Positions 1 through 64,000 of a stretch of DNA of 64,000 nt are shown piece after piece (the stretch's first letter is position 1; each line of letters starts with the position of its first letter). The translations under genes and the position numbers were made by a program. Origin of the DNA: Halarcobacter sp. (GTDB taxonomy: Bacteria > Campylobacterota > Campylobacteria > Campylobacterales > Arcobacteraceae); the NCBI GenBank assembly GCA_963676565.1, contig OY781089.1, positions 544,001-608,000 on the forward strand. The letters run 5' to 3'. The notes beneath the pieces are model-generated. The model had not been told where the DNA came from, ran no database searches, and saw only the letters and a program-made list of their open reading frames with translations.

Positions 1-93
1 CTTTGGAACATCAAGTTTTGGCAAAGGAATACCATCTCTTCCCTCTACACTTTTATCAAATATTGTTTTGGGTTTCATATTTATAATACTCAT
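1..93 (-). CDS. gcvPB: Glycine dehydrogenase (decarboxylating) subunit 2, N-terminal fragment cut by the window edge
   Basis: Hand translation MSIINMKPKTIFDKSVEGRDGIPLPKLDVPK; ATG (91-93) overlaps the gcvPA TGA; TIFDKS..G resembles GcvPB N-termini. Alternative ATG at 78. Confidence 0.75.
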   Translation of the reverse strand, partial: MSIINMKPKTIFDKSVEGRDGIPLPKLDVPK

Positions 94-1421
94 ATTACTT
101 CTCCTAAGGCACTTGCAAACGCATCCATTTGCTCTTTTGTTCTTTTTTCAGTAACAGATACTAAAATTGCATTTTCTAAACCTTCATAAATATTTCCAAG
201 ATTTATACCTGCATAAAAACCTTTATTGCTCATTTGTTCAATTACATCTGTTGCATCACATGGTGTTTTTATTACAAACTCATTAAATGTAGGAGACTCA
301 TTTAAAATCTCAACACCTTTTATACTTGAAAGTTTTTCTCTTAGGTATTCAGCCTTACTATAATTTGTAGTTGCTAATTCTTCAAAACCTTCACGTCCTA
401 CTAAAGAGATAAATATAGTACTTCTTAAGGCCAATAGATTTTGATTTGAACAAATATTTGAAGTTGCTCTATGTCTTCTAATATGTTGCTCCCTTGCTTG
501 CATTGTTAATACAAACATCTCTTTGCCATCTTTATCTAAAGTTCTACCTATAATTCTTCCAGGTAAATCTCTAATGTAAGCCTGCTTTGTAGCAATCATC
601 CCAAATGATGGTCCACCAAATGATAAATAGTTCCCTAAACATTGTCCATCTGCACTTACAATATCAACACCCATACTTCCTGGGTCTTTTAAAACTCCTA
701 AAGAGATAGGATAAGCAGACATTACAGCTAAAGCCTTATTTTCATGAAGCTTTTCTATAATAGTCTCAAAATCACCTATTGAACCAAAGAAATTAGGATT
801 TTGGAAGAGATATCCACCAACACTATCATCTATTTTTTCTAATACAGTATCAAGGTTACTCTCAACACCATTTAAATCAATAACTTCAACTTCAATCTCT
901 CTAAATTTTAAATATGTTTGAACCACTTTTATATATGTAGGATTTACCCCACCATCTATTAGTATTTTATTTTTTTTAGAGATTCTAACTGCCATTAAAG
1001 CTGATTCAGCTAAAGCTGTTGCACCATCATACATAGAGGCATTTGAAACATCCATACCAGTTAATTTACATACTAAACTTTGGTATTCATATAAAACTTG
1101 TAATGTACCTTGAGAAGCTTCTGCTTGATATGGAGTATAAGCTGTATAAAACTCTGATCTTCCCGCTAATGCATCAACTGCACTTGGAACTATATGGTCA
1201 TAGTAACCACCACCTAAAAACATAACCTTATCTGTAACATTTTTTGAAGATAGAGCTTTAAATTTTTCAAAAGTGGTAAACTCATCAACTCCGTCTTCTA
1301 TATCTAGTGATGAAACTCTTAAGTTACTTGGTACTTGGTCAAAAAGTTGTGATTCTTCTTCTAAGCCAATTACATCAAGCATCTGCTTAATTTCATTTTG
1401 CGTGTGGGGAGTATATGGCAT
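90..1421 (-). CDS. gcvPA: Glycine dehydrogenase (decarboxylating) subunit 1
   Basis: MPYTPHT start, YTAYTPYQAEASQG, NASMYDGATA, REQHIRR and ATSNICSNQ motifs; follows gcvT-gcvH. Confidence 0.95.
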   Translation of the reverse strand: MPYTPHTQNEIKQMLDVIGLEEESQLFDQVPSNLRVSSLDIEDGVDEFTTFEKFKALSSKNVTDKVMFLGGGYYDHIVPSAVDALAGRSEFYTAYTPYQAEASQGTLQVLYEYQSLVCKLTGMDVSNASMYDGATALAESALMAVRISKKNKILIDGGVNPTYIKVVQTYLKFREIEVEVIDLNGVESNLDTVLEKIDDSVGGYLFQNPNFFGSIGDFETIIEKLHENKALAVMSAYPISLGVLKDPGSMGVDIVSADGQCLGNYLSFGGPSFGMIATKQAYIRDLPGRIIGRTLDKDGKEMFVLTMQAREQHIRRHRATSNICSNQNLLALRSTIFISLVGREGFEELATTNYSKAEYLREKLSSIKGVEILNESPTFNEFVIKTPCDATDVIEQMSNKGFYAGINLGNIYEGLENAILVSVTEKRTKEQMDAFASALGEVI

Positions 1422-1429
1422 TTTATCTC

Positions 1430-1795
1430 CTATAGTGAACTTGTATATTCGTCATAAGCAGCTTGATCCATAAGTTCCTCAAGCTCACTCTCATCTGAAA
1501 GTTCTAATTTAAAAACCCAATTTGCATTTGCATCTTGATTTAGAATCTCTGGTGTATCTAAAAGTGATTCATTTACTTCTATGATTTTCCCTGATATTGG
1601 TGTATATATATCACTTGCAGCTTTTACAGACTCAACAAAAGCAGCACTATCTCCAGCACCAAACTCATCATCAATTTCTGGTAATTCTAAAAATGTGATA
1701 TCCCCTAACTGCTCAATAGCATATTCTGAAATTCCAACTGTACCAATATTTCCTTCAACTGTTACCCACTCGTGCTCTTCACTAAATTTTTGCAT
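1430..1795 (-). CDS. gcvH: Glycine cleavage system H protein
   Basis: HEWV motif and lipoyl-lysine motif VESVKAASDIY. Confidence 0.95.
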   Translation of the reverse strand: MQKFSEEHEWVTVEGNIGTVGISEYAIEQLGDITFLELPEIDDEFGAGDSAAFVESVKAASDIYTPISGKIIEVNESLLDTPEILNQDANANWVFKLELSDESELEELMDQAAYDEYTSSL

Positions 1796-1810
1796 TTCTC
1801 TCTCCTAATC

Positions 1811-2884
1811 TTATTTTTTTATAAATGGTAATGAGGCTTTATTTGCTTCAATAGCACCTCTTTTGTCTCGAAGTTCAAATGATTTTTCACCATCAAAACT
1901 ATCAACATCAATCATTGCTAAGCCAATTCCAACATTTAGTGTTGGAGAAAAAGCAGCTGAAGTTACAAAACCAATTTTTTTATCATCTTGATATACTTCA
2001 AAATCTTTTCTAGCACTTCTTCTTGAAGTAGTTTTAAAAGGGATTAACAATCTTTTTAAACCATTATCTTTTTGTTTTTCTAATGCATCACGTCCAGCAT
2101 AATCTCTTTTTAGATTTATAAACATTGAAAGGTTTGCTTCAAGTGGAGTTATCTCTTCAGTTAAATCATTTCCATATAAACTATAACCCATCTCAAGTCT
2201 TAAGGCATCCCTTGCTCCAAGACCAGCTGGTTTTACCCCATCATTTATAAGTGCATCCCAAATTTTTACACTTGTTTTATCATCAATATAAAGTTCAAAC
2301 CCTAATTCACCTGTGTAACCTGTTCTACTTAAAAGACAATCTTCTCCAAAGATTTTTGTTTGAACAAATGAGAAAAATTTTAAATCGTCTAAATTTATAT
2401 CGAAATATTTTTGTAAGACTTGTTTTGAGTTTGGGCCTTGAACATCAAGTTTTGCAGTTTCTTTTGACCTATCATCAAGTGTTCCAGTTTTAAGTCTGCT
2501 TGTAATTGTTTTAAAATCAAGTGCAGCCCTTGAAGCATTTACAACTATCATAAGTTCATCATCTGATAATCTATAAATGATTAAATCATCAATTACACCA
2601 CCTTGGTCATTTAGTAAAAATCCATATTTACATTTACCAATATTTAGTGCATCTATATTTATTGAAGTTGCCTCATTTATACCTGAAGTTACTATATCAC
2701 CTTTGAAGAAGAACTCCCCCATATGAGAAGTATCAAATAGCGCTACATCGTTTCTACAGTACCCATGTTCAGCTAAGATTCCATCAAACTGTATTGGCAT
2801 CTCCCAACCAGCAAAGGGAACCATTTTACACTTTATTTCAAGCTGTTTTTCATAAAGTGGGGTTCTTAATAATGTTTCTTCCAT
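1811..2884 (-). CDS. gcvT: Glycine cleavage system aminomethyltransferase T
   Basis: MVPFAGWEMP, FDTSHMG, SRTGYTGELGFE, GLGARDALRLE; ATG at 2884 follows AAGGG (ORF track starts at GTG 2890). Confidence 0.95.
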   Translation of the reverse strand: MEETLLRTPLYEKQLEIKCKMVPFAGWEMPIQFDGILAEHGYCRNDVALFDTSHMGEFFFKGDIVTSGINEATSINIDALNIGKCKYGFLLNDQGGVIDDLIIYRLSDDELMIVVNASRAALDFKTITSRLKTGTLDDRSKETAKLDVQGPNSKQVLQKYFDINLDDLKFFSFVQTKIFGEDCLLSRTGYTGELGFELYIDDKTSVKIWDALINDGVKPAGLGARDALRLEMGYSLYGNDLTEEITPLEANLSMFINLKRDYAGRDALEKQKDNGLKRLLIPFKTTSRRSARKDFEVYQDDKKIGFVTSAAFSPTLNVGIGLAMIDVDSFDGEKSFELRDKRGAIEANKASLPFIKK

Positions 2885-2991
2885 ATTCACCCTTTTAAAA
2901 ATATTTATATGAATATTTTAAAGGACAAAAGGGGCAAAAAAGTATCAAAATTTTCTTGATTTTAGAATTTACTGTATATTTTTTAGTACAA

Positions 2992-4662
2992 TTATTTCAA
3001 AACTTTTATAGTAAATAATGCTCCATTTTCAAAATTTCTAACATTTATAAAACCTTGCATATTTCTCTCAATAATATTTTTAGCCATATAAAGCCCAATG
3101 CCTGTTCCTTGTGTTTTGTGCCTAGTTGTAAAATATGGCTCAAAAATTTTATCTAGAATACTTTTTTCTACCCCACCAGCATTATCTTGAATTTTTACAA
3201 TAGAATAATTTTCTCCTACTTTTATCTCTATCTTTATTTTTGGACTTTTTATTTTTCTCTCTAAGAAAATGTCTTTTGCATTACTTAATATATTCAAAAT
3301 AACTTGTGAGTATTCATTTTTATATCCTAGAACTTCACTATCTTCAATAACATCAAATTCTAAATTTATACCATGATATTTCAATGATGATTCAATGATA
3401 TAAAAGGCATCTTCACAAGCTTTTTTTATAGAGAAAAATTCTTTTTCACCTTGAGGTTTAAAGAAGTTTTGAAAATCATTTATTGTTTGAGACATATATG
3501 AAGTTAAAGTATTTGCTTCTTTTATCTTTTCATCAAGATATTTTTTATCAAATTTGTTGAAATCATATGTTACTTTCATATTCATATGAATCGCAGATAT
3601 TTGTGCAAGTGGCTGTCTCCATTGATGGGCAATATTTCCAATCATCTCTCCCATTGAGGCTAATTTTGATTGTTGTATTAATATTTGTTCCTGTTCTAAT
3701 CTTTGGTCTATCTCTCGTTGTATTTTATCCTCTAAATTTTCAATCATATCATTTATCATGATTTTTAATTCATTTAATGATTCATTATTTGTTTCTTGAT
3801 TAATTCTAGTTCCTAGATTTCCACATTTTATATTTTCAAGTATCTTTGTAGCATCTTTAATTAAAGCTTCATTTTGTTCAATATTATTACTAATTAATTG
3901 AACATTTTCATTGATTATTGTTGCCATTTGCTTAAACTCATCTTCTGTACTTAATTCAATTTTACTAACCTTGGTTTTTTTATCATTTAAGTACTTAAAA
4001 AAATCATTTAATCCATTTTGAACTTTGTAAATTGAGTTTAAAATATTACTTGAAATTAGCCATCCTATAATCACTGCAAAAGAAAAAAGTATGGCAATAC
4101 TTAAAAATATTTCTAACTTAATCTCTTTTGTTTTTGTAACTGCATCGTTATATGCAATACTTGAATTGTTTAAAGAGGTTTTTTGAAGATTTAAAAGTTC
4201 AATTATTAATAAATCAAATTGTTTTTTATTGATAGTAGTTACATTAATATATGCGCCCTCCTCAAACTCTTCATCTAAATATTGTTTTGTTTGATGAATA
4301 TGTTTTTTGTAACTCTCCCACATCTCAAAAATCTTGAGACTAAATCTTTTAATATTTTTAAAGTTCTTGTCTAAATCGAGTTCAATCTTATTTATATCCT
4401 CTTCAATTTTTCTTCTTATTTGTTTATTGGGTGCCATAACTAAGGATTGATTTAACTGTCTTAAACTATATAAAGGAGTAATAACATTGTTTTGTAAAGA
4501 TAAAACAGCTTGAGACTTACTATGAACCTCTTTTAAAGTATTTTTATTATCTTCACTAATAACTATTGTTTTATATCCTAATATAGCAATTGATACACAT
4601 AAAATAAGAAATAAAATTCCTAATTTTATTTTAATATTCATTTTTTTTATAAATTTAATCAT
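2992..4662 (-). CDS. Membrane sensor histidine kinase (periplasmic helical domain, HAMP-like linker)
   Basis: Two TM segments; H-box IAHQWRQPL; DNAGG and GTGIGLY ATPase boxes. Confidence 0.9.
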   Translation of the reverse strand: MIKFIKKMNIKIKLGILFLILCVSIAILGYKTIVISEDNKNTLKEVHSKSQAVLSLQNNVITPLYSLRQLNQSLVMAPNKQIRRKIEEDINKIELDLDKNFKNIKRFSLKIFEMWESYKKHIHQTKQYLDEEFEEGAYINVTTINKKQFDLLIIELLNLQKTSLNNSSIAYNDAVTKTKEIKLEIFLSIAILFSFAVIIGWLISSNILNSIYKVQNGLNDFFKYLNDKKTKVSKIELSTEDEFKQMATIINENVQLISNNIEQNEALIKDATKILENIKCGNLGTRINQETNNESLNELKIMINDMIENLEDKIQREIDQRLEQEQILIQQSKLASMGEMIGNIAHQWRQPLAQISAIHMNMKVTYDFNKFDKKYLDEKIKEANTLTSYMSQTINDFQNFFKPQGEKEFFSIKKACEDAFYIIESSLKYHGINLEFDVIEDSEVLGYKNEYSQVILNILSNAKDIFLERKIKSPKIKIEIKVGENYSIVKIQDNAGGVEKSILDKIFEPYFTTRHKTQGTGIGLYMAKNIIERNMQGFINVRNFENGALFTIKVLK

Positions 4663-4663
4663 C

Positions 4664-6319
4664 TTAAAATCTTTTTGGTTTTATGGCTTTTTTTAAATCA
4701 TTAGGGTAGTTTTTTTCTTCTCTAACAGACCAATGATTTTTACTGATTTCTATTTCCCAAAGTGGAATAATACCACCTTGGTAAGGCTTGTAAATAAGCT
4801 CTTTATTAACTGCAATCACTTTATTTAAAGATGGTACTCTTAATGTATAAGCTTCTTCTCTAGCTTGAAATAAAATATTTTTTACAACCTCTTTAAATTC
4901 CTGACTATTTTGTTTTGTAATAAAATATTTTTGAATATATTCTTGCATTTTTTCATCTTTTGGAATTGTTGACCAAACACTATTATTTTCATAAATAAAA
5001 AATACCGTCCAAGGATTTTGATAATACCAGTCATCATCTCCCCAAACTAAAATATCCCACTTTTGTGTATTTTTATTCTTATTGGTATTAAGTAATTGCT
5101 TATATATATCTTTTTCACTTGTCGTGATTTTGTAATTGAATTTAACCCCATATTTTTTTAATTGATATTCAATGCCTTTCAATAAGAATAAAAATCTATC
5201 TTGGGTAAAAATCTCTAATTCTAATCCATTTAATAGTTTATTAATTTGGTTTTGAGATAATTTTTTTTCATTTATTATATATTCATTAGCAATTTCTTCA
5301 ACAACTTTATAATTTATTGATGTCGTAAAAGGGGAAACTCTACCTTCATTTTTATAAACAAAATTAAGTAAATTTTCTTGATTTAAGGCCTGATTTAAAG
5401 CAACTCTTACCTCTTTTTTTAAAAGCTTTTTATTTCCATTTATTAAATTAAAAAAAAGTACAAAATTATCTGTCGATTTTGAAACAATAAGTTTTGAATA
5501 AGGGGATAAAATAATTTCAAGTTTTTTATTAAATGGGATTGGCATTAAATCTAATTTCCCCTCATTTTTTGTAATATCTTCAATTGCTTTATTTATATCA
5601 AGTTGTGTATAAACTGTTATATTTTTTATTTTGGGGTAATTTTTATTCCAATAATAGGGGTTAGCAATTAATTCAATTTTATTTGTTTGTTTATCCCCTA
5701 GTGCATAACCACTTTTTATAATATATGGTCCCATTCCAAATTCCCCTGCAACTTTATTCGCAGTTCCAGTTTCTCCACCAACAGGATTATAGTATTGAAT
5801 ATACTCTTTTGTATAAAAATATACCCTTGCTAGGTCAGTTAAAAACATCTCATACTTTTGTTTTAATACAATTTTTAAATGTCTTTCATCTACTTTAAAA
5901 ACATCAAAATCTATTTTGTTAATATTTGTATATAAAAAAGGATTCTTCTTAAAAAAATTAAGATTATAAATAGCATCTTCTATTGTAAAATCTTCTCCAT
6001 TTTGGAATTTTAGATTTTCCCTAAATTCAAAAATATAAGTAAAATCATCAACTCTTTTATGACTTTTTGCTAAATCATATACCCAACCTTTTTCATTATC
6101 ATAAGATCTAATAAGACCTGCATTTGTAGCTTTTGCAATATATGAATATGGAATTGATGGTAAAAATATATTTATATGGGATTTTGGATGAAGCTTTGAT
6201 GCTATATTTTTTGAAGAGCTATCTTCTCTAAACTCAAACTCTTTTACAACATGAGATGAAGCTTCTAAATAAATAGTTAAAATTAAAATAGAAGATATTA
6301 GTTTAAAGATTTTAAACAA
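4664..6319 (-). CDS. Exported solute-binding protein, family-5 (peptide/nickel ABC type)-like, with no permease nearby
   Basis: Signal peptide; YIFEFRENLKFQNGEDFT, GMGPY, ANPYYW and EVRVALNQALN motifs typical of SBP family 5. Confidence 0.75.
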   Translation of the reverse strand: MFKIFKLISSILILTIYLEASSHVVKEFEFREDSSSKNIASKLHPKSHINIFLPSIPYSYIAKATNAGLIRSYDNEKGWVYDLAKSHKRVDDFTYIFEFRENLKFQNGEDFTIEDAIYNLNFFKKNPFLYTNINKIDFDVFKVDERHLKIVLKQKYEMFLTDLARVYFYTKEYIQYYNPVGGETGTANKVAGEFGMGPYIIKSGYALGDKQTNKIELIANPYYWNKNYPKIKNITVYTQLDINKAIEDITKNEGKLDLMPIPFNKKLEIILSPYSKLIVSKSTDNFVLFFNLINGNKKLLKKEVRVALNQALNQENLLNFVYKNEGRVSPFTTSINYKVVEEIANEYIINEKKLSQNQINKLLNGLELEIFTQDRFLFLLKGIEYQLKKYGVKFNYKITTSEKDIYKQLLNTNKNKNTQKWDILVWGDDDWYYQNPWTVFFIYENNSVWSTIPKDEKMQEYIQKYFITKQNSQEFKEVVKNILFQAREEAYTLRVPSLNKVIAVNKELIYKPYQGGIIPLWEIEISKNHWSVREEKNYPNDLKKAIKPKRF

Positions 6320-6998
6320 AACGATATCCTGAACCAGAGAGATTCATAATTATATCAGTTGGAAGTTTTTTTCTAAGATTTCTAACAAGTGAACGTAAAG
6401 CACTATCAGTCATAATATCATCACCCCAAACTTTTTCTTGAAGTTCTTCATAACTAGTAATTCTATTTTGGTTTTTTATCAAAACTTCAAAAAAAAGCAT
6501 CTCTTTTTTATTTAAAACAACTATCTCATCTTTATAATACAATTGTTTTTTATCAAAATCATAACTATAATTTTCATCACTTTTTAACTTAGTAACTTTA
6601 TTTATCTCAAGTAAATTTACACAAGACTCTAAAACTTCAAATAAAGGTTCTAATTCAACTGGTTTTACCAAATATTTTTCCATATGTAGCTCAACTGCTT
6701 CCATAAGATATTTTTTATCTGTATGGGCAGTTATCATAACTACAGGTGTTTGCCTATCTATTTTCCTAATTTTTTTTACAAGGTCAATGCCATTTAACAA
6801 GGGCATATGAATATCGCTAAAAATAATGTCAGGTTTTTTTTCATTATAAAGTTCAAAGGCTTCTACACCATTTGAAGCTTCAAAGACTTCTTTTACATAG
6901 TATTGTAAACTATCAGCAATATTTTTTCTTATACCCTCTTCATCTTCTGCATAAAGTATAGTTAATGTTTGTAATTTTTCTAATAACTCTTTTTGCAT
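6312..6998 (-). CDS. OmpR-family response regulator
   Basis: Receiver domain (ED..D..P, KP) plus C-terminal winged helix ending GSGYRF. Confidence 0.92.
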   Translation of the reverse strand: MQKELLEKLQTLTILYAEDEEGIRKNIADSLQYYVKEVFEASNGVEAFELYNEKKPDIIFSDIHMPLLNGIDLVKKIRKIDRQTPVVMITAHTDKKYLMEAVELHMEKYLVKPVELEPLFEVLESCVNLLEINKVTKLKSDENYSYDFDKKQLYYKDEIVVLNKKEMLFFEVLIKNQNRITSYEELQEKVWGDDIMTDSALRSLVRNLRKKLPTDIIMNLSGSGYRFV

Positions 6999-7028
6999 AA
7001 TGACTCCTTGTAATGATTATATCAAATC

Positions 7029-7586
7029 TTAGTGAGAAGTTTTGATTAAACCATCTGATGCATTTGATTTTAAATATCTTAAAAGATATGCACTCTCTTC
7101 CTCGTCAAGTTTTGCAAAACCTTTCATAGGTGTAAATAGTGCTTCCCATTCAATCATAGTATGATGATTTACAACTTGTGCAGCATGACACTGGGTACAC
7201 ATTTCATAAAAAAACTCTTCATGTTCTTCCCAAACTTCTGCACCATTTTCAGTTAAATACTCCTTTTCAACCATTCCAACTAATTCAACTTGGTCAGAAT
7301 TTTTCTTACTTAATTTAAAACCCTCATCCATTTTTGCAATTAAAAGCTCTTTTTCTTTTGTTGAATATACATTGTTCCCATCAATAAACCCTTTTATTGA
7401 TACTTTTACCTCTTTATCCATATCCTTTAAAATCTGTACAGGAACACCAAGATAAAGTTCAACCATTTTTCCATCTTCACCTTTTAATTTTGTGTTTTGA
7501 AAGATGAATTGATTACTTGCACTTACTTGGGAAAAATACCCAAGTAAAATTGATACTAAAGTAAAAAGTTTAAATAAATTTTTCAT
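7029..7586 (-). CDS. Periplasmic monoheme c-type cytochrome, probable partner of the TorA-like reductase
   Basis: Signal peptide; single CTQCH heme motif in a C-terminal domain resembling the TorC C-terminus; directly downstream of the reductase. Confidence 0.8.
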   Translation of the reverse strand: MKNLFKLFTLVSILLGYFSQVSASNQFIFQNTKLKGEDGKMVELYLGVPVQILKDMDKEVKVSIKGFIDGNNVYSTKEKELLIAKMDEGFKLSKKNSDQVELVGMVEKEYLTENGAEVWEEHEEFFYEMCTQCHAAQVVNHHTMIEWEALFTPMKGFAKLDEEESAYLLRYLKSNASDGLIKTSH

Positions 7587-7587
7587 A

Positions 7588-9996
7588 TTATGCTCCAATA
7601 ATCACTGGTGGTTGATAAGCCATATTTGGTTTAACAGCACCTGCTTTTTTTATCGACACTAAACAAGTATTTGCAGTTGTTGCTTGTGCCATAGATGAAG
7701 TTGGTCTAGATGAAGTTAAAAGATTTGCTTGACCAGAATTACATCTAGAACCTTTTTTATTTGGATCTTCAGGTGAATACCAAGCTCCCTCTTCAATTGC
7801 AACAACACCATCTCTAATTGTATTTGTAATAACAACACCAGCAAGTAAAGAACCTCTATCATTAAACACTTCAACAATTTCACCATCTTTTACACCAAAC
7901 TTTTTAGCATCATTTGGAGATATTCTAATTGGTTCTCTACCTTGAACTTTATGAACACTTTGTACCCATGTATTATCTAATTGAGAGTGAACTCTATATG
8001 TTGGGTGTGGAGAAACTAAGTGTAATGGATATTTACTTACTAATTTTTTGTTTCCTAACCATTCAGCAGGTTCCATCCAAAATGGGTGTCCTTTAAAATC
8101 ATCATGTCCAAAGCTTGCAAATTTTTCAGAGTAAATTTGAATTTTTCCTGTTTCAGTTTTTAGTTTATTGTTAACTGGATCTTTTCTAAAAGCTTCATGT
8201 CTAACATATTTTCTTGCACTATCAGGGATATCATATTTTACTACACCTTCTTTCCAAAAATCTTCAAATGAAATTTTCATATCTTTTGCAGCATATGATC
8301 TCTTGTATAGCCTTTCAATCCACTCTAAAGCAGTTCTTCCTCTAGTAAATTTTTTCTCTTTTCCAAATCTAGCTGAAAGTTGAGCAAAAATAACATAATC
8401 ATCTCTTGATTCATACATAGGTTCAACCACTTTTTTCATAGCAAAAATTCTATCTTGTGAATAAGACATACCTGAAGTAATATCATCTCTCTCTAAAGTT
8501 GTAGTTGCTGGTAAAACAATATCTGACATTTTTGCTGTTGGAGTCCACCAAGGATCTACCGTAACAATAGTGTCAAGAGTTTTCATAGCTTCAACTAACT
8601 CATTTACATTTGGTTGATGCCCAATTGGAGATGAACCTGTGCAAAGCATAAACTCAACTTTTGGGTAAGTAATCTCTTTACCTTTATATGTAACTTTTTT
8701 ACCTGGATTATTAATTAAATCACTCATTCTAGATGCAGGTATATTTAAATTAACTTTATTCCCTCCACCTTGACTCATACCACCAACTGTTGCTTTTCCA
8801 GAAGAAGCATCACCACCACCTGCATAATGCATAGAAAATCCAAAACCTCCTCCAGGAAGTCCAATTTGTCCAATCATAGAAGCTAAAGTGATTAAAGTCC
8901 AATCAACTTGTTCACCATGATGTGCCCTTTGCATAGCCCAGTTACCTGCAATAAAAGTTCTATTTGAAACCATAATTTCCGCTAATTCTTTAATTTTTGA
9001 AGCTGAAACTTCTGAAAGTTTTGATGCCCACTCAACAGTTTTATCAATGCCATCACTTTTTCCAAGTAGATATGGCAAAAACTTATCAAAACCATAAGTG
9101 TATTTTTTGATAAACTTATCATCATATTTTTTTGATTTGTACAAATGATTCATCATACCCAGCATTAAAGCAACATCAGAACCGGGTCTAACTTTTACCC
9201 AATCGGCATTAAACTCTTGAGCAGATTTAGTATAAATTGGATCAATTGAGATAAATTTGATACCAGCTTTTTTATACTCTTCATAGGCATCTATATTTCT
9301 ATGATTTGGTACAGCCCAACCAATTCTATTTGTTTTATAAATATCAGCTCCCCATAAAACCATAACTTTTGTATTTGATATAATTTGCTCATGGGCAGTT
9401 TGAATTGAATAAACTTCCATGTCTCCAACAATAGCTACATTTGTAGGACCAGCTGCTCCATTTGAATACTCACCTGCAGTTCCAACTGCTCCACCAATTT
9501 GATTAAAGAATCTTCCTGCCATTGCATTTGGTTTAAATGCACCGGGGTGAGCCCATCCTGAATATGCAGAGTTATAAAGTGCCTGATTCCCACCACTTTT
9601 TTGAGCTTTCTTGATAGCTTTTGCAGTTAAATCTAAAGCCTCTTCCCAAGATACTCTAACAAACTCATCTTGCCCTCTTAAATCACCTCTTCCTTTTCCT
9701 TCAAGATATGATTTTCTTACAACAGGATATTTAACCCTTGAATTAGTCATAACTCTATCAGCTAATCCTTTTACCATTACCGTAGGATTTGCATCTGAAT
9801 CTAATTGTGCAGTTATATCAACAATTTTTCCATCTCTAACATGGGCATGGAATGGACCAAAGTGAGAAGCATGTGGAATTTTTTCCGTTCTATTAGCAAA
9901 TTCTTTTGCAACAATACCATTTAAACTACCACTTGCTGCAATTACCGCAGATCCAAGTGCTCCTTTTTTAAGAAAGTCTCTTCTTGAAGTTTTCAT
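7588..9996 (-). CDS. torA: Tat-exported TMAO/DMSO/S-oxide reductase family molybdoenzyme (TorA/TorZ/BisC clade)
   Basis: Tat motif SRRDFLK; RVKYPVVRK, GEYSNGA (Mo-ligand Ser region), MQRAHHGEQ, SPHPTYRVHSQ; no N-terminal Fe-S cysteines. Confidence 0.85.
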   Translation of the reverse strand: MKTSRRDFLKKGALGSAVIAASGSLNGIVAKEFANRTEKIPHASHFGPFHAHVRDGKIVDITAQLDSDANPTVMVKGLADRVMTNSRVKYPVVRKSYLEGKGRGDLRGQDEFVRVSWEEALDLTAKAIKKAQKSGGNQALYNSAYSGWAHPGAFKPNAMAGRFFNQIGGAVGTAGEYSNGAAGPTNVAIVGDMEVYSIQTAHEQIISNTKVMVLWGADIYKTNRIGWAVPNHRNIDAYEEYKKAGIKFISIDPIYTKSAQEFNADWVKVRPGSDVALMLGMMNHLYKSKKYDDKFIKKYTYGFDKFLPYLLGKSDGIDKTVEWASKLSEVSASKIKELAEIMVSNRTFIAGNWAMQRAHHGEQVDWTLITLASMIGQIGLPGGGFGFSMHYAGGGDASSGKATVGGMSQGGGNKVNLNIPASRMSDLINNPGKKVTYKGKEITYPKVEFMLCTGSSPIGHQPNVNELVEAMKTLDTIVTVDPWWTPTAKMSDIVLPATTTLERDDITSGMSYSQDRIFAMKKVVEPMYESRDDYVIFAQLSARFGKEKKFTRGRTALEWIERLYKRSYAAKDMKISFEDFWKEGVVKYDIPDSARKYVRHEAFRKDPVNNKLKTETGKIQIYSEKFASFGHDDFKGHPFWMEPAEWLGNKKLVSKYPLHLVSPHPTYRVHSQLDNTWVQSVHKVQGREPIRISPNDAKKFGVKDGEIVEVFNDRGSLLAGVVITNTIRDGVVAIEEGAWYSPEDPNKKGSRCNSGQANLLTSSRPTSSMAQATTANTCLVSIKKAGAVKPNMAYQPPVIIGA

Positions 9997-10026
9997 TTTC
10001 TAATCCTTTTTTGAACTTATATTGAA

Positions 10027-10108
10027 ACTTTAACAAGAAAAAATCGAAAAAAAATCGAATCATATTATATTTTTAATCGATTATTTTCCCATTTATTTTA
10101 TTTATCAT
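10027..10108. promoter_or_regulatory. Divergent torA/porin promoters, each with an 11-bp-period direct repeat
   Basis: Minus: TCGAT at 10058 and 10047, -10 TAAAGT at 10032. Plus: TCGAT at 10077, CCCAT at 10088, -10 TATCAT at 10103. Confidence 0.55.
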
Positions 10109-10134
10109 TTCAAAATTTTAAATAAGGAGAAAAA

Positions 10135-11292
10135 ATGAAAAGATTAAATTTAGGTTTATCTTTTGTTGCAGCATTATCAATTTATAGTACTGCAAACGCT
10201 CAAAGTTTGGCTGATGCTTTGACAAATGGAAAAATAAGTGGTGAAGTTACAACTACTTATGAAAATAGAGATTTTGATATAGATTCTGGGACTTACTACA
10301 GAAGCAGCGCTTATTCTGTTGGCTCATTTGCATTAAAATATGAAACAAATATTTGGAATGATTTTGCATTAACTTCAAAATTTAGAGCTTATGCAACTCT
10401 ATTTGAAGATGATGATAATTCAAATACAGGAACTGGAAATGGAGATGCATCTGGAAGATTTTATGAAACTGGAACTAATAAAAATATTGATATTGAAGAA
10501 CTGTTTTTATCATATGAACCAAATGATAATTTTTCAATAAAAGCCGGTAGACAATTTATCTCATCATATTGGATAAATAAGACAAATGATGCAATTAAAA
10601 TTGATGCAAATATTGAAAATACTTCACTAGAAGCAATTTGGACACTAAGAAATGGTAGAGTTTATGGAAGGGATTATAGACCTGTAAGCAAAGTAAATAG
10701 TGATGATGGAGTTTTTCAAATAGCTTTAAATCATAAGTTTAATAATATATTTAGCCTTAGTGCCTATGATAGAATTGAACCAAATGTAAGAGATATTATG
10801 GGAGCAAAAGCTGATGCTAAATTAGGTGATTTTTCTTTTGGAATTCACTATGCTTCAAGTAAAGAGGATGATTCAACAATAAAAGATTCTAACTTAATTC
10901 ATTTAACTGCAAGCACTACAATATTAGGATTTACTCCATATGCTGGTTTTATTAAAGTAGATGAAGAGGCAGCTTTCCCAGGTTGGACAAGTAGTGGCGA
11001 GACAATTGATCCGATGGAAGAAGGGGATTATATATATGAAAAAGATGCTCAAACTTTATATTTAGGTGTTAATAAATCATTTGGAGAATTAAGTTCTACA
11101 TTATTATATGGACAAACTGACTATTTATCTGGAATTGATAAAAGAAAAGTAAAAGAAACAACATTATGGCTTGCTTATCCAATAACAAAAAAATTAAATG
11201 CAAACCTTGGTTTAACTAATGTAAATGAAGATGAAAATTCAACTGCTAGCAATTTAAATCAAATTAACTTTACATTATCATACTCTTTTTAA
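10135..11292 (+). CDS. Outer-membrane porin (OprD/Campylobacterota MOMP-like)
   Basis: Signal peptide, SLADALTNGK..G N-terminus, IKAGRQ motif, amphipathic strands, C-terminal Phe. Confidence 0.8.
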   Translation: MKRLNLGLSFVAALSIYSTANAQSLADALTNGKISGEVTTTYENRDFDIDSGTYYRSSAYSVGSFALKYETNIWNDFALTSKFRAYATLFEDDDNSNTGTGNGDASGRFYETGTNKNIDIEELFLSYEPNDNFSIKAGRQFISSYWINKTNDAIKIDANIENTSLEAIWTLRNGRVYGRDYRPVSKVNSDDGVFQIALNHKFNNIFSLSAYDRIEPNVRDIMGAKADAKLGDFSFGIHYASSKEDDSTIKDSNLIHLTASTTILGFTPYAGFIKVDEEAAFPGWTSSGETIDPMEEGDYIYEKDAQTLYLGVNKSFGELSSTLLYGQTDYLSGIDKRKVKETTLWLAYPITKKLNANLGLTNVNEDENSTASNLNQINFTLSYSF

Positions 11293-11294
11293 AT

Positions 11295-11321
11295 AAAAAA
11301 GCCCCTCTAAGAAAGGGGCTT
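11295..11321 (-). terminator. Intrinsic terminator, possibly bidirectional; stronger on the minus strand
   Basis: Stem AAGCCCCT/AGGGGCTT; the A6 run at 11295-11300 gives a U-tract on the minus strand. Confidence 0.8.
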
Positions 11322-11500
11322 AATGATTTAATTTTAATTATTTAATTTTTTTAATTTTAGATCTTTCGATCAACAAAAATTTATATACTAATATTATTAG
11401 CAATAAATTAACCTATAAACTAACTAATGTCCTATGTAACTATTTTAATTAACAGTTAAGGAGGGAGAGAGTCAATTTTATAACTACATATTCCATTAGA
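11295..11500 (-). ncRNA. Candidate structured small RNA with a C/U-rich anti-SD loop
   Basis: -10 TACAAT at 11512-11507; three-tier hairpin 11499-11424 with G-U pairs only on the minus strand; GAUC-GAAA-GAUC at 11371-11360; ends at the terminator. Confidence 0.6.
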
Positions 11501-11554
11501 AAATTTATTGTAGTAAATAAAAATCGCAAAAAAATCTATTTAAAAAAAATTTAT

Positions 11555-12625
11555 TTATTCTCCATAAGTTAATCCCATAATTTCACCTGTTTTATAAACT
11601 TCATCATCCCTTGTTACTGGTTTTAATTTTGGTGCCATATATTCTAAAGGAGTTGCTTGAAGTTTATTATTTACAATTGAAACTGTATTTCCATATCTTT
11701 CTGATTTTATAAGTTGCGCTGCATAAACACCAAATTTTGTTGCTAAAATTCTATCATAAGCAGAAGGTGCACCACCTCTTTGTTGGTGTCCTGGGACTGT
11801 AACTCTAGTTTCAAAACCAAGTTGATTAAGTTGTGCTGCTAATCTATATGATACTGTTTCATATGGCATTGAAGCACGATATTTTTTAAACTCTTTTCTA
11901 GTCATTAAAGACTCATCTTTACTAATTGCACCCTCTGCTACAACAATAATTGAGAAGTTTTTACCTTTTTGTCTTCTATTATTAAGTGCTTCTTGAACTT
12001 TCTCAAGGGTATATGGAATCTCTGGAATTAAAACAACATCTGCTCCACCAGCAAGTCCTGCATATAAAGTAAGCCATCCAGCTTTATTTCCCATAAGTTC
12101 AATAATCATAACTCTATCATGAGAATCTGCTGTAGTATGAATTCTATCAATAACTTCTGTTGCAATATCAACAGCACTATGGAAACCAAAAGTTACATCA
12201 GTCCCATAAATATCATTGTCAATTGTTTTAGGTAAACCTATAACATTTAAGCCCTCTTCCCTTAAAAGATTTGCATTTTTGTGGGTACCATTTCCACCTA
12301 AGGTAACTAAACAATCTAACTTTAACTTTTCATAGTTTTTTATCATGTTTGCAACTTTATCAACACCATCATCTTCAATTCTTTTCATATATTTAAAGGG
12401 GGTTCTTTGAGTTCCAAGCATAGTTCCACCCCTAGTTAAGATACCAGAAAAATCACTTGGTAATAGCTCTTTGTATTTATAATCTATTAATCCTTGATAG
12501 CCATTGTAAATCCCCACAAATTCACAATCAAAAAGTTCATATGAAGCTTTTGCTACACCTCTAATTGCGGCATTAAGTCCTGGACAATCTCCACCACTTG
12601 TTAATATTCCAATTCTTTTCTTCAT
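11555..12625 (-). CDS. pfkA: 6-phosphofructokinase (group III type, probably ATP-dependent)
   Basis: TSGGDCPGLNAAIR, GGNG, PKTIDND, ELMG and GHQQRGG motifs. Confidence 0.92.
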   Translation of the reverse strand: MKKRIGILTSGGDCPGLNAAIRGVAKASYELFDCEFVGIYNGYQGLIDYKYKELLPSDFSGILTRGGTMLGTQRTPFKYMKRIEDDGVDKVANMIKNYEKLKLDCLVTLGGNGTHKNANLLREEGLNVIGLPKTIDNDIYGTDVTFGFHSAVDIATEVIDRIHTTADSHDRVMIIELMGNKAGWLTLYAGLAGGADVVLIPEIPYTLEKVQEALNNRRQKGKNFSIIVVAEGAISKDESLMTRKEFKKYRASMPYETVSYRLAAQLNQLGFETRVTVPGHQQRGGAPSAYDRILATKFGVYAAQLIKSERYGNTVSIVNNKLQATPLEYMAPKLKPVTRDDEVYKTGEIMGLTYGE

Positions 12626-12724
12626 AGATTACCTTCATTTATGACTAGTGTCACATATAAATTATATTTTTAAAACAATTATACTCTTTATTAAATAATA
12701 TTCATTATTTATTATGTAAAAAAA

Positions 12725-13168
12725 CTATTTTATTGCTATATATATTTCAATGAAATCTTCTTTTGAATATTTTTCAAAATCAATTGTATATGCTCTTTCA
12801 TATTCGCTCTCTTTTTCAAAATATTCCCAAACATCTTTCCAACAATCAATAACAACCTCAGGTAATTCACCCTCTTTTGAGAAAACTAGATATTTCTGAT
12901 CTTTAATTACAATTGCATTTTTTGGTTTTGTTACTTCAACTGCAACGGTAACTGTATAATCTCCATTTACGTCAGATTCATAATCTGAATAAACTCCATA
13001 CATTGAAGATTTATTTGCTTTATTAAAAGTTTTGCCTAAAATATTTTTATCCTGATAATCATCCCAAAGTTTAGCTATTTTAGATTTCGCTGGATTCATT
13101 TCATCATTATTATTAGTTCTAACACCAAGGCCTGCAACCATTAATTTTTCTACATATTTAATTTTCAT
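12725..13168 (-). CDS. GyrI-like small-molecule/effector-binding protein
   Basis: YGVYSDYESD and RAYTIDFEKY..IEIYI motifs. Confidence 0.8.
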   Translation of the reverse strand: MKIKYVEKLMVAGLGVRTNNNDEMNPAKSKIAKLWDDYQDKNILGKTFNKANKSSMYGVYSDYESDVNGDYTVTVAVEVTKPKNAIVIKDQKYLVFSKEGELPEVVIDCWKDVWEYFEKESEYERAYTIDFEKYSKEDFIEIYIAIK

Positions 13169-13175
13169 TTTTTTC

Positions 13176-13856
13176 CTATTTATTTAATTTGTACCCTGCC
13201 CCATAAATATTTTCAATGGAGTCTTTTGGGATTTTTTTTCTAAGACGCTTTATTAAATCTTTTAATTTTGTGGCACTTGTTTCACAATCTTCAAATTGAT
13301 TCCAAAGATAATCATAAATTTCATCAGAACTAAATACTCTATCTTTTTTTGATGTTAAAAGTTCAAGAAACAAGGTTTCATGTTTTGTAAGTTTAATCTC
13401 TTCATCATTGAAAATCAATTTTTTAGAATCTCTATTAAAAACATATCCATCTTTTAAAAAGAAATTTGAAGATTCGTCATTTAACTCTTTATATTGAATA
13501 ACTGCTTCATTTAATGCCTCTTTTAATTTAATTCTAGAGATTGGTTTTGGAAGATATTTTGTTAAATTTAACTCCGCTGCAAAAAGTAATTTATCTTGTT
13601 CTAAATGGGCAGTTAAAATTATTATTCTTGTTTTCTTATCATTTTGTCTAATTTTTTTAGTTAATTCAAGACCATTTATAAAAGGCATATTAATATCCAA
13701 AAGCATAATGTTTGGTTTAAATTCTTCATAATACTCTAAGGCTTCTTCCCCATTTTGAGCGATATAAACCTCTTTGAAATTTCTTTTTAAATAGTTTCCA
13801 TAGTTTTTTCTTGTTTCTATTTCATCTTCAGCATAAAGAATTGTTAAATTATTCAT
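13176..13856 (-). CDS. OmpR-family response regulator
   Basis: Receiver domain plus winged helix ending GAGYKL. Confidence 0.9.
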   Translation of the reverse strand: MNNLTILYAEDEIETRKNYGNYLKRNFKEVYIAQNGEEALEYYEEFKPNIMLLDINMPFINGLELTKKIRQNDKKTRIIILTAHLEQDKLLFAAELNLTKYLPKPISRIKLKEALNEAVIQYKELNDESSNFFLKDGYVFNRDSKKLIFNDEEIKLTKHETLFLELLTSKKDRVFSSDEIYDYLWNQFEDCETSATKLKDLIKRLRKKIPKDSIENIYGAGYKLNK

Positions 13857-14706
13857 TATCTTTCCTTGCTAACAAAATTGAAAACTTAGCACCTTTTTTT
13901 TCATTTCTTACATCCAATTTACCATGCATCGATTTTTCAACTATCATTTTTGCCATGCAAAGACCATGACCTGTTCCTTGTGAATGGGGTTTAGTTGTAA
14001 AATATGGATCAAAAATCTTGTGAAAAAACTCCTTGGGTATCCCTCCACCATTATCACTTATTTCTAAAACTGCCTTTGAATCTTTTGTTTTAATCAGTAT
14101 GTTTATTTTAGGAGATTTTATTTGATTATCTACTAATACATCTTTTGCATTATTTAAAATCACTAAAAGTGCTTGAACAAACTCTTTTTTCACTCCAAAA
14201 ACTTTTGAGTCTTCTACAATTTCAAATTTACACTCTATTTGTTTTGATTCTAAAAGTTTATAAACTAAAGCAAAGGCATTATCAAAGGCATCTTTCATTG
14301 AAAAAATTTCTTTATCTTCATTTGGTTGAAGATAGTTATTAAAACTTTCAATTGTATCACTCATATAAAAAGTTAATTTTTCAATCTCATTTAGATGCTC
14401 TTCCAGTTTTTTAGCATCTAATTTCTTCTCTTCAAAGTCTGCTTCTATATTAAGTACCACAGAATTTATTTGAGATAATGGTTGTTTCCACTGATGAGCA
14501 ATATGAGCTAAGGTTTCACCAACTGCAGCAAGTTTAGATTGGGCAACTAAAAGTTTATCCTTTTCCCTTAACTCCTGAAGTTGTTTATTAACCTCTTTTT
14601 CAAGTTTTTGATTATAATTTAATTTTGAAACTGCATAAACTAAAACAAAAACAAATAGTAAAAAAAATAAAATATACTGTTCATTGTTTGTTAATAGTTC
14701 TAGCAT
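13849..14706 (-). CDS. Short histidine kinase with one TM and no evident sensor domain
   Basis: IAHQWKQPL H-box, DNGGG, GTGHGL. Confidence 0.88.
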   Translation of the reverse strand: MLELLTNNEQYILFFLLFVFVLVYAVSKLNYNQKLEKEVNKQLQELREKDKLLVAQSKLAAVGETLAHIAHQWKQPLSQINSVVLNIEADFEEKKLDAKKLEEHLNEIEKLTFYMSDTIESFNNYLQPNEDKEIFSMKDAFDNAFALVYKLLESKQIECKFEIVEDSKVFGVKKEFVQALLVILNNAKDVLVDNQIKSPKINILIKTKDSKAVLEISDNGGGIPKEFFHKIFDPYFTTKPHSQGTGHGLCMAKMIVEKSMHGKLDVRNEKKGAKFSILLARKDNE

Positions 14707-14707
14707 C

Positions 14708-15286
14708 TTATTTATTTGTTAAAGTTTTTAGTGCCTCAACAATTGTTTGAGACTCTAAAGTTTTAATTTTTTCCTCTAAAGAGTTTACTGTCTCATTCTC
14801 ATCAAGTTTTATACTTTTTTGTAAAATAAATTTTCCCTCATCATAATTCTCATTTACAAAATGAATAGTACAACCTGATTCTTTTTCTTTTGCACTGATA
14901 ACCGCCTCATGAACAAAGGTACCATACATCCCTTTACCCCCAAATTTTGGCAAAAGTGCTGGATGTGAGTTTATAATTTTATTTTCAAATGTGGTTACTA
15001 AATTTTTCTCAATTTTTTTCATGTAGCCAGATAAAAATATATAGTCTACTTTAAACTCTTTCATTAGATTTGTTATTTTTACGTCTAAGTTTTCTGTAGG
15101 AAATCTGTTAGCATTTATTATAAAATTTGGCACATCTTTTTTACAAGCTTTTTCTATAACCTTTGCATTTGAGTTATTTGATATTACTAATACTACTTGC
15201 GCATCTAAGATTTTTTCTTCACAAGCTTTTTGTATAGTATCAAAACCGCTTCCATTATGAGATGATAATATCCCAATTCTTTTCAT
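14708..15286 (-). CDS. purN: Phosphoribosylglycinamide formyltransferase
   Basis: SHNGS, LSGYM, INSHPALLPKFGG and GCTIHFV..YDEG motifs. Confidence 0.9.
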   Translation of the reverse strand: MKRIGILSSHNGSGFDTIQKACEEKILDAQVVLVISNNSNAKVIEKACKKDVPNFIINANRFPTENLDVKITNLMKEFKVDYIFLSGYMKKIEKNLVTTFENKIINSHPALLPKFGGKGMYGTFVHEAVISAKEKESGCTIHFVNENYDEGKFILQKSIKLDENETVNSLEEKIKTLESQTIVEALKTLTNK

Positions 15287-15379
15287 TGCATATCCTAAGT
15301 TTGTTTCTTTGTTTGGTCGAATTATAATAGAATTTAAATAAATTTCAAAAGATAATTTAATTAAGTTAATATTCTACTT

Positions 15380-16612
15380 TTATGGAATCCTTAAAACAGC
15401 AGCATTACATAAATCATCACTTTCAAATTTTGTGATATCTCCTGCTTTTAAATTAGGTACTGGAAAAACTCTAACTGTTAATGGTTTATTTAATTTAAAA
15501 GCCATCATTCCAGTATCTCTACAAATATCTGCTATTTTTTCAATTGAAGAATCACCCTCAATAGGAACTGTATCAAGTCCAATTCCACAAACAGATGAAT
15601 AAGTTAGAAGTGATCTTATATCAAATTGATTTTTCTTTGTAGCCTCGGCTAAACCTTCATCTTCAATAACTGCTAACATCAAACCAGAAAAGCCTATTAA
15701 TTCACACCCTTGTATTGATTTAAATACTTTAGTTAACATAGCTGATGCCTCTATACATCCTGCTGCACCAAAATATTCAACTCCTAAAAGTTTATAAACA
15801 TCAACCATAGAACTACAATTTTTAGAAGGAGCAGCTGAACTATCTATTCCTATAAATTTAGTTTTATTTTCATGTTGACAATTTTGCACAATTTTTAAAG
15901 CATTATCCACATGGTATTGTAAAGAGTTTTTCATCACATCAAAGGCTTTTTCCCATTTTTTATTATGATCTTCATTTTCATCTAAAGTTTTTAAAGCTTC
16001 AACTAATAAATCAGGGGATTCAAAACCTATAGCAAAACAGTCTTCATCACTACTATTATGATAAGAAGCTGGAAAATAAGGAATATGTGATTTACAGTTA
16101 TAGTTTATAGTAAAATTAAAATTCCCCTCGGCGTTTGTTGTTATTTCTGAAATCTCTTTTACTACTTTTGCACACTTTAAAGTTAAATTATTATCTGGGA
16201 ATCCTAGATTATCAGTTGGAACATTTACACAAATATTGCAAATATCTCCAAATGATTTAATCAATTGAGGAACCATTTCAATCTCTTTTTCACTTTTTGC
16301 TTCACCTATTGCAAACCTAATTCTTATATCTGGAAAAGAGTCACTATTAAGAAGTTTAGATAAATAATTCATATCTTCAATTGTAGTTTCTAAACTTGTT
16401 GTATTTAAATATTCTCCAAAGGCATTGGTTACAATTCTAACACTTTGAACCTCATATCCATTAGAAACAAAGTCATTTAATAACTCTTTACTAAATAAAG
16501 CTACTTTTTTTATAGTATCTTCCCATGTTTTTTTATCTTTTGACAAAGTTATAAACGAAGTTATGGTTCTTATTTTACATAAATCTTTATTTTTTAAATT
16601 TTCATTAATCAT
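15380..16612 (-). CDS. DUF711-family protein
   Basis: KIRTITSF, GIDSS.AP, GFSGLMLAVIED and YSSVCGIGLDTVP motifs. Confidence 0.75.
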   Translation of the reverse strand: MINENLKNKDLCKIRTITSFITLSKDKKTWEDTIKKVALFSKELLNDFVSNGYEVQSVRIVTNAFGEYLNTTSLETTIEDMNYLSKLLNSDSFPDIRIRFAIGEAKSEKEIEMVPQLIKSFGDICNICVNVPTDNLGFPDNNLTLKCAKVVKEISEITTNAEGNFNFTINYNCKSHIPYFPASYHNSSDEDCFAIGFESPDLLVEALKTLDENEDHNKKWEKAFDVMKNSLQYHVDNALKIVQNCQHENKTKFIGIDSSAAPSKNCSSMVDVYKLLGVEYFGAAGCIEASAMLTKVFKSIQGCELIGFSGLMLAVIEDEGLAEATKKNQFDIRSLLTYSSVCGIGLDTVPIEGDSSIEKIADICRDTGMMAFKLNKPLTVRVFPVPNLKAGDITKFESDDLCNAAVLRIP

Positions 16613-16614
16613 TT

Positions 16615-17085
16615 TTAACCTTTAATTCTTTGAGAGTGAGTAAGTGCTATTGCTATTGCATCTGTAATATCAAGTGGTTTTATCTCTTTTTTTATTCCAA
16701 GTAATCTTTTCACCATAAATGCAACCTGCTCTTTTTGTGCTTTTCCATTTCCTGTTACTGCTTGTTTTACCTGTAAAGGTGTATATTCTGCAAAATTTCC
16801 AAACTCTTGCAAAACTTTTAATGAAATTGCCCCTCTAAATTGGGCTAATTTTATTACTGTTTTTGGGTTAAAGGCATAAAACATATCTTCTATCGCAACT
16901 TCATCTAAATCATATTTTCTAAATATCATCTCTAAACCTTCACACATTTCAACAATTTGTTCTTGAAGGATTTTTGTTTTTATTTTCACAAGACCTGCTT
17001 CAAGTAATTTTATTTCTCTACCGTTTTTTTCAATTACTGCATATCCACAATTTCTTGTTCCAGGATCAATTCCTAAGATTTTCAC
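16615..17085 (-). CDS. ruvC: Holliday junction resolvase
   Basis: [22 protein letters not shown] and DITDAIAIA; probable GTG start at 17085 (ORF track extends to 17112). Confidence 0.95.
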
Positions 17086-17185
17086 TTTTTTCACATTTTC
17101 CTTTTTTTTCATTTCACATATAAAATGTACTTAATAATGGTATTAATTCCATAAATTTTCACTTAAAGAGAAAAAGTTATTCACA
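17079..17185. promoter_or_regulatory. oriC1-like cluster of co-oriented DnaA boxes
   Basis: TTTTCAC (17079), TTTTTCACA (17087), CATTTCACA (17110), ATTTTCACT (17155), TTATTCACA (17177), all in the same orientation upstream of ruvC. Confidence 0.7.
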
Positions 17186-17376
17186 TAACAATAATATATA
17201 GAAAAAAATATATAAACAATAAAATTACATAGATAAATATAAGTAAATAATTATAAATCATATAATAAAATAAAAAAATAAATGATTTATAGATAATTTT
17301 TATTTTTATTTAAGTTAAGTAAGGCAATAATAATGTAAGTAATTTAATTACTTAATTTTTTTATAAGGAAAGCGGA

Positions 17377-17616
17377 ATGTTAGGATCTTTATTAGGTGGT
17401 TTATTAACTCCTGTGATCGGTTTAGTAGGTGGATTAATCTCAACTGTTGTTGATTTAGTTGGTGGATTAGTTGGTACAGTTGTAGGACTAGTTGGTGGTC
17501 TTTTAGGTGCTGTTACTGGTATCGTATCTGACGTAGTTGACTCTATTAGCATTGACGTTGATGCAGACGTAAATGTAGACGTTAACGGTGTTGACGATTG
17601 CGGAACTTGCTGCTAA
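17377..17616 (+). CDS. 79-aa Gly/Val/Leu-rich 11-residue-repeat peptide with acidic tail and terminal CGTCC; probable T1SS substrate
   Basis: AAGGA RBS at 17365; GG at residues 7, 18, 29 and 40; downstream hairpin; first gene of the T1SS cassette. Confidence 0.8.
   Translation: MLGSLLGGLLTPVIGLVGGLISTVVDLVGGLVGTVVGLVGGLLGAVTGIVSDVVDSISIDVDADVNVDVNGVDDCGTCC
17389..17520 (+). repeat. Four degenerate 33-bp tandem repeats encoding the 11-aa units
   Basis: Units start at 17389 TTATTAGGTGGT, 17422 TTAGTAGGTGGA, 17455 TTAGTTGGTGGA, 17488 CTAGTTGGTGGT. Confidence 0.85.
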
Positions 17617-17621
17617 TTATT

Positions 17622-17647
17622 TGTAAGTAGGTTTTAACCTACTTACA
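17622..17647 (+). terminator. Perfect hairpin without U-tract (partial terminator or mRNA stabiliser)
   Basis: TGTAAGTAGG-TTTTAA-CCTACTTACA, 5 nt after the peptide stop codon. Confidence 0.65.
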
Positions 17648-17677
17648 TCTCACTTAACTCTCTAATTAAGGTTTTCT

Positions 17678-19378
17678 TTGTCTTCAGAACACAAATTTTC
17701 AGAATTGAAATCTACACTTAAAAAAAATAAAAAAACGTTTTTAATTGTGGGTTTATTTAGCTTTTTAACTAACATTTTAATGTTAGTACCGCCTATTTAC
17801 ATGTTACAAATCTATGACAGAGTTATAAAAAGTAATAACGAAAACACACTTTTTGTACTTACTTTTATGATAGTTATCCTATTTATTACAATGGCACTAC
17901 TTGAGATAGTTCGTTCTCAAATACTTATAAAAATTGGTAGTAGTATAGATAATGCAATAAGTAATAGAATTTTTGATTCACTATTTCAACTAGAGCTTAT
18001 TGATCCCAAAAGTGCCAATTCATCATATTTAGATTATTTAACTAGAATAAGACAATTTATGACAGGGAAAAGTATTTTTGCTGTTTTTGATGCACCTTGG
18101 ATTACTATTTATGTGATTATTCTATTTCTTTTTCACACTGCCTTTGGAGTTTTTGCAATTATCGTGATACTTATACTATTAGTTGTAACTGTAATGAATG
18201 AAGTTGCAACATCACAAAATTTAAATGAAGCAAGTAAAAATAATATTGCATCAAATATATATATTGATGCCTCTTTAAAAAATGCAGCAGTTATTAATTC
18301 TATGGGGATGAGGGAAAATATAAGAAAAATATGGCATAAAAAATATTATGGTTTTTTAAACTTACAAAATGATGCAAGTTATAGTGCTAGTATTTGGATT
18401 AATATCTCTAAAAGTATTAGACTTATGGCCCAATCCCTTACCCTTGGTATTGGTGCTTATCTAGCAATTGGATATGAAGTTACACCAGGGACTATGATTG
18501 CAGCTTCGATAATAATGAGTAGAGCCCTATCTCCAATCGATTTAATAATTTCTGGATGGAAAGGTTTTATTGCTTACAGAACAAGTCATAAAAGAATTGA
18601 TGAATTATTAAATAAATTTCCAAAAAAAAAGAAAACTATATCTTTAAAAATTACAAATGCAGAACTTGTACTTGAAAATATAGTTGTAACTCCCCCTATG
18701 ACAAAAAATGAAACAATAAAAGGTATCTCTTTAAAAATAAAGTCTGGTAATGTTGTAGCTGTAATAGGAAAAAGTGGTGCAGGAAAATCAACTTTAATAA
18801 AAGGTATTTTAAATATTTGGCCTCTATCTGGGGGAAAAGTTAAAATCGATGGTGTTGATGTTTCAATGTTTGATAAAGTACAAATAGGTCCTCAAATTGG
18901 TTATCTTCCTCAAGACATTGAACTATTTGAAGGAACAATTAGTGAAAATATCTGTAGATTTCAAGAGCTAGATTCAGAAAAAATTGTTTCAGCTGCAAAA
19001 AAAGCTGGCGTACACGATTTAATATTGAAATTTCCTAAAGGTTATGAAACAAAGATTACTAATTCAGGGGATAGTTTATCTGGTGGACAAAAACAAAGAA
19101 TTGGCTTAGCAAGAGCAATTTATGATAATCCAAGTCTTGTGATACTAGATGAACCTAATTCAAACCTTGATAAAGAGGGTGAACAAGCTTTATTAAACAG
19201 TATAAAAAGTTTAAAAGAGAATAACACAACGGTGATAATAATTACCCATAAAGATAATATCTTAGATATTACAGATAAAGTTCTTTTGATTGAAAATGGT
19301 TTATTAAAAGATTATGGTAATACCCAAGAAGTTCTTAATAAAAATCAATTTTTTAAAGTAGACAATGATAATGTATAA
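17678..19378 (+). CDS. Type I secretion ABC permease/ATPase, PrtD/AprD type (no C39 peptidase domain)
   Basis: NILMLVPPIYMLQIYDRV, FDAPW, Walker A GKSGAGKS, LSGGQKQR, LDEPNSNLD; TTG start. Confidence 0.92.
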   Translation: MSSEHKFSELKSTLKKNKKTFLIVGLFSFLTNILMLVPPIYMLQIYDRVIKSNNENTLFVLTFMIVILFITMALLEIVRSQILIKIGSSIDNAISNRIFDSLFQLELIDPKSANSSYLDYLTRIRQFMTGKSIFAVFDAPWITIYVIILFLFHTAFGVFAIIVILILLVVTVMNEVATSQNLNEASKNNIASNIYIDASLKNAAVINSMGMRENIRKIWHKKYYGFLNLQNDASYSASIWINISKSIRLMAQSLTLGIGAYLAIGYEVTPGTMIAASIIMSRALSPIDLIISGWKGFIAYRTSHKRIDELLNKFPKKKKTISLKITNAELVLENIVVTPPMTKNETIKGISLKIKSGNVVAVIGKSGAGKSTLIKGILNIWPLSGGKVKIDGVDVSMFDKVQIGPQIGYLPQDIELFEGTISENICRFQELDSEKIVSAAKKAGVHDLILKFPKGYETKITNSGDSLSGGQKQRIGLARAIYDNPSLVILDEPNSNLDKEGEQALLNSIKSLKENNTTVIIITHKDNILDITDKVLLIENGLLKDYGNTQEVLNKNQFFKVDNDNV

Positions 19379-20654
19379 AGCTCCCAATGATGATTCATCT
19401 AAAATAGCTAAATTTGGTTTTAGTGTTGTAATAGTTGTGTTTATAATATTTGGAGGATGGGCAACTTTTGCTCCCCTTGCTATTAATGTAACTGCACTTG
19501 GTAAAGTATCTGCTGGATTAAATAAGAAAAAAATTCAAAGTATTGAAAGTGGTATAATCAAAACAATTTATGTAAATGATGGTGATTATGTAAAAAAAGG
19601 TCAACTATTAATTGAATTAGATGATACCCAATCAAAATCAGAATTAGATACTCAATTATTCCAATACCAAACACTATTAGCCCTAAAATCGAGACTTTTA
19701 GCACAACAAAATGGTAAAAAGACAATCACATTTGATGAGGGTGTGAAAAATAAAAAACTTATCGCTGAACAGACAGATTTATTTAATAGCACCATAGAAT
19801 CAATTAAAAAAAATAAACAAATATTAAATAAACAAGTATCACAGTTAAAAAAACGTATTGAAGCTATAAACTTCAAATTAAAAAGTAATACTTATATAAA
19901 ATCATCAATCGATGAAGAGATTGCAGAATTAGAAAAACTATATGCAAAAAAATTGATTAATAAAGTAGATTTAAGAAAATTTAAAAGGGAAGCATCCCAA
20001 CTAAGTGCTGAAATAATCAATAATGAAAAAGAGAAAACTGAATTAAAAGAGAAAATAAATGAATTATCTACAAAAATAGTACTACTTTTAAATGATTTCA
20101 AAAAAGATACTTTAGAGGAATTAACTTCTGCAACATCAAAAATCAATACTGTAAAATTAAAAATAGATTCATTAAGAAATAAATTAAATAAAACAAAAAT
20201 CTATGCACCATCTAATGGTTATATAGTAGGTGTATCAGATTATACACAAGACTCTATTATAAAAGCTGGTGCTGATATTATGGAGATTGTTCCAAAAGAT
20301 GCAGACCTTATAATTGAAGGTGCTATTAAATCCACAGATATAGATAAAGTAAAAATAGGATTAGAGGCAAATGTAGTTTTTTCTGCATACAACACCCAAA
20401 AATCTCATAAAATTCATGCAATTGTAACTTATATTTCTGCTGATACTCTTTATGATAAACAAAACCAAGAGTTCTATTATGAGATTAAATTAAAACTAAG
20501 CAAAGAGGGTAAAAAAGAGATTAAAAAATATAACTTTAATTTAGTTACAGGAATGCCTGCAGAAATAATGGTAAAAACTGGATATAGAACTGTTTTAAGT
20601 TATATGTTAAAACCTTTATTAGACAGATTTAATAGGAGTTTAAATGAAGAATAA
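19365..20654 (+). CDS. Type I secretion membrane fusion protein (HlyD/PrtE family)
   Basis: One TM, V.DGD.VKKGQ.L motif, long coiled coil, GMPAE...G.RTVLSY..KP C-terminus. Confidence 0.92.
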   Translation: MIMYKAPNDDSSKIAKFGFSVVIVVFIIFGGWATFAPLAINVTALGKVSAGLNKKKIQSIESGIIKTIYVNDGDYVKKGQLLIELDDTQSKSELDTQLFQYQTLLALKSRLLAQQNGKKTITFDEGVKNKKLIAEQTDLFNSTIESIKKNKQILNKQVSQLKKRIEAINFKLKSNTYIKSSIDEEIAELEKLYAKKLINKVDLRKFKREASQLSAEIINNEKEKTELKEKINELSTKIVLLLNDFKKDTLEELTSATSKINTVKLKIDSLRNKLNKTKIYAPSNGYIVGVSDYTQDSIIKAGADIMEIVPKDADLIIEGAIKSTDIDKVKIGLEANVVFSAYNTQKSHKIHAIVTYISADTLYDKQNQEFYYEIKLKLSKEGKKEIKKYNFNLVTGMPAEIMVKTGYRTVLSYMLKPLLDRFNRSLNEE

Positions 20655-21978
20655 CTTATATTTAATAAGTTTTTTACTTCTTTTTATTCCATTTAAAATA
20701 TATGCATTAGAGACTTTAAAATTTTCAAAAGCATATGAATTATCTTTGCAAAATTCTAAAAGAATACAATCTTTAGAATATAAATTAAAAGCAAATCATG
20801 AGAATCTGAATCAGGTTAGATCTATGATGTTACCTGAGGTTAATTTTTATGGATCATACACCCAAAATAATTATAAGGATATCCCTGTAAGTAATATATT
20901 TAAAGTAGATATAAAACAAAAAGTTAAAAACTATAATATTATTTTAAAACAATCCCTTTTTGATAGAAATCTTGCTTCAAAAATGGATATTGAAAAATCT
21001 AAATATGAATCTTATAGAAATGATTTAGATATAGAAAAACAAAAATTAGCAAAAGAGCTTTTAGATATATATTTAGCTCTTATAAAATCAAAAAATAAGA
21101 TAACAATGTTATCAAAATTTAAAGAGTACTTGGACTCTAAAAAAGAGCTTTTAAAGACTAGATATGAGATGGACTTATCCACAATTTCGGAGCTTATAAC
21201 TGTTGAATCAGATTTTAACCAAACTAACATTGACTTAGAAAAAGAGAAAGTTTTATTTAAAGTAAATAAAGAAAAACTAATAAGCTATATGGGAGAGGGA
21301 CTTGATTTTGAAATACCAGGATTAGATGATATTGTATTTACCTCTGATAATCTAAAAAAGATTAGAAGAAATTTAGTAAAAATTGATGAAATATATTCAA
21401 ATTTACAAGTTGATAAACTTGAGAATATTATGCAAATGCATAAGCATGAATTAGAAGATGCACAAAATAGTCATCTGCCAAAACTAAGTTTAAATCTTAA
21501 ATATACAAAAAATGTATCTGTAGAAAATAGTTATACTTCAGATTCTAGTTATAAAGAAAATAGAGAATTTTCTATAAATCTTTTAATTCCTTTGTATAAA
21601 GGGGGATATTATACATCATTGGAGAGAGCTTCAAAACTAAATATCAAGTCTTCACAGAAAGATATCGAAGCTTTACTTGATGATTTAAAACTCCAATACA
21701 AAGAAACTCGTGCAAATATAAACTCTGCAATTAGATCTATTTCTCTTTATGAAAAAGCTTTAGAAGCGGCAGTACTAACAAAAGATATAGTAAACAAAGA
21801 GTTCTCGCACGGTATAAAAAGTATACTCGATGTACAAGAAGCAGAGTATAAAATAACGCAAATAAAAGATAAATCTATTGACAATGTCACAACCTTAGTT
21901 GACAACTATTTAGCCTTTCTAACACTAACAAACCATTTTGATGCACTTGAAGTAATTGATTCTATAATTAAAAATTAA
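20644..21978 (+). CDS. TolC-family outer-membrane channel
   Basis: Signal peptide; two LP.(V/L) repeat halves; IPLYKGG; G.KS.LDV motif. Confidence 0.88.
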   Translation: MKNNLYLISFLLLFIPFKIYALETLKFSKAYELSLQNSKRIQSLEYKLKANHENLNQVRSMMLPEVNFYGSYTQNNYKDIPVSNIFKVDIKQKVKNYNIILKQSLFDRNLASKMDIEKSKYESYRNDLDIEKQKLAKELLDIYLALIKSKNKITMLSKFKEYLDSKKELLKTRYEMDLSTISELITVESDFNQTNIDLEKEKVLFKVNKEKLISYMGEGLDFEIPGLDDIVFTSDNLKKIRRNLVKIDEIYSNLQVDKLENIMQMHKHELEDAQNSHLPKLSLNLKYTKNVSVENSYTSDSSYKENREFSINLLIPLYKGGYYTSLERASKLNIKSSQKDIEALLDDLKLQYKETRANINSAIRSISLYEKALEAAVLTKDIVNKEFSHGIKSILDVQEAEYKITQIKDKSIDNVTTLVDNYLAFLTLTNHFDALEVIDSIIKN

Positions 21979-22050
21979 TATTTAATATTTTTAAATTTAT
22001 ATTAATTTAGATATAATCTTTAGAATTTATATACAAAGAGTACGGTTTTA

Positions 22051-23358
22051 ATGACAAGTAAAGAGTTTTTACATATTATAGAAAAAGAAGCACATCCAGC
22101 TGATTACAAAAGATACCTAAAACAACTATCATACAAAAAAATTTCTTCTGATGACAAATTAGCAGTTTTTGAAGTATCAAATAAGTATGTAGGGGCATGG
22201 ATTAAAAGTAAATATACACAAATTATACAACACTGCTTTGAGATATACGATGGCACTAAACCTGACATTGAAATAAAAATTGCAGGTGAGAAGAAAAGTA
22301 AAAAAGAGATTATTTCTGAAAAAGCCAAAAATGAAGCTACTGAAAGTACTATATTAAACCCTTCATATACTTTTGATTCTTTCGTAGTGGGAAGTTCCAA
22401 CCAAATGGCATATAATGCCTCTTTGGCAGTTGCTCAAAAACCTGGTGTTCAATACAATCCATTATTTATTTATGGTGGAACAGGTCTAGGGAAAACTCAC
22501 CTTTTACAAGCAATTGGTAATGATGCCATTGAAAAAGGTAAAACAATTATTTATGTAACTATTGAACAGTTTATGAATGATTTTACATTTTCAATTAAAA
22601 ATAAAAATATGGAACACTTTAGAAGTAAATATAGAAAATGCGATGTTTTACTAATCGATGATATTCAATTTTTATCTGGAAAAGAACAAACTCAAGAAGA
22701 GTTTTTTCACACCTTTAATGAATTACATAATGCAAAAAAACAAATTGTTATGACGAGTGATAGAATACCTTCACAAATTGCAGGACTTGTGGATAGATTA
22801 AAATCAAGGTTTGAATGGGGTTTAACGGCAGATATTCAATTACCTGGACTTGAAACAAAAATTGCTATTATTGAAAAGAAAAGTGAACTTAATGGAATCC
22901 ATTTAAGTAGAGAGATTATTAACTATATTGCAACAAACCTTGATAACTCTATTAGAGAGATTGAAGGGGTATTAATTAGAATTAATGCTAGTGCTTCTTT
23001 ATTAAATCAAGAGATAAATTTAGAGTTAGCTCAAAATTTATTAAAAGAACAAATTAAAGAAAAAAAGGAAAATATCAAACTTCCTGATATAATTACCCTT
23101 GTAGCAAACGAATTAAATATTAAACCAAGTGATATTAAGTCTAAAAAGAGAACTGCAACAGTAGCAAATGCAAGAAGAGTAGTTATCTATTTAGCAAGAG
23201 AATTAACACACAACTCTATGCCTGATATAGCAAAATTTTTAGGAATGAAAGATCATAGTTCTATTTCTAAAAATATTCAAAAGACAAATGAGTTAATAGA
23301 AACAGATGAAAACTTCAAATTAATCATCCAAAATTTGAAGAATAAAATCATAAATTAG
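22051..23358 (+). CDS. dnaA: Chromosomal replication initiator DnaA
   Basis: YNPLFIYGGTGLGKTHLL, LLIDDIQF, QEEFFHTFN, RLKSRFEWGL. Confidence 0.98.
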   Translation: MTSKEFLHIIEKEAHPADYKRYLKQLSYKKISSDDKLAVFEVSNKYVGAWIKSKYTQIIQHCFEIYDGTKPDIEIKIAGEKKSKKEIISEKAKNEATESTILNPSYTFDSFVVGSSNQMAYNASLAVAQKPGVQYNPLFIYGGTGLGKTHLLQAIGNDAIEKGKTIIYVTIEQFMNDFTFSIKNKNMEHFRSKYRKCDVLLIDDIQFLSGKEQTQEEFFHTFNELHNAKKQIVMTSDRIPSQIAGLVDRLKSRFEWGLTADIQLPGLETKIAIIEKKSELNGIHLSREIINYIATNLDNSIREIEGVLIRINASASLLNQEINLELAQNLLKEQIKEKKENIKLPDIITLVANELNIKPSDIKSKKRTATVANARRVVIYLARELTHNSMPDIAKFLGMKDHSSISKNIQKTNELIETDENFKLIIQNLKNKIIN

Positions 23359-23388
23359 GGAGTGGTAAAAATAAGTTAGATAAGCAAA

Positions 23389-23512
23389 TGTGAAAAGCTG
23401 TGAACTTTTATAGATACTTATTCACATACACAAAGTGTTATGCAGTAGGGTCTAGGATAAAGTTTTCATCTTTTCACATGAACTACTATTACCACTAATT
23501 AATATAATAAAT
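23389..23512. promoter_or_regulatory. oriC2: DnaA boxes, DnaA-trio-like triplets and an AT-rich unwinding element
   Basis: TGTGAAAAG (23389), TGTGAACTT (23399), TTATTCACA (23418), CTTTTCACA (23470); ACT-ACT-ATT-ACC-ACT (23482-23496); then AATTAATATAATAAAT. Confidence 0.8.
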
Positions 23513-23525
23513 AGGAGCTGATAAA

Positions 23526-24596
23526 ATGAAATTCATAATAACAAAAAGCATATTTGAGAATATAATCTCATCAATGCAACCATTCTTAGAAAAAAAAGAT
23601 GCAAGTTCAATTACTTCACATATATATTTAGAAGTAAATGATTCTAAACTTATTCTAAAAGCAACAGATTATGAAATTGGATTAGAATGTAGTATTGATA
23701 CAATTACTGAATCACTTTACGGAAAAGCAACAGTAAACGGATCTAATCTACTAGGTATAATTAAAAGATTAAAAGATTCAGATATTATTATTGAAACTGC
23801 TGATAATAATCTTGTTATAAAACAAAATAAATCAACATTTAAATTACCTATGTATGATGCAGATGAATATCCATCATTAATTTTAAATCAAGATTTAAAA
23901 AATTTAGATGTTTCAACTGTTAATTTAATCAACTCTATTAGAAAAATTACACCTGCAATTGATAATAACAATCCTAAATTTGAATTAAATGGTGCATTAA
24001 TAGATATAAAAAGCTCTAAAATAAATTTTGTATCAACTGATACTAGAAGATTAGCAATTTCATTTTTACAAAACATTTCAAATGCTGAAGCTCAATTTAT
24101 TATTCCTAAAAAAGCAATAATTGAAATTCAAAAACTATTTTTAGATAATGCAACAATCTCTTATGATGAAAACAATCTAATTGTTTCAAATGCTAATATG
24201 AGATTTTTTACAAAACTAATTAATGGTAAATTCCCAGATTACGAAAGAATCATTCCACAAAATTTAAAATATAATTTAGAGATTCCAAAAAACATGTTAA
24301 TTGAATCTATCAAATTAGTTACATCTTTATTTTCAAATATTAAAATCACATTTAAACCTCAATCTATAGTTTTTGAATCTTTAGATGAAGATACAGAATC
24401 AAAAACACAAATTGATATTGATTTAAATATTGACAATGAGTTCTATTTAGCAGTTAATGCTAAATATTTATTAGACTTTTTAAGTCAAACAAATAAAGAA
24501 AATGTAACTATTGGATTTAATGAATCAAATTTACCATTTTATTTAGAAGATGATAAATTCTTTACAATTGTAATGCCAATTGTTTTAGAAAAATAA
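23526..24596 (+). CDS. dnaN: DNA polymerase III beta clamp
   Basis: ATDYEI, STDTRRL, GKFPDYER and IVMP motifs; follows dnaA. Confidence 0.97.
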   Translation: MKFIITKSIFENIISSMQPFLEKKDASSITSHIYLEVNDSKLILKATDYEIGLECSIDTITESLYGKATVNGSNLLGIIKRLKDSDIIIETADNNLVIKQNKSTFKLPMYDADEYPSLILNQDLKNLDVSTVNLINSIRKITPAIDNNNPKFELNGALIDIKSSKINFVSTDTRRLAISFLQNISNAEAQFIIPKKAIIEIQKLFLDNATISYDENNLIVSNANMRFFTKLINGKFPDYERIIPQNLKYNLEIPKNMLIESIKLVTSLFSNIKITFKPQSIVFESLDEDTESKTQIDIDLNIDNEFYLAVNAKYLLDFLSQTNKENVTIGFNESNLPFYLEDDKFFTIVMPIVLEK

Positions 24597-24606
24597 GTAA
24601 GGATAA

Positions 24607-26934
<2,328 letters not shown>

Positions 26935-26961
26935 TTAATTTTTAATTAATTTTTGAATGAT

Positions 26962-26997
26962 ACCTTTGTGAAATAATATTTTCACAAAGGTTTTTTT
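26962..26997 (+). terminator. Intrinsic terminator after gyrB that overlaps the eptA RBS
   Basis: ACCTTTGTGAAA / TTTCACAAAGGT 12-bp stem followed by a T-run and then the ATG. Confidence 0.7.
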
Positions 26998-28617
26998 ATG
27001 TTTAAACAAATCTCTTCATATAGAGTAATTCTTATTTGTTCCTTTTTATTTGCCCTATTTTATAACTATTCTTTTTTTAAAAATCTATTGATAGTTTATA
27101 AATTTAGTGGTATAAATATTTTTTATACCATAAGTGTTTTTTTCTCACTAATTGCTTTTATTGCCTTAGTTATAAATCTTTTATCTTCTAGATTTATATT
27201 TAAACCATTTATGATTTCCCTTTTAATTATTTCATCTTTTGTAGCTTATTTTATGGACACTTATAACATAGTTGTAGACCATAGTATGGTTAGAAATTCT
27301 TTAGAAACAAATTTAAATGAATCCCTAGATTTATTTAGTATAGAGCTAGTTTTTTATGTTTTACTATTTGGTGTAATTCCAAGTTTTTTAGTATATCAAT
27401 CAAATATAAGTTATGGAACATTTAAAGAAGAAAGTATAAAAAAATTAAAAACAATCATTTTACTTTTAATATTTATAGCAATAAATGTATTTGGTTTTAG
27501 TAAATTTTATACATCATTTTTAAGGGAGCATAAAGATTTAAAATATTATGCAAATCCTACATTTTGGATGTTTGGAATTATGGATTATACAAAAAGAACT
27601 TTTTTTGATGGAAAAGTTGTTGTAAAAACTCTTGGAAAAGATGCTAAAATTGTTGAAGAAACTGATGAATATGAGAAAAAAGAATTAGTTATTATGGTTG
27701 TTGGTGAAGCAACAAGAGCTGATAGATTTTCTTTAAATGGTTATGAACGAGAAACAAATCCATTACTAAAAAAAGAAGAAATATATAATTTATCAAATGT
27801 AAGTTCATGTGGTACGGCAACAGCACATTCAGTTCCTTGCATGTTTTCTATATATAATAGAGATGACTATAGTTATAAAAAAGGTATTAGAACAGAGAAT
27901 GTATTAGATATTTTAACTCATTCAAATGAAATAAAAGTTCTTTGGAGAGATAATAATTCTGATTCAAAAGGGGTAGCCTTAAGGGTTGAATATGAAGACT
28001 ATAAAACTTCAGAAAAAAATACTATATGTGAAAATGGTGAATGTAGAGATGAAGGAATGCTTATAGGATTAGATAAATATATTGAAAAAAATAAAAACAA
28101 AGATATTTTAATTGTTCTTCATCAAATGGGAAATCATGGACCAGCTTATTATAAACGATATCCAAAGAAATTTGAAAAATTTACACCTGTTTGTAAAACA
28201 AATCAATTGGAAAAGTGTACAAAAGATGAAATAAATAATGCATATGATAACGCAATATTACATACTGATTCATTTTTATCAGATGTAATTAATTTCTTAA
28301 AACCATATTCTAAAGATTATGAAACAGCAATGTTTTATATGAGTGACCATGGAGAAAGTTTAGGTGAAAATGGAATTTATTTACATGGAATGCCATATTT
28401 TATGGCTCCTAAAACACAAACTCATGTTGCTTCACTAATGTGGTTTGGTGATAGTATTAAAGAAGAATTGGATGTAGAAAAGTTAAATATTTTAAAAGAT
28501 AATTCATATTCTCAAGATAATTTATTTCATACATTATTAGGACTTTTTGAAGTGGATACAAATGTATACAAAAAAGATTTTGATATTATAAATCCAATAA
28601 GAAGAGATAAAAAATGA
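26998..28617 (+). CDS. eptA: Phosphoethanolamine transferase (EptA/EptC family)
   Basis: Five-TM N-terminus; VVGEATR, SCGTATAHSVPCMFS, HQMGNHGPAY, SDHGESLGE, YLHG. Confidence 0.92.
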   Translation: MFKQISSYRVILICSFLFALFYNYSFFKNLLIVYKFSGINIFYTISVFFSLIAFIALVINLLSSRFIFKPFMISLLIISSFVAYFMDTYNIVVDHSMVRNSLETNLNESLDLFSIELVFYVLLFGVIPSFLVYQSNISYGTFKEESIKKLKTIILLLIFIAINVFGFSKFYTSFLREHKDLKYYANPTFWMFGIMDYTKRTFFDGKVVVKTLGKDAKIVEETDEYEKKELVIMVVGEATRADRFSLNGYERETNPLLKKEEIYNLSNVSSCGTATAHSVPCMFSIYNRDDYSYKKGIRTENVLDILTHSNEIKVLWRDNNSDSKGVALRVEYEDYKTSEKNTICENGECRDEGMLIGLDKYIEKNKNKDILIVLHQMGNHGPAYYKRYPKKFEKFTPVCKTNQLEKCTKDEINNAYDNAILHTDSFLSDVINFLKPYSKDYETAMFYMSDHGESLGENGIYLHGMPYFMAPKTQTHVASLMWFGDSIKEELDVEKLNILKDNSYSQDNLFHTLLGLFEVDTNVYKKDFDIINPIRRDKK

Positions 28618-28970
28618 GAAATCAACCCAAATATAATTTTTTTAAAAATAGTTCTTATGCTTTAAATGGATTTGTAGATTTGGTTAAAACAGAAACTTCA
28701 TTTAAAATAGAATTATACTGCGCAATTATTGCCTTTCCTCTAATTATTTTTATTGATACTTCACTAGTGAATAAATTGCTCATGTTTATTACCTTTAGTG
28801 GACTACTTTTAGCTGAAGTAATAAATAGTGCAATAGAAAGAACAGTTGATTTAGTGACACTTGAATACCATCAAATGGCAAAAAAAGATAAAGATATTGG
28901 TAGTGCTATTGTTTTTGTAAGTATTTGTATTTGTACTGTTACTTGCTTATCAATATTGCTTACAATTTAG
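28614..28970 (+). CDS. dgkA: Diacylglycerol kinase
   Basis: ETSFKIE, EVINSAIERTVD and KD.GSA motifs; overlaps the eptA stop. Confidence 0.88.
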   Translation: MRNQPKYNFFKNSSYALNGFVDLVKTETSFKIELYCAIIAFPLIIFIDTSLVNKLLMFITFSGLLLAEVINSAIERTVDLVTLEYHQMAKKDKDIGSAIVFVSICICTVTCLSILLTI

Positions 28971-28992
28971 TTATATAATACGGAAATTACAT

Positions 28993-30330
28993 TTACACTT
29001 TGGAAGTATCAAATGTAACTGTAATTTTTGTTCCAATAGATGGTTTAGATTCTATATCTAGTTTACCTTTATGAAGTTCTACTATATTTTTAACTAAACT
29101 TAGTCCTAAACCAAAACCTTTAATAGATTTATTTCTACTTTCATCAACTCTAAAAAATCTATCAGTTATTTGATTTATATATTTTTCAGAAATTCCAATT
29201 CCTTGGTCTTCAACAATAAAACTAACAGAGTCATTTTCTTTGTATATTGATACATAAATTTTTTCATCATCATTTGAATACTTAATTGCATTTTCAATGA
29301 TATTTGAAAATAAAACATTGATTAGAAGAGGATTTACTTTTTCTCTTGCTTTTTCAAAACGTGTAAATTCTATAGATATATTTTTTTCCTCTGCTTGCGG
29401 TAAGAGTTTTTCAACACTATCAATTAAAATTGAATTTAAATCATGAGTTTCAAAAGTCTCATTTATATTTTCTTTAGAGTATTTTGTTAAAAGAAGCAAA
29501 TTTTCAACTATCTCTTTTATTTTATTTGATTCATATGAAATTTTTTTAAGGGAGTTTTTATAATAGTTTTCATCCCTTTGTTTTTTCAATGCAAGTTCTA
29601 TTTGAGTATTTATAACTGTAAGAGGCGTTCTTAATTCATGGGAAACATCACTATTAAATCTATCTAATTTTTCAACTCCTTCTTGAAGTCTATTTACCAT
29701 TAGATTAAAAGTTTTAATAAGCTCTTTAAATTCTTCTTCTTGTTTATCTATTTCAAGGTTATGGGTGAAATTGTCAATTGAGATTTTTTTTGCAGCTTCA
29801 GTGATATCATTTACAGGAGCTAACATTTTATTGAAAAATTTAATTCCAATATAAATTAAAAATATTAGTAAAATAGGATTTAAAACTAATAAAATAGTAA
29901 TAATATCTTCAAGTTTATTGGCATTTTGTTTATTTGTTAATAAAATTTGACCAATAAAAGGTTCACTAAATTTATATATATAAAAGCCTTGATTTATCTC
30001 TTCATCAAACTCTTTCACAAAAAATGTTTTATCTGTATTTATAAATTTTTTAAAAGAGTCAATTGTAAAGTTATCTGTTTGATAAAGAATCTTTTCATCT
30101 TTTAGAATAGCTACTTGAGCATTTTCAATGTTTGAAAATAGTTCTTTAATATCTTCTTCTTTTAATTCATCAAGAACATTTTGTGCAATTAATTCTAGAT
30201 TGGCTTTATGTTTTAGATTAATATTTTCATTTATTGAATAATACAAAGCAAAACTAAATGCTAATAAAACGAGTGTAATAGAACCAATAAACCAAAATAA
30301 GATTTTAAATTTTAAACTATTAAGCTTCAA
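28993..30330 (-). CDS. HAMP sensor histidine kinase
   Basis: Two TMs, HAMP, VSHELRTPL, NAIKY, DQGIG, GFGLGL. Confidence 0.92.
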   Translation of the reverse strand: MKLNSLKFKILFWFIGSITLVLLAFSFALYYSINENINLKHKANLELIAQNVLDELKEEDIKELFSNIENAQVAILKDEKILYQTDNFTIDSFKKFINTDKTFFVKEFDEEINQGFYIYKFSEPFIGQILLTNKQNANKLEDIITILLVLNPILLIFLIYIGIKFFNKMLAPVNDITEAAKKISIDNFTHNLEIDKQEEEFKELIKTFNLMVNRLQEGVEKLDRFNSDVSHELRTPLTVINTQIELALKKQRDENYYKNSLKKISYESNKIKEIVENLLLLTKYSKENINETFETHDLNSILIDSVEKLLPQAEEKNISIEFTRFEKAREKVNPLLINVLFSNIIENAIKYSNDDEKIYVSIYKENDSVSFIVEDQGIGISEKYINQITDRFFRVDESRNKSIKGFGLGLSLVKNIVELHKGKLDIESKPSIGTKITVTFDTSKV

Positions 30331-30976
30331 TTTTATACCCCAATCCTTTGAAGTTTTTAATCAATTCTTTTGAGAGTTTTTTTCTTAACTTGAAAATAGT
30401 AACTTCAATTACATTACTAGTTCTTATCTCTTCATTTGTCCATAATTGTTCTTCAATCATAAATTTTGATACATAAGAGTTTTTATTTTTTACTAAAAAC
30501 ATTAAAAGTTCATACTCTTTTGCACTTAATTCTATTGTTTGATTTTCTAAAGTTACAATTTTTTTACTTGTATCTATTGTAAAGTTTTGAATTTGAATAG
30601 TACTTGAACCCTTAAAAGATGTTCTTCTATACAAAGCTTCTACTCTTGCTTGAAGCTCTTCAAAGCTAAATGGTTTAGATAAATAATCATCTGCACCATG
30701 TTTTAAACCTTCAACTTTATTTTTAACTTCATCTTTTGCTGTTAACATGATAATAGGTGTATTAATATTATTATTTCTAAGTTTTTCTAAAATTTGAATA
30801 CCACTTATCTTTGGAAGCATCCAATCTAAAACTATTACATCATAACTATTCATAGAAGCTAAATATAATCCATCTTCACCATCATCTGAAGTTTCTACAA
30901 TAAAATCTTCTTCTTCAAATCCATCTTTTAGTAAAGAGAGGATGTTTTCATCATCCTCAATTATTAGTAATTTCAT
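30320..30976 (-). CDS. OmpR-family response regulator
   Basis: LDWMLP, GADDYLSKPF, GLGYK. Confidence 0.93.
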   Translation of the reverse strand: MKLLIIEDDENILSLLKDGFEEEDFIVETSDDGEDGLYLASMNSYDVIVLDWMLPKISGIQILEKLRNNNINTPIIMLTAKDEVKNKVEGLKHGADDYLSKPFSFEELQARVEALYRRTSFKGSSTIQIQNFTIDTSKKIVTLENQTIELSAKEYELLMFLVKNKNSYVSKFMIEEQLWTNEEIRTSNVIEVTIFKLRKKLSKELIKNFKGLGYKIEA

Positions 30977-31013
30977 AAGCTACCTTTTATTTAGGTTTTA
31001 ATTATAACTTTTT

Positions 31014-31439
31014 TTAGCTCCAAAATTTATACCAAGGTTCATTTTCTTCATTGTCATCATCTTCTTCATCTTCCTCACTTTTATCAACTTTGGATGCTAA
31101 GATTTTTCCATTTCCTGCATCAACTAATACATCTGTAATTTGATTGTTTTTTAATACTTCAGCTTGGTATACTAAATTTCCATCTTCATTTTCTAATTTT
31201 ACTTGTATAACAGTACCATGATATTTTGATTTTAAAATATTTGTAACTTCTGATACATCAATCTTTGCCATACTCTTTTCATTAAGTTCAGAGATTTTGT
31301 CATCTACTTGCATTGAACTTTTAATTACTTTATCTTGAGTTTTATCATTGATTTCTAAATCTTTATCTGAAGCTAATGCTACAGATGACATTAAACTCAA
31401 TGCAACAATGCTTTTTACTAAATAAGAATTGTTTTTCAT
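31014..31439 (-). CDS. Exported PepSY-domain protein
   Basis: ATG at 31439 after AAGGA; signal peptide; LENEDGNLVY and VLVDAGNGKIL; acidic tail. Confidence 0.8.
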   Translation of the reverse strand: MKNNSYLVKSIVALSLMSSVALASDKDLEINDKTQDKVIKSSMQVDDKISELNEKSMAKIDVSEVTNILKSKYHGTVIQVKLENEDGNLVYQAEVLKNNQITDVLVDAGNGKILASKVDKSEEDEEDDDNEENEPWYKFWS

Positions 31440-31469
31440 TTTATATCCTTTTTTTGATTTGTTAAGAGA

Positions 31470-31501
31470 ATTGTAAAGGCCTGAAATTAACTGTAAATTA
31501 A
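31470..31501 (-). promoter_or_regulatory. Promoter with TTAATT direct repeat (11-bp period) upstream of pepSY-RR-HK
   Basis: Minus strand TTAATTTACAG TTAATTTCAGG, then -10 TACAAT at 31475. Confidence 0.5.
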
Positions 31502-31598
31502 TTTTTACAAAAAATTTTCTTTTGTTCATTTATTTGTATGTAACTTTCCTTATCCTATAATCCCAAATTCAAAATAAAACCATCCAAAGAAGAAACCA

Positions 31599-33338
31599 AT
31601 GATAGAACTGATTAATATTTCAAAAAGCTACCCTACAAATGATTTGTATAGTGACTTAAACCTAAGACTAAATGCTGGTGATAAAGTAGGTTTAGTTGGA
31701 AGAAATGGTACTGGAAAATCGACACTTTTTAAACTTATTTTAGGGGAAGAGCCACAAGATAGTGGTGATATCAATTTTCCAAAAGGCTACAAAATTGGTG
31801 CTTTAAAGCAATATTTTAACTTTACTGAAAAAACTTTAATTGATGAAACAGCCTTAGCTTTAAGTGAAGAGGATAAATACAATATTTATAAAGCTGAAAA
31901 GATACTATTTGGTCTTGGATTTACAGATGAAGATTTAAATAAAGATCCAAAATCATTTTCTGGTGGTTATCAAATTAGAATAAATCTTGCAAAGCTATTA
32001 TTAACTGAACCAAATATGCTTTTACTAGATGAGCCTACAAACTACTTGGATATCCTTTCTATTAGATGGTTAAAAGCATTTTTAAAATCTTTCCAAGGTG
32101 AAGTTATACTTATCACCCACGATAGAGAGTTTATGGATTCAGTTTGTACTCATACCCTTGGAATTATTAGAAGAAGTGCTTTTATGATTCAGGGTGGTAC
32201 TAGAAAATTTTATGAGCAATTAATGGCAAATGAAGAACACCATGAAAAACAAAAAATTGCTCAAGAGAAAAAAATAAAAGACCTTGAAGAGTTTATTGCT
32301 AAAAATAAAGCAAGAGCGGCAACTGCAACACTAGCTCAATCAAAGGTTAAAATCCTAGAAAAAATGGAAGTTTTAGAAGATTTAGATTATGCTGCAAACC
32401 TTGATTTTGATTTTAACTACAAAGATACTGCAGCAAAATTTTTAGTTGAAGTAAAAGACTTAAGTTTTGGATATGAAAAAGATAAAATTTTATTTGAAAA
32501 TATCACTTTCGCCCTTTCAAAGGGTGAAACAGTAGGAATTATAGGTAAAAATGGTAAAGGTAAATCAACATTACTAAATACTATTGCAGGTGAATTGCAA
32601 CAATTAACTGGATCTGTTGATTTTCATCCATCATGTACTTTTGGACACTTTGGTCAAACAAATATCTCACATTTAAATCAAGATAACACTGTAATGGATG
32701 AGATTTATAGTGTAAATAACAAACTTGGCGAAGCTACTGTTAGAGCAATTTGCGGACTTATGATGTTTAGTGGTGACAATGCTAAGAAAAAAATCTCACT
32801 TTTATCAGGGGGAGAAAAATCTAGAGTTATGCTTGGTAAAATCATTGCTCAAGATGTAAACTTACTATTTTTAGATGAGCCTACAAACCACTTAGATATT
32901 GATTCTATTGATGCACTTACAAATGCAATTAAAGCTTTTCCTGGTTCTTGTATTATTGTAACTCACTCAGAAGAGTTATTAAGAGCTACTTGCGATAGAT
33001 TGATTGTATTTACAAACAATGGGGCTGATTATTTCAATGGAACTTATGATGAGTTTTTAGAAAAAATTGGTTGGGACGATGATGACAGTGTAGAGGAAAA
33101 GAAAAAACCTGCTAAACCAAAAAGAAACAAAAAAGAGATTAGAAAATTAAGATCTATAATCGTAGCTGAAAAATCAAAAGAAATATCACCTATAAAAAAA
33201 GAGATTGAGGCTTTAGAACAAGAACTTGAAACTTTAAATGGGAACGAAAAAGTAAAAAAAGAATCACAACTTCTAGATTTACAAATAAAATTAGAAGAGC
33301 TAAATGAACTTTATCAAAAAAGAATGGATGAAGTTTAA
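31599..33338 (+). CDS. ABC-F family ATPase
   Basis: Two ABC cassettes (GRNGTGKS, GKNGKGKS, two LDEPTN), no TM segments, C-terminal coiled coil. Confidence 0.9.
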   Translation: MIELINISKSYPTNDLYSDLNLRLNAGDKVGLVGRNGTGKSTLFKLILGEEPQDSGDINFPKGYKIGALKQYFNFTEKTLIDETALALSEEDKYNIYKAEKILFGLGFTDEDLNKDPKSFSGGYQIRINLAKLLLTEPNMLLLDEPTNYLDILSIRWLKAFLKSFQGEVILITHDREFMDSVCTHTLGIIRRSAFMIQGGTRKFYEQLMANEEHHEKQKIAQEKKIKDLEEFIAKNKARAATATLAQSKVKILEKMEVLEDLDYAANLDFDFNYKDTAAKFLVEVKDLSFGYEKDKILFENITFALSKGETVGIIGKNGKGKSTLLNTIAGELQQLTGSVDFHPSCTFGHFGQTNISHLNQDNTVMDEIYSVNNKLGEATVRAICGLMMFSGDNAKKKISLLSGGEKSRVMLGKIIAQDVNLLFLDEPTNHLDIDSIDALTNAIKAFPGSCIIVTHSEELLRATCDRLIVFTNNGADYFNGTYDEFLEKIGWDDDDSVEEKKKPAKPKRNKKEIRKLRSIIVAEKSKEISPIKKEIEALEQELETLNGNEKVKKESQLLDLQIKLEELNELYQKRMDEV

Positions 33339-33418
33339 TATAATTTTAATAATTATAAATTTATTTATTTTTCCAAACTATGATATAATTTAATTTTTTA
33401 CACAAAAAAGGATATTAC

Positions 33419-34282
33419 ATGAAATTTACTAAATTATTTTTCCTTTTATTTTTTTCAATAAATATTTTATTTGCTTCAAATAAAGATATCCCAACAATAG
33501 TTTCAAAAGATTGGTTAAAATCAAATTTTAATGACCCAAATTTAGTAATTGTTGATTTAAGAACAAGTGAAGATTATAAACAGCTTCATATAAAAAATGC
33601 AGTTAATGTTCCTGGATTAAAATCTTTGTTTGATGATAAATTTTTTATGCCAAAATTAGATTTTTTAAAAGAGTTATTTAGTAATGCAGGAATTGATAGT
33701 AATAGTAAAGTCCTTGCCTATGATAATGGAGATTTTATATGGGCCGCAAGATTTTATTGGATTTTAGAGACTTTAGGACATAAAGAAGTAGGTATTTTTA
33801 AATATGGTTTTACGAAAGATACAAAACTAGATATTCCAACTTCAAATAAAATAGTAAAACCTACTAGAAAAGAGTTTGTTCCAAGAATAGATAATAGTAA
33901 AATTGAGACAAAACTTGGAACATTAATGTCAATTGGAAATAAAACTATTATTGATGGAAGAAAAGAGTCTCATTATCAAGGAAAAGAATCTACTGCTAAG
34001 AGATTTGGACATATTCCAAGTGCCCAAAATTATGCTTGTACTCAAAATTATCAAGTTACCGAAAATGGAAATGTAATGAAAGATATATCGCAGTTAAAAG
34101 AGGTATATAAAAATATTCCAAAAGAAAAAGAGATAATTTTATATTGTGATGGTGGAGCTGAAGCTGCATTGAATTTTATAGTTTTAGAAGAGTTGGGATA
34201 TAAAGCTTCTGTTTATGATGGATCATGGACAGAGTGGGGAAATGATTTAGAAGTACCAATACAAAACCCATCTAAAGAATGA
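33419..34282 (+). CDS. Exported tandem-domain sulfurtransferase (rhodanese)
   Basis: Signal peptide; HIKNA, GHIPSA, active-site YCDGG, YDGSWTEW. Confidence 0.88.
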   Translation: MKFTKLFFLLFFSINILFASNKDIPTIVSKDWLKSNFNDPNLVIVDLRTSEDYKQLHIKNAVNVPGLKSLFDDKFFMPKLDFLKELFSNAGIDSNSKVLAYDNGDFIWAARFYWILETLGHKEVGIFKYGFTKDTKLDIPTSNKIVKPTRKEFVPRIDNSKIETKLGTLMSIGNKTIIDGRKESHYQGKESTAKRFGHIPSAQNYACTQNYQVTENGNVMKDISQLKEVYKNIPKEKEIILYCDGGAEAALNFIVLEELGYKASVYDGSWTEWGNDLEVPIQNPSKE

Positions 34283-34283
34283 T

Positions 34284-36095
34284 ATGAAATCCTTACCAAA
34301 CTATAATGGTTCCATAAAAAAAAGATTAATTTTTATTATAATGTCAGTTACATTGTTAACTGCACTAATAGGTTATGGAAGTTTTGTATATTGGTATATG
34401 CAAAATCAATATGAGCAAAAAATTGAACTTTCTAAAACAGTTAGTTTGGTTTTGGCTCAAGATTTTGCTAAATTAATTTTACTAAATGATGTATCCGCAG
34501 CTGCTGATATTAGTGATTCTTTAAAATCTTTCTCTACTTTAGAGTCAATGGTTTTATATAAATTAGATAAGAAACCAATTCTTCAATACAATAAAGATGG
34601 TAAGAGTTTAAATCTTAAAACCCTACCAGAAATAGAATTAGATAAGCTATTTTTAGATGGAAATATATTAAAACTTTATAGTGATGCAGTGTATAAAAAT
34701 AGTAAATTAGGTACTGTAAAATATGAATTTCAAGCACAAACTCTCTTTGATGTTATTAAAAAGAACCTTTCAACTCTAATAATTATTTTGTCATCAATGT
34801 TTTTAATTTCATATTTCCTTACACTCTATTTTGCAAAAAAATTTACTGATCCGATTTTAAACCTTGTTAAATTTTTAGAAAAAATTGAATTAAAAGATAG
34901 TTATAAAAAAAGAATTAAAACAAAAGAAAAAAATGAGTATGGAATTTTATATGAAGAAGTAAATCAAATGCTTCAAAGAATAGAAGACTCCTATAACGTT
35001 TTAAAAATTGCAGCAGTTACTTTTGAAACCCAAAATGGAATAACAATTACCGATAAAGATCAAAAAATTCTTTTAGTAAATAAAGCCTTTACTAAAATCA
35101 CTGGTTATGAAGCTTCTGAAGTAAAAGGTCTAACCCCCAAAATTTTACAATCTGGTTTACATGATAAAAAATTTTATAATGAGATGAGAAACTCATTAAA
35201 AGAGAAAAATATTTGGGTAGGAGAAATTACTAATAAACATAAAGATGGAACTATTGTTAATGAGCATTTAACAATACAGTCTATCTTAGATAATAAAGGT
35301 GAAGTTATTTATTATGTTGCCTCATTTTTGGATATAACATTACAAAAAGAGATGGAGTTTAAACTAAAAGAAAAAGAGAGTCAATTAATTCAAAAGTCTA
35401 AAATGGCTGCTATGGGAGAGATGCTAGAAAATATTGCCCACCAATGGAGACAACCTCTTTCAGTTATTTCAGCAGCTGCTACAGGAATTTTATTAAAAAA
35501 ATTATTACACTTAGAAATTGATGAAAAAGAGCATATTGAAAGCTTAGAGAAAATTAATAGTACAGTTCAATATATGTCAAATACAATTAACGACTTTAGA
35601 GATTTCTTCAAAGAAGATAAATATGTAACTTTTTTTAATTTAAAAAATAGTTATGAAAGAGTTTTAAGCTTGATTGGTTCAAAATTAAAATCCATAGATA
35701 TAGAATTAATTGAAAATTTAAATGATATAAATATATCAGGAATAGAAAATGAGTTTACTCAAGTTTTGATGAACATTCTCTCAAATGCAAAAGATGCTTT
35801 AAATGAATGTGAAAATAGAAAATTAATATTTGTTGATATATTTGAAGAATCTAATAAAGCCATAATTACAATAAAAGATAATGCAGGTGGAATACCTAAA
35901 GATTTAATAGAAAATGTATTTGAACCCTATTTTACTACAAAAGGGAATGAAGGTACAGGAATAGGACTTCATATGTCAAAAGATATAATTAATAATCATA
36001 TGAATGGTAATCTAAGTGTAGAAAATGAAAAATATACTTTTGAAGGTATAGAGTATATAGGTGCTAAATTTATTATAAAACTTCCAATTTCTTAA
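34284..36095 (+). CDS. Sensor histidine kinase (periplasmic domain, HAMP, PAS)
   Basis: Two TMs; PAS motif VNKAFTKITGY; IAHQWRQPL; DNAGG; GTGIGL. Confidence 0.9.
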   Translation: MKSLPNYNGSIKKRLIFIIMSVTLLTALIGYGSFVYWYMQNQYEQKIELSKTVSLVLAQDFAKLILLNDVSAAADISDSLKSFSTLESMVLYKLDKKPILQYNKDGKSLNLKTLPEIELDKLFLDGNILKLYSDAVYKNSKLGTVKYEFQAQTLFDVIKKNLSTLIIILSSMFLISYFLTLYFAKKFTDPILNLVKFLEKIELKDSYKKRIKTKEKNEYGILYEEVNQMLQRIEDSYNVLKIAAVTFETQNGITITDKDQKILLVNKAFTKITGYEASEVKGLTPKILQSGLHDKKFYNEMRNSLKEKNIWVGEITNKHKDGTIVNEHLTIQSILDNKGEVIYYVASFLDITLQKEMEFKLKEKESQLIQKSKMAAMGEMLENIAHQWRQPLSVISAAATGILLKKLLHLEIDEKEHIESLEKINSTVQYMSNTINDFRDFFKEDKYVTFFNLKNSYERVLSLIGSKLKSIDIELIENLNDINISGIENEFTQVLMNILSNAKDALNECENRKLIFVDIFEESNKAIITIKDNAGGIPKDLIENVFEPYFTTKGNEGTGIGLHMSKDIINNHMNGNLSVENEKYTFEGIEYIGAKFIIKLPIS

Positions 36096-36198
36096 AATAT
36101 AACTACGAAAAATAAAAATCATTACATTTTGACATTAAATTAAAACAAATAAATTTTTTATTCTATACTTTCAATATAAAGCAATAAAGGCAAATAAA

Positions 36199-36591
36199 TT
36201 GAAAACATGTGGAATAGAATTAAAATCAAATGTAGCATCATTAGTTGTTTTAGAAGATGATGAATATATAGACTTAAAAATAAAAAAAATCACTTTAGAA
36301 AATGATGAAAATCAAGAAGATATTAGAAAATTTTGTAATGAGTTTTTACTTTTTTTAGAACAAAATCTAATTGATAAAGTAGTTATCAAAAAAAGAGCAA
36401 AAAAAGGAAATTTTGCAGGTGGAGTAGTTACCTTTAAAATGGAGGGTTTAATTCAATTAAACCCTTTATGTGAAGTTGAACTTATATCTGCTCAAACTAT
36501 ATCTTCCTTTGAAAAAAAGAATACAATTGAGAAACCAAGTGAGTTAAAAAAGTATCAAGAGCAGGCTTTTTTAGCTGCCCTTGCTTCTTAA
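36199..36591 (+). CDS. DUF3010-family protein
   Basis: CGIELKS, KRAKKGNFAGG..TFKMEGLIQL and YQEQAF motifs. Confidence 0.7.
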   Translation: MKTCGIELKSNVASLVVLEDDEYIDLKIKKITLENDENQEDIRKFCNEFLLFLEQNLIDKVVIKKRAKKGNFAGGVVTFKMEGLIQLNPLCEVELISAQTISSFEKKNTIEKPSELKKYQEQAFLAALAS

Positions 36592-36601
36592 TTTTAAGAA
36601 T

Positions 36602-37315
36602 TTATTTTAAAAATTGAATTACTAGTGGAAGTAAAATAGCTGTAAAAATACCACAAAGCCCCATGGCAAGTGCTGAAAAAGCTGCAGCTTTTTCTCCCAT
36701 TTCAACTGCTCTTGCAGTTCCAATTCCATGGGAAATAAGACCAAGTGCAAAACCCTTTGAAGTATCATGTTTAATATTTATAATTTTAAATATAAGATTT
36801 CCTAAAAGTGCCCCAATGATTCCTGTTATTATCACAAAGCCTACTGCAAGGGAAGGAATAGCCCCAATTTGTTCTGAAGTTATAATCGCAATTGGTGCAG
36901 TAATTGACTTAGTTGCCATGGATAAAATAGTCGCCATATTTGCATCAAGTAAATAAAGCAGTCCTAGAGCTATTACAATTGAAAAAGAGCCCGCAATGAA
37001 TAAAGTTAAGACAATAGGTATAAAAAGGCTTTTTATATGCTTTAAATTATTATATAAAGGCAATGCCAAAGCAACAGTTGCAGGACCAAGAAAAAAATGT
37101 ATAATTTCAACACCTTTAAAATACTCTTCATAGGATTTACCACTTATTATTAGTGTACTCATAATAATTGCATATGCTATTATGATTGGTTGAAGTAAGG
37201 TATGTTTATTAAATTTTTCATAAATGATTATTCCTATTTTATAAGCACCTAAAGTTAAAATAAGCCATAAAAGTGGTGTGTTTGTTATATATTCATATAA
37301 TGCTTCAAAATTCAT
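36602..37315 (-). CDS. LrgB/CidB-family membrane protein
   Basis: LGPATVALALPLY, KSITAPIA, HGIGTARA. Confidence 0.92.
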   Translation of the reverse strand: MNFEALYEYITNTPLLWLILTLGAYKIGIIIYEKFNKHTLLQPIIIAYAIIMSTLIISGKSYEEYFKGVEIIHFFLGPATVALALPLYNNLKHIKSLFIPIVLTLFIAGSFSIVIALGLLYLLDANMATILSMATKSITAPIAIITSEQIGAIPSLAVGFVIITGIIGALLGNLIFKIINIKHDTSKGFALGLISHGIGTARAVEMGEKAAAFSALAMGLCGIFTAILLPLVIQFLK

Positions 37316-37668
37316 TTTTTATTCTTCTTTATTTTTCTAATTGTTAAAATATCAATAAACTTTGCACTAAATGCCAAAGCAATTATTGTTCCTACTAAAA
37401 GTGAAATAGTTATAGCCCAAAACTCTTTTGAGATTATATCTGCTTGTGTAACTATCCCCATCGCTGCAGGTATAAATAAAAGTGGTAAATATCTTAGATG
37501 TAAAAATACTGCATTATCTAAAGATTCAAAGCTTGATTTTTTTATCATTAAAAATAGAAGTAATAAAAGCATACCAATTACAGGGCCTGGAACAATTAGT
37601 CCAAAAAGTTTTACAAAACACTCCCCTAGAAATTGAAATACTAGGAGAGTAATAATTCCTTTTAACAT
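37312..37668 (-). CDS. CidA/LrgA-family membrane protein
   Basis: GE.....PGPVIGM and LLFIPAAMG; paired with LrgB. Confidence 0.92.
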   Translation of the reverse strand: MLKGIITLLVFQFLGECFVKLFGLIVPGPVIGMLLLLLFLMIKKSSFESLDNAVFLHLRYLPLLFIPAAMGIVTQADIISKEFWAITISLLVGTIIALAFSAKFIDILTIRKIKKNKK

Positions 37669-37673
37669 CTAAT

Positions 37674-38525
37674 TTAATCTTTAAATAGTTGGTAAATAGA
37701 ACAAAAATCCTCTTCACCTTTTCCATCTTTTTTCATTTTTCCAAATAGCTCTTTTGGAACAGCAGCAGAATATAGCGGTTGATTTAAGCTATAAGCTAAA
37801 TCTTGTAAAGTGTGTAAATCTTTATAAATTGCATTATTTGAAAAGTGTGCAGAAAAATCTTCTTCAATCAATTTTTGAGTTTTTGCTTTTAAAACTAGTG
37901 ATTGACCACCACCAACTCCAAGGATTTCAAGTAGTTTTGGTTTATCAATATCACACAATTCACCTAAAGCTGTACACTCAGCAATAGTTGCCATAAATGA
38001 ACCTAAGCATAGGTTATTAATAAGTTTCATTTTTGAAGCTTTACCTGGCTCTTTTAGATAGAAAATCTCTTTTCCTATTTTTTCTAAATATGGTTTACAC
38101 AAGTCATATGTTTCTTTCTTCCCTGAAGTAACTATTGTAACTAAACCTTGAAGTGCAGGAGCAACACTACCAAAAATAGGTGATTCTAAATAATCCCCAC
38201 CCTTTTCATCTATTAGTTGATGGAAAGATAAAACTTGTTCATAATGATTTGTTGTTAAATCAATAATTGTTTTTCCCTCTAAATCAGCGCTTAATAATCC
38301 ATCTTCCATTTTCAAAATATTTTCAACTGCACTTGATTCAAATAAACACATAAATACAACATCACATTTTTCAATTAATTCTTTTGGAGAATCTATAATT
38401 TCATAACCTAAATCTTCAACTTTTGATTTAGTTCTATTATAAACTTTTAGTTCTTCACCCATATCAGTTAGTCTACTTGCAATAGCTTGACCTAAATTTC
38501 CTAATCCAATAAATCCTAGTGCCAT
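37674..38525 (-). CDS. NAD(P)-dependent oxidoreductase, 3-hydroxyisobutyrate dehydrogenase family
   Basis: GFIGLGNLG, YNRT, KMKLINN and KDL motifs; ATG at 38525 after AAAGGA. Confidence 0.85.
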   Translation of the reverse strand: MALGFIGLGNLGQAIASRLTDMGEELKVYNRTKSKVEDLGYEIIDSPKELIEKCDVVFMCLFESSAVENILKMEDGLLSADLEGKTIIDLTTNHYEQVLSFHQLIDEKGGDYLESPIFGSVAPALQGLVTIVTSGKKETYDLCKPYLEKIGKEIFYLKEPGKASKMKLINNLCLGSFMATIAECTALGELCDIDKPKLLEILGVGGGQSLVLKAKTQKLIEEDFSAHFSNNAIYKDLHTLQDLAYSLNQPLYSAAVPKELFGKMKKDGKGEEDFCSIYQLFKD

Positions 38526-38678
38526 AGTAATCCTTTTTTGCAAATTATAGTAAAATTTTTTTAAAGCCTCCTAATAATATTGTTGATTACACTATGGTTT
38601 TTAGCTATGTAGAGACTTTATGAAGAGTAAATTAATGATATAATAAAAGCTTAAAAATATATATTGGGGTAAAACCAT

Positions 38679-40115
38679 ATGAGGCTAGTATTAACAATAA
38701 ACTATTATTTAAAAAAAGGTGGATTAAAATTAAAATTTATTGGATTTACTATTGCTTTAACGGTTATAACGGTTTTTATATTAAGCTTTATAATTATTCA
38801 ATTAATGAGTAAAACAATTGAAAAAAAAGCTTTTGAAGTAGCTAGTAGTTCTATTACACATATTGCAAACTCTTCAAGATTAGCCCTTTTAGAAAGAAAC
38901 TATGAAAATAAAATCAATCTTAGTGAAACTATAAAAGTATTAAAAAATTCAAAAATTGAAGGTTTTTTGGATATTTCAATTTATGAAAATGATAAAAATA
39001 AATTTTTATATCTAAGTGGTTATAAAAAATATTCAAAACCAAAGTATTTAGAGGATACTAAGCTTATTAAAACTCTAACAGATACAAAACCAAAGTTATT
39101 AGTTGAGGAAAAAGAACTTTTAATAAATGGTGAGATGACTAGTGTTTATCAGTTTGCAAGTCCTGTTTTTTTTAAATATAAGGGGAAAGATATTCTTTTA
39201 GGGGTTGTTATTTTATTGTATGATAAAAATACGATTTATTCAGTAATTAATAAAGCTATAGAGGCATCTTTAATTATTACTTTTTTTATAGTGTTGATTT
39301 CTGTTTTTCTAGCATATTTGATGGGTGACAAACTAACAAAACCTATATTAAATATCTCGGATGGTGCTTTAAGTGTAGCTAGAGGTAATCTTGACATAAA
39401 TTTAAAAATAGATTCCAATGATGAGTTGGGAATATTAGCTAGAAGCTTTAACAATATGGTTGATGGTTTAAGGCAAAGGGAAAAAATGGAAAAATTTGTT
39501 TCCACTTCAACTATAGATATGATACAAAAGGATAGTAAGGCTAAATTGATTTTAGGTGGTGAGTATAGAACTATCACTTTACTTTTTTCTGATATTAGAG
39601 GATTTACCTCAATGAGTGAAAGAAAAAAACCCGATGAAGTTGTAGAGATAATAAATTTTTATTTAAATCTTCAATCTGAGATTATTAAGGAAAATGGTGG
39701 AGATATAGATAAGTTCGTTGGTGATGAAGTGATGGCATCATTTAGTGGTGAGGATAGTTTACAAAGGGCAATAGCTTGTGCTGTAGAGATTCAAAACACT
39801 ATTTTTAAAAGTAATGAAATTCGTTTAAAAGAAAACAATACTATCTGTAATGTAGGTATTGGTATAAACAAAGGTGAAGTTATTGTTGGAAATATTGGTT
39901 CAACTGATAGAATGGATTTTACATCTATTGGATCAACTGTTAATGTGGCTTCAAGATTGTGTTCATATGCAAAGGAAAATGATATTGTAGTTGGACAAAT
40001 TTTAGATGAATCTTTTAAGAAAATGTATACTATTGAAGAAGAGAAATCAGTTTTATTAAAAGGGATTAATAAAGGATTGGATATAAGTTATATAAAGAGT
40101 TTGGAGCTTAATTAA
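38679..40115 (+). CDS. Membrane-bound class III adenylate cyclase with HAMP domain
   Basis: Two TMs, HAMP (DELG.LA.SFN.M), LFSDIRGFT, DKFVGDE, FTSIGSTVNVASRL. Confidence 0.9.
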   Translation: MRLVLTINYYLKKGGLKLKFIGFTIALTVITVFILSFIIIQLMSKTIEKKAFEVASSSITHIANSSRLALLERNYENKINLSETIKVLKNSKIEGFLDISIYENDKNKFLYLSGYKKYSKPKYLEDTKLIKTLTDTKPKLLVEEKELLINGEMTSVYQFASPVFFKYKGKDILLGVVILLYDKNTIYSVINKAIEASLIITFFIVLISVFLAYLMGDKLTKPILNISDGALSVARGNLDINLKIDSNDELGILARSFNNMVDGLRQREKMEKFVSTSTIDMIQKDSKAKLILGGEYRTITLLFSDIRGFTSMSERKKPDEVVEIINFYLNLQSEIIKENGGDIDKFVGDEVMASFSGEDSLQRAIACAVEIQNTIFKSNEIRLKENNTICNVGIGINKGEVIVGNIGSTDRMDFTSIGSTVNVASRLCSYAKENDIVVGQILDESFKKMYTIEEEKSVLLKGINKGLDISYIKSLELN

Positions 40116-41078
40116 ATGAAAAAATATTTAATATTTTTTATAGTTTTATTTATATTTACTGGATGTAGTGAAAAAAATTTCAAGTTTGGAATAAATGAAC
40201 ACTTAATATATCAAAAGGTTTTAAATGATGTATTATATTATAGAAGCTATGGAAATGAGACCTATAAACAAGGCTTTTATAAAGAAACAGCAGAAGCTTA
40301 TAAAAAAGTAAATATTTATGATGGTAAAGAGACCTATCCAAATGAATATATAAAAAATCTTGAAAATAAAGCTAAGATAAAAGGTGAATACTATTATAAC
40401 TTAGCCCTTTTAGCAATTAATAAAAACAAAGATAAAATCAAAGCTATGGTTTTTTTAAATAAGATGAGATGTAATAATTCTACAAAAGCTGGAGAAAAGC
40501 AATTTAAAATTTTAAAAGAAGATGAAGAAGTAAAAAATTTTTTATTAGAAAAAGAAAAACAGGTTAAAAATGCTATTCATAACTATGAAAGATCAGTCAA
40601 AAGTATAGTAGAATTAAAAAAAGCTGTTGATGAACTAGCAAAATATGATTATTTTAGTGAAGTTGCTATGGAAGCAAGAGATATAATAAAAAATGATTTT
40701 AGCTATTTAGTCAATGATGCAGTTAAAATATATGAAAAAGCAGAATATGAAAAAGCAAGGCTATATTTTCTTTCTTTGCATCAAGTTTATATGAATAATA
40801 GGACAATTACAAAATATTTGAACTTAATTAGTTCAAAAAAAATTATTAAAAAACCATCAAATATCAAAAAAAATGAGGATTTACCTAAAGAAGTAAATGA
40901 AATTGATATCTCTAAAGATTTAAAAGAAGCAATAGCTTTTTATGATAAAAAGGATTTAATCAACGCAAGAAAAAAGTTTAAAAAAATATTATCAACAGAG
41001 CCAAATCATAAAGTAGCCTTGGTGTATATAAAAAAAATTGATCAACAACTTAAGACTCTAAAAAAGCTTCAAAAATAA
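40116..41078 (+). CDS. Predicted lipoprotein with TPR-like helical repeats
   Basis: Lipobox FTGC; TPR-like C-terminal segment (A..FY......AR..F..IL..EPNH..A). Confidence 0.65.
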   Translation: MKKYLIFFIVLFIFTGCSEKNFKFGINEHLIYQKVLNDVLYYRSYGNETYKQGFYKETAEAYKKVNIYDGKETYPNEYIKNLENKAKIKGEYYYNLALLAINKNKDKIKAMVFLNKMRCNNSTKAGEKQFKILKEDEEVKNFLLEKEKQVKNAIHNYERSVKSIVELKKAVDELAKYDYFSEVAMEARDIIKNDFSYLVNDAVKIYEKAEYEKARLYFLSLHQVYMNNRTITKYLNLISSKKIIKKPSNIKKNEDLPKEVNEIDISKDLKEAIAFYDKKDLINARKKFKKILSTEPNHKVALVYIKKIDQQLKTLKKLQK

Positions 41079-41080
41079 AA

Positions 41081-41716
41081 TTAGAGCAATATAGTATTAT
41101 AAATAATTGAAAACCCTATTATAAGAAGTACTATTCCTGAACCTTTTTCTATATGGTTTGAATATCTTTCCATAAACTTACGGCTTTTTGAGTTACTTAC
41201 AAGGTAAACTATAAATATATCCCAAAAAAGAACCGCTAAAAACATCCAAAGGGCATAAAAACTTTGGATAAAAAATGGTGTATGGTTTTGTATTGAAATA
41301 GAAAACATAGTGAAATAAAAAATTGAATTTTTTGGGTTTAAAATTGCTGATAAGAATCCCATACTAAAATATTTGAAAATATCTTTTCTATTTTTTTCTT
41401 TTTCTATTTTTTCATCAAAGAGTTTTCTTTTTTTTGCACTTAAAAGTAAATATCCAATATAAAGAAGATATAAAGAGCCTAAAATTTTCATAGAAGAAAA
41501 AATAAATTCATTATCTTTGATTAAAGTTATTCCAAATAAAGCTAACAAAATATAGACTAGATTTGCAAAGGCGATTCCAATTGAAGTTATAACTCCAGAA
41601 GCTCTCCCATGTTTTGAAGAGTTTGTAAGTATTAAGAAAAAATCAACACCTGGACTTAAAAGTGCAACAAAGTGGGCTAAGGCTAATGATAAAAAACTAA
41701 TTAAATAAATTTCCAT
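41081..41716 (-). CDS. LysE/RhtB-family exporter
   Basis: SPGVDF and GFLSAILNPK motifs; six hydrophobic segments. Confidence 0.9.
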   Translation of the reverse strand: MEIYLISFLSLALAHFVALLSPGVDFFLILTNSSKHGRASGVITSIGIAFANLVYILLALFGITLIKDNEFIFSSMKILGSLYLLYIGYLLLSAKKRKLFDEKIEKEKNRKDIFKYFSMGFLSAILNPKNSIFYFTMFSISIQNHTPFFIQSFYALWMFLAVLFWDIFIVYLVSNSKSRKFMERYSNHIEKGSGIVLLIIGFSIIYNTILL

Positions 41717-41742
41717 AAGTTATTATAGAAATTTATGAAAAT

Positions 41743-42591
41743 TTATTCTTGTATAAAATTGACTTTGAAATTATCTTGATAAGATTTTGGAGTTGTTGCA
41801 ACAATTTTTAAAAAATTTCTATGAAAGTGGCTTTGGTCACTAAAACCACATTCTAAAGCAGTATCAACAATACTTAAACCTTTTTTTAAAAGCTCTTTTG
41901 CCCTATTGATTTTTATATTTAGTAAATAAGCATGGGGAGTCATATTTATATTCGATTTAAAAAGTCTAATTATATAAAAAGGATTTAGATTAAATTGTGA
42001 AGATAATTCTTCAAGGGAAATATTCTCTTTATAATTTTTATTTAAAAAATCTAAAATTTTATCAAAAAGTGGGTCTTCAACTTTTGTTGCTGATTTATTT
42101 AGATGTTTTCCAAAAAGTTTAGTAAAAAAGTTTATAAGCTCATCCTCTTTTTCAATGTAGTCAATATCGCTAAAAATATTCTCACATAAAGTTTTAAATT
42201 TATTATAAAGATTTATATCGTAAATAATATTTTCAGGAAAAGCTTTAAAGGCACTTATTTCCTCACAAATTGAGTTTTGAATACCTGTACACCACTTTTC
42301 ATCTAAATAGAGCATATAATACAAATTTGGAGTTTTTTTTATTGGGTTGCATGAGTGTACTTCATTTGGATTCACTACTGCAATCATCCCTACATCAAAA
42401 TCATATTTTTTATCTTTGTTTGTATATATTGACTTATCTTCTAAATTTATCCCTAAAGAGAAAGTATCATGGATATGCTCTTTATAGTGTTTTGTATTAT
42501 TTGAATATCTGAGTTCCAAAAATGGTAGTTTTTCATGGGTAAATATTTTTGTAAATGTATTATTAGATTTCATTTTTAGATTATAAACCAA
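41743..42591 (-). CDS. AraC-family transcriptional regulator
   Basis: N-terminal cupin (HIH, NPNEVH); C-terminal CGFSDQSHFHR..TP; start may be 42573. Confidence 0.92.
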   Translation of the reverse strand: MVYNLKMKSNNTFTKIFTHEKLPFLELRYSNNTKHYKEHIHDTFSLGINLEDKSIYTNKDKKYDFDVGMIAVVNPNEVHSCNPIKKTPNLYYMLYLDEKWCTGIQNSICEEISAFKAFPENIIYDINLYNKFKTLCENIFSDIDYIEKEDELINFFTKLFGKHLNKSATKVEDPLFDKILDFLNKNYKENISLEELSSQFNLNPFYIIRLFKSNINMTPHAYLLNIKINRAKELLKKGLSIVDTALECGFSDQSHFHRNFLKIVATTPKSYQDNFKVNFIQE

Positions 42592-42646
42592 TAATATAAA
42601 AAAATAGATTATGATAAAATATCAAAATTAATTTTTAGGCATTTAT

Positions 42647-43936
42647 ATGAAAGATAAAAAAATAGGACTTTTTGGCGCTGTTTCAATTGGTGTTGGTGGA
42701 ATGGTTGGAGGTGGTATCTTTGCTGTTTTAGGTGAAGCTGTTTCTTTTGCAAAGGGAGCTACTGTAATAGCTTTTTTATTAGCAGGGATAGTTGCTTTAT
42801 TAACTTCATATTCTTATGCAAAATTTTCTGTAAAGTTTCCAAGCCGTGGTGGAACAGTGGTTTTTGTAGATAATGCTTTCGGTCATAATCTATTATCTGG
42901 AAGTTTAAATTTAGTCTTGTGGATTAGTTATTTAGTTACAATCTCTTTATACTCTATAGCTTTTGCTTCCTATGCTCAAACTTTTTTCCCAACTTTAAAA
43001 GGGTTTTATTTAGAGCATATTTTAATCTCCCTTGCTATTTTAATACCCTCTTTTATAAATGTAGTAAGTGCAACTTTCGTAAGTCGTTCAGAACTTATTG
43101 TAGTTATTATAAAAGTTTTGTTGTTACTTTTAATTATCTTTACTAGTTTTACATATGTGGATAGTTCAAGAGTTGCCATAGAAAACTTTTCTGACCCTTT
43201 TTCTATCTTTGTAGCAGGTATGATTATATTTGTTGCCTATGAAGGCTTTGAGTTAATTGCAAACTCCTCTGAAGAGATTGAAAATCCAGAAAAAAATCTT
43301 CCAAGAGCCTTTTATATATCAGTTGTTTTGGTAATTGTTTTATACCTTTTAATTGCCTATATAACAGTTGGAACTGTGGATGAAAAACAACTACTTGAAG
43401 CAAAGGATTACGCTTTGGCTGTAGCTGCTAAACCTGCTTTAGGAAATATTGGTTTTATCCTTGTAACTATTGCAGCTTTATTGGCAACTTTTTCAGCTAT
43501 AAACGCAACAATCTATGGAAATGCAAGATTAGGTTTTACCTTGGCACGGGATGGTGAGTTACCTAAAAAATTAAATGAACAAAGAAATAATATTCCTTTT
43601 GCAGGGGTTGTCTCAACTGCACTTATTAGTTTGGTTATGGCAAATAGTATTGATATAACCAAAATAGCAATAATTGCAAGTGCAAGTTTTTTACTAATAT
43701 TTACAATAATAAATATAAGTGCTTTGAAGATGTATAAAGAACTAGAGGCAAATAAATATCTTCTTATTTTATCAAGCTTGGTTAGTTTTACGGCACTTTT
43801 TACACTTTTATATAATACCTATGAAAAAAATCTTAATGCATTGATAATATTTTGCTCTTTTCTTTTTTTCTCTATTATATTTGAGTTTTTTTATGGAAAA
43901 ATTGCTAGAAATGATAAGTTTTTAGAATCCAATTAG
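42647..43936 (+). CDS. APC-family amino-acid permease
   Basis: GGMVGGGIF, AYEGFE and RDGELP motifs; about 12 TMs. Confidence 0.88.
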   Translation: MKDKKIGLFGAVSIGVGGMVGGGIFAVLGEAVSFAKGATVIAFLLAGIVALLTSYSYAKFSVKFPSRGGTVVFVDNAFGHNLLSGSLNLVLWISYLVTISLYSIAFASYAQTFFPTLKGFYLEHILISLAILIPSFINVVSATFVSRSELIVVIIKVLLLLLIIFTSFTYVDSSRVAIENFSDPFSIFVAGMIIFVAYEGFELIANSSEEIENPEKNLPRAFYISVVLVIVLYLLIAYITVGTVDEKQLLEAKDYALAVAAKPALGNIGFILVTIAALLATFSAINATIYGNARLGFTLARDGELPKKLNEQRNNIPFAGVVSTALISLVMANSIDITKIAIIASASFLLIFTIINISALKMYKELEANKYLLILSSLVSFTALFTLLYNTYEKNLNALIIFCSFLFFSIIFEFFYGKIARNDKFLESN

Positions 43937-43950
43937 TAGCATATTTTCTA

Positions 43951-46197
43951 CTAATTGAAACTTTTGTGATAATATCTATTTAAATCAAAAAGCCCTGCTC
44001 TATTAGGATTTATCTCATAAAATTTATTTTGAAACCAGTCAAATGTTTCCCAAAAGTTTTTATCACTTCTTCTAATAAAGAATTTTTTCAGATTCTCTTC
44101 ATTTTCATTATAATTTAACAAGATATTGAAAAATTCACTTATTTCATCCTCTTCAACTACAACAAAATAGTTTGGATAAGAGCCAATAAAACCTTCAATT
44201 ATGTTAATATTGTCTTTATTTTTATCTAATCTTTCATCCTCTTCAAACATAAAAGCAACATTATCATGCCATCTATTTATTACAGCAGTATAAATTAAGT
44301 CTTGTGTTTTTAGTTTAAATCGTATATAAAAAAGATTGAAATTTGTACTTGAGAACTCTTTATATTTTTTTAGATTGTCAACTAAAGTTAGTTTTTTCAA
44401 AGCTTGTTCAATATCTTTTTTATTTGAGTATTTGTCTAAAATAGGAGTTTCTAGATACTTTTCTTCAATAAAATTGATTTTATCTTTTTTTGTATTTGTT
44501 CTTTTTAAAATTTTTTCTATAAACTCTTCTTTGTAGTTTTTTGTTTCATATTTTATTGCAGTTTCATTCGATGATGGTGTGTATGTTACAAAATATTTTG
44601 CAAGAAAACCTTGGTACCAACTATCAAAAATCTCTTTTCTTGAGTTTTTAGGAAGATATTCTAAAAAGTTACTCTCACCTTCTATTCGAAGTCTATCCAT
44701 ATATTTTCTAACTAAAACTTTATGTTGAGTATTTCCAAAAACATCAAAACCTGCAACAAGTGAATAATATAACCTTTCAAGTAGTGGATAATCAATTATC
44801 CACATAGTCCTAGGCATATTTCCCAAGGCTCCCTTGTGAACAGAAGCTGAGTCAAAATGTCTATAAATAGTTAAAATTGCATCATTATCTTCTTTATTTA
44901 CATCATTTCCTTTCCAAATAGAGTCAAGATCTAGAGTTTTATTTTTGTAAATTTTGTTCTTATTTTCATAATATTCAATTGTTTCATTATCATATTTAAT
45001 AAAATTAAAACTTTTTACTAATGGAGTATTAGCACCATATTTATTTGGTAAGTTTAGATTTGAAGAATTCTCTTTTAAAAATTTTTTATTTAAAATTGTT
45101 TCATCATATTTTGGGTCTTTAAAGGCAATCCAAAAGTGATCATTTATCACATTTAATGCAATTTGTCCTTTGCAAACAGGTCCTCTAATAAAGGTCATTA
45201 TAAAGTAGTGAATATCATCAAGCAAAAATTGATATCTTGATTCTGCAGGGATTTGATTAAATGCAATTAGAGCATTTGAAGCAATTTTTGGTTCATAACT
45301 AATATTTTGTGTGGGGAACCATTTTTTATCTATAAATAACTCTTTATATCTTTTTATTTTCTTATCATCAATTTCATAAACCATATGGGTTTTATGAACT
45401 ATTGTAGAGCTAATCTTTCTAAAATTATAATAAAATTTTTTCTTAGGATCATCGTATGGAAGTCTTGTACTTACAGGTATTTTCCCTTCTTTATCATAGC
45501 TTCTTTGAATTTGATAAAAACCATCAGAAGAGCTAAATTTTATATGGGCTAAAAAAAGATGTTCATAGATATATCTTGCAGAGATTTTATGTTTCATATC
45601 TTTTCTATTTAGAAACTCTTCAAGTTCTTTTAGTTGTTTAGGGTATTCTAAATCTTTTTTTCTATCATCTAATGAACCATCTTTTAACCATTTTGTTATT
45701 ATCTTATGCTCTTTTTTTGACAAAGCTGGAAATCCATAGGGCATTCCATGGTAAGGATTTTCTTCAAGATATTTTTCTAATTCATCCAAGTCCTTTGGGC
45801 AAGTCAAATCATCAAGTTCTGGGGCATAATCACCTTTGCTAATTGGAAGTTTTTGTTTTTGTTCTAAAAAAAGGCTCATAATACTAGTATTATTTTCATC
45901 AAGTGGTTTAGTAATAGAATAAAAACCCTTATCTCTCCACTCTTTTTCATCTAGTGCATCAACAAATAATCTTGTTGGCTCAATTGGTTCTATCCTATTT
46001 TCATAAATTGCAGTTTTAGTTCCACCTCTTTTAATTCCTTCAAATGAACTAAATTTCGTTTGGCAAGGTGAGTTATAACAAGAGTGGCATACAACACATC
46101 TATTATCTAAAATAGGTTTTACATCATTTTCAAATGATATTGGTTTAGCATATAAAAATAAACTAAATAGAAAAAATACAAGTATTCTATAAATCAT
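43951..46197 (-). CDS. cti: Fatty acid cis/trans isomerase
   Basis: Signal peptide; heme motif RCVVCHSCY; YIYEHLFLAH, FIRGPVC.GQ.ALNVI, FDLNRY. Confidence 0.9.
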   Translation of the reverse strand: MIYRILVFFLFSLFLYAKPISFENDVKPILDNRCVVCHSCYNSPCQTKFSSFEGIKRGGTKTAIYENRIEPIEPTRLFVDALDEKEWRDKGFYSITKPLDENNTSIMSLFLEQKQKLPISKGDYAPELDDLTCPKDLDELEKYLEENPYHGMPYGFPALSKKEHKIITKWLKDGSLDDRKKDLEYPKQLKELEEFLNRKDMKHKISARYIYEHLFLAHIKFSSSDGFYQIQRSYDKEGKIPVSTRLPYDDPKKKFYYNFRKISSTIVHKTHMVYEIDDKKIKRYKELFIDKKWFPTQNISYEPKIASNALIAFNQIPAESRYQFLLDDIHYFIMTFIRGPVCKGQIALNVINDHFWIAFKDPKYDETILNKKFLKENSSNLNLPNKYGANTPLVKSFNFIKYDNETIEYYENKNKIYKNKTLDLDSIWKGNDVNKEDNDAILTIYRHFDSASVHKGALGNMPRTMWIIDYPLLERLYYSLVAGFDVFGNTQHKVLVRKYMDRLRIEGESNFLEYLPKNSRKEIFDSWYQGFLAKYFVTYTPSSNETAIKYETKNYKEEFIEKILKRTNTKKDKINFIEEKYLETPILDKYSNKKDIEQALKKLTLVDNLKKYKEFSSTNFNLFYIRFKLKTQDLIYTAVINRWHDNVAFMFEEDERLDKNKDNINIIEGFIGSYPNYFVVVEEDEISEFFNILLNYNENEENLKKFFIRRSDKNFWETFDWFQNKFYEINPNRAGLFDLNRYYHKSFN

Positions 46198-46239
46198 TAA
46201 TAGTCCTTCAAAGTAATACTTGATTATATCATAGAAATA

Positions 46240-46632
46240 TTATGCTAAAGGGTCTTCTCCTGTAGCCCATTTATCTAGGTATTTTTCTATTAAATGAAAA
46301 TCTTCCCCTGTATGTTGTGTAAAAGTAATATATTGGTTTCTATTATCAACTTTGAATATTTCATTTACAATTGCCATATATCTTAACGCTAATTCTCTTC
46401 TTTGTTGAATTGTTCGCCCTTCCCTAATATCTAAGTTCATTAAACAAATATCATCATTTGGATTTGCTCGCCCTATTGTAAGATTATATTTTTCATACTC
46501 TCTAATACTTATTGCTATATGGTCAGTTCCTGTATCCATAATTTCAGAAAAGGTTTTTCTTATCTCTTTAACAAAATTTTCTTTTGTCTCTTGTGATAGT
46601 TTTTTATTTACTTCGAATTGCAAGTGGGGCAT
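46240..46632 (-). CDS. Tautomerase-superfamily protein
   Basis: N-terminal catalytic Pro (MPH), two beta-alpha-beta units, GRT..QR. Confidence 0.75.
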   Translation of the reverse strand: MPHLQFEVNKKLSQETKENFVKEIRKTFSEIMDTGTDHIAISIREYEKYNLTIGRANPNDDICLMNLDIREGRTIQQRRELALRYMAIVNEIFKVDNRNQYITFTQHTGEDFHLIEKYLDKWATGEDPLA

Positions 46633-46810
46633 AAAAACTCCTTTTTTAAATCATCTTATAATTATTCTAAAAATTATTTGAATAATTAATTTAAATCAAT
46701 ATTTTTTGTTAAATTTAAGAATATACTGAAAAATGTCTCATTTTTTCATGAATATTAATTCATAACGGTATATAATTTGCATTAGATTTAATAAAATTTT
46801 AGGATAAATA

Positions 46811-47146
46811 ATGAATTTAGAACTGAACCAAACAAGTCAATTATTAGAAATAGCAAAAACGAGTACTTGCCCAATCGAACTTGAAAAACTACACGATTGT
46901 AGTAGTATGAATGTAAGAAGAGCAGTAGCAAGAAATACAAATATTACCACTGAAATTGCAAACAAATTAGTAAATGATCCAGTTTTAAATGTAAGTTTTA
47001 TGGCCTCAAAAAATCCAAAGGCTAGTATAAAAAAAGATTTTGATGAAAATAGTTTAAATCATTGTGTTTTATGTGAAGAGGATGAAAGAAATATGAATTG
47101 TTCACAATGCTATGAAGCAAATAATTGGACTTTGTTAAATAGTTAA
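46811..47146 (+). CDS. Hypothetical protein with LRV/HEAT-like repeats and C-terminal CxxC..CxxC
   Basis: AGGA RBS; VRRAVARN; CVLC and CSQC. Confidence 0.6.
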   Translation: MNLELNQTSQLLEIAKTSTCPIELEKLHDCSSMNVRRAVARNTNITTEIANKLVNDPVLNVSFMASKNPKASIKKDFDENSLNHCVLCEEDERNMNCSQCYEANNWTLLNS

Positions 47147-48003
47147 TTTTTTTCTTTTAAACTTATAAAAATACCACCTAAAACTAATATAGTTGAAACA
47201 ATTAAACTTATAGTTAATTTTTCATCTAAAAAAAGTATGCTTATAAAAATTGATATAACAGGTACAAGAAGTTGTAGAACGCTTGCTGTTACTATTTTTA
47301 AATCTTTTAAAACAAAATACCAAATAGAATAACCTAAACCAGAAGCAATAGCACCCGATAAAAATGCCCAAAATAAACCAGTTGATGTAATGTTTAAATC
47401 ATCAATAAAAAGTAAAACAAAGAAAATAGTGATAATAAATGCTTTAAAAAAATTGTTTGAAGTATCTTTTATGGCATTCGTACTACTTCTACCTAACAAG
47501 GTATAAAAAGCCCAAGCAAATCCTGCTATTACCATTAAAATAAAATGAAAGATTGAGATTGAAAAATCTTTACTTGGATAGAGTAAAAAAAACAATCCAC
47601 CTAAAGCTAAAGTGATTCCTAGTAGTTTTTTTAATCCGAATCTCTCTTTTTTTATAAAAGCAAAAAGTACCATTGTTATTTGAACAACTGCAAATAAAAC
47701 TAAAGCCCCAATACCTGCATCTAAACTAATATATGAAAATGAAAAACAAATTGCATATAAAAAAAGAAAAAATCCATTTAACCAATTGCTTTTTAAATCT
47801 AAGGTGTTTTTTTTATTTATAAAAAGAGATATTAAAAATAGTGTAATAACTCCAAAAAAAAGTCTAAAAAAACTAAAAGAATAAGGGTCTATAGAGTTAT
47901 TTTGTAAAGCAGCCTTACAAAATATTGAATTCAATGAGAAAAAAAGTATTGTTAAAGTGCTAAGTAAAAAAAGGTTTTGATTAACTAATTTTTTTACTAA
48001 CAC
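47143..48003 (-). CDS. DMT/EamA-family transporter
   Basis: About 10 TMs in two repeats; ASGLGYSIW; L.EKLT. Confidence 0.88.
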   Translation of the reverse strand: MLVKKLVNQNLFLLSTLTILFFSLNSIFCKAALQNNSIDPYSFSFFRLFFGVITLFLISLFINKKNTLDLKSNWLNGFFLFLYAICFSFSYISLDAGIGALVLFAVVQITMVLFAFIKKERFGLKKLLGITLALGGLFFLLYPSKDFSISIFHFILMVIAGFAWAFYTLLGRSSTNAIKDTSNNFFKAFIITIFFVLLFIDDLNITSTGLFWAFLSGAIASGLGYSIWYFVLKDLKIVTASVLQLLVPVISIFISILFLDEKLTISLIVSTILVLGGIFISLKEKN

Positions 48004-48012
48004 AATATTAAC

Positions 48013-49038
48013 TTAGTGTTTAAACTCTGGATTTTTTTTGAAATATTCTTCCACTTTGTCAGTATGGGCATAAATTTTTCCAGTCCTTTTTAAATAAGAG
48101 TTCACAATATGGTAACCATGATTAAGTGCAGTTACAATTGAACCACCAGTATTAAATGCAATATCTCCTGCAACATACATACCTTTTACATTTGTTCTGT
48201 AGTGCTCATCATATATTGGTTTTCCTTTATCATCAGTTTGGATACCAACTTTTTTAAGAAAATCAACGGGTGATGTTCCACCAATTGCATAGATAATTCT
48301 ATCATATATTGTGTAGTAACCATCATTAAAATTAACTTTTACTTTTCCATGTTCATTTTCCAAAGATTCAATATCTGTACCTAACCTTAGTCTTAATTTC
48401 TCTTGACCATTGTATTGATACAAAATATCTTCATTTTCAGGATTAAGTCTTGTAAATTCATCTTTTCTGTAAACTAAAGTTATGGTGTTGTTTTCATCAG
48501 CTAACTCATAGGCATACTCTGCTGCACTATTCCCCCCTCCAACAACAAGTATTTTTTCCCCTTCACTACATTTATCTAAATTAAAATTTACAAACTCTTT
48601 TATTGAAGGTGGTATTCTATAACTTGGTTTATTTGGTTTTCCCATTTTTCCAATTGTTATTACTACAGCTTTTGCTTTAAATCCTTGAGTAGCCGTTGAA
48701 ATTTGAAAAATTCCATCTTCATCTTTTTGTATGTTTTCTACCTCTGTATTAAATGCTGTGTCGATTTTTTCATAATCCAAAAGTTGGTCAAAAAAGTTTA
48801 GAGTTGTCTCTTTTGTTCCATCCATAAATGGAATATTACCTTCAATCTCTACTGTTTGACCCTTCCAATCTTTATCAACTCGTTTATTATCTTTATAAAA
48901 TTTTCTAATAGTACTTGAGTGATTATCTGCCTTGTCAATTAGTAGTATTCTCTCTACTCCATGTACCGCTGCTTCCACTGCAGTACCTATACCTCCAGGC
49001 CCTCCACCAATAATGGCAATATCATAAGTTGTATTCAT
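48013..49038 (-). CDS. fqrB: TrxB-fold NAD(P)H/FAD oxidoreductase, FqrB (flavodoxin:quinone reductase)-like
   Basis: GGGPGG, KFYK..KRVDKD, GGGNSAAE, VAGD; no CxxC; N-terminus recalled as close to Helicobacter FqrB. Confidence 0.7.
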   Translation of the reverse strand: MNTTYDIAIIGGGPGGIGTAVEAAVHGVERILLIDKADNHSSTIRKFYKDNKRVDKDWKGQTVEIEGNIPFMDGTKETTLNFFDQLLDYEKIDTAFNTEVENIQKDEDGIFQISTATQGFKAKAVVITIGKMGKPNKPSYRIPPSIKEFVNFNLDKCSEGEKILVVGGGNSAAEYAYELADENNTITLVYRKDEFTRLNPENEDILYQYNGQEKLRLRLGTDIESLENEHGKVKVNFNDGYYTIYDRIIYAIGGTSPVDFLKKVGIQTDDKGKPIYDEHYRTNVKGMYVAGDIAFNTGGSIVTALNHGYHIVNSYLKRTGKIYAHTDKVEEYFKKNPEFKH

Positions 49039-49205
49039 CAGTCTTTCCCCAAAGTGTGAATTTTGACAACTATTATACTATAAACTATTCTTATAAAAAG
49101 GTTTTAAAAATTTATTAAGATATTTATCTAAATTATGTAAGTAAAATTATGATAAAATGGCACTTTTAACAAAAATGGATTTAATATTAAAAGGATAAGA
49201 ATATA

Positions 49206-49583
49206 ATGAAATATGGTGAAAAAGAGATTGTTGAATTTGACATCAACAATGAAGAAAACTTCTGGCCAAATAAAAATGAAAAAAACTATGTAATAAAAAT
49301 CGAGTTACCAGAGTTTATGGCAAAATGTCCAAGAAGTGGATACCCAGATTTTGCAACAATTTATTTAGAATATACACCAGATAAATTAGTTATAGAATTA
49401 AAAGCATTGAAAATCTATATCAACTCGTTTATGCTTAGAGAAGTTTCTCATGAAAATAGTGCAAATGAAATCTTTGATACACTTTATGAAAAATTACAAC
49501 CAAAATGGATGAAAGTTGTAGCAGACTTCAAACCACGTGGAAACGTACACACTGTTATAGAAATAGACAGCGACAAAATGTAA
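49206..49583 (+). CDS. queF: NADPH-dependent preQ0 reductase
   Basis: PEF..KCPRSGYPDFA, ELKALK.Y, SHE, PRG. Confidence 0.93.
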   Translation: MKYGEKEIVEFDINNEENFWPNKNEKNYVIKIELPEFMAKCPRSGYPDFATIYLEYTPDKLVIELKALKIYINSFMLREVSHENSANEIFDTLYEKLQPKWMKVVADFKPRGNVHTVIEIDSDKM

Positions 49584-49591
49584 GGCATATT

Positions 49592-50239
49592 TTGGAGAGA
49601 TTAGTTACTACAGCACAAGCTGCTGAAATATTAGGGATTTCTCTCCAAGGTGTACATTATAGAATTAAAAAAAACCAATTAAAATCTATCAAAAAGTCGG
49701 GTAAGACTTATGTCTATATAAACGATACCAAAAAAATCTCTCCAACTGTTACAAACTCTGAAGAAGAACCAAAAGTTGAAATGATTACTTTTAAAGAAAC
49801 TATAAAAGAAGTAGTTAAAGCAAAAGATGAACAGATTTTATTATTGAAAAAATCTATTAAATGGATGAGAAAACAGCATGGGGCAGAGATTTTAAGATTA
49901 GAAAATAATCAAAAAAGAATTATTGGTGTTTTTAATAGGGAGATTGAACTTTTGCAAAGTGCTTTTAATGAGATGCGTTCAATATATAAACCCCAACTTT
50001 TAAACCAGCAAGAAAACAAAGAAAAAACTCAAGAGAAAACTAAAGAAAGTTTTAACGAAAAAGAAAAGTTTATCTCTATTGTTGATTTTACTTTATATCT
50101 AAAAAGACACAATAAAAGTGAAAGAGAGATAAAACTTATAATAATGAAAGCTATTGAACGAAAAGATTCAAGATTTATCTTTAATAAAAAAGATAAAAAA
50201 CTTTTGATCTTAAATGAAGACTTTTCCGATTTAATATAG
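49592..50239 (+). CDS. HTH DNA-binding protein with coiled coil
   Basis: TTG start after AAGG; TTAQAAEILGISLQGVHYRIK excisionase/MerR-like HTH; AKDEQI..LK coiled coil. Confidence 0.7.
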   Translation: MERLVTTAQAAEILGISLQGVHYRIKKNQLKSIKKSGKTYVYINDTKKISPTVTNSEEEPKVEMITFKETIKEVVKAKDEQILLLKKSIKWMRKQHGAEILRLENNQKRIIGVFNREIELLQSAFNEMRSIYKPQLLNQQENKEKTQEKTKESFNEKEKFISIVDFTLYLKRHNKSEREIKLIIMKAIERKDSRFIFNKKDKKLLILNEDFSDLI

Positions 50240-50419
50240 TAAATGCCACGTTTATATCATTTTGATTTTTTATACTTCGTTTATATAAAGTAAATATTTA
50301 TCTTAAGAGCGTATGTAATTTCACTTTTCATGTACTCTCCTTTTCCCCCTCATACATTTTTTGATAAATATTTAACTTTATTTGGTTATCATTCAGAAAA
50401 TTCAAGGCAGTGATTACCT

Positions 50420-51772
50420 ATGACAACTAAATCAAAACATCTTTTAACTGATGATATCCCATCACTTTTAAAACAAATAGCAATCCCTGCAAGTACAGGA
50501 ATGTTTTTTAATACAATGTATAATGTAGTTGATACATTTTACGCTGGACTTATTTCAACCCAAGCAATCTCAGCCTTATCTTTATCTTTTATGATATTTT
50601 TTACTATTATTGGACTTGGATATGGATTCTCTTCAGCAATTACTGCTTTAATAGGAAATGCATCAGGAAAAAGTAAAAAGTTTTTAGCCTCATTATATGC
50701 CCATAAAGGGATATTTTTTATGCAAATTTTAGCAGTAGCCCTAACTATTATAGGGTTTATAATATCTCCTTATTTATTTGAGATATTAGGGGCTAGTGGT
50801 GAGTATTTAGAAACCTCATTAAACTATATAAATGTAATACTTGCAGGAACAGTTTTCTTTATGACAAATTTTGCATTAAATGCGATTTTAGTTTCACAAG
50901 GGGATACAAAGTCTTATAGAAATACATTGATTTTTGGTTTCTTTGCAAATTTAATTTTAAATCCACTTTTTATCTATGGCTTTTGGTTTATCCCTGCAAT
51001 GGGAATTTCAGGAATTGCCTTTGCAACAGTATTAATCCAAGTTTTAAACAATATTTATATGCTAAAAAAGGTTTTAGAAACAAAACTTATTCATTTTGAA
51101 AATTTAAAATACTTCTATCCCCATTTAAAAATCTACAAAGATTTTATAATTCAAGGTATTCCATCTTCAATGAATATGCTTATTATGGCAATTGGTTCTA
51201 TCATTTTGATGTATTTTGTAACTTTATATGGAGTTAAAGCAGTTGCTGGATATGGAATAGGGTTTAGGGTTGAACAACTTATGCTTTTACCTGCCCTTGG
51301 GCTTAGTTCTGCTGTTTTGTCTATCATATCAAACAATTATGGTGCAAAAAAGTATGATAGGGTTCAAGATACTTTAAATACAGCATTAAAGTATGGTTTT
51401 TATATTTCAACTTTTGGGATTATCTTTTTATATATATTTGGGAAACTAATCATTTCACAATTTGATTCAGATGCAGAGGTTATTAGATATGGTCTTGATT
51501 ATTTACTTGTTGAAGTTTGGATATTTTATGCTTATGTAATTTTATTTATTTGTGTTTCAACTTTACAAGCTATAAAAAAACCTAAAATGATTTTGTATAT
51601 TGCTTTATATAGACAGATTATTGCAAAATATTTAGTTGCTTATATCTTAGTAGTATGGCTTGCTTTGGACTATTTTTATCTATGGTTTGGGGTTTTAGTT
51701 ATGATTTATTCTGCTGCTATATTTGCTTACTTTTATACTCAAAATCTACTAAAAAAAGTACATGTCAAATAA
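50420..51772 (+). CDS. MATE-family efflux transporter
   Basis: YNVVDTFY, NLILNPLFI, G.SG.A.AT and NYGAK motifs; 12 TMs. Confidence 0.92.
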   Translation: MTTKSKHLLTDDIPSLLKQIAIPASTGMFFNTMYNVVDTFYAGLISTQAISALSLSFMIFFTIIGLGYGFSSAITALIGNASGKSKKFLASLYAHKGIFFMQILAVALTIIGFIISPYLFEILGASGEYLETSLNYINVILAGTVFFMTNFALNAILVSQGDTKSYRNTLIFGFFANLILNPLFIYGFWFIPAMGISGIAFATVLIQVLNNIYMLKKVLETKLIHFENLKYFYPHLKIYKDFIIQGIPSSMNMLIMAIGSIILMYFVTLYGVKAVAGYGIGFRVEQLMLLPALGLSSAVLSIISNNYGAKKYDRVQDTLNTALKYGFYISTFGIIFLYIFGKLIISQFDSDAEVIRYGLDYLLVEVWIFYAYVILFICVSTLQAIKKPKMILYIALYRQIIAKYLVAYILVVWLALDYFYLWFGVLVMIYSAAIFAYFYTQNLLKKVHVK

Positions 51773-52460
51773 AAACCTTATTTATATACAACTCATTTAG
51801 TGCAGGGGCTAACAAGTTTTTAGCCTCTTTAAAATCTATATCATTTTCTTTACAAAGTTGTTTTAGGATTTTTCCAATAGTTTGTTTAGTATCAACTCTT
51901 TTAAACAATTCAAAAATTAATTGATTTATCTCTCTATATACTACATCATCAGCTTTAAAATCATAATAAATTACTAAGAAATTGTCTCTTTTTTCTTGAA
52001 TGTTTTTATTAATAATATCATATGTAAAAGCTCTAAATTTAGCACTTTTAGAAAGTTTATATCTATTTTTATAAGAAAAATTTCCTTTATTATAGATTTT
52101 GTACTCTTTCATAAAAAGTTCAATCTCTATCCAATCATAATACATAAGTTCATACAAATATTTTTTATTTTTAAAAGCTTTTATTCTCTTAACAAATTTT
52201 TTAAAATCTTTAGGAATTTTCCAAATAAAAGGAGAATAGGGGGTGTTTTTCATAAACTTATTGATTAATTCAATTAAGGTTTTTTGATTAATATTTTCTA
52301 TTAAAAGGGGGAATGAGTTCTTTATAACCTCTTCATACCTTGTGAAGACAAGTTTTTGATAAACTTCTATATTTGTGTTTTCATAACCTTTTTCTTGTTT
52401 TACTAAAATGTCAAAGAATCTATTTTGAATATCTTTTTCTAAACTATTATTTTTTGGCAT
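51765..52460 (-). CDS. DUF2063 (HvfC/BufC-like) RiPP maturation partner
   Basis: VYQKLV....E.....FP and ELMYYDWIEIEL; immediately downstream of DUF692. Confidence 0.8.
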   Translation of the reverse strand: MPKNNSLEKDIQNRFFDILVKQEKGYENTNIEVYQKLVFTRYEEVIKNSFPLLIENINQKTLIELINKFMKNTPYSPFIWKIPKDFKKFVKRIKAFKNKKYLYELMYYDWIEIELFMKEYKIYNKGNFSYKNRYKLSKSAKFRAFTYDIINKNIQEKRDNFLVIYYDFKADDVVYREINQLIFELFKRVDTKQTIGKILKQLCKENDIDFKEAKNLLAPALNELYINKVFI

Positions 52461-53274
52461 CTCTAACTCTTTTTACAATCTCTTCCATCTGATTATATTC
52501 TATTTCAAGTTCACTTAGTGGTGGAATATTATTATCTCTTTCAATCATAACTGGGGCATCAATTTGCTTAAGTGTATACTCTAAAAGTTTCCAAACTCCA
52601 GAGCATATAGGCATCCCATGGGAATCAATTTTTAACTTTGATTCTTCATCATTATAATGTCCAGCCATATGCATATAGGCAATTTTGCTTTTATCTATTT
52701 CATCTATAAATTTTCTAGCTTTAAAGCCATGATTAACAGAGTTTACAAATACATTGTTTACATCCAAAAGCATTTTTGCACCAGATTTTTCAAATACTTC
52801 ATTAATAAAATCAACTTCTCTCATTTCTGCATAAGGAGTATAATAATAAGTGGCATTTTCAAGTATCAAATTTCTTTGAATAATATCCTCAACTTCTTTT
52901 ATTTTATCACTTATAAAATTAACCATATTTTTTGTCATAGGAACAGGAAGTAATTCATAGGATTGTTTTCCTTCAAGTGAGGAAAAAGAAAGATGTTCAG
53001 AATAGTATTCTATATTATATCTGTCTAAAAAAGTTTTGATCTGTTTGACAAACTTTTTATTTAGCTTGTCAACAGAACCAATAGATAATGATAATCCGTG
53101 GGCTACAGTTGGTCTAGAATTAACTGCTTGCTCAAATGCTTTTTCATAAAGTTTTGGCATATGCATCCAGTTTTCAGGAGTTACCTCCCACCAATCTGGT
53201 TGAAATTTACTCTTTTTTATATCAAGTAAAAAATCACTTCTTAAACCTAAACCGCAACCATTAAGATTTATCAT
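52447..53274 (-). CDS. DUF692 multinuclear non-heme iron oxidase (MNIO)
   Basis: GLGLR, EVTPENW, HGLSLSIG, YSEHLS, LEN, LLDVNNVFVN, HMAGH, IDSHG, IERD. Confidence 0.93.
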   Translation of the reverse strand: MINLNGCGLGLRSDFLLDIKKSKFQPDWWEVTPENWMHMPKLYEKAFEQAVNSRPTVAHGLSLSIGSVDKLNKKFVKQIKTFLDRYNIEYYSEHLSFSSLEGKQSYELLPVPMTKNMVNFISDKIKEVEDIIQRNLILENATYYYTPYAEMREVDFINEVFEKSGAKMLLDVNNVFVNSVNHGFKARKFIDEIDKSKIAYMHMAGHYNDEESKLKIDSHGMPICSGVWKLLEYTLKQIDAPVMIERDNNIPPLSELEIEYNQMEEIVKRVRDAKK

Positions 53275-53288
53275 TATTGTTCACCATT

Positions 53289-53576
53289 TCACCCACATTT
53301 ACCAGCGCCACAAGCACCTTCAACTTTTTTCTTCATATTAGCACCACATTTAGCCATTTCAGTTTTTTTACCTGACTTTCCACTCATCTCATCAGCCATC
53401 TCTTTTTTCTTTTCTCCACCACATTTAGCAGAACCACAAGAACCTTTTTTTTCTATTTTCTTTTCTCCACCACATTTTGAAGATCCACATGACCCACTAC
53501 CTGCATAAGCACCTGTACTTGATAAAGCAGCACCTAAAAGAACTCCAGCTAACTTGATTTTTGTATTTTTTTTCAT
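53289..53576 (-). CDS. Exported Cys-Gly-repeat RiPP precursor (HvfA/oxazolin-like)
   Basis: Sec signal ending AYA; seven CG dipeptides: CGSSKCG, CGSAKCG, KCG, CGAGKCG. Confidence 0.88.
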   Translation of the reverse strand: MKKNTKIKLAGVLLGAALSSTGAYAGSGSCGSSKCGGEKKIEKKGSCGSAKCGGEKKKEMADEMSGKSGKKTEMAKCGANMKKKVEGACGAGKCG

Positions 53577-53610
53577 TGTTTTTTCCTTTTTATATATAAT
53601 TTTATATTAT

Positions 53611-54189
53611 TTATTGTTCAACTGCTTGAACTTCTACAATTAATTTTACTGTTTCACCTACAGCAAAGCCACCAGCTTCTAAAACCTTATTCCATTTTAG
53701 ATCATAATCCATTCTATTTATTTTTCCTTCAAGGGTAAATCCAACTCTGTTGTTACCTTTAAAATCTTTTATTGTTCCAATATCTTCAACTTTCAGTTTT
53801 ACCTCCTTAGTAATTCCTCTAATTGTTAAATCTCCTACCATAACACCTTCATCCCCATCTGCTTTATAAGATTTCATTTTAAATGTTATATTTGGATATT
53901 TCTCTGCCAGAAAAAAATCTTCACTTCTTAGGTGATTATCTCTTTTTTCAATTCCTGTATCAACTGATATAGTTTTCACTGTTGCTTCAAGCATATTAAA
54001 AGATTTTGTTTTATAGTCAAAATCTATTTTTGCATCATAATCAGTAAAATTCCCCTTTACATTTGTAATCATTAAATGTTTTACAGAAAAACCAACTTCA
54101 CTATGAGATTTATCTAAATTATGAGGTGTAGCATTTGCTAATGATAAACCTAAAACTGATGTAAAAAGAAAAGTTTTAATAAGTTTCAT
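53611..54189 (-). CDS. yceI: YceI-family periplasmic lipid/polyisoprenoid-binding protein
   Basis: D.SHS.VGFSVKH, RDNHLRS.DFF, GDLTIRGITK, INR.DY. Confidence 0.92.
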   Translation of the reverse strand: MKLIKTFLFTSVLGLSLANATPHNLDKSHSEVGFSVKHLMITNVKGNFTDYDAKIDFDYKTKSFNMLEATVKTISVDTGIEKRDNHLRSEDFFLAEKYPNITFKMKSYKADGDEGVMVGDLTIRGITKEVKLKVEDIGTIKDFKGNNRVGFTLEGKINRMDYDLKWNKVLEAGGFAVGETVKLIVEVQAVEQ

Positions 54190-54218
54190 TTAGTGCTCCT
54201 TTTTGTTTTGTTATTGGA

Positions 54219-54263
54219 AGTATAATTGAGTTTTGTTAAGTAAGTGTGTAGAGTATGTGTGGA
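54219..54263 (-). promoter_or_regulatory. yceI/RiPP operon promoter with TCCACAC-like direct repeat
   Basis: Minus strand TCCACAC (54263) and TCTACAC (54252); -10 TATACT at 54224. Confidence 0.5.
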
Positions 54264-54296
54264 TTAATTATTTTATTATGTGATATAATATTTGCC

Positions 54297-54956
54297 ATGA
54301 AAATACTACTTTTAGAAGATGATTTAATACTTAATGAAATAGTTGAAGAGTTTTTAATAGACTTAGGTTACGACGTAACAGTTGCATATGATGGTATGCA
54401 TGCCAGTGAGATTATTTATGATGAACATTTTGATTTACTTATTTTAGATGTAAATGTTCCTAATATGACTGGTTTTGAGTTTTTAAAATCCTTAAGGGAT
54501 AATAATATCACTACTCCTGCTATTTTTACTACCTCTTTAGATTCAGTTGATGATGTTGAAGAAGGGTTTAATTCTGGGGCTGATGATTACTTAAAGAAAC
54601 CCTTTGAATTAAAAGAGTTAGAGCTTAGAATTAACAATATAAAAAGACTTTTACATATGGAAGATGATGAGTTAGTTATTGGAGAGAATTTAAAATTTAA
54701 TACAAAACTAAATTTTATTGATAATGATTCAATAAAAACTAAACTTCCATTAAAAGAAGCACAGATTTTAAAATACCTTTTAAACAATACTAATAGATGT
54801 GTATCTCAAGATGAACTAAGTTCAAATATTTGGTCATACGAAGATTCTCCAACTTCATCTACTATTAGAACATATATAAAAAATATTAGAAAAATTGTTG
54901 GAGATGAGTATATAGAAACTATAAAAGGGGTTGGTTATAGATTTAACAAGAAGTGA
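54297..54956 (+). CDS. OmpR-family response regulator (CrdR-like)
   Basis: MKILLLEDD start, LDVNVP, GADDYLKKPF, IRTYIKN, GVGY. Confidence 0.9.
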   Translation: MKILLLEDDLILNEIVEEFLIDLGYDVTVAYDGMHASEIIYDEHFDLLILDVNVPNMTGFEFLKSLRDNNITTPAIFTTSLDSVDDVEEGFNSGADDYLKKPFELKELELRINNIKRLLHMEDDELVIGENLKFNTKLNFIDNDSIKTKLPLKEAQILKYLLNNTNRCVSQDELSSNIWSYEDSPTSSTIRTYIKNIRKIVGDEYIETIKGVGYRFNKK

Positions 54957-56106
54957 AAAAAATACCTTTAGAAGATTTTTAGGACTTTATCTAGGTTCTT
55001 CACTTATTTTACTTAGTATAATATTTTATTTATTTTATAAAATGGAATCTAAACTACAATACGATTTAATCACTTCAAATATGCAAAATGTGGCGAGTAA
55101 AGTATCCTCAAGTATAATTTATGCACATATGGCAAACCTAACAATTGATGCAACAAAATTAACAAATTTTATAAAATACGAATATGCTTTATATGATAAA
55201 CAACATTCAATGTTAATAGGGAATCTTTTAGTTAGTAAAGGCAAAGAGATAGACCTATCAAAAAAACTTCAAAAAGTTGATGATAGTTATGTTTTAGTTG
55301 AAAGTTCACCTAAGGGGCATTTAGGTGTTTACCATATTGTAATTAAGGAAAATATTTATCATGGAAGAATAGAAGCCTTACTTGAAAAACTCTATTTTTA
55401 TTTCTTTTTGACTTTTTCTGCTATTGCTGTTATTGCTTATTATTTAGCAGGGATGTTTATTGCCCCAATTATTAATGAGAGAAAAAAATTAAACAATTTT
55501 ATCAAAGATACAACCCATGAATTAAATACTCCTATTACAGCTATTTTAATGAGTACAGGAAAAGGTGCACCAGCAACAGAAAAAAATCTACAAAGGATAA
55601 ATCTAAGTGCAAAAAGAATTTCTGAAATCTATAAAGATTTAGTGTATTTATTTTTGCAAGATAATAAAAAATCTAAGAAGTTAACAGAGTTAAACCTTGA
55701 TGAGATAATAGTTGAGCAACTTGAATATTTTGATTCTTTTGCTTCTAAGAAAAGATTAAAAATCACTTCAGATTTAGAGCCAACAAAATTTACAATTGAT
55801 AAAGAAAACTTTATTAGACTGTTTAATAATCTAGTTTCAAATGCTATAAAATATAACACCATAGGTGGTTCGATTGATATAGAACTAAAAAATAGTGTTC
55901 TAAAAATCAAAGATACAGGTATTGGTATTGCTGAAGATAAACTTGAAGATATTTTTAATAGATATTTTAGAGCTACAAAAGAGCAGGGTGGTTTTGGTAT
56001 TGGATTAAATATTGTTTATCATATTTGTAAAACTTACAATATAAGTATTGATGTTGAATCAAAAGAGAAAGAGGGTACTACTTTTACTTTAGATTTTAAA
56101 GGTTAA
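54931..56106 (+). CDS. Sensor histidine kinase (CrdS-like)
   Basis: Two TMs, FIKDTTHELNTP, NAIKY, GGFGIGL. Confidence 0.9.
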   Translation: MVIDLTRSEKNTFRRFLGLYLGSSLILLSIIFYLFYKMESKLQYDLITSNMQNVASKVSSSIIYAHMANLTIDATKLTNFIKYEYALYDKQHSMLIGNLLVSKGKEIDLSKKLQKVDDSYVLVESSPKGHLGVYHIVIKENIYHGRIEALLEKLYFYFFLTFSAIAVIAYYLAGMFIAPIINERKKLNNFIKDTTHELNTPITAILMSTGKGAPATEKNLQRINLSAKRISEIYKDLVYLFLQDNKKSKKLTELNLDEIIVEQLEYFDSFASKKRLKITSDLEPTKFTIDKENFIRLFNNLVSNAIKYNTIGGSIDIELKNSVLKIKDTGIGIAEDKLEDIFNRYFRATKEQGGFGIGLNIVYHICKTYNISIDVESKEKEGTTFTLDFKG

Positions 56107-56755
56107 GTTTATACCCAATTGCTTTAATATTTAAAATTTTTTCTTTACCCAATATTTTACGAAGATTTTTTATATAAGTTCTAATAGTAGTATCAGTTGG
56201 AACTTCATCATAAACCCAATTATTGTTTGCAATCTCCTCTATTGATACAGCTTTATTTTTATTTTTTAAAAGATATTCAAAAACCTTTGCTTCCATTTTT
56301 GAAAGTCTTGTATTTGTTTCATTACTAAGTAATGTTTTACTATCAAAATCATATTCTATCGCATTTGTTAGTTTTGTTTTTCCATTGTTTTCTATTTGTC
56401 TTAGTCTTTTTATATTGTTTATTCTAAGCTCTAATTCACTTAAATGAAAAGGTTTTTTTATATAATCATCAGCCCCCGCATCAAAACCATTTTTCATATC
56501 ATTAGAAGTGTGTAAAGAGGTGATATAAATAGTAGGGATATCAATAGAGTTTTCTTTTAAACTTTTTAATAAATCTAAGCCATTTATTGAGGGTACATTT
56601 ACATCTAATAAAAGTAGATCAAAGCTATTTTCATAAATAGCTTCAAGTGCATCTTGACCATCATAAGTAGTTATAACTTCATAGTTTAAATCAAGTAAAA
56701 ACTCTTCAATTATCTCATTTAATAAGGTGTCATCTTCAAGTAATAAAACCTTCAT
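56096..56755 (-). CDS. OmpR-family response regulator, paralogue of 54297
   Basis: MKVLLLEDD, LDVNVP, TIRTYIKNLRK. Confidence 0.9.
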   Translation of the reverse strand: MKVLLLEDDTLLNEIIEEFLLDLNYEVITTYDGQDALEAIYENSFDLLLLDVNVPSINGLDLLKSLKENSIDIPTIYITSLHTSNDMKNGFDAGADDYIKKPFHLSELELRINNIKRLRQIENNGKTKLTNAIEYDFDSKTLLSNETNTRLSKMEAKVFEYLLKNKNKAVSIEEIANNNWVYDEVPTDTTIRTYIKNLRKILGKEKILNIKAIGYKLNL

Positions 56756-56820
56756 TTATTATCCTAAATTCTCCAATTTTTCTAAGTATATCATTAGTTT
56801 TATATTTAAAGATTAAATTT

Positions 56821-56852
56821 TCCATACTTTTTCCACGCTAAAAAGTCATAAT
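56821..56852 (+). promoter_or_regulatory. Promoter with TCCAY direct repeat upstream of the cytochrome c-copG genes
   Basis: TCCATAC-TTTT-TCCACGC; -10 CATAAT at 56847. Confidence 0.55.
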
Positions 56853-56877
56853 TCCAAAGTTTTAATAAAGGCACTAA

Positions 56878-57171
56878 ATGAGAAATCTATTAATTTTTTT
56901 TATTTTTGTAACAAATCTATTTTCCCTTGATGAAGGAGCTGTTTTATATAGTTCATGTAAATTTTGTCATGGAAATAAAGCAGAAAAGATTTATATGGAT
57001 GCGATACCTTCACTTAGAGATTCAAATATTAACACTTTAATCAAAAAACTAGAAGGGTATAAAGCAGGAACTATTAACGACTACGGTTTTGGGGAGATTA
57101 TGAAACAGCAAATGAAAAATATCCCGGATGAAAAGATAACAACTTTAGCAAAATATATAAAGAACTTATAA
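56878..57171 (+). CDS. Small c553-like cytochrome c
   Basis: Signal peptide, CKFCH heme motif, distal Met. Confidence 0.88.
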   Translation: MRNLLIFFIFVTNLFSLDEGAVLYSSCKFCHGNKAEKIYMDAIPSLRDSNINTLIKKLEGYKAGTINDYGFGEIMKQQMKNIPDEKITTLAKYIKNL

Positions 57172-57181
57172 AGGAAATAAA

Positions 57182-57610
57182 ATGAAAAAAACATTACTTG
57201 TAACTGTGTTTGCAGCTACATTAAGCTTCGCTCAAACTGCAAAAGAGATGATTGTATATAAAACTCCATATTGTGGCTGTTGTACAAAATGGACTGAAAT
57301 AATGCAGAAAAATGGAATTAATGTAAAAGTAAGAATGGTAAACGATGTAAATAGGGTAAATAATAAACTTGGTATTGATTCATCTTTAGCTTCTTGTCAT
57401 ACAGCTATTATTGACGATTATATTGTAATTGGTCATGTTGATTATTCAGCTGTGAAAAAAATGTTAGAGGAAAAACCTGATATTTATGGAATCACTGTTC
57501 CTGGTATGCCAATAGGAAGCCCAGGAATGGAACAAGGAGATGTAAAACAAGCTTATAATGTTTTATCTATTAAAAAAGATGGTTCTACAGCAATTTATGA
57601 AAAACACTAG
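57182..57610 (+). CDS. copG: DUF411/CopG periplasmic copper protein
   Basis: CGCC, SCHTA, GHV and VPGMPIGSPGME motifs. Confidence 0.88.
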   Translation: MKKTLLVTVFAATLSFAQTAKEMIVYKTPYCGCCTKWTEIMQKNGINVKVRMVNDVNRVNNKLGIDSSLASCHTAIIDDYIVIGHVDYSAVKKMLEEKPDIYGITVPGMPIGSPGMEQGDVKQAYNVLSIKKDGSTAIYEKH

Positions 57611-57722
57611 ATAGAAAAGATTATGAAAAAAAAGAGATTTTGTAAAGCTATGAATACAAGGTTTTGTAGCGACACTTTTATACCAAATACTCTATTATGA
57701 TATAATCTTCAGAAATTTTATT

Positions 57723-58883
57723 TTGGAGATTATTATCGATTTAACTAGAAATGAAAAGAGGACATTTTATAGGTTTTTTGGACTATATTTAGGTGGTTCA
57801 TTATTTTTAATGATGTTAATAGCAATACTTTATTACCAAAATGAAAAAAAACTATATTTTTATTTAACAAAAACAAAAATGCAAAATGTTGTTTCAAATA
57901 TCTCTTCAAGAATTATCTTTGCTCATATGAGCGATAGTTCTTTAGACTTAAAACAGTTTTTAAAAAACGATATTTATAAAATCTCTTTTTATGATAAAGA
58001 TAAAAATTTGATTATTGGTAATTTAAATGAAAAAATTGATTTTACAAAACAATTTATTCAAAATGAACAAAATTTTACACTAGTTAATGACTCTACTTAT
58101 GGGCATTTGGGTGTTTCTTATATTGTAATTCAAGAAAACCTTTTATTTAAAAGTTTAAAAAAAATGCAAGTAGATATTATCACTTTATTTTTGATTGTAT
58201 ATTCTATTTTAGCTTTAATCGGTTTCTTTCTTGCGAAACTTCTTATTAAACCAATAAAAGATGAAAGGGAAAAACTCAACAATTTTATAAAAGATACAAC
58301 CCATGAGTTAAATACTCCTATTAGTGCAATTTTGATGTCAAGTGAGAGTGAAGAATTGACTAAAAAACAGATAAAAAGAATTCAATTAGCAGCTAATAAA
58401 ATCTCTGAAATATATAAAGATTTAACTTATGTTTTTTTAGAAGATAATTCAGATAAGGAAGATTTTAAAGAGATAAATCTTAAAGAGATAATCACTTCAC
58501 AGTTAAAATATTTTGAAGCCTTAGCAGAGAGGAAAAAAATATCAATATCTACTTTTTTAGAGGATACAAACTATTTTATTGATGAAAATGATTTTATTAG
58601 ATTATTTAATAACTTGCTTTCAAATGCTGTAAAATATAATAAAATGAAAGGTTCAATTTTTATAGAACTAAAAAATAAAACTCTTACAATAAAAGATACT
58701 GGTATAGGTATAGAAGAGAAAAAAATTAATGATATTTTTAACAGATACTTTAGAGCTACAACTCAAAGTGGAGGTTTTGGAATAGGGCTTAATATTGTAA
58801 AAAATATTACTACTAAATACAATATTGATATTCAGGTTGATTCTAAAGTTAATGAGGGTACAACTTTTACTTTAAAGTTTTAA
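57723..58883 (+). CDS. Sensor histidine kinase, paralogue of 54931
   Basis: IDLTRNEK N-terminus, FAHM, GHLG, FIKDTTHELNTP. Confidence 0.9.
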   Translation: MEIIIDLTRNEKRTFYRFFGLYLGGSLFLMMLIAILYYQNEKKLYFYLTKTKMQNVVSNISSRIIFAHMSDSSLDLKQFLKNDIYKISFYDKDKNLIIGNLNEKIDFTKQFIQNEQNFTLVNDSTYGHLGVSYIVIQENLLFKSLKKMQVDIITLFLIVYSILALIGFFLAKLLIKPIKDEREKLNNFIKDTTHELNTPISAILMSSESEELTKKQIKRIQLAANKISEIYKDLTYVFLEDNSDKEDFKEINLKEIITSQLKYFEALAERKKISISTFLEDTNYFIDENDFIRLFNNLLSNAVKYNKMKGSIFIELKNKTLTIKDTGIGIEEKKINDIFNRYFRATTQSGGFGIGLNIVKNITTKYNIDIQVDSKVNEGTTFTLKF

Positions 58884-58893
58884 TCTCTTTTCT

Positions 58894-58925
58894 TCCACAC
58901 TTTTTCCCCATTAGATTTTTATACT
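58894..58925 (+). promoter_or_regulatory. Promoter of the crdA-efflux operon with direct repeat
   Basis: TCCACAC-TTTT-TCCCCAT; -10 TATACT at 58920. Confidence 0.55.
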
Positions 58926-58951
58926 TCGTTAAATTTTTTAAAGGAGTAAAA

Positions 58952-59332
58952 ATGAAATTAGTAAAATTAATTTCTATTTTAGCGCTTACTGTTGGTCTTT
59001 TATGGGCTGAACCAATTAATCTTTCTGGTAAAAAAGATGGATATGATGTAAATTTAGTATCAGAAAAATCATTAGTTGTTGGGGATAATATCTTTTATGT
59101 AACACTTTCAAAAGATGGTAAAGCATTAGAAGATGCAAAAGTTAAAGCAAAATTTTTCATGCCAGAGATGCCAGGTATGCCTTATATGGAGCAAGTAGGA
59201 AAAGCAGAATTAGTTGATGGTAAATATAAAATATTAATCAACTTTTCAATGAGTGGAACTTGGCAATACCATTTAATGTTTAAAACAGCAGATGGCGAAG
59301 TTCATAAAATTAGATCAAGTGTAAATCTATAA
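58952..59332 (+). CDS. crdA: Copper resistance protein, CrdA-like (YtkA/FixH fold)
   Basis: Signal peptide; FMPEMPGMP.M and SM.GTWQ motifs as recalled for Helicobacter CrdA; same operon order. Confidence 0.75.
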   Translation: MKLVKLISILALTVGLLWAEPINLSGKKDGYDVNLVSEKSLVVGDNIFYVTLSKDGKALEDAKVKAKFFMPEMPGMPYMEQVGKAELVDGKYKILINFSMSGTWQYHLMFKTADGEVHKIRSSVNL

Positions 59333-59340
59333 GAGTTACC

Positions 59341-60543
59341 ATGTTAAAAAAATCTTTAGTTATCGCTTCATTTTTTGTAATAACATCAAATGCCCAAACC
59401 CTTGACAATTTAGTTAACTCTTTACTTGAGAAAAACTATACGTTAAAAGAAATTAATAGCTCTACTGATGTTTTAAAAGAACAAATCTCTTTATCTTATA
59501 AGTGGAATAATCCAATTTTATCTTTTGGAGCTACAGACTTACAATTAAATGATATAACAAAAAGGGATAAAGAGCCTATGCAGGCACATTTTGTAGGAAT
59601 TACACAAAATATACCCCTAGGCGATAAACTAGAGATTTCAAAAAATATTGCAGTTGATGATTATGAAATATCTAAACTTCAACTAGAAGATAAAAAGCTA
59701 GAGTTAAAAGCTTTAGTTTATGAATACGCTTTTAAAATTAAGCTCATTGAAGAGAGATTAGCTTTATTTGAAGAGTTTAAAACAAATACAAAAAAACTTG
59801 AATCTCTTCTTCAAAATCTTTATAAATATAATAAAGCTTCTCAAGAACAGATTATCAATACACAAATTATATATAAAGAATTAAAATTAAACTCTTCAAA
59901 ACTTACAAGGGCACTTAATAGTTTAAAACTAAAACTAGAAAATCTTACCTATGAAAAAATTGATACAATTGATTTTGATACAAGTTTAGAAGAAAAGAAT
60001 ATTTCTATTGATATCTCAAGTCATCCAAAAATTTTAGAACTAAATAAACTTATAGAAAAAAGTTCAAAAATCTCTTCATTAGAAGAGGAAAAAAAATACT
60101 CAGATATAAAAACGAATCTAACATATTTCCAAAGGGATGAAAAATTTGAAGATTATGTTAATTTATCTTTTGCCATTCCACTTTCAGTTTATGGAAATGA
60201 AGATATAAAAGCTACAAAAGCAAAATTAAAATCTGTACAACTAAAACATAAATTAGAAGATATAAAATTTAATTTTAAAAATAAAATTGAAACAATTAAA
60301 CAAAATTTAAATGACTCACTAATAACTTTTAATATTATTCAAAAAGAGATTCTTCCAAAACAAGAAGAGTTACAAAAAATACTTGAAAACTATAATACAA
60401 CTTTAATGTATAAAAAAATCGATACAAGAGTATTAATAAAAAACCAAAATGAAATAATCAAATATAAATTAAAAGCCATTGATGAAAAAGAGAATTATTT
60501 CACTTCATTGGCAAAAACTTATTATTTTGACAAGGATTTATGA
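59341..60543 (+). CDS. TolC-family outer-membrane efflux protein (CrdB/CusC role)
   Basis: Signal peptide, coiled coils, ..QNIPL and FAIPL; located in the RND operon. Confidence 0.82.
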   Translation: MLKKSLVIASFFVITSNAQTLDNLVNSLLEKNYTLKEINSSTDVLKEQISLSYKWNNPILSFGATDLQLNDITKRDKEPMQAHFVGITQNIPLGDKLEISKNIAVDDYEISKLQLEDKKLELKALVYEYAFKIKLIEERLALFEEFKTNTKKLESLLQNLYKYNKASQEQIINTQIIYKELKLNSSKLTRALNSLKLKLENLTYEKIDTIDFDTSLEEKNISIDISSHPKILELNKLIEKSSKISSLEEEKKYSDIKTNLTYFQRDEKFEDYVNLSFAIPLSVYGNEDIKATKAKLKSVQLKHKLEDIKFNFKNKIETIKQNLNDSLITFNIIQKEILPKQEELQKILENYNTTLMYKKIDTRVLIKNQNEIIKYKLKAIDEKENYFTSLAKTYYFDKDL

Positions 60544-61544
60544 TGAAAAGACTCATACTATCCCTAGTATTGGGCTTTGCAGTACTAAATGCTCAAATTC
60601 TTGAAGTTGAGCAGTTGTTCAATAAAAAGCTTACAGAAGTAAAAAAAGAGCAAATAGGTACCTTAAAAAGCTTTTATGGGCATATGAAGATTAATGAAAC
60701 AAAAATTTATGATATTGTTACTAGATTCGATGGATATATAACAAAACTTGATGCAAATGAGCAATATAAATTTGTAAAAAAAGGTGAATCTTTATTTTCT
60801 CTTTATTCAGATGAGATAAACTCAATTTCGCAAGAGATAAAGATTGCAAAAAGAATTAACAAGAATTTACTAAAGGGAAATATTGAAAAATTAAAATCTT
60901 TAGATTTAGATAAAAAAAATATTAATAAAATTGTAAATTCAAAAAATGTAATTAAAGAAATATCTATTTATTCTCCAATTGATTCTATAATATTAAATAA
61001 AAGTATAAATAATGGAAGTTTTGTAAAAAAAGGGAAACTACTTTTACAACTTGCACCTTTAGATGAACTTTTGTTTATAGCTTCTGTTTATCAAAAAGAT
61101 TTAACATTTTTAAAAGAGGGAATGGAAGCAAAAATCACTGTTGATGGATTTGAAAAACCAGTTATTTCAAAAGTTGATAAGATTTATCCAAATATTGATT
61201 TAAAAACTAAAACTGTAGATGTAAGATTTATTATTCCAAATGAAGATTTAAAACTGTTTCCAAATATGTTTGCAAAAGTTTTAATAAGAGATACCCAAAA
61301 AGAGATTTTAACTTTACCTAAAACTGCTGTTTTATCTAAAGGGGATAAATATTATGCTTTTGAACAACTATCAAAATCACAGTTTGAACCAATAGAAATA
61401 AAAGCAAAAAGAATCTCTTCAAATAAATATGAGATACTTGATGGTTTAAAAGAGGGACAAAAAGTAGTTGATAATGCATTATTCTTACTTGATTCAGATG
61501 CAATTACAAATGGACTATATAGTTCAGATGATGATGACTGGTAG
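60540..61544 (+). CDS. cusB: Heavy-metal RND periplasmic adaptor (CusB/CzcB)
   Basis: RFDGYI..L, VKKGE.L, L.PNMFA, GLKEG.KVV..A.FLLDS. Confidence 0.85.
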   Translation: MMKRLILSLVLGFAVLNAQILEVEQLFNKKLTEVKKEQIGTLKSFYGHMKINETKIYDIVTRFDGYITKLDANEQYKFVKKGESLFSLYSDEINSISQEIKIAKRINKNLLKGNIEKLKSLDLDKKNINKIVNSKNVIKEISIYSPIDSIILNKSINNGSFVKKGKLLLQLAPLDELLFIASVYQKDLTFLKEGMEAKITVDGFEKPVISKVDKIYPNIDLKTKTVDVRFIIPNEDLKLFPNMFAKVLIRDTQKEILTLPKTAVLSKGDKYYAFEQLSKSQFEPIEIKAKRISSNKYEILDGLKEGQKVVDNALFLLDSDAITNGLYSSDDDDW

Positions 61545-61553
61545 GATTAAATC

Positions 61554-64000
61554 ATGGTTGAAAGTATAATCTCTTATAGTATAAGAAATAAATTTCTTGT
61601 ACTTTTTTCTGTAATAGTTTTAACATTTGCCTCTTTTTGGGCTGTTAAAAATACAAGTTTAGATGCATTACCTGATTTATCTCCACCACAAGTTATTGTA
61701 CAAGTGAAATGGCCAGGTCAAAGTCCAAAAACAATTGAAGAACAAGTTTCTTATCCACTTATTTCAAATCTTATGAGTCTTCCTGATATTGATACAGTAA
61801 GAGCTATGAGTTCATTTCAAAATGCTTTGATATATATTATATTTAAAGATGGAACAGATTTATATGATTCAAGAAATAGGATTTTAGAACAGTTGTCTCA
61901 ATTACAAGGAACTTTCCCTCAAGGTGTTAATGTTGCAATTGGTCCTGATGCTACAGGAGTAGGGTGGGCTTATGAATATGCTTTAAAATCTGATACAAAA
62001 TCACTTGATGAGTTAAGATCATTACAAGATTACTATTATAAATTTGCCTTACTTGGAGTTGATGGGGTTAGTGAGATTGCATCTATTGGTGGTTTTATAA
62101 AAAACTATGAGATTACATTGGACCAAGATAAAATGGTTCAATATGATTTATCAATAGGTGAAATTAAAAATGCTTTAACTAAAAACAATGATGAAAAAGG
62201 TGGAAGAATTATTTTAGAAAATGGCTTTGAACATATGATTCAAGCTAAAGGGTATTTAAAAAATAGATTTGACATAGAAAATATTACAATAAAATCTATC
62301 AACTCTATACCACTTAAAATAAAAGATATAGCAGATGTAAATATAACATCATCAAATAGACGTGGAATGGCTGATTTAAACGGAGAAGGTGAAACTGTTG
62401 GTGGTATTGTTGTTGTAAGATATGGAGAAAATCCATATGCTGTTATAAAAGCAGTAAAAGAAAAAATCAAAACTTTAAAGGTTGAGGGTGTTGACGTTGT
62501 AGAAACTTACGATAGAACTTCTTTAATTGATAAAGCTATTGATACTTTAAAAAATACTTTGATTGAAGAATCTATTATAGTTATGATTGTTAGTGCTTTA
62601 TTTTTATTTCACTTTCGAAGTGCACTTATTATAATTATTACTCTACCAATTACTGTATTATTAACTTTTTTACTTATGAAGGTTTTTGGCCTAGGGTCTA
62701 ATATAATGAGTTTAGGGGGGATTGCAATTGCTATTGGTGCAATGGTTGATGCAACTATTGTTATGGTAGAAAATGCCCATAAATATCTTCAAGGTAAAGA
62801 GAATATTTCAAATGAAGAAAGAATACAGATAATAATAAAATCTGCAAAACAAGTTGGTCGGCCAATCTTCTTTGCTTTGATTTTAGTTGTAGTTTCTTTT
62901 TTACCAATTTTTGCTTTATCAGGTCAAGAGGGAAGATTATTCTCACCTTTAGCTTATACTAAATCATTTGCAATGATTGCAGGAGCTATTCTATCAATTA
63001 CAGTTGTACCAATACTTATGATATTTTTTATTAAAGGTAAAATACTAAGTGAAGATAAAAACTTGTTAAACAAATTTTTTGTAAAACTTTATTCTCCTTT
63101 ATTAAAAGTATCTCTAAAACTTAGGTTTTTAGTTGTACTTATTTTTATAGGAACTTTATTAGCTTCATATCCAGTATATAAAAAACAAAACTGGGAATTT
63201 ATGCCAATGATGAATGAACAAACTTTTATGTATATGCCTGTAACACCATATGGTATTGGGGTAGATTTATCTAAAGAGTTAACACAAAAAACTGATAAGA
63301 TTTTAAAATCATTTCCTGAAGTTGATACTGTTTTTGGTAAGGCTGGTCGAGCTGATAGTGCAACTGATCCTGCTCCACTTGCTATGATTGAAACAATTGT
63401 GACTTTTAAACCAGAAGATCAATGGCGTCCTGGAATGACATATAAAAAATTAATGTCTGAAATGGATAGAAAGCTTCAGGTTGCTGGACTTATAAATTCA
63501 TGGACATATCCAATTAGAGGTAGAATTGATATGCTTCTAACTGGTATTAGAACACCTTTAGGGATAAAACTTTATGGTAATGATCATCAAGCTTTAGAAG
63601 ATAAAGCAGCCCAATTTGAAAAGATATTAAAAAAGTTTGATAAAACTCTTTCAGTATCAACTGATAAAATCAACTCAGGATACTATTTAAATATAAATCT
63701 TGATGAAGAGATGATAAGTAGATTCGGGATTACAAAAAATGACATCCTTTCTACTATCTCTTTAGGTGTTGCTGGAGCTAAAATCTCTACCCTTTTAGAT
63801 GGATTAGAAAGATATCCTATTAGTTTAAGGTTTGAAACAACACAAAGGGAAGATATAACTTCATTAAATAATCTTCAAGTTAAAACCAAACTTGGATTCC
63901 AACCTTTAAGTATGTTTGCTAAGTTAAAATATGAAGAAGGACCTTCCGTAATCAAATCTGAAAAAGCTTTAAATGTTAACTTTATTTATATTACTCCTAA
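61554..64000 (+). CDS. cusA: Heavy-metal RND efflux pump CusA/CzcA, partial (runs off the window)
   Basis: Absent from the ORF track; hand translation MVESIISYSIRNKF..LDALPDLSPPQVIV, GPDATGVGW, NIMSLGGIAIAIGAMVDA, FMPMMNE, ATDPAPLAMIET. Confidence 0.92.
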   Translation, partial: MVESIISYSIRNKFLVLFSVIVLTFASFWAVKNTSLDALPDLSPPQVIVQVKWPGQSPKTIEEQVSYPLISNLMSLPDIDTVRAMSSFQNALIYIIFKDGTDLYDSRNRILEQLSQLQGTFPQGVNVAIGPDATGVGWAYEYALKSDTKSLDELRSLQDYYYKFALLGVDGVSEIASIGGFIKNYEITLDQDKMVQYDLSIGEIKNALTKNNDEKGGRIILENGFEHMIQAKGYLKNRFDIENITIKSINSIPLKIKDIADVNITSSNRRGMADLNGEGETVGGIVVVRYGENPYAVIKAVKEKIKTLKVEGVDVVETYDRTSLIDKAIDTLKNTLIEESIIVMIVSALFLFHFRSALIIIITLPITVLLTFLLMKVFGLGSNIMSLGGIAIAIGAMVDATIVMVENAHKYLQGKENISNEERIQIIIKSAKQVGRPIFFALILVVVSFLPIFALSGQEGRLFSPLAYTKSFAMIAGAILSITVVPILMIFFIKGKILSEDKNLLNKFFVKLYSPLLKVSLKLRFLVVLIFIGTLLASYPVYKKQNWEFMPMMNEQTFMYMPVTPYGIGVDLSKELTQKTDKILKSFPEVDTVFGKAGRADSATDPAPLAMIETIVTFKPEDQWRPGMTYKKLMSEMDRKLQVAGLINSWTYPIRGRIDMLLTGIRTPLGIKLYGNDHQALEDKAAQFEKILKKFDKTLSVSTDKINSGYYLNINLDEEMISRFGITKNDILSTISLGVAGAKISTLLDGLERYPISLRFETTQREDITSLNNLQVKTKLGFQPLSMFAKLKYEEGPSVIKSEKALNVNFIYITP

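What the first reader, a model, noticed from the sequence alone, without database searches (positions are those of the whole stretch)
17377..21978. Dedicated T1SS for a 79-aa hendecad Gly-repeat peptide ending in CGTCC: candidate new secreted-peptide system
Seen: the peptide reads LLGGLLTPVIG/LVGGLISTVVD/LVGGLVGTVVG/LVGGLLGAVTG (exact 11-residue period), then an alternating acidic strand IDVDADVNVDVN and DDCGTCC. It has no K, R, H, E, Q or aromatic residues and 9 Asp. Six of 9 Asp codons are GAC and all Cys codons are TGC despite the AT-rich genome. It has a good RBS and heads a complete ABC-MFP-TolC set. The ABC lacks a C39 peptidase, and no RTX protein, immunity gene or modifying enzyme is adjacent. 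Known: PrtD-type exporters move unprocessed cargo with C-terminal signals, normally much larger proteins; 11-mer amphipathic helices bind lipid surfaces; Caulobacter Cdz glycine-zipper bacteriocins are T1SS-exported and aggregate on the cell surface. Inference: an abundant self-assembling surface, amyloid or surfactant peptide, or a membrane-active toxin, with a Cys tail for cross-linking or metal binding.
Basis: partly seen in the sequence, partly recalled or inferred. Interest (0 to 1): 0.85.

Follow-up and report, generated by a model that had tools for sequence, protein, structure and literature searches.

The report
Leaderless glycine-zipper peptide with own exporter
A small, very hydrophobic, glycine-striped peptide gene sits in front of its own three-part export pump, and it looks like a known kind of secreted bacterial peptide whose export tag has moved from the front end to the back end.

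Summary
The 79-aa ORF (17377..17616, +) is a real, conserved gene. Among three orthologues dN/dS is 0.13-0.30, and the antisense ORF decays. It heads a tight PrtD-type ABC / HlyD-type MFP / TolC operon with no C39 or CLD domain.

This four-gene module is a ~4.8-kb insertion that splits the ruvC-dnaA spacer. The peptide was found in 5 of 184 genomes of the family (3 of 22 genera). Each time it lies at this site and next to the same ABC clade (64-97% identity). None of 7 paralogous PrtD loci (44-58% identity) has such an ORF.

Residues 2-48 are collinear with the mature cores of double-glycine-leader glycine-zipper peptides. Those peptides sit beside C39-peptidase ABC exporters and meet the published Cdz-like criteria. 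The window family has no N-terminal leader and instead carries a ~30-residue acidic tail with no basic residue.

Best reading (0.6): this is a "signal-swapped" glycine-zipper peptide, exported unprocessed through a dedicated class-3 T1SS by a C-terminal signal, which then associates with membranes or with itself.

The CGTCC tail occurs only in the window's own clade. Nothing shows expression, secretion, toxicity or assembly. I rate it a new variant of a known kind.

The parts
17113..17376 (+). AT-rich ruvC-peptide spacer: left half of the ancestral ruvC-dnaA spacer plus inserted promoter region
   Evidence: Its first ~95 bp align with the ruvC-dnaA spacer of the operon-less congeners G007 and G011; the rest is insert. 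Weak sigma-70-like hits lie at 17180-17209 and 17224-17251, but such hits are not enriched over shuffles. One exact TTATTCACA lies at 17177.
17337..17353 (+). Palindrome AAGTAATT-T-AATTACTT just upstream of the RBS (operator or 5'-UTR hairpin; function unknown)
   Evidence: Read. It is invariant in G000, G010 and G014. An inverted repeat stands at the same place in L036 and L038, but the folding energy is negligible at -0.5 kcal/mol, with 1 compensatory pair.
17365..17369 (+). Ribosome-binding site AAGGA, 7 nt before the ATG
   Evidence: Read. AAGGA lies at the same distance in L036.
17377..17616 (+). Gene of the 79-aa leaderless glycine-zipper peptide (7.52 kDa, theoretical pI 4.05)
   Evidence: ORF. 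dN/dS is 0.13-0.30, with 12/4, 7/5 and 12/1 synonymous/non-synonymous codon differences and a Ser TCA<->AGT switch. The antisense ORF loses its start codon and changes mostly non-synonymously. No Pfam or NCBIfam family matches.
17389..17520 (+). Four 11-residue repeats (residues 5-48): hydrophobic helix with a continuous glycine stripe; GxxxGxxxG at residues 29, 33 and 40
   Evidence: AlphaFold2 gives one helix over residues 2-58 with block pLDDT 65-83, mean pLDDT 67 and pTM 0.29. The segment is collinear with the mature cores of GG-leader peptides.
17521..17613 (+). Acidic tail (residues 49-79), no basic residue; proposed uncleaved C-terminal T1SS signal; the last five residues are CGTCC (17599-17613)
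   Evidence: Residues 51-79 carry net charge -8. The model is disordered from residue 59. An acidic tail with a conserved NG is present in all T1SS-linked members and absent from the GG-leader relatives. The signal function is inferred, not shown.
17622..17647 (+). Stem-loop between the peptide gene and the ABC gene (possible attenuator or mRNA stabiliser)
   Evidence: Energy is -16 kcal/mol, z -3.75, and 0 of 200 shuffles fold as well. The stem is kept in all 5 loci with 1 compensatory pair. G000 has no U-tract, and the consensus scan reports 0 terminators.
17678..19378 (+). T1SS ABC permease/ATPase, PrtD type, 566 aa, without a C39 or CLD domain
   Evidence: TIGR01842 scores 683 bits against a cut-off of 510. 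The best solved relative is 5L22 (Aquifex PrtD) at E 4.4e-150 over the full length. HlyB and PCAT1 align only after their N-terminal domains.
19365..20654 (+). HlyD-family T1SS membrane-fusion protein, 429 aa; overlaps the ABC gene by 14 nt
   Evidence: TIGR01843 scores 336 bits against a cut-off of 209. Coordinates.
20644..21978 (+). TolC-like outer-membrane factor, 444 aa; overlaps the MFP gene by 11 nt
   Evidence: PF02321 scores 133 bits. TIGR01844 scores 131 bits, below its cut-off of 225.
21979..22050 (+). Right half of the ancestral ruvC-dnaA spacer (region immediately upstream of dnaA)
   Evidence: The last ~55 bp align with the region upstream of dnaA in G007 and G011.

Best explanation
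The ORF encodes a leaderless glycine-zipper peptide that is the cargo of the three genes behind it.

**Core.** Residues 2-48 are the same kind of sequence, and probably homologous to, the mature part of double-glycine-leader peptides. Those peptides are cut and exported by C39-peptidase ABC transporters. They fit the published Cdz-like criteria and resemble class II microcins.

**Export signal.** In this family the N-terminal leader is missing. A ~30-residue, strongly acidic, unstructured tail without any basic residue has been added. The partner ABC is a PrtD-type transporter with no peptidase domain.

**Proposed mechanism (inferred).**
1. The unfolded peptide is recognised through its C-terminal tail.
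2. It is threaded unprocessed through the ABC-MFP-TolC channel in one step.
3. A conserved stem-loop after the peptide gene keeps peptide mRNA in excess over transporter mRNA.

**After export (inferred, least certain).** The ~45-residue helix has all its glycines on one face. It either packs with copies of itself in or on membranes, or it aggregates at the cell surface.
- I put antibacterial, contact- or proximity-dependent action at about 0.4.
- I put a structural, biofilm or surface role at about 0.3.
- The rest is unknown.

The three cysteines at the end are an addition of the window's own clade. They could cross-link copies once outside the cell.
For: **Shown: the gene is real.**
- dN/dS is 0.13-0.30 in three orthologues.
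- The antisense frame decays.
- The RBS is in place.
- C-ending Asp and Cys codons are far above background.

**Shown: it is linked to this exporter.**
- The peptide profile hits 5 of 184 family genomes in 3 of 22 genera.
- It hits 0 of 377 sampled genomes of other families in the phylum.
- Every locus examined has peptide-ABC-MFP-TolC in the same order: window, L003, L004, L036, L082, and L038 as far as that contig reaches.
- Their ABCs form one clade at 64-97% identity. They are 44-58% identical to 7 paralogues. None of those 7 loci has a small Gly-rich ORF.

**Shown: the module is self-contained.**
- 17 of 25 congeners have ruvC directly beside dnaA.
- The insert carries only these four genes.

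**Shown: the core resembles exported peptides.**
- The only short hits in 1.8 and 5.8 billion proteins are GG-leader peptides, at E 1e-5 to 1e-2 and 56-72% identity over the aligned part, plus one leaderless relative, P0012.
- In the alignment the window peptide starts where their mature part starts.
- In one genome such peptides flank a HlyD gene and a 721-aa ABC with PF03412 C39 at 116.6 bits.

**Shown: the ABC is PrtD-type.**

**Consistent with a C-terminal signal.**
- The tail is disordered in the model.
- It is acidic and free of K, R and H in all members.
- Four of five lineages end in [IL]-A. So do 5 of 10 large acidic proteins encoded beside the paralogous T1SSs.
- The T1SS review describes a basic 'bowl' and basic gating residues at the PrtD substrate entry (PMC8277102, passages).

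**Against a distant cargo.**
- The genome has no PF00353 RTX match.
- It has no homologue of two large candidate cargos of the paralogous loci.
Against: - There are no expression, secretion or activity data. The four RNA runs laid held no reads of this organism, so they are no test.
- The similarity to GG-leader peptides lies in low-complexity sequence. E-values are only 1e-5 to 1e-2, and the pairwise BLASTP E-value is 3e-7 over 29 residues. Convergence is not excluded.
- The window's own clade ends in CGTCC, not in the [IL]-A ending of the other members and of the candidate large cargos. If the extreme C-terminus matters for PrtD-type signals (recalled from work on Erwinia PrtG, not checked here), this clade is the odd one.
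- No immunity gene lies in or beside the module in any locus. That speaks against a self-toxic bacteriocin.
- The stem-loop has no U-tract in G000, and the consensus scan finds no terminator.
- The structure model is weak: mean pLDDT 67, pTM 0.29, from a 6-row alignment.
- The family is tiny, with four sequence types plus P0012, whose genomic context could not be fetched.
- The genome has three more HlyD-type MFP genes, whose cargos I did not examine.
Confidence: 0.6

Rival explanations
1. The peptide is not cargo. It is a small inner-membrane protein that stays in the producer and acts as an accessory or regulatory subunit of the T1SS. Its 48-residue hydrophobic segment would form a transmembrane hairpin with the acidic tail in the cytoplasm. 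The true cargo would be a larger protein encoded elsewhere.
For: - The first 50 residues are hydrophobic enough for membrane insertion. GRAVY for the whole peptide is 1.30, and the best 19-residue hydrophobicity window scores 2.06.
- PrtD-type systems usually move much larger proteins (PMC8277102, passages).
- Paralogous systems in the genus sit beside large acidic proteins.
- Strict co-occurrence with the ABC clade fits a subunit as well as a cargo.
Against: - The core matches peptides that carry export leaders and sit beside peptidase exporters, so they are cargo.
- The peptide evolves faster than the ABC. It is 46-51% identical between lineages, against 64-75% for the ABC. dN/dS is 0.13-0.30 against 0.03-0.05. 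That pattern is more typical of a cargo or effector than of a structural subunit.
- No RTX protein was found, and no homologue of two candidate large cargos was found in the genome.
- First position in the operon, a following stem-loop and high-expression codons fit a product made in excess.
Confidence: 0.15
2. The peptide is exported, but its job is purely structural. It would be a surface-coating, biofilm-matrix (functional amyloid) or surfactant peptide with no killing activity. The acidic tail would bind divalent cations outside the cell, and in the window's clade the cysteines would lock the assembly.
For: - No immunity gene lies in a self-contained four-gene module across three genera.
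- Codon bias suggests abundance.
- A class II microcin of Acinetobacter baumannii forms amyloid and builds biofilm (PMC13188072, passages).
- Caulobacter CdzC forms surface aggregates (PMC5380434, passages).
- The alternating D/N-hydrophobic stretch in the tail could form an amphipathic strand (read; inference).
Against: - The published examples (MccAB1, CdzC/D) are also toxins with immunity proteins.
- The patchy, insertion-like distribution, 5 of 184 genomes, is more typical of competition genes than of core envelope components.
- No assembly evidence exists.
Confidence: 0.2
3. The small ORF is not translated, or is a chance ORF in a Gly-codon-rich leader region. The T1SS would then be an orphan or serve an unlinked protein.
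For: - None of the T1SS-linked peptides appears in the 5.8-billion-protein collection, so gene callers may not have predicted it.
- No RNA evidence exists (which was no test).
Against: - Substitutions are mostly synonymous and include a three-base Ser codon switch.
- The frame, length (78-79 aa), start and RBS are conserved at 46-51% amino-acid identity in three genera.
- The antisense frame is not conserved.
- There is strong C-ending codon bias.
Confidence: 0.05

Closest known systems
Double-glycine-leader glycine-zipper peptides beside C39-peptidase ABC exporters (uncharacterised; e.g. P0013, named by its source 'hypothetical protein [Azonexus sp.]', and the two peptides of locus L069)
   Same: The core sequence is the same kind: 56-72% identity over the aligned part, collinear from the first mature residue. 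They are similar in size at 62-81 aa. They are encoded next to an ABC + HlyD pair. A Cys lies near the C-terminus in 4 of the 9 retrieved.
   Different: They carry a 17-residue N-terminal leader ending in GG and have no acidic tail. Their ABC is 721 aa with a C39 peptidase domain. No TolC gene was seen among the neighbouring ORFs listed for that cluster (not searched specifically). The window family has no leader, a ~30-residue acidic tail, a 566-aa PrtD-type ABC and its own TolC.
CdzC/CdzD contact-dependent glycine-zipper bacteriocins of Caulobacter crescentus and 'Cdz-like' systems (PMC5380434; passages and section 13 read, supplements text-searched)
   Same: Both are small proteins within the 60-151 aa range with glycine-zipper repeats, a polar or charged C-terminal end, and a T1SS next to the gene. 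The proposed behaviour (surface aggregation, membrane action) is the model for how this peptide may work.
   Different: Cdz-like proteins are defined by an N-terminal leader ending in G[G/A/S], and Caulobacter has an immunity gene, cdzI. Neither is present here. No direct sequence comparison with CdzC/D was made, because those sequences were not retrieved. The terms Arcobacter, Campylobacter, Epsilonproteobacteria, Azonexus, Dechloromonas and Rhodocycl- gave 0 occurrences in the 4 supplementary files held.
Class II microcins (MccV type; MccAB1 of Acinetobacter baumannii, PMC13188072, passages read)
   Same: Both are under 10 kDa, Gly-rich and hydrophobic, exported in one step by a T1SS, and can self-assemble. 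C-terminal cysteines occur in some microcins (recalled).
   Different: Microcins need a GG leader, a C39 PCAT and an adjacent immunity gene. All three are missing here.
Class-3 T1SS without an N-terminal domain (PrtD of Aquifex, PDB 5L22; HasD; LipB) and their cargos
   Same: The ABC is full-length alignable to 5L22 at E 4.4e-150 and scores above the TIGR01842 cut-off. A complete ABC-MFP-OMF set is present. The cargo is presumed to be unprocessed with a C-terminal signal.
   Different: The cargos named in the passages read are whole proteins: proteases, a lipase and the haemophore HasA. HasA is about 19 kDa by recall. A 7.5-kDa, non-RTX, glycine-zipper peptide as cargo was not found in any paper I searched.
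Phenol-soluble modulins and the Pmt ABC exporter of staphylococci
   Same: The resemblance is functional only: leaderless, small helical peptides exported by a dedicated ABC system, with no separate immunity gene.
   Different: They occur in a Gram-positive organism with no MFP or TolC. There is no sequence relation, and PSMs are shorter. No membership is claimed.

Membership tests
Cdz-like glycine-zipper bacteriocins (criteria of PMC5380434, section 13) | Length 60-151 residues | tested here: met
   79 aa.
Cdz-like glycine-zipper bacteriocins (criteria of PMC5380434, section 13) | Predicted N-terminal secretion leader ending in G[G/A/S] | tested here: not met
   The peptide starts MLGSLLGG. 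In the alignment with GG-leader peptides it begins at their mature part, and the 17-residue leader has no counterpart.
Cdz-like glycine-zipper bacteriocins (criteria of PMC5380434, section 13) | [quoted passage not shown] | tested here: met
   GxxxGxxxG starts at residues 29, 33 and 40 with no Pro or charge inside. D26 and P12 lie outside these motifs.
Cdz-like glycine-zipper bacteriocins (criteria of PMC5380434, section 13) | [quoted passage not shown] | tested here: inconclusive
   The C-terminal region is charged and polar, but it is 31 residues long, about 40% of the peptide. The paper gives no length limit.
Cdz-like glycine-zipper bacteriocins (criteria of PMC5380434, section 13) | Type I secretion system within 10 kb | tested here: met
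   It is directly downstream. However, homology to CdzAB was not tested, and the ABC is of the PrtD type.
Class II microcins | [quoted passage not shown] | tested here: not met
   There is no leader. The ABC has no PF03412 match and no room for one.
Class II microcins | Immunity gene next to the microcin gene | tested here: not met
   There is no free-standing small hydrophobic ORF in the module in the window, L036 or L082. The flanks are ruvC and dnaA. An immunity gene elsewhere in the genome was not excluded.
Class-3 (PrtD/HasD/LipB-type) T1SS with its cargo | ABC transporter of the PrtD subfamily lacking a C39 or CLD domain | tested here: met
   TIGR01842 scores 683 bits against a cut-off of 510, covering residues 14-555 of 566. 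5L22 matches at E 4.4e-150 over the full length.
Class-3 (PrtD/HasD/LipB-type) T1SS with its cargo | HlyD-type MFP and TolC-type outer-membrane factor | tested here: met
   TIGR01843 scores 336 bits against a cut-off of 209. PF02321 scores 133 bits. TIGR01844 scores 131 bits, below its cut-off of 225.
Class-3 (PrtD/HasD/LipB-type) T1SS with its cargo | Cargo carries an uncleaved C-terminal secretion signal and is secreted in an ABC-dependent way | not testable with these tools
   Only indirect evidence exists. An acidic, disordered tail free of K, R and H is present in all T1SS-linked members and absent from the leader-bearing relatives.
RTX proteins | GGxGxDxUx nonapeptide repeats (PF00353) | tested here: not met
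   The peptide has no PF00353 match, even at E up to 10. The whole genome has none at E <= 0.01, with 6 candidates scored.
Pfam glycine-zipper domain families | Match to any Pfam model above its gathering score | tested here: not met
   In 11 peptides scanned at E up to 10, no family reached its cut-off. For the window peptide the best was PF11098 at E 0.23 and 11.9 bits, against a cut-off of 26.3.

The most novel reading that the evidence does not exclude
This would be a natural 'signal swap'. The same glycine-zipper peptide core would be exported by two mechanistically different type I secretion classes. One uses an N-terminal GG leader cut by a C39 peptidase transporter. The other, seen here, uses a ~30-residue acidic C-terminal tail read by a PrtD-type transporter.

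If so, this family would be the smallest cargo yet proposed for a class-3 T1SS, at 7.5 kDa, non-RTX and leaderless. Its tail would be a minimal, portable C-terminal secretion signal, delimited by nature rather than by deletion analysis.
Probability: 0.5. Interest if true: 0.75.

Novelty: new variant of a known kind. Interest (0 to 1): 0.62.

Why it matters
T1SS textbooks divide cargos by transporter class (PMC8277102, passages):
- small leader-bearing peptides go through C39 transporters;
- large RTX proteins go through CLD transporters;
- mid-sized proteins with C-terminal signals go through PrtD/HasD-type transporters.

A 7.5-kDa peptide that uses the third route, while keeping the core of peptides that use the first, would blur that division. 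It would also give a clean natural experiment on what a C-terminal T1SS signal minimally is, which remains poorly defined.

Two practical points follow:
- A ~30-residue acidic tag with a compact four-gene exporter would be a candidate secretion tool.
- Genome-mining pipelines for microcin or Cdz-like peptides that require a GG leader and a PCAT would miss this class. The peptides found here are also absent from the large protein collection searched, so they may be systematically unannotated.

Tried and rejected
- **RNA evidence.** No RNA holder was listed. Four RNA runs with the same species label as a DNA holder were laid, and 0 reads mapped in all four. This is no test of expression.
- **Homo-oligomer prediction.** Four copies with alignment A4 scored 0.01 against a mark of 0.42. 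The tool gave no verdict, so this counts neither for nor against self-association.
- **ESM Atlas.** No usable hit.
- **PDB sequence search.** The family profile gave only a chance-level hit at E 0.21.
- **Fold search.** Not run, because the model is a single helix and would give meaningless matches.
The genomic context of P0012, the only database member of the family, could therefore not be seen.
- **L037 (Massilia aurea).** This match is an off-frame artefact in high-GC DNA and was rejected. I used the genome only as a handle to reach its order.
- **L035 (record titled Halarcobacter sp. MAG, 96% identical peptide).** I did not examine it further.
- **Genus scan with the single peptide.** 17 of 25 genomes 'match' at E <= 1, but only 3 are real (E <= 1e-37). 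The other 14 genomes have best E-values of 0.012-0.74, inside long ORFs, and I treated them as noise.
- **DnaA-box motif TTATTCACA with up to 1 mismatch.** There are 38 matches in the window against 51 expected, so it is not enriched. The oriC remark rests on position and on the clusters visible in L036 and L038.
- **Upstream palindrome as an RNA hairpin.** The folding energy is negligible.
- **Immunity gene.** A crude scan for small hydrophobic ORFs found none that is free-standing, either here or in the GG-leader comparator locus. Its absence therefore does not discriminate between the two.
- **Literature.** Six searches found no description of a small glycine-zipper or microcin-like peptide exported by a PrtD/HasD-type T1SS, and nothing on such a system in Arcobacteraceae. 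Subscription journals are not covered.

Full report
**1. What is in the sequence**

It reads MLGS, then four exact 11-residue units (residues 5-48), then a 31-residue tail ending in CGTCC.

The periodicity is well above chance:
- 22 of 39 positions are identical at lag 11.
- The DNA holds a 33-bp tandem array at 17421-17498, 2.4 copies, 75% matches.

The composition claims hold. There is no K, R, H, E, Q or aromatic residue, and there are 9 Asp and 3 Cys. The peptide is 7.52 kDa, with theoretical pI 4.05 and GRAVY 1.30.

The codon claim also holds and is significant:
- GAC is used 6 of 9 times, against a background of 0.11 in 33 long ORFs of the window (P about 1e-4).
- TGC is used 3 of 3 times, against 0.20.

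An AAGGA lies 7 nt before the ATG.

**2. The three downstream genes**

- The 566-aa ABC scores 683 bits on TIGR01842 (PrtD subfamily, cut-off 510) over residues 14-555.
- The MFP scores 336 bits on TIGR01843 (cut-off 209).
- The third protein is a TolC-like OEP: PF02321 at 133 bits, and TIGR01844 at 131 bits, below that model's cut-off of 225.

The best solved relative of the ABC is Aquifex PrtD (5L22) at E 4.4e-150, aligned end to end. HlyB and PCAT1 align only from their residues 147 and 163, after their N-terminal CLD and C39 domains. The transporter therefore belongs to the T1SS class with no N-terminal domain.

The genes overlap by 14 and 11 nt, and the flanks are ruvC and dnaA.

**3. Is the small ORF a gene?**

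Two congeners, G010 and G014, carry orthologues that are 95% and 94% identical.
- Differing codons are mostly synonymous: 12/4, 7/5 and 12/1.
- One is a Ser TCA<->AGT switch, which needs three base changes.
- dN/dS is 0.13-0.30.

The 63-aa antisense ORF that overlaps the gene is not conserved. It loses its start codon in both congeners, and 9 of 12, 12 of 13 and 7 of 10 differing codons are non-synonymous.

More distant copies, 46-51% identical and 78-79 aa long, keep the frame, start and RBS. I take the gene as real.

None of these peptides appears in the 5.8-billion-protein collection. This suggests, but does not prove, that gene callers have not predicted them.

**4. Distribution and linkage**

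- A profile of six family members hits 5 of 184 genomes of the bacterial family, in 3 of 22 genera.
- It hits 0 of 377 sampled genomes of other families of the phylum.
- Record titles of two related loci read 'Halarcobacter sp.' and 'Arcobacteraceae bacterium'.

In every locus I looked at, the order is ruvC | peptide - ABC - MFP - TolC | dnaA - dnaN. These loci are the window, L003, L004, L036 and L082. The 3.7-kb metagenome contig L038 shows peptide-ABC-MFP and the start of TolC.

The genus breaks down as follows:

| Genomes | Situation |
|---|---|
| 17 of 25 | ruvC directly beside dnaA, about 180 bp apart |
| 3 of 25 | carry the operon |
| 3 of 25 | record ends at that point |
| 1 of 25 | two ruvC-like copies elsewhere |
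| 1 of 25 | no ruvC match |

Alignment of the spacers shows that the ancestral ruvC-dnaA spacer is split. Its left ~95 bp stay at ruvC and its right ~55 bp stay at dnaA. The unit gained or lost is therefore exactly these four genes plus an AT-rich promoter region.

The peptide-linked ABCs are 64-97% identical to each other and 44-58% identical to seven paralogous PrtD-type ABCs in the genus and order. None of those seven loci holds a small Gly-rich hydrophobic ORF. They sit beside large acidic proteins and sugar-modification genes instead.

That test is passed: the orthologues have it and the paralogues do not.

**5. Relatives of the peptide**

Exhaustive HMMER over 1.8 billion representatives gave 11 hits at E <= 1e-3. 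Three are short proteins: P0001, P0003 and P0012. I read six of the eight long ones, and all six are unrelated repeat or low-complexity proteins. The word-indexed searches added P0002 and P0013-P0017.

- **P0012** (87 aa) shares the N-terminus MxGxLLGGLLTPV, the Gly repeats, and an acidic tail with a conserved NG, and it has no leader. It is a family member of unknown context.
- **The other eight** all begin with a 17-residue double-glycine leader. They continue with a core that is 56-72% identical to the window peptide over the aligned part.

In the joint alignment, the window peptide's residue 2 lines up with the first residues after their GG site, and the two stay collinear to about residue 48. 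There the leader-bearing peptides end and the acidic tail of the window family begins.

In one genome reached by a search of 401 genomes, two such peptides flank a HlyD gene and a 721-aa ABC with a C39 peptidase domain (PF03412, 116.6 bits).

The same core thus occurs with two different export arrangements. Because the sequence is of low complexity and the E-values are modest, common descent is probable but not proven.

**6. Properties that bear on mechanism**

*Core.*
- AlphaFold2 with the 6-row alignment gives one helix over residues 2-58, with block pLDDT 65-83, and a disordered tail. Mean pLDDT is 67 and pTM 0.29, so the model is weak.
- Glycines concentrate on one face at 11/3 residues per turn. 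R is 0.73, and 0 of 2000 shuffles reached it. For L036 and L038 R is 0.66 and 0.64.
- GxxxGxxxG starts at residues 29, 33 and 40.
- An 11-residue repeat keeps the glycine stripe straight along about 45 residues. That is the geometry expected for tight helix-helix packing, which follows from general knowledge of glycine zippers and was not tested here.

*Tail.*
- All members lack K, R and H entirely.
- The tails (from residue 51) carry net charge -6 to -8.
- Four of five lineages end in [IL]-A (EIA, GLA, GLA, SIA). So do 5 of 10 large acidic proteins encoded beside the paralogous T1SSs, whose last 60 residues hold 0-2 K/R.
- The window's clade instead ends CGTCC or CGVCC.
- The T1SS review describes a basic concave surface and basic gating residues at the PrtD substrate entry (PMC8277102, passages). 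This fits an acidic signal.

*Stem-loop after the stop codon.*
- It spans 17622-17647, with energy -16 kcal/mol and z -3.75.
- It is kept in all five loci with one compensatory pair.
- It has a T-run in L036 and L038 but not in G000, and the consensus scan reports no terminator.
- I read it as a possible attenuator or stabiliser that sets a high peptide:transporter ratio. This is inference.

**7. Other possible cargos**

- The genome has no PF00353 RTX match at E <= 0.01, with 6 candidates scored.
- It has only one PrtD-type ABC at E <= 1e-80.
- It has no homologue of two large candidate cargos taken from the paralogous loci.
- It does have three further HlyD-type MFP genes, which I did not study.

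A distant non-RTX cargo cannot be excluded.

**8. Interpretation**

The best-supported reading is that the peptide is the cargo of its own class-3 T1SS. It would be recognised by the acidic C-terminal tail and exported unprocessed. In short, it is a leaderless, 'signal-swapped' version of the glycine-zipper peptides that otherwise use a GG leader and a peptidase transporter.

What the peptide does outside the cell is open.
- The published analogues are toxins that also aggregate: CdzC/D (PMC5380434) and MccAB1 (PMC13188072). Both have immunity proteins.
- Here no immunity gene is present in a self-contained module across three genera. That weakens a plain bacteriocin reading but does not exclude it. 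The exporter itself, or a gene elsewhere, could protect the producer.
A near-terminal Cys does recur in 4 of the 9 leader-bearing relatives retrieved, so it may have a role, for example in disulfide linkage.

**9. Comparison with known families**

The peptide fails the defining leader criterion for Cdz-like proteins. It fails the leader, PCAT and immunity criteria for class II microcins. I therefore do not file it as a member of either, although it probably works like them after export.

The transporter is a bona fide PrtD-type T1SS.

No Pfam or NCBIfam family matches the peptide.

Six literature searches found no description of a small glycine-zipper peptide exported by a PrtD/HasD-type system, and none of such a system in Arcobacteraceae. 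The searched library does not cover most subscription journals.

**10. Verdict**

'Dedicated T1SS cargo' is well supported by comparative evidence. The functional guesses are untested. The emphasis on the Cys tail is not borne out across the family.
- This is a new variant of a known kind. Interest is 0.62.

Noticed in passing
window 17113-22050; L036 7687-12637; L082 3535-8533: The four-gene module is a ~4.8-kb insertion that splits the ruvC-dnaA spacer. That spacer is the expected replication-origin region, and DnaA-box-like TTATTCAC[AT] clusters are visible upstream of the peptide gene in L036 and L038. The module sits at the same site in three genera, while 17 of 25 congeners have ruvC directly beside dnaA. 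This means either repeated loss or transfer by recombination through the conserved flanks. In G000 the box motif is not enriched.
   Followed up: partly
window 17377-17616 and its counterparts in L003, L004, L036, L038, L082: None of the T1SS-linked peptides is present in the 5.8-billion-protein collection. Only the context-less P0012 is. These ORFs may be systematically missed by gene callers. An open antisense frame overlaps them in every locus.
   Followed up: partly
window 17337-17353 and 17622-17647: The peptide cistron is bracketed by two inverted repeats that share the words TGTAAGTA...TACTTA. An upstream palindrome and a downstream stem-loop recur in L036 and L038 with changed sequence. 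Whether they are a regulator site, RNA-processing signals or remnants of the insertion is unknown.
   Followed up: partly
window 17377-17616 versus 17678-19378: Synonymous divergence among the three orthologues is 0.13-0.21 in the peptide gene and 0.41-0.48 in the adjacent ABC gene. This could reflect codon selection for high expression, RNA-level constraint, or recent exchange of the peptide gene.
   Followed up: no
L070 10695-12065, L071 7515-8888, L072 10752-12131, L073 7585-8955, L074 11662-13086: The paralogous PrtD-type T1SS loci of the genus carry a conserved ~456-474-aa protein of unknown role, starting MA[RK]K.R.F and ending ...N..LF.L[AS].[RK][QK]Q. In L070-L073 it lies directly upstream of the ABC. 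The loci also carry large acidic proteins ending in ..DDNIA..DDYNIA..NVQLA or ..NDILA, together with GDP-sugar and glycosyltransferase genes. This looks like an S-layer or glycoprotein secretion island.
   Followed up: no
L069 5113-5358 and 10738-10962 (genome G211): Two different double-glycine-leader glycine-zipper peptides (81 and 74 aa) flank one HlyD + C39-ABC pair, possibly a two-peptide system like CdzC/D. A crude scan found no obvious small membrane (immunity) ORF.
   Followed up: partly
L049 (genome G001), L062/L063 (genome G020): The ruvC match of G001 contains one in-frame TAA. G020 has two identical ruvC-like copies, 74% identical to the window's ruvC, and neither is beside dnaA.
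   Followed up: no
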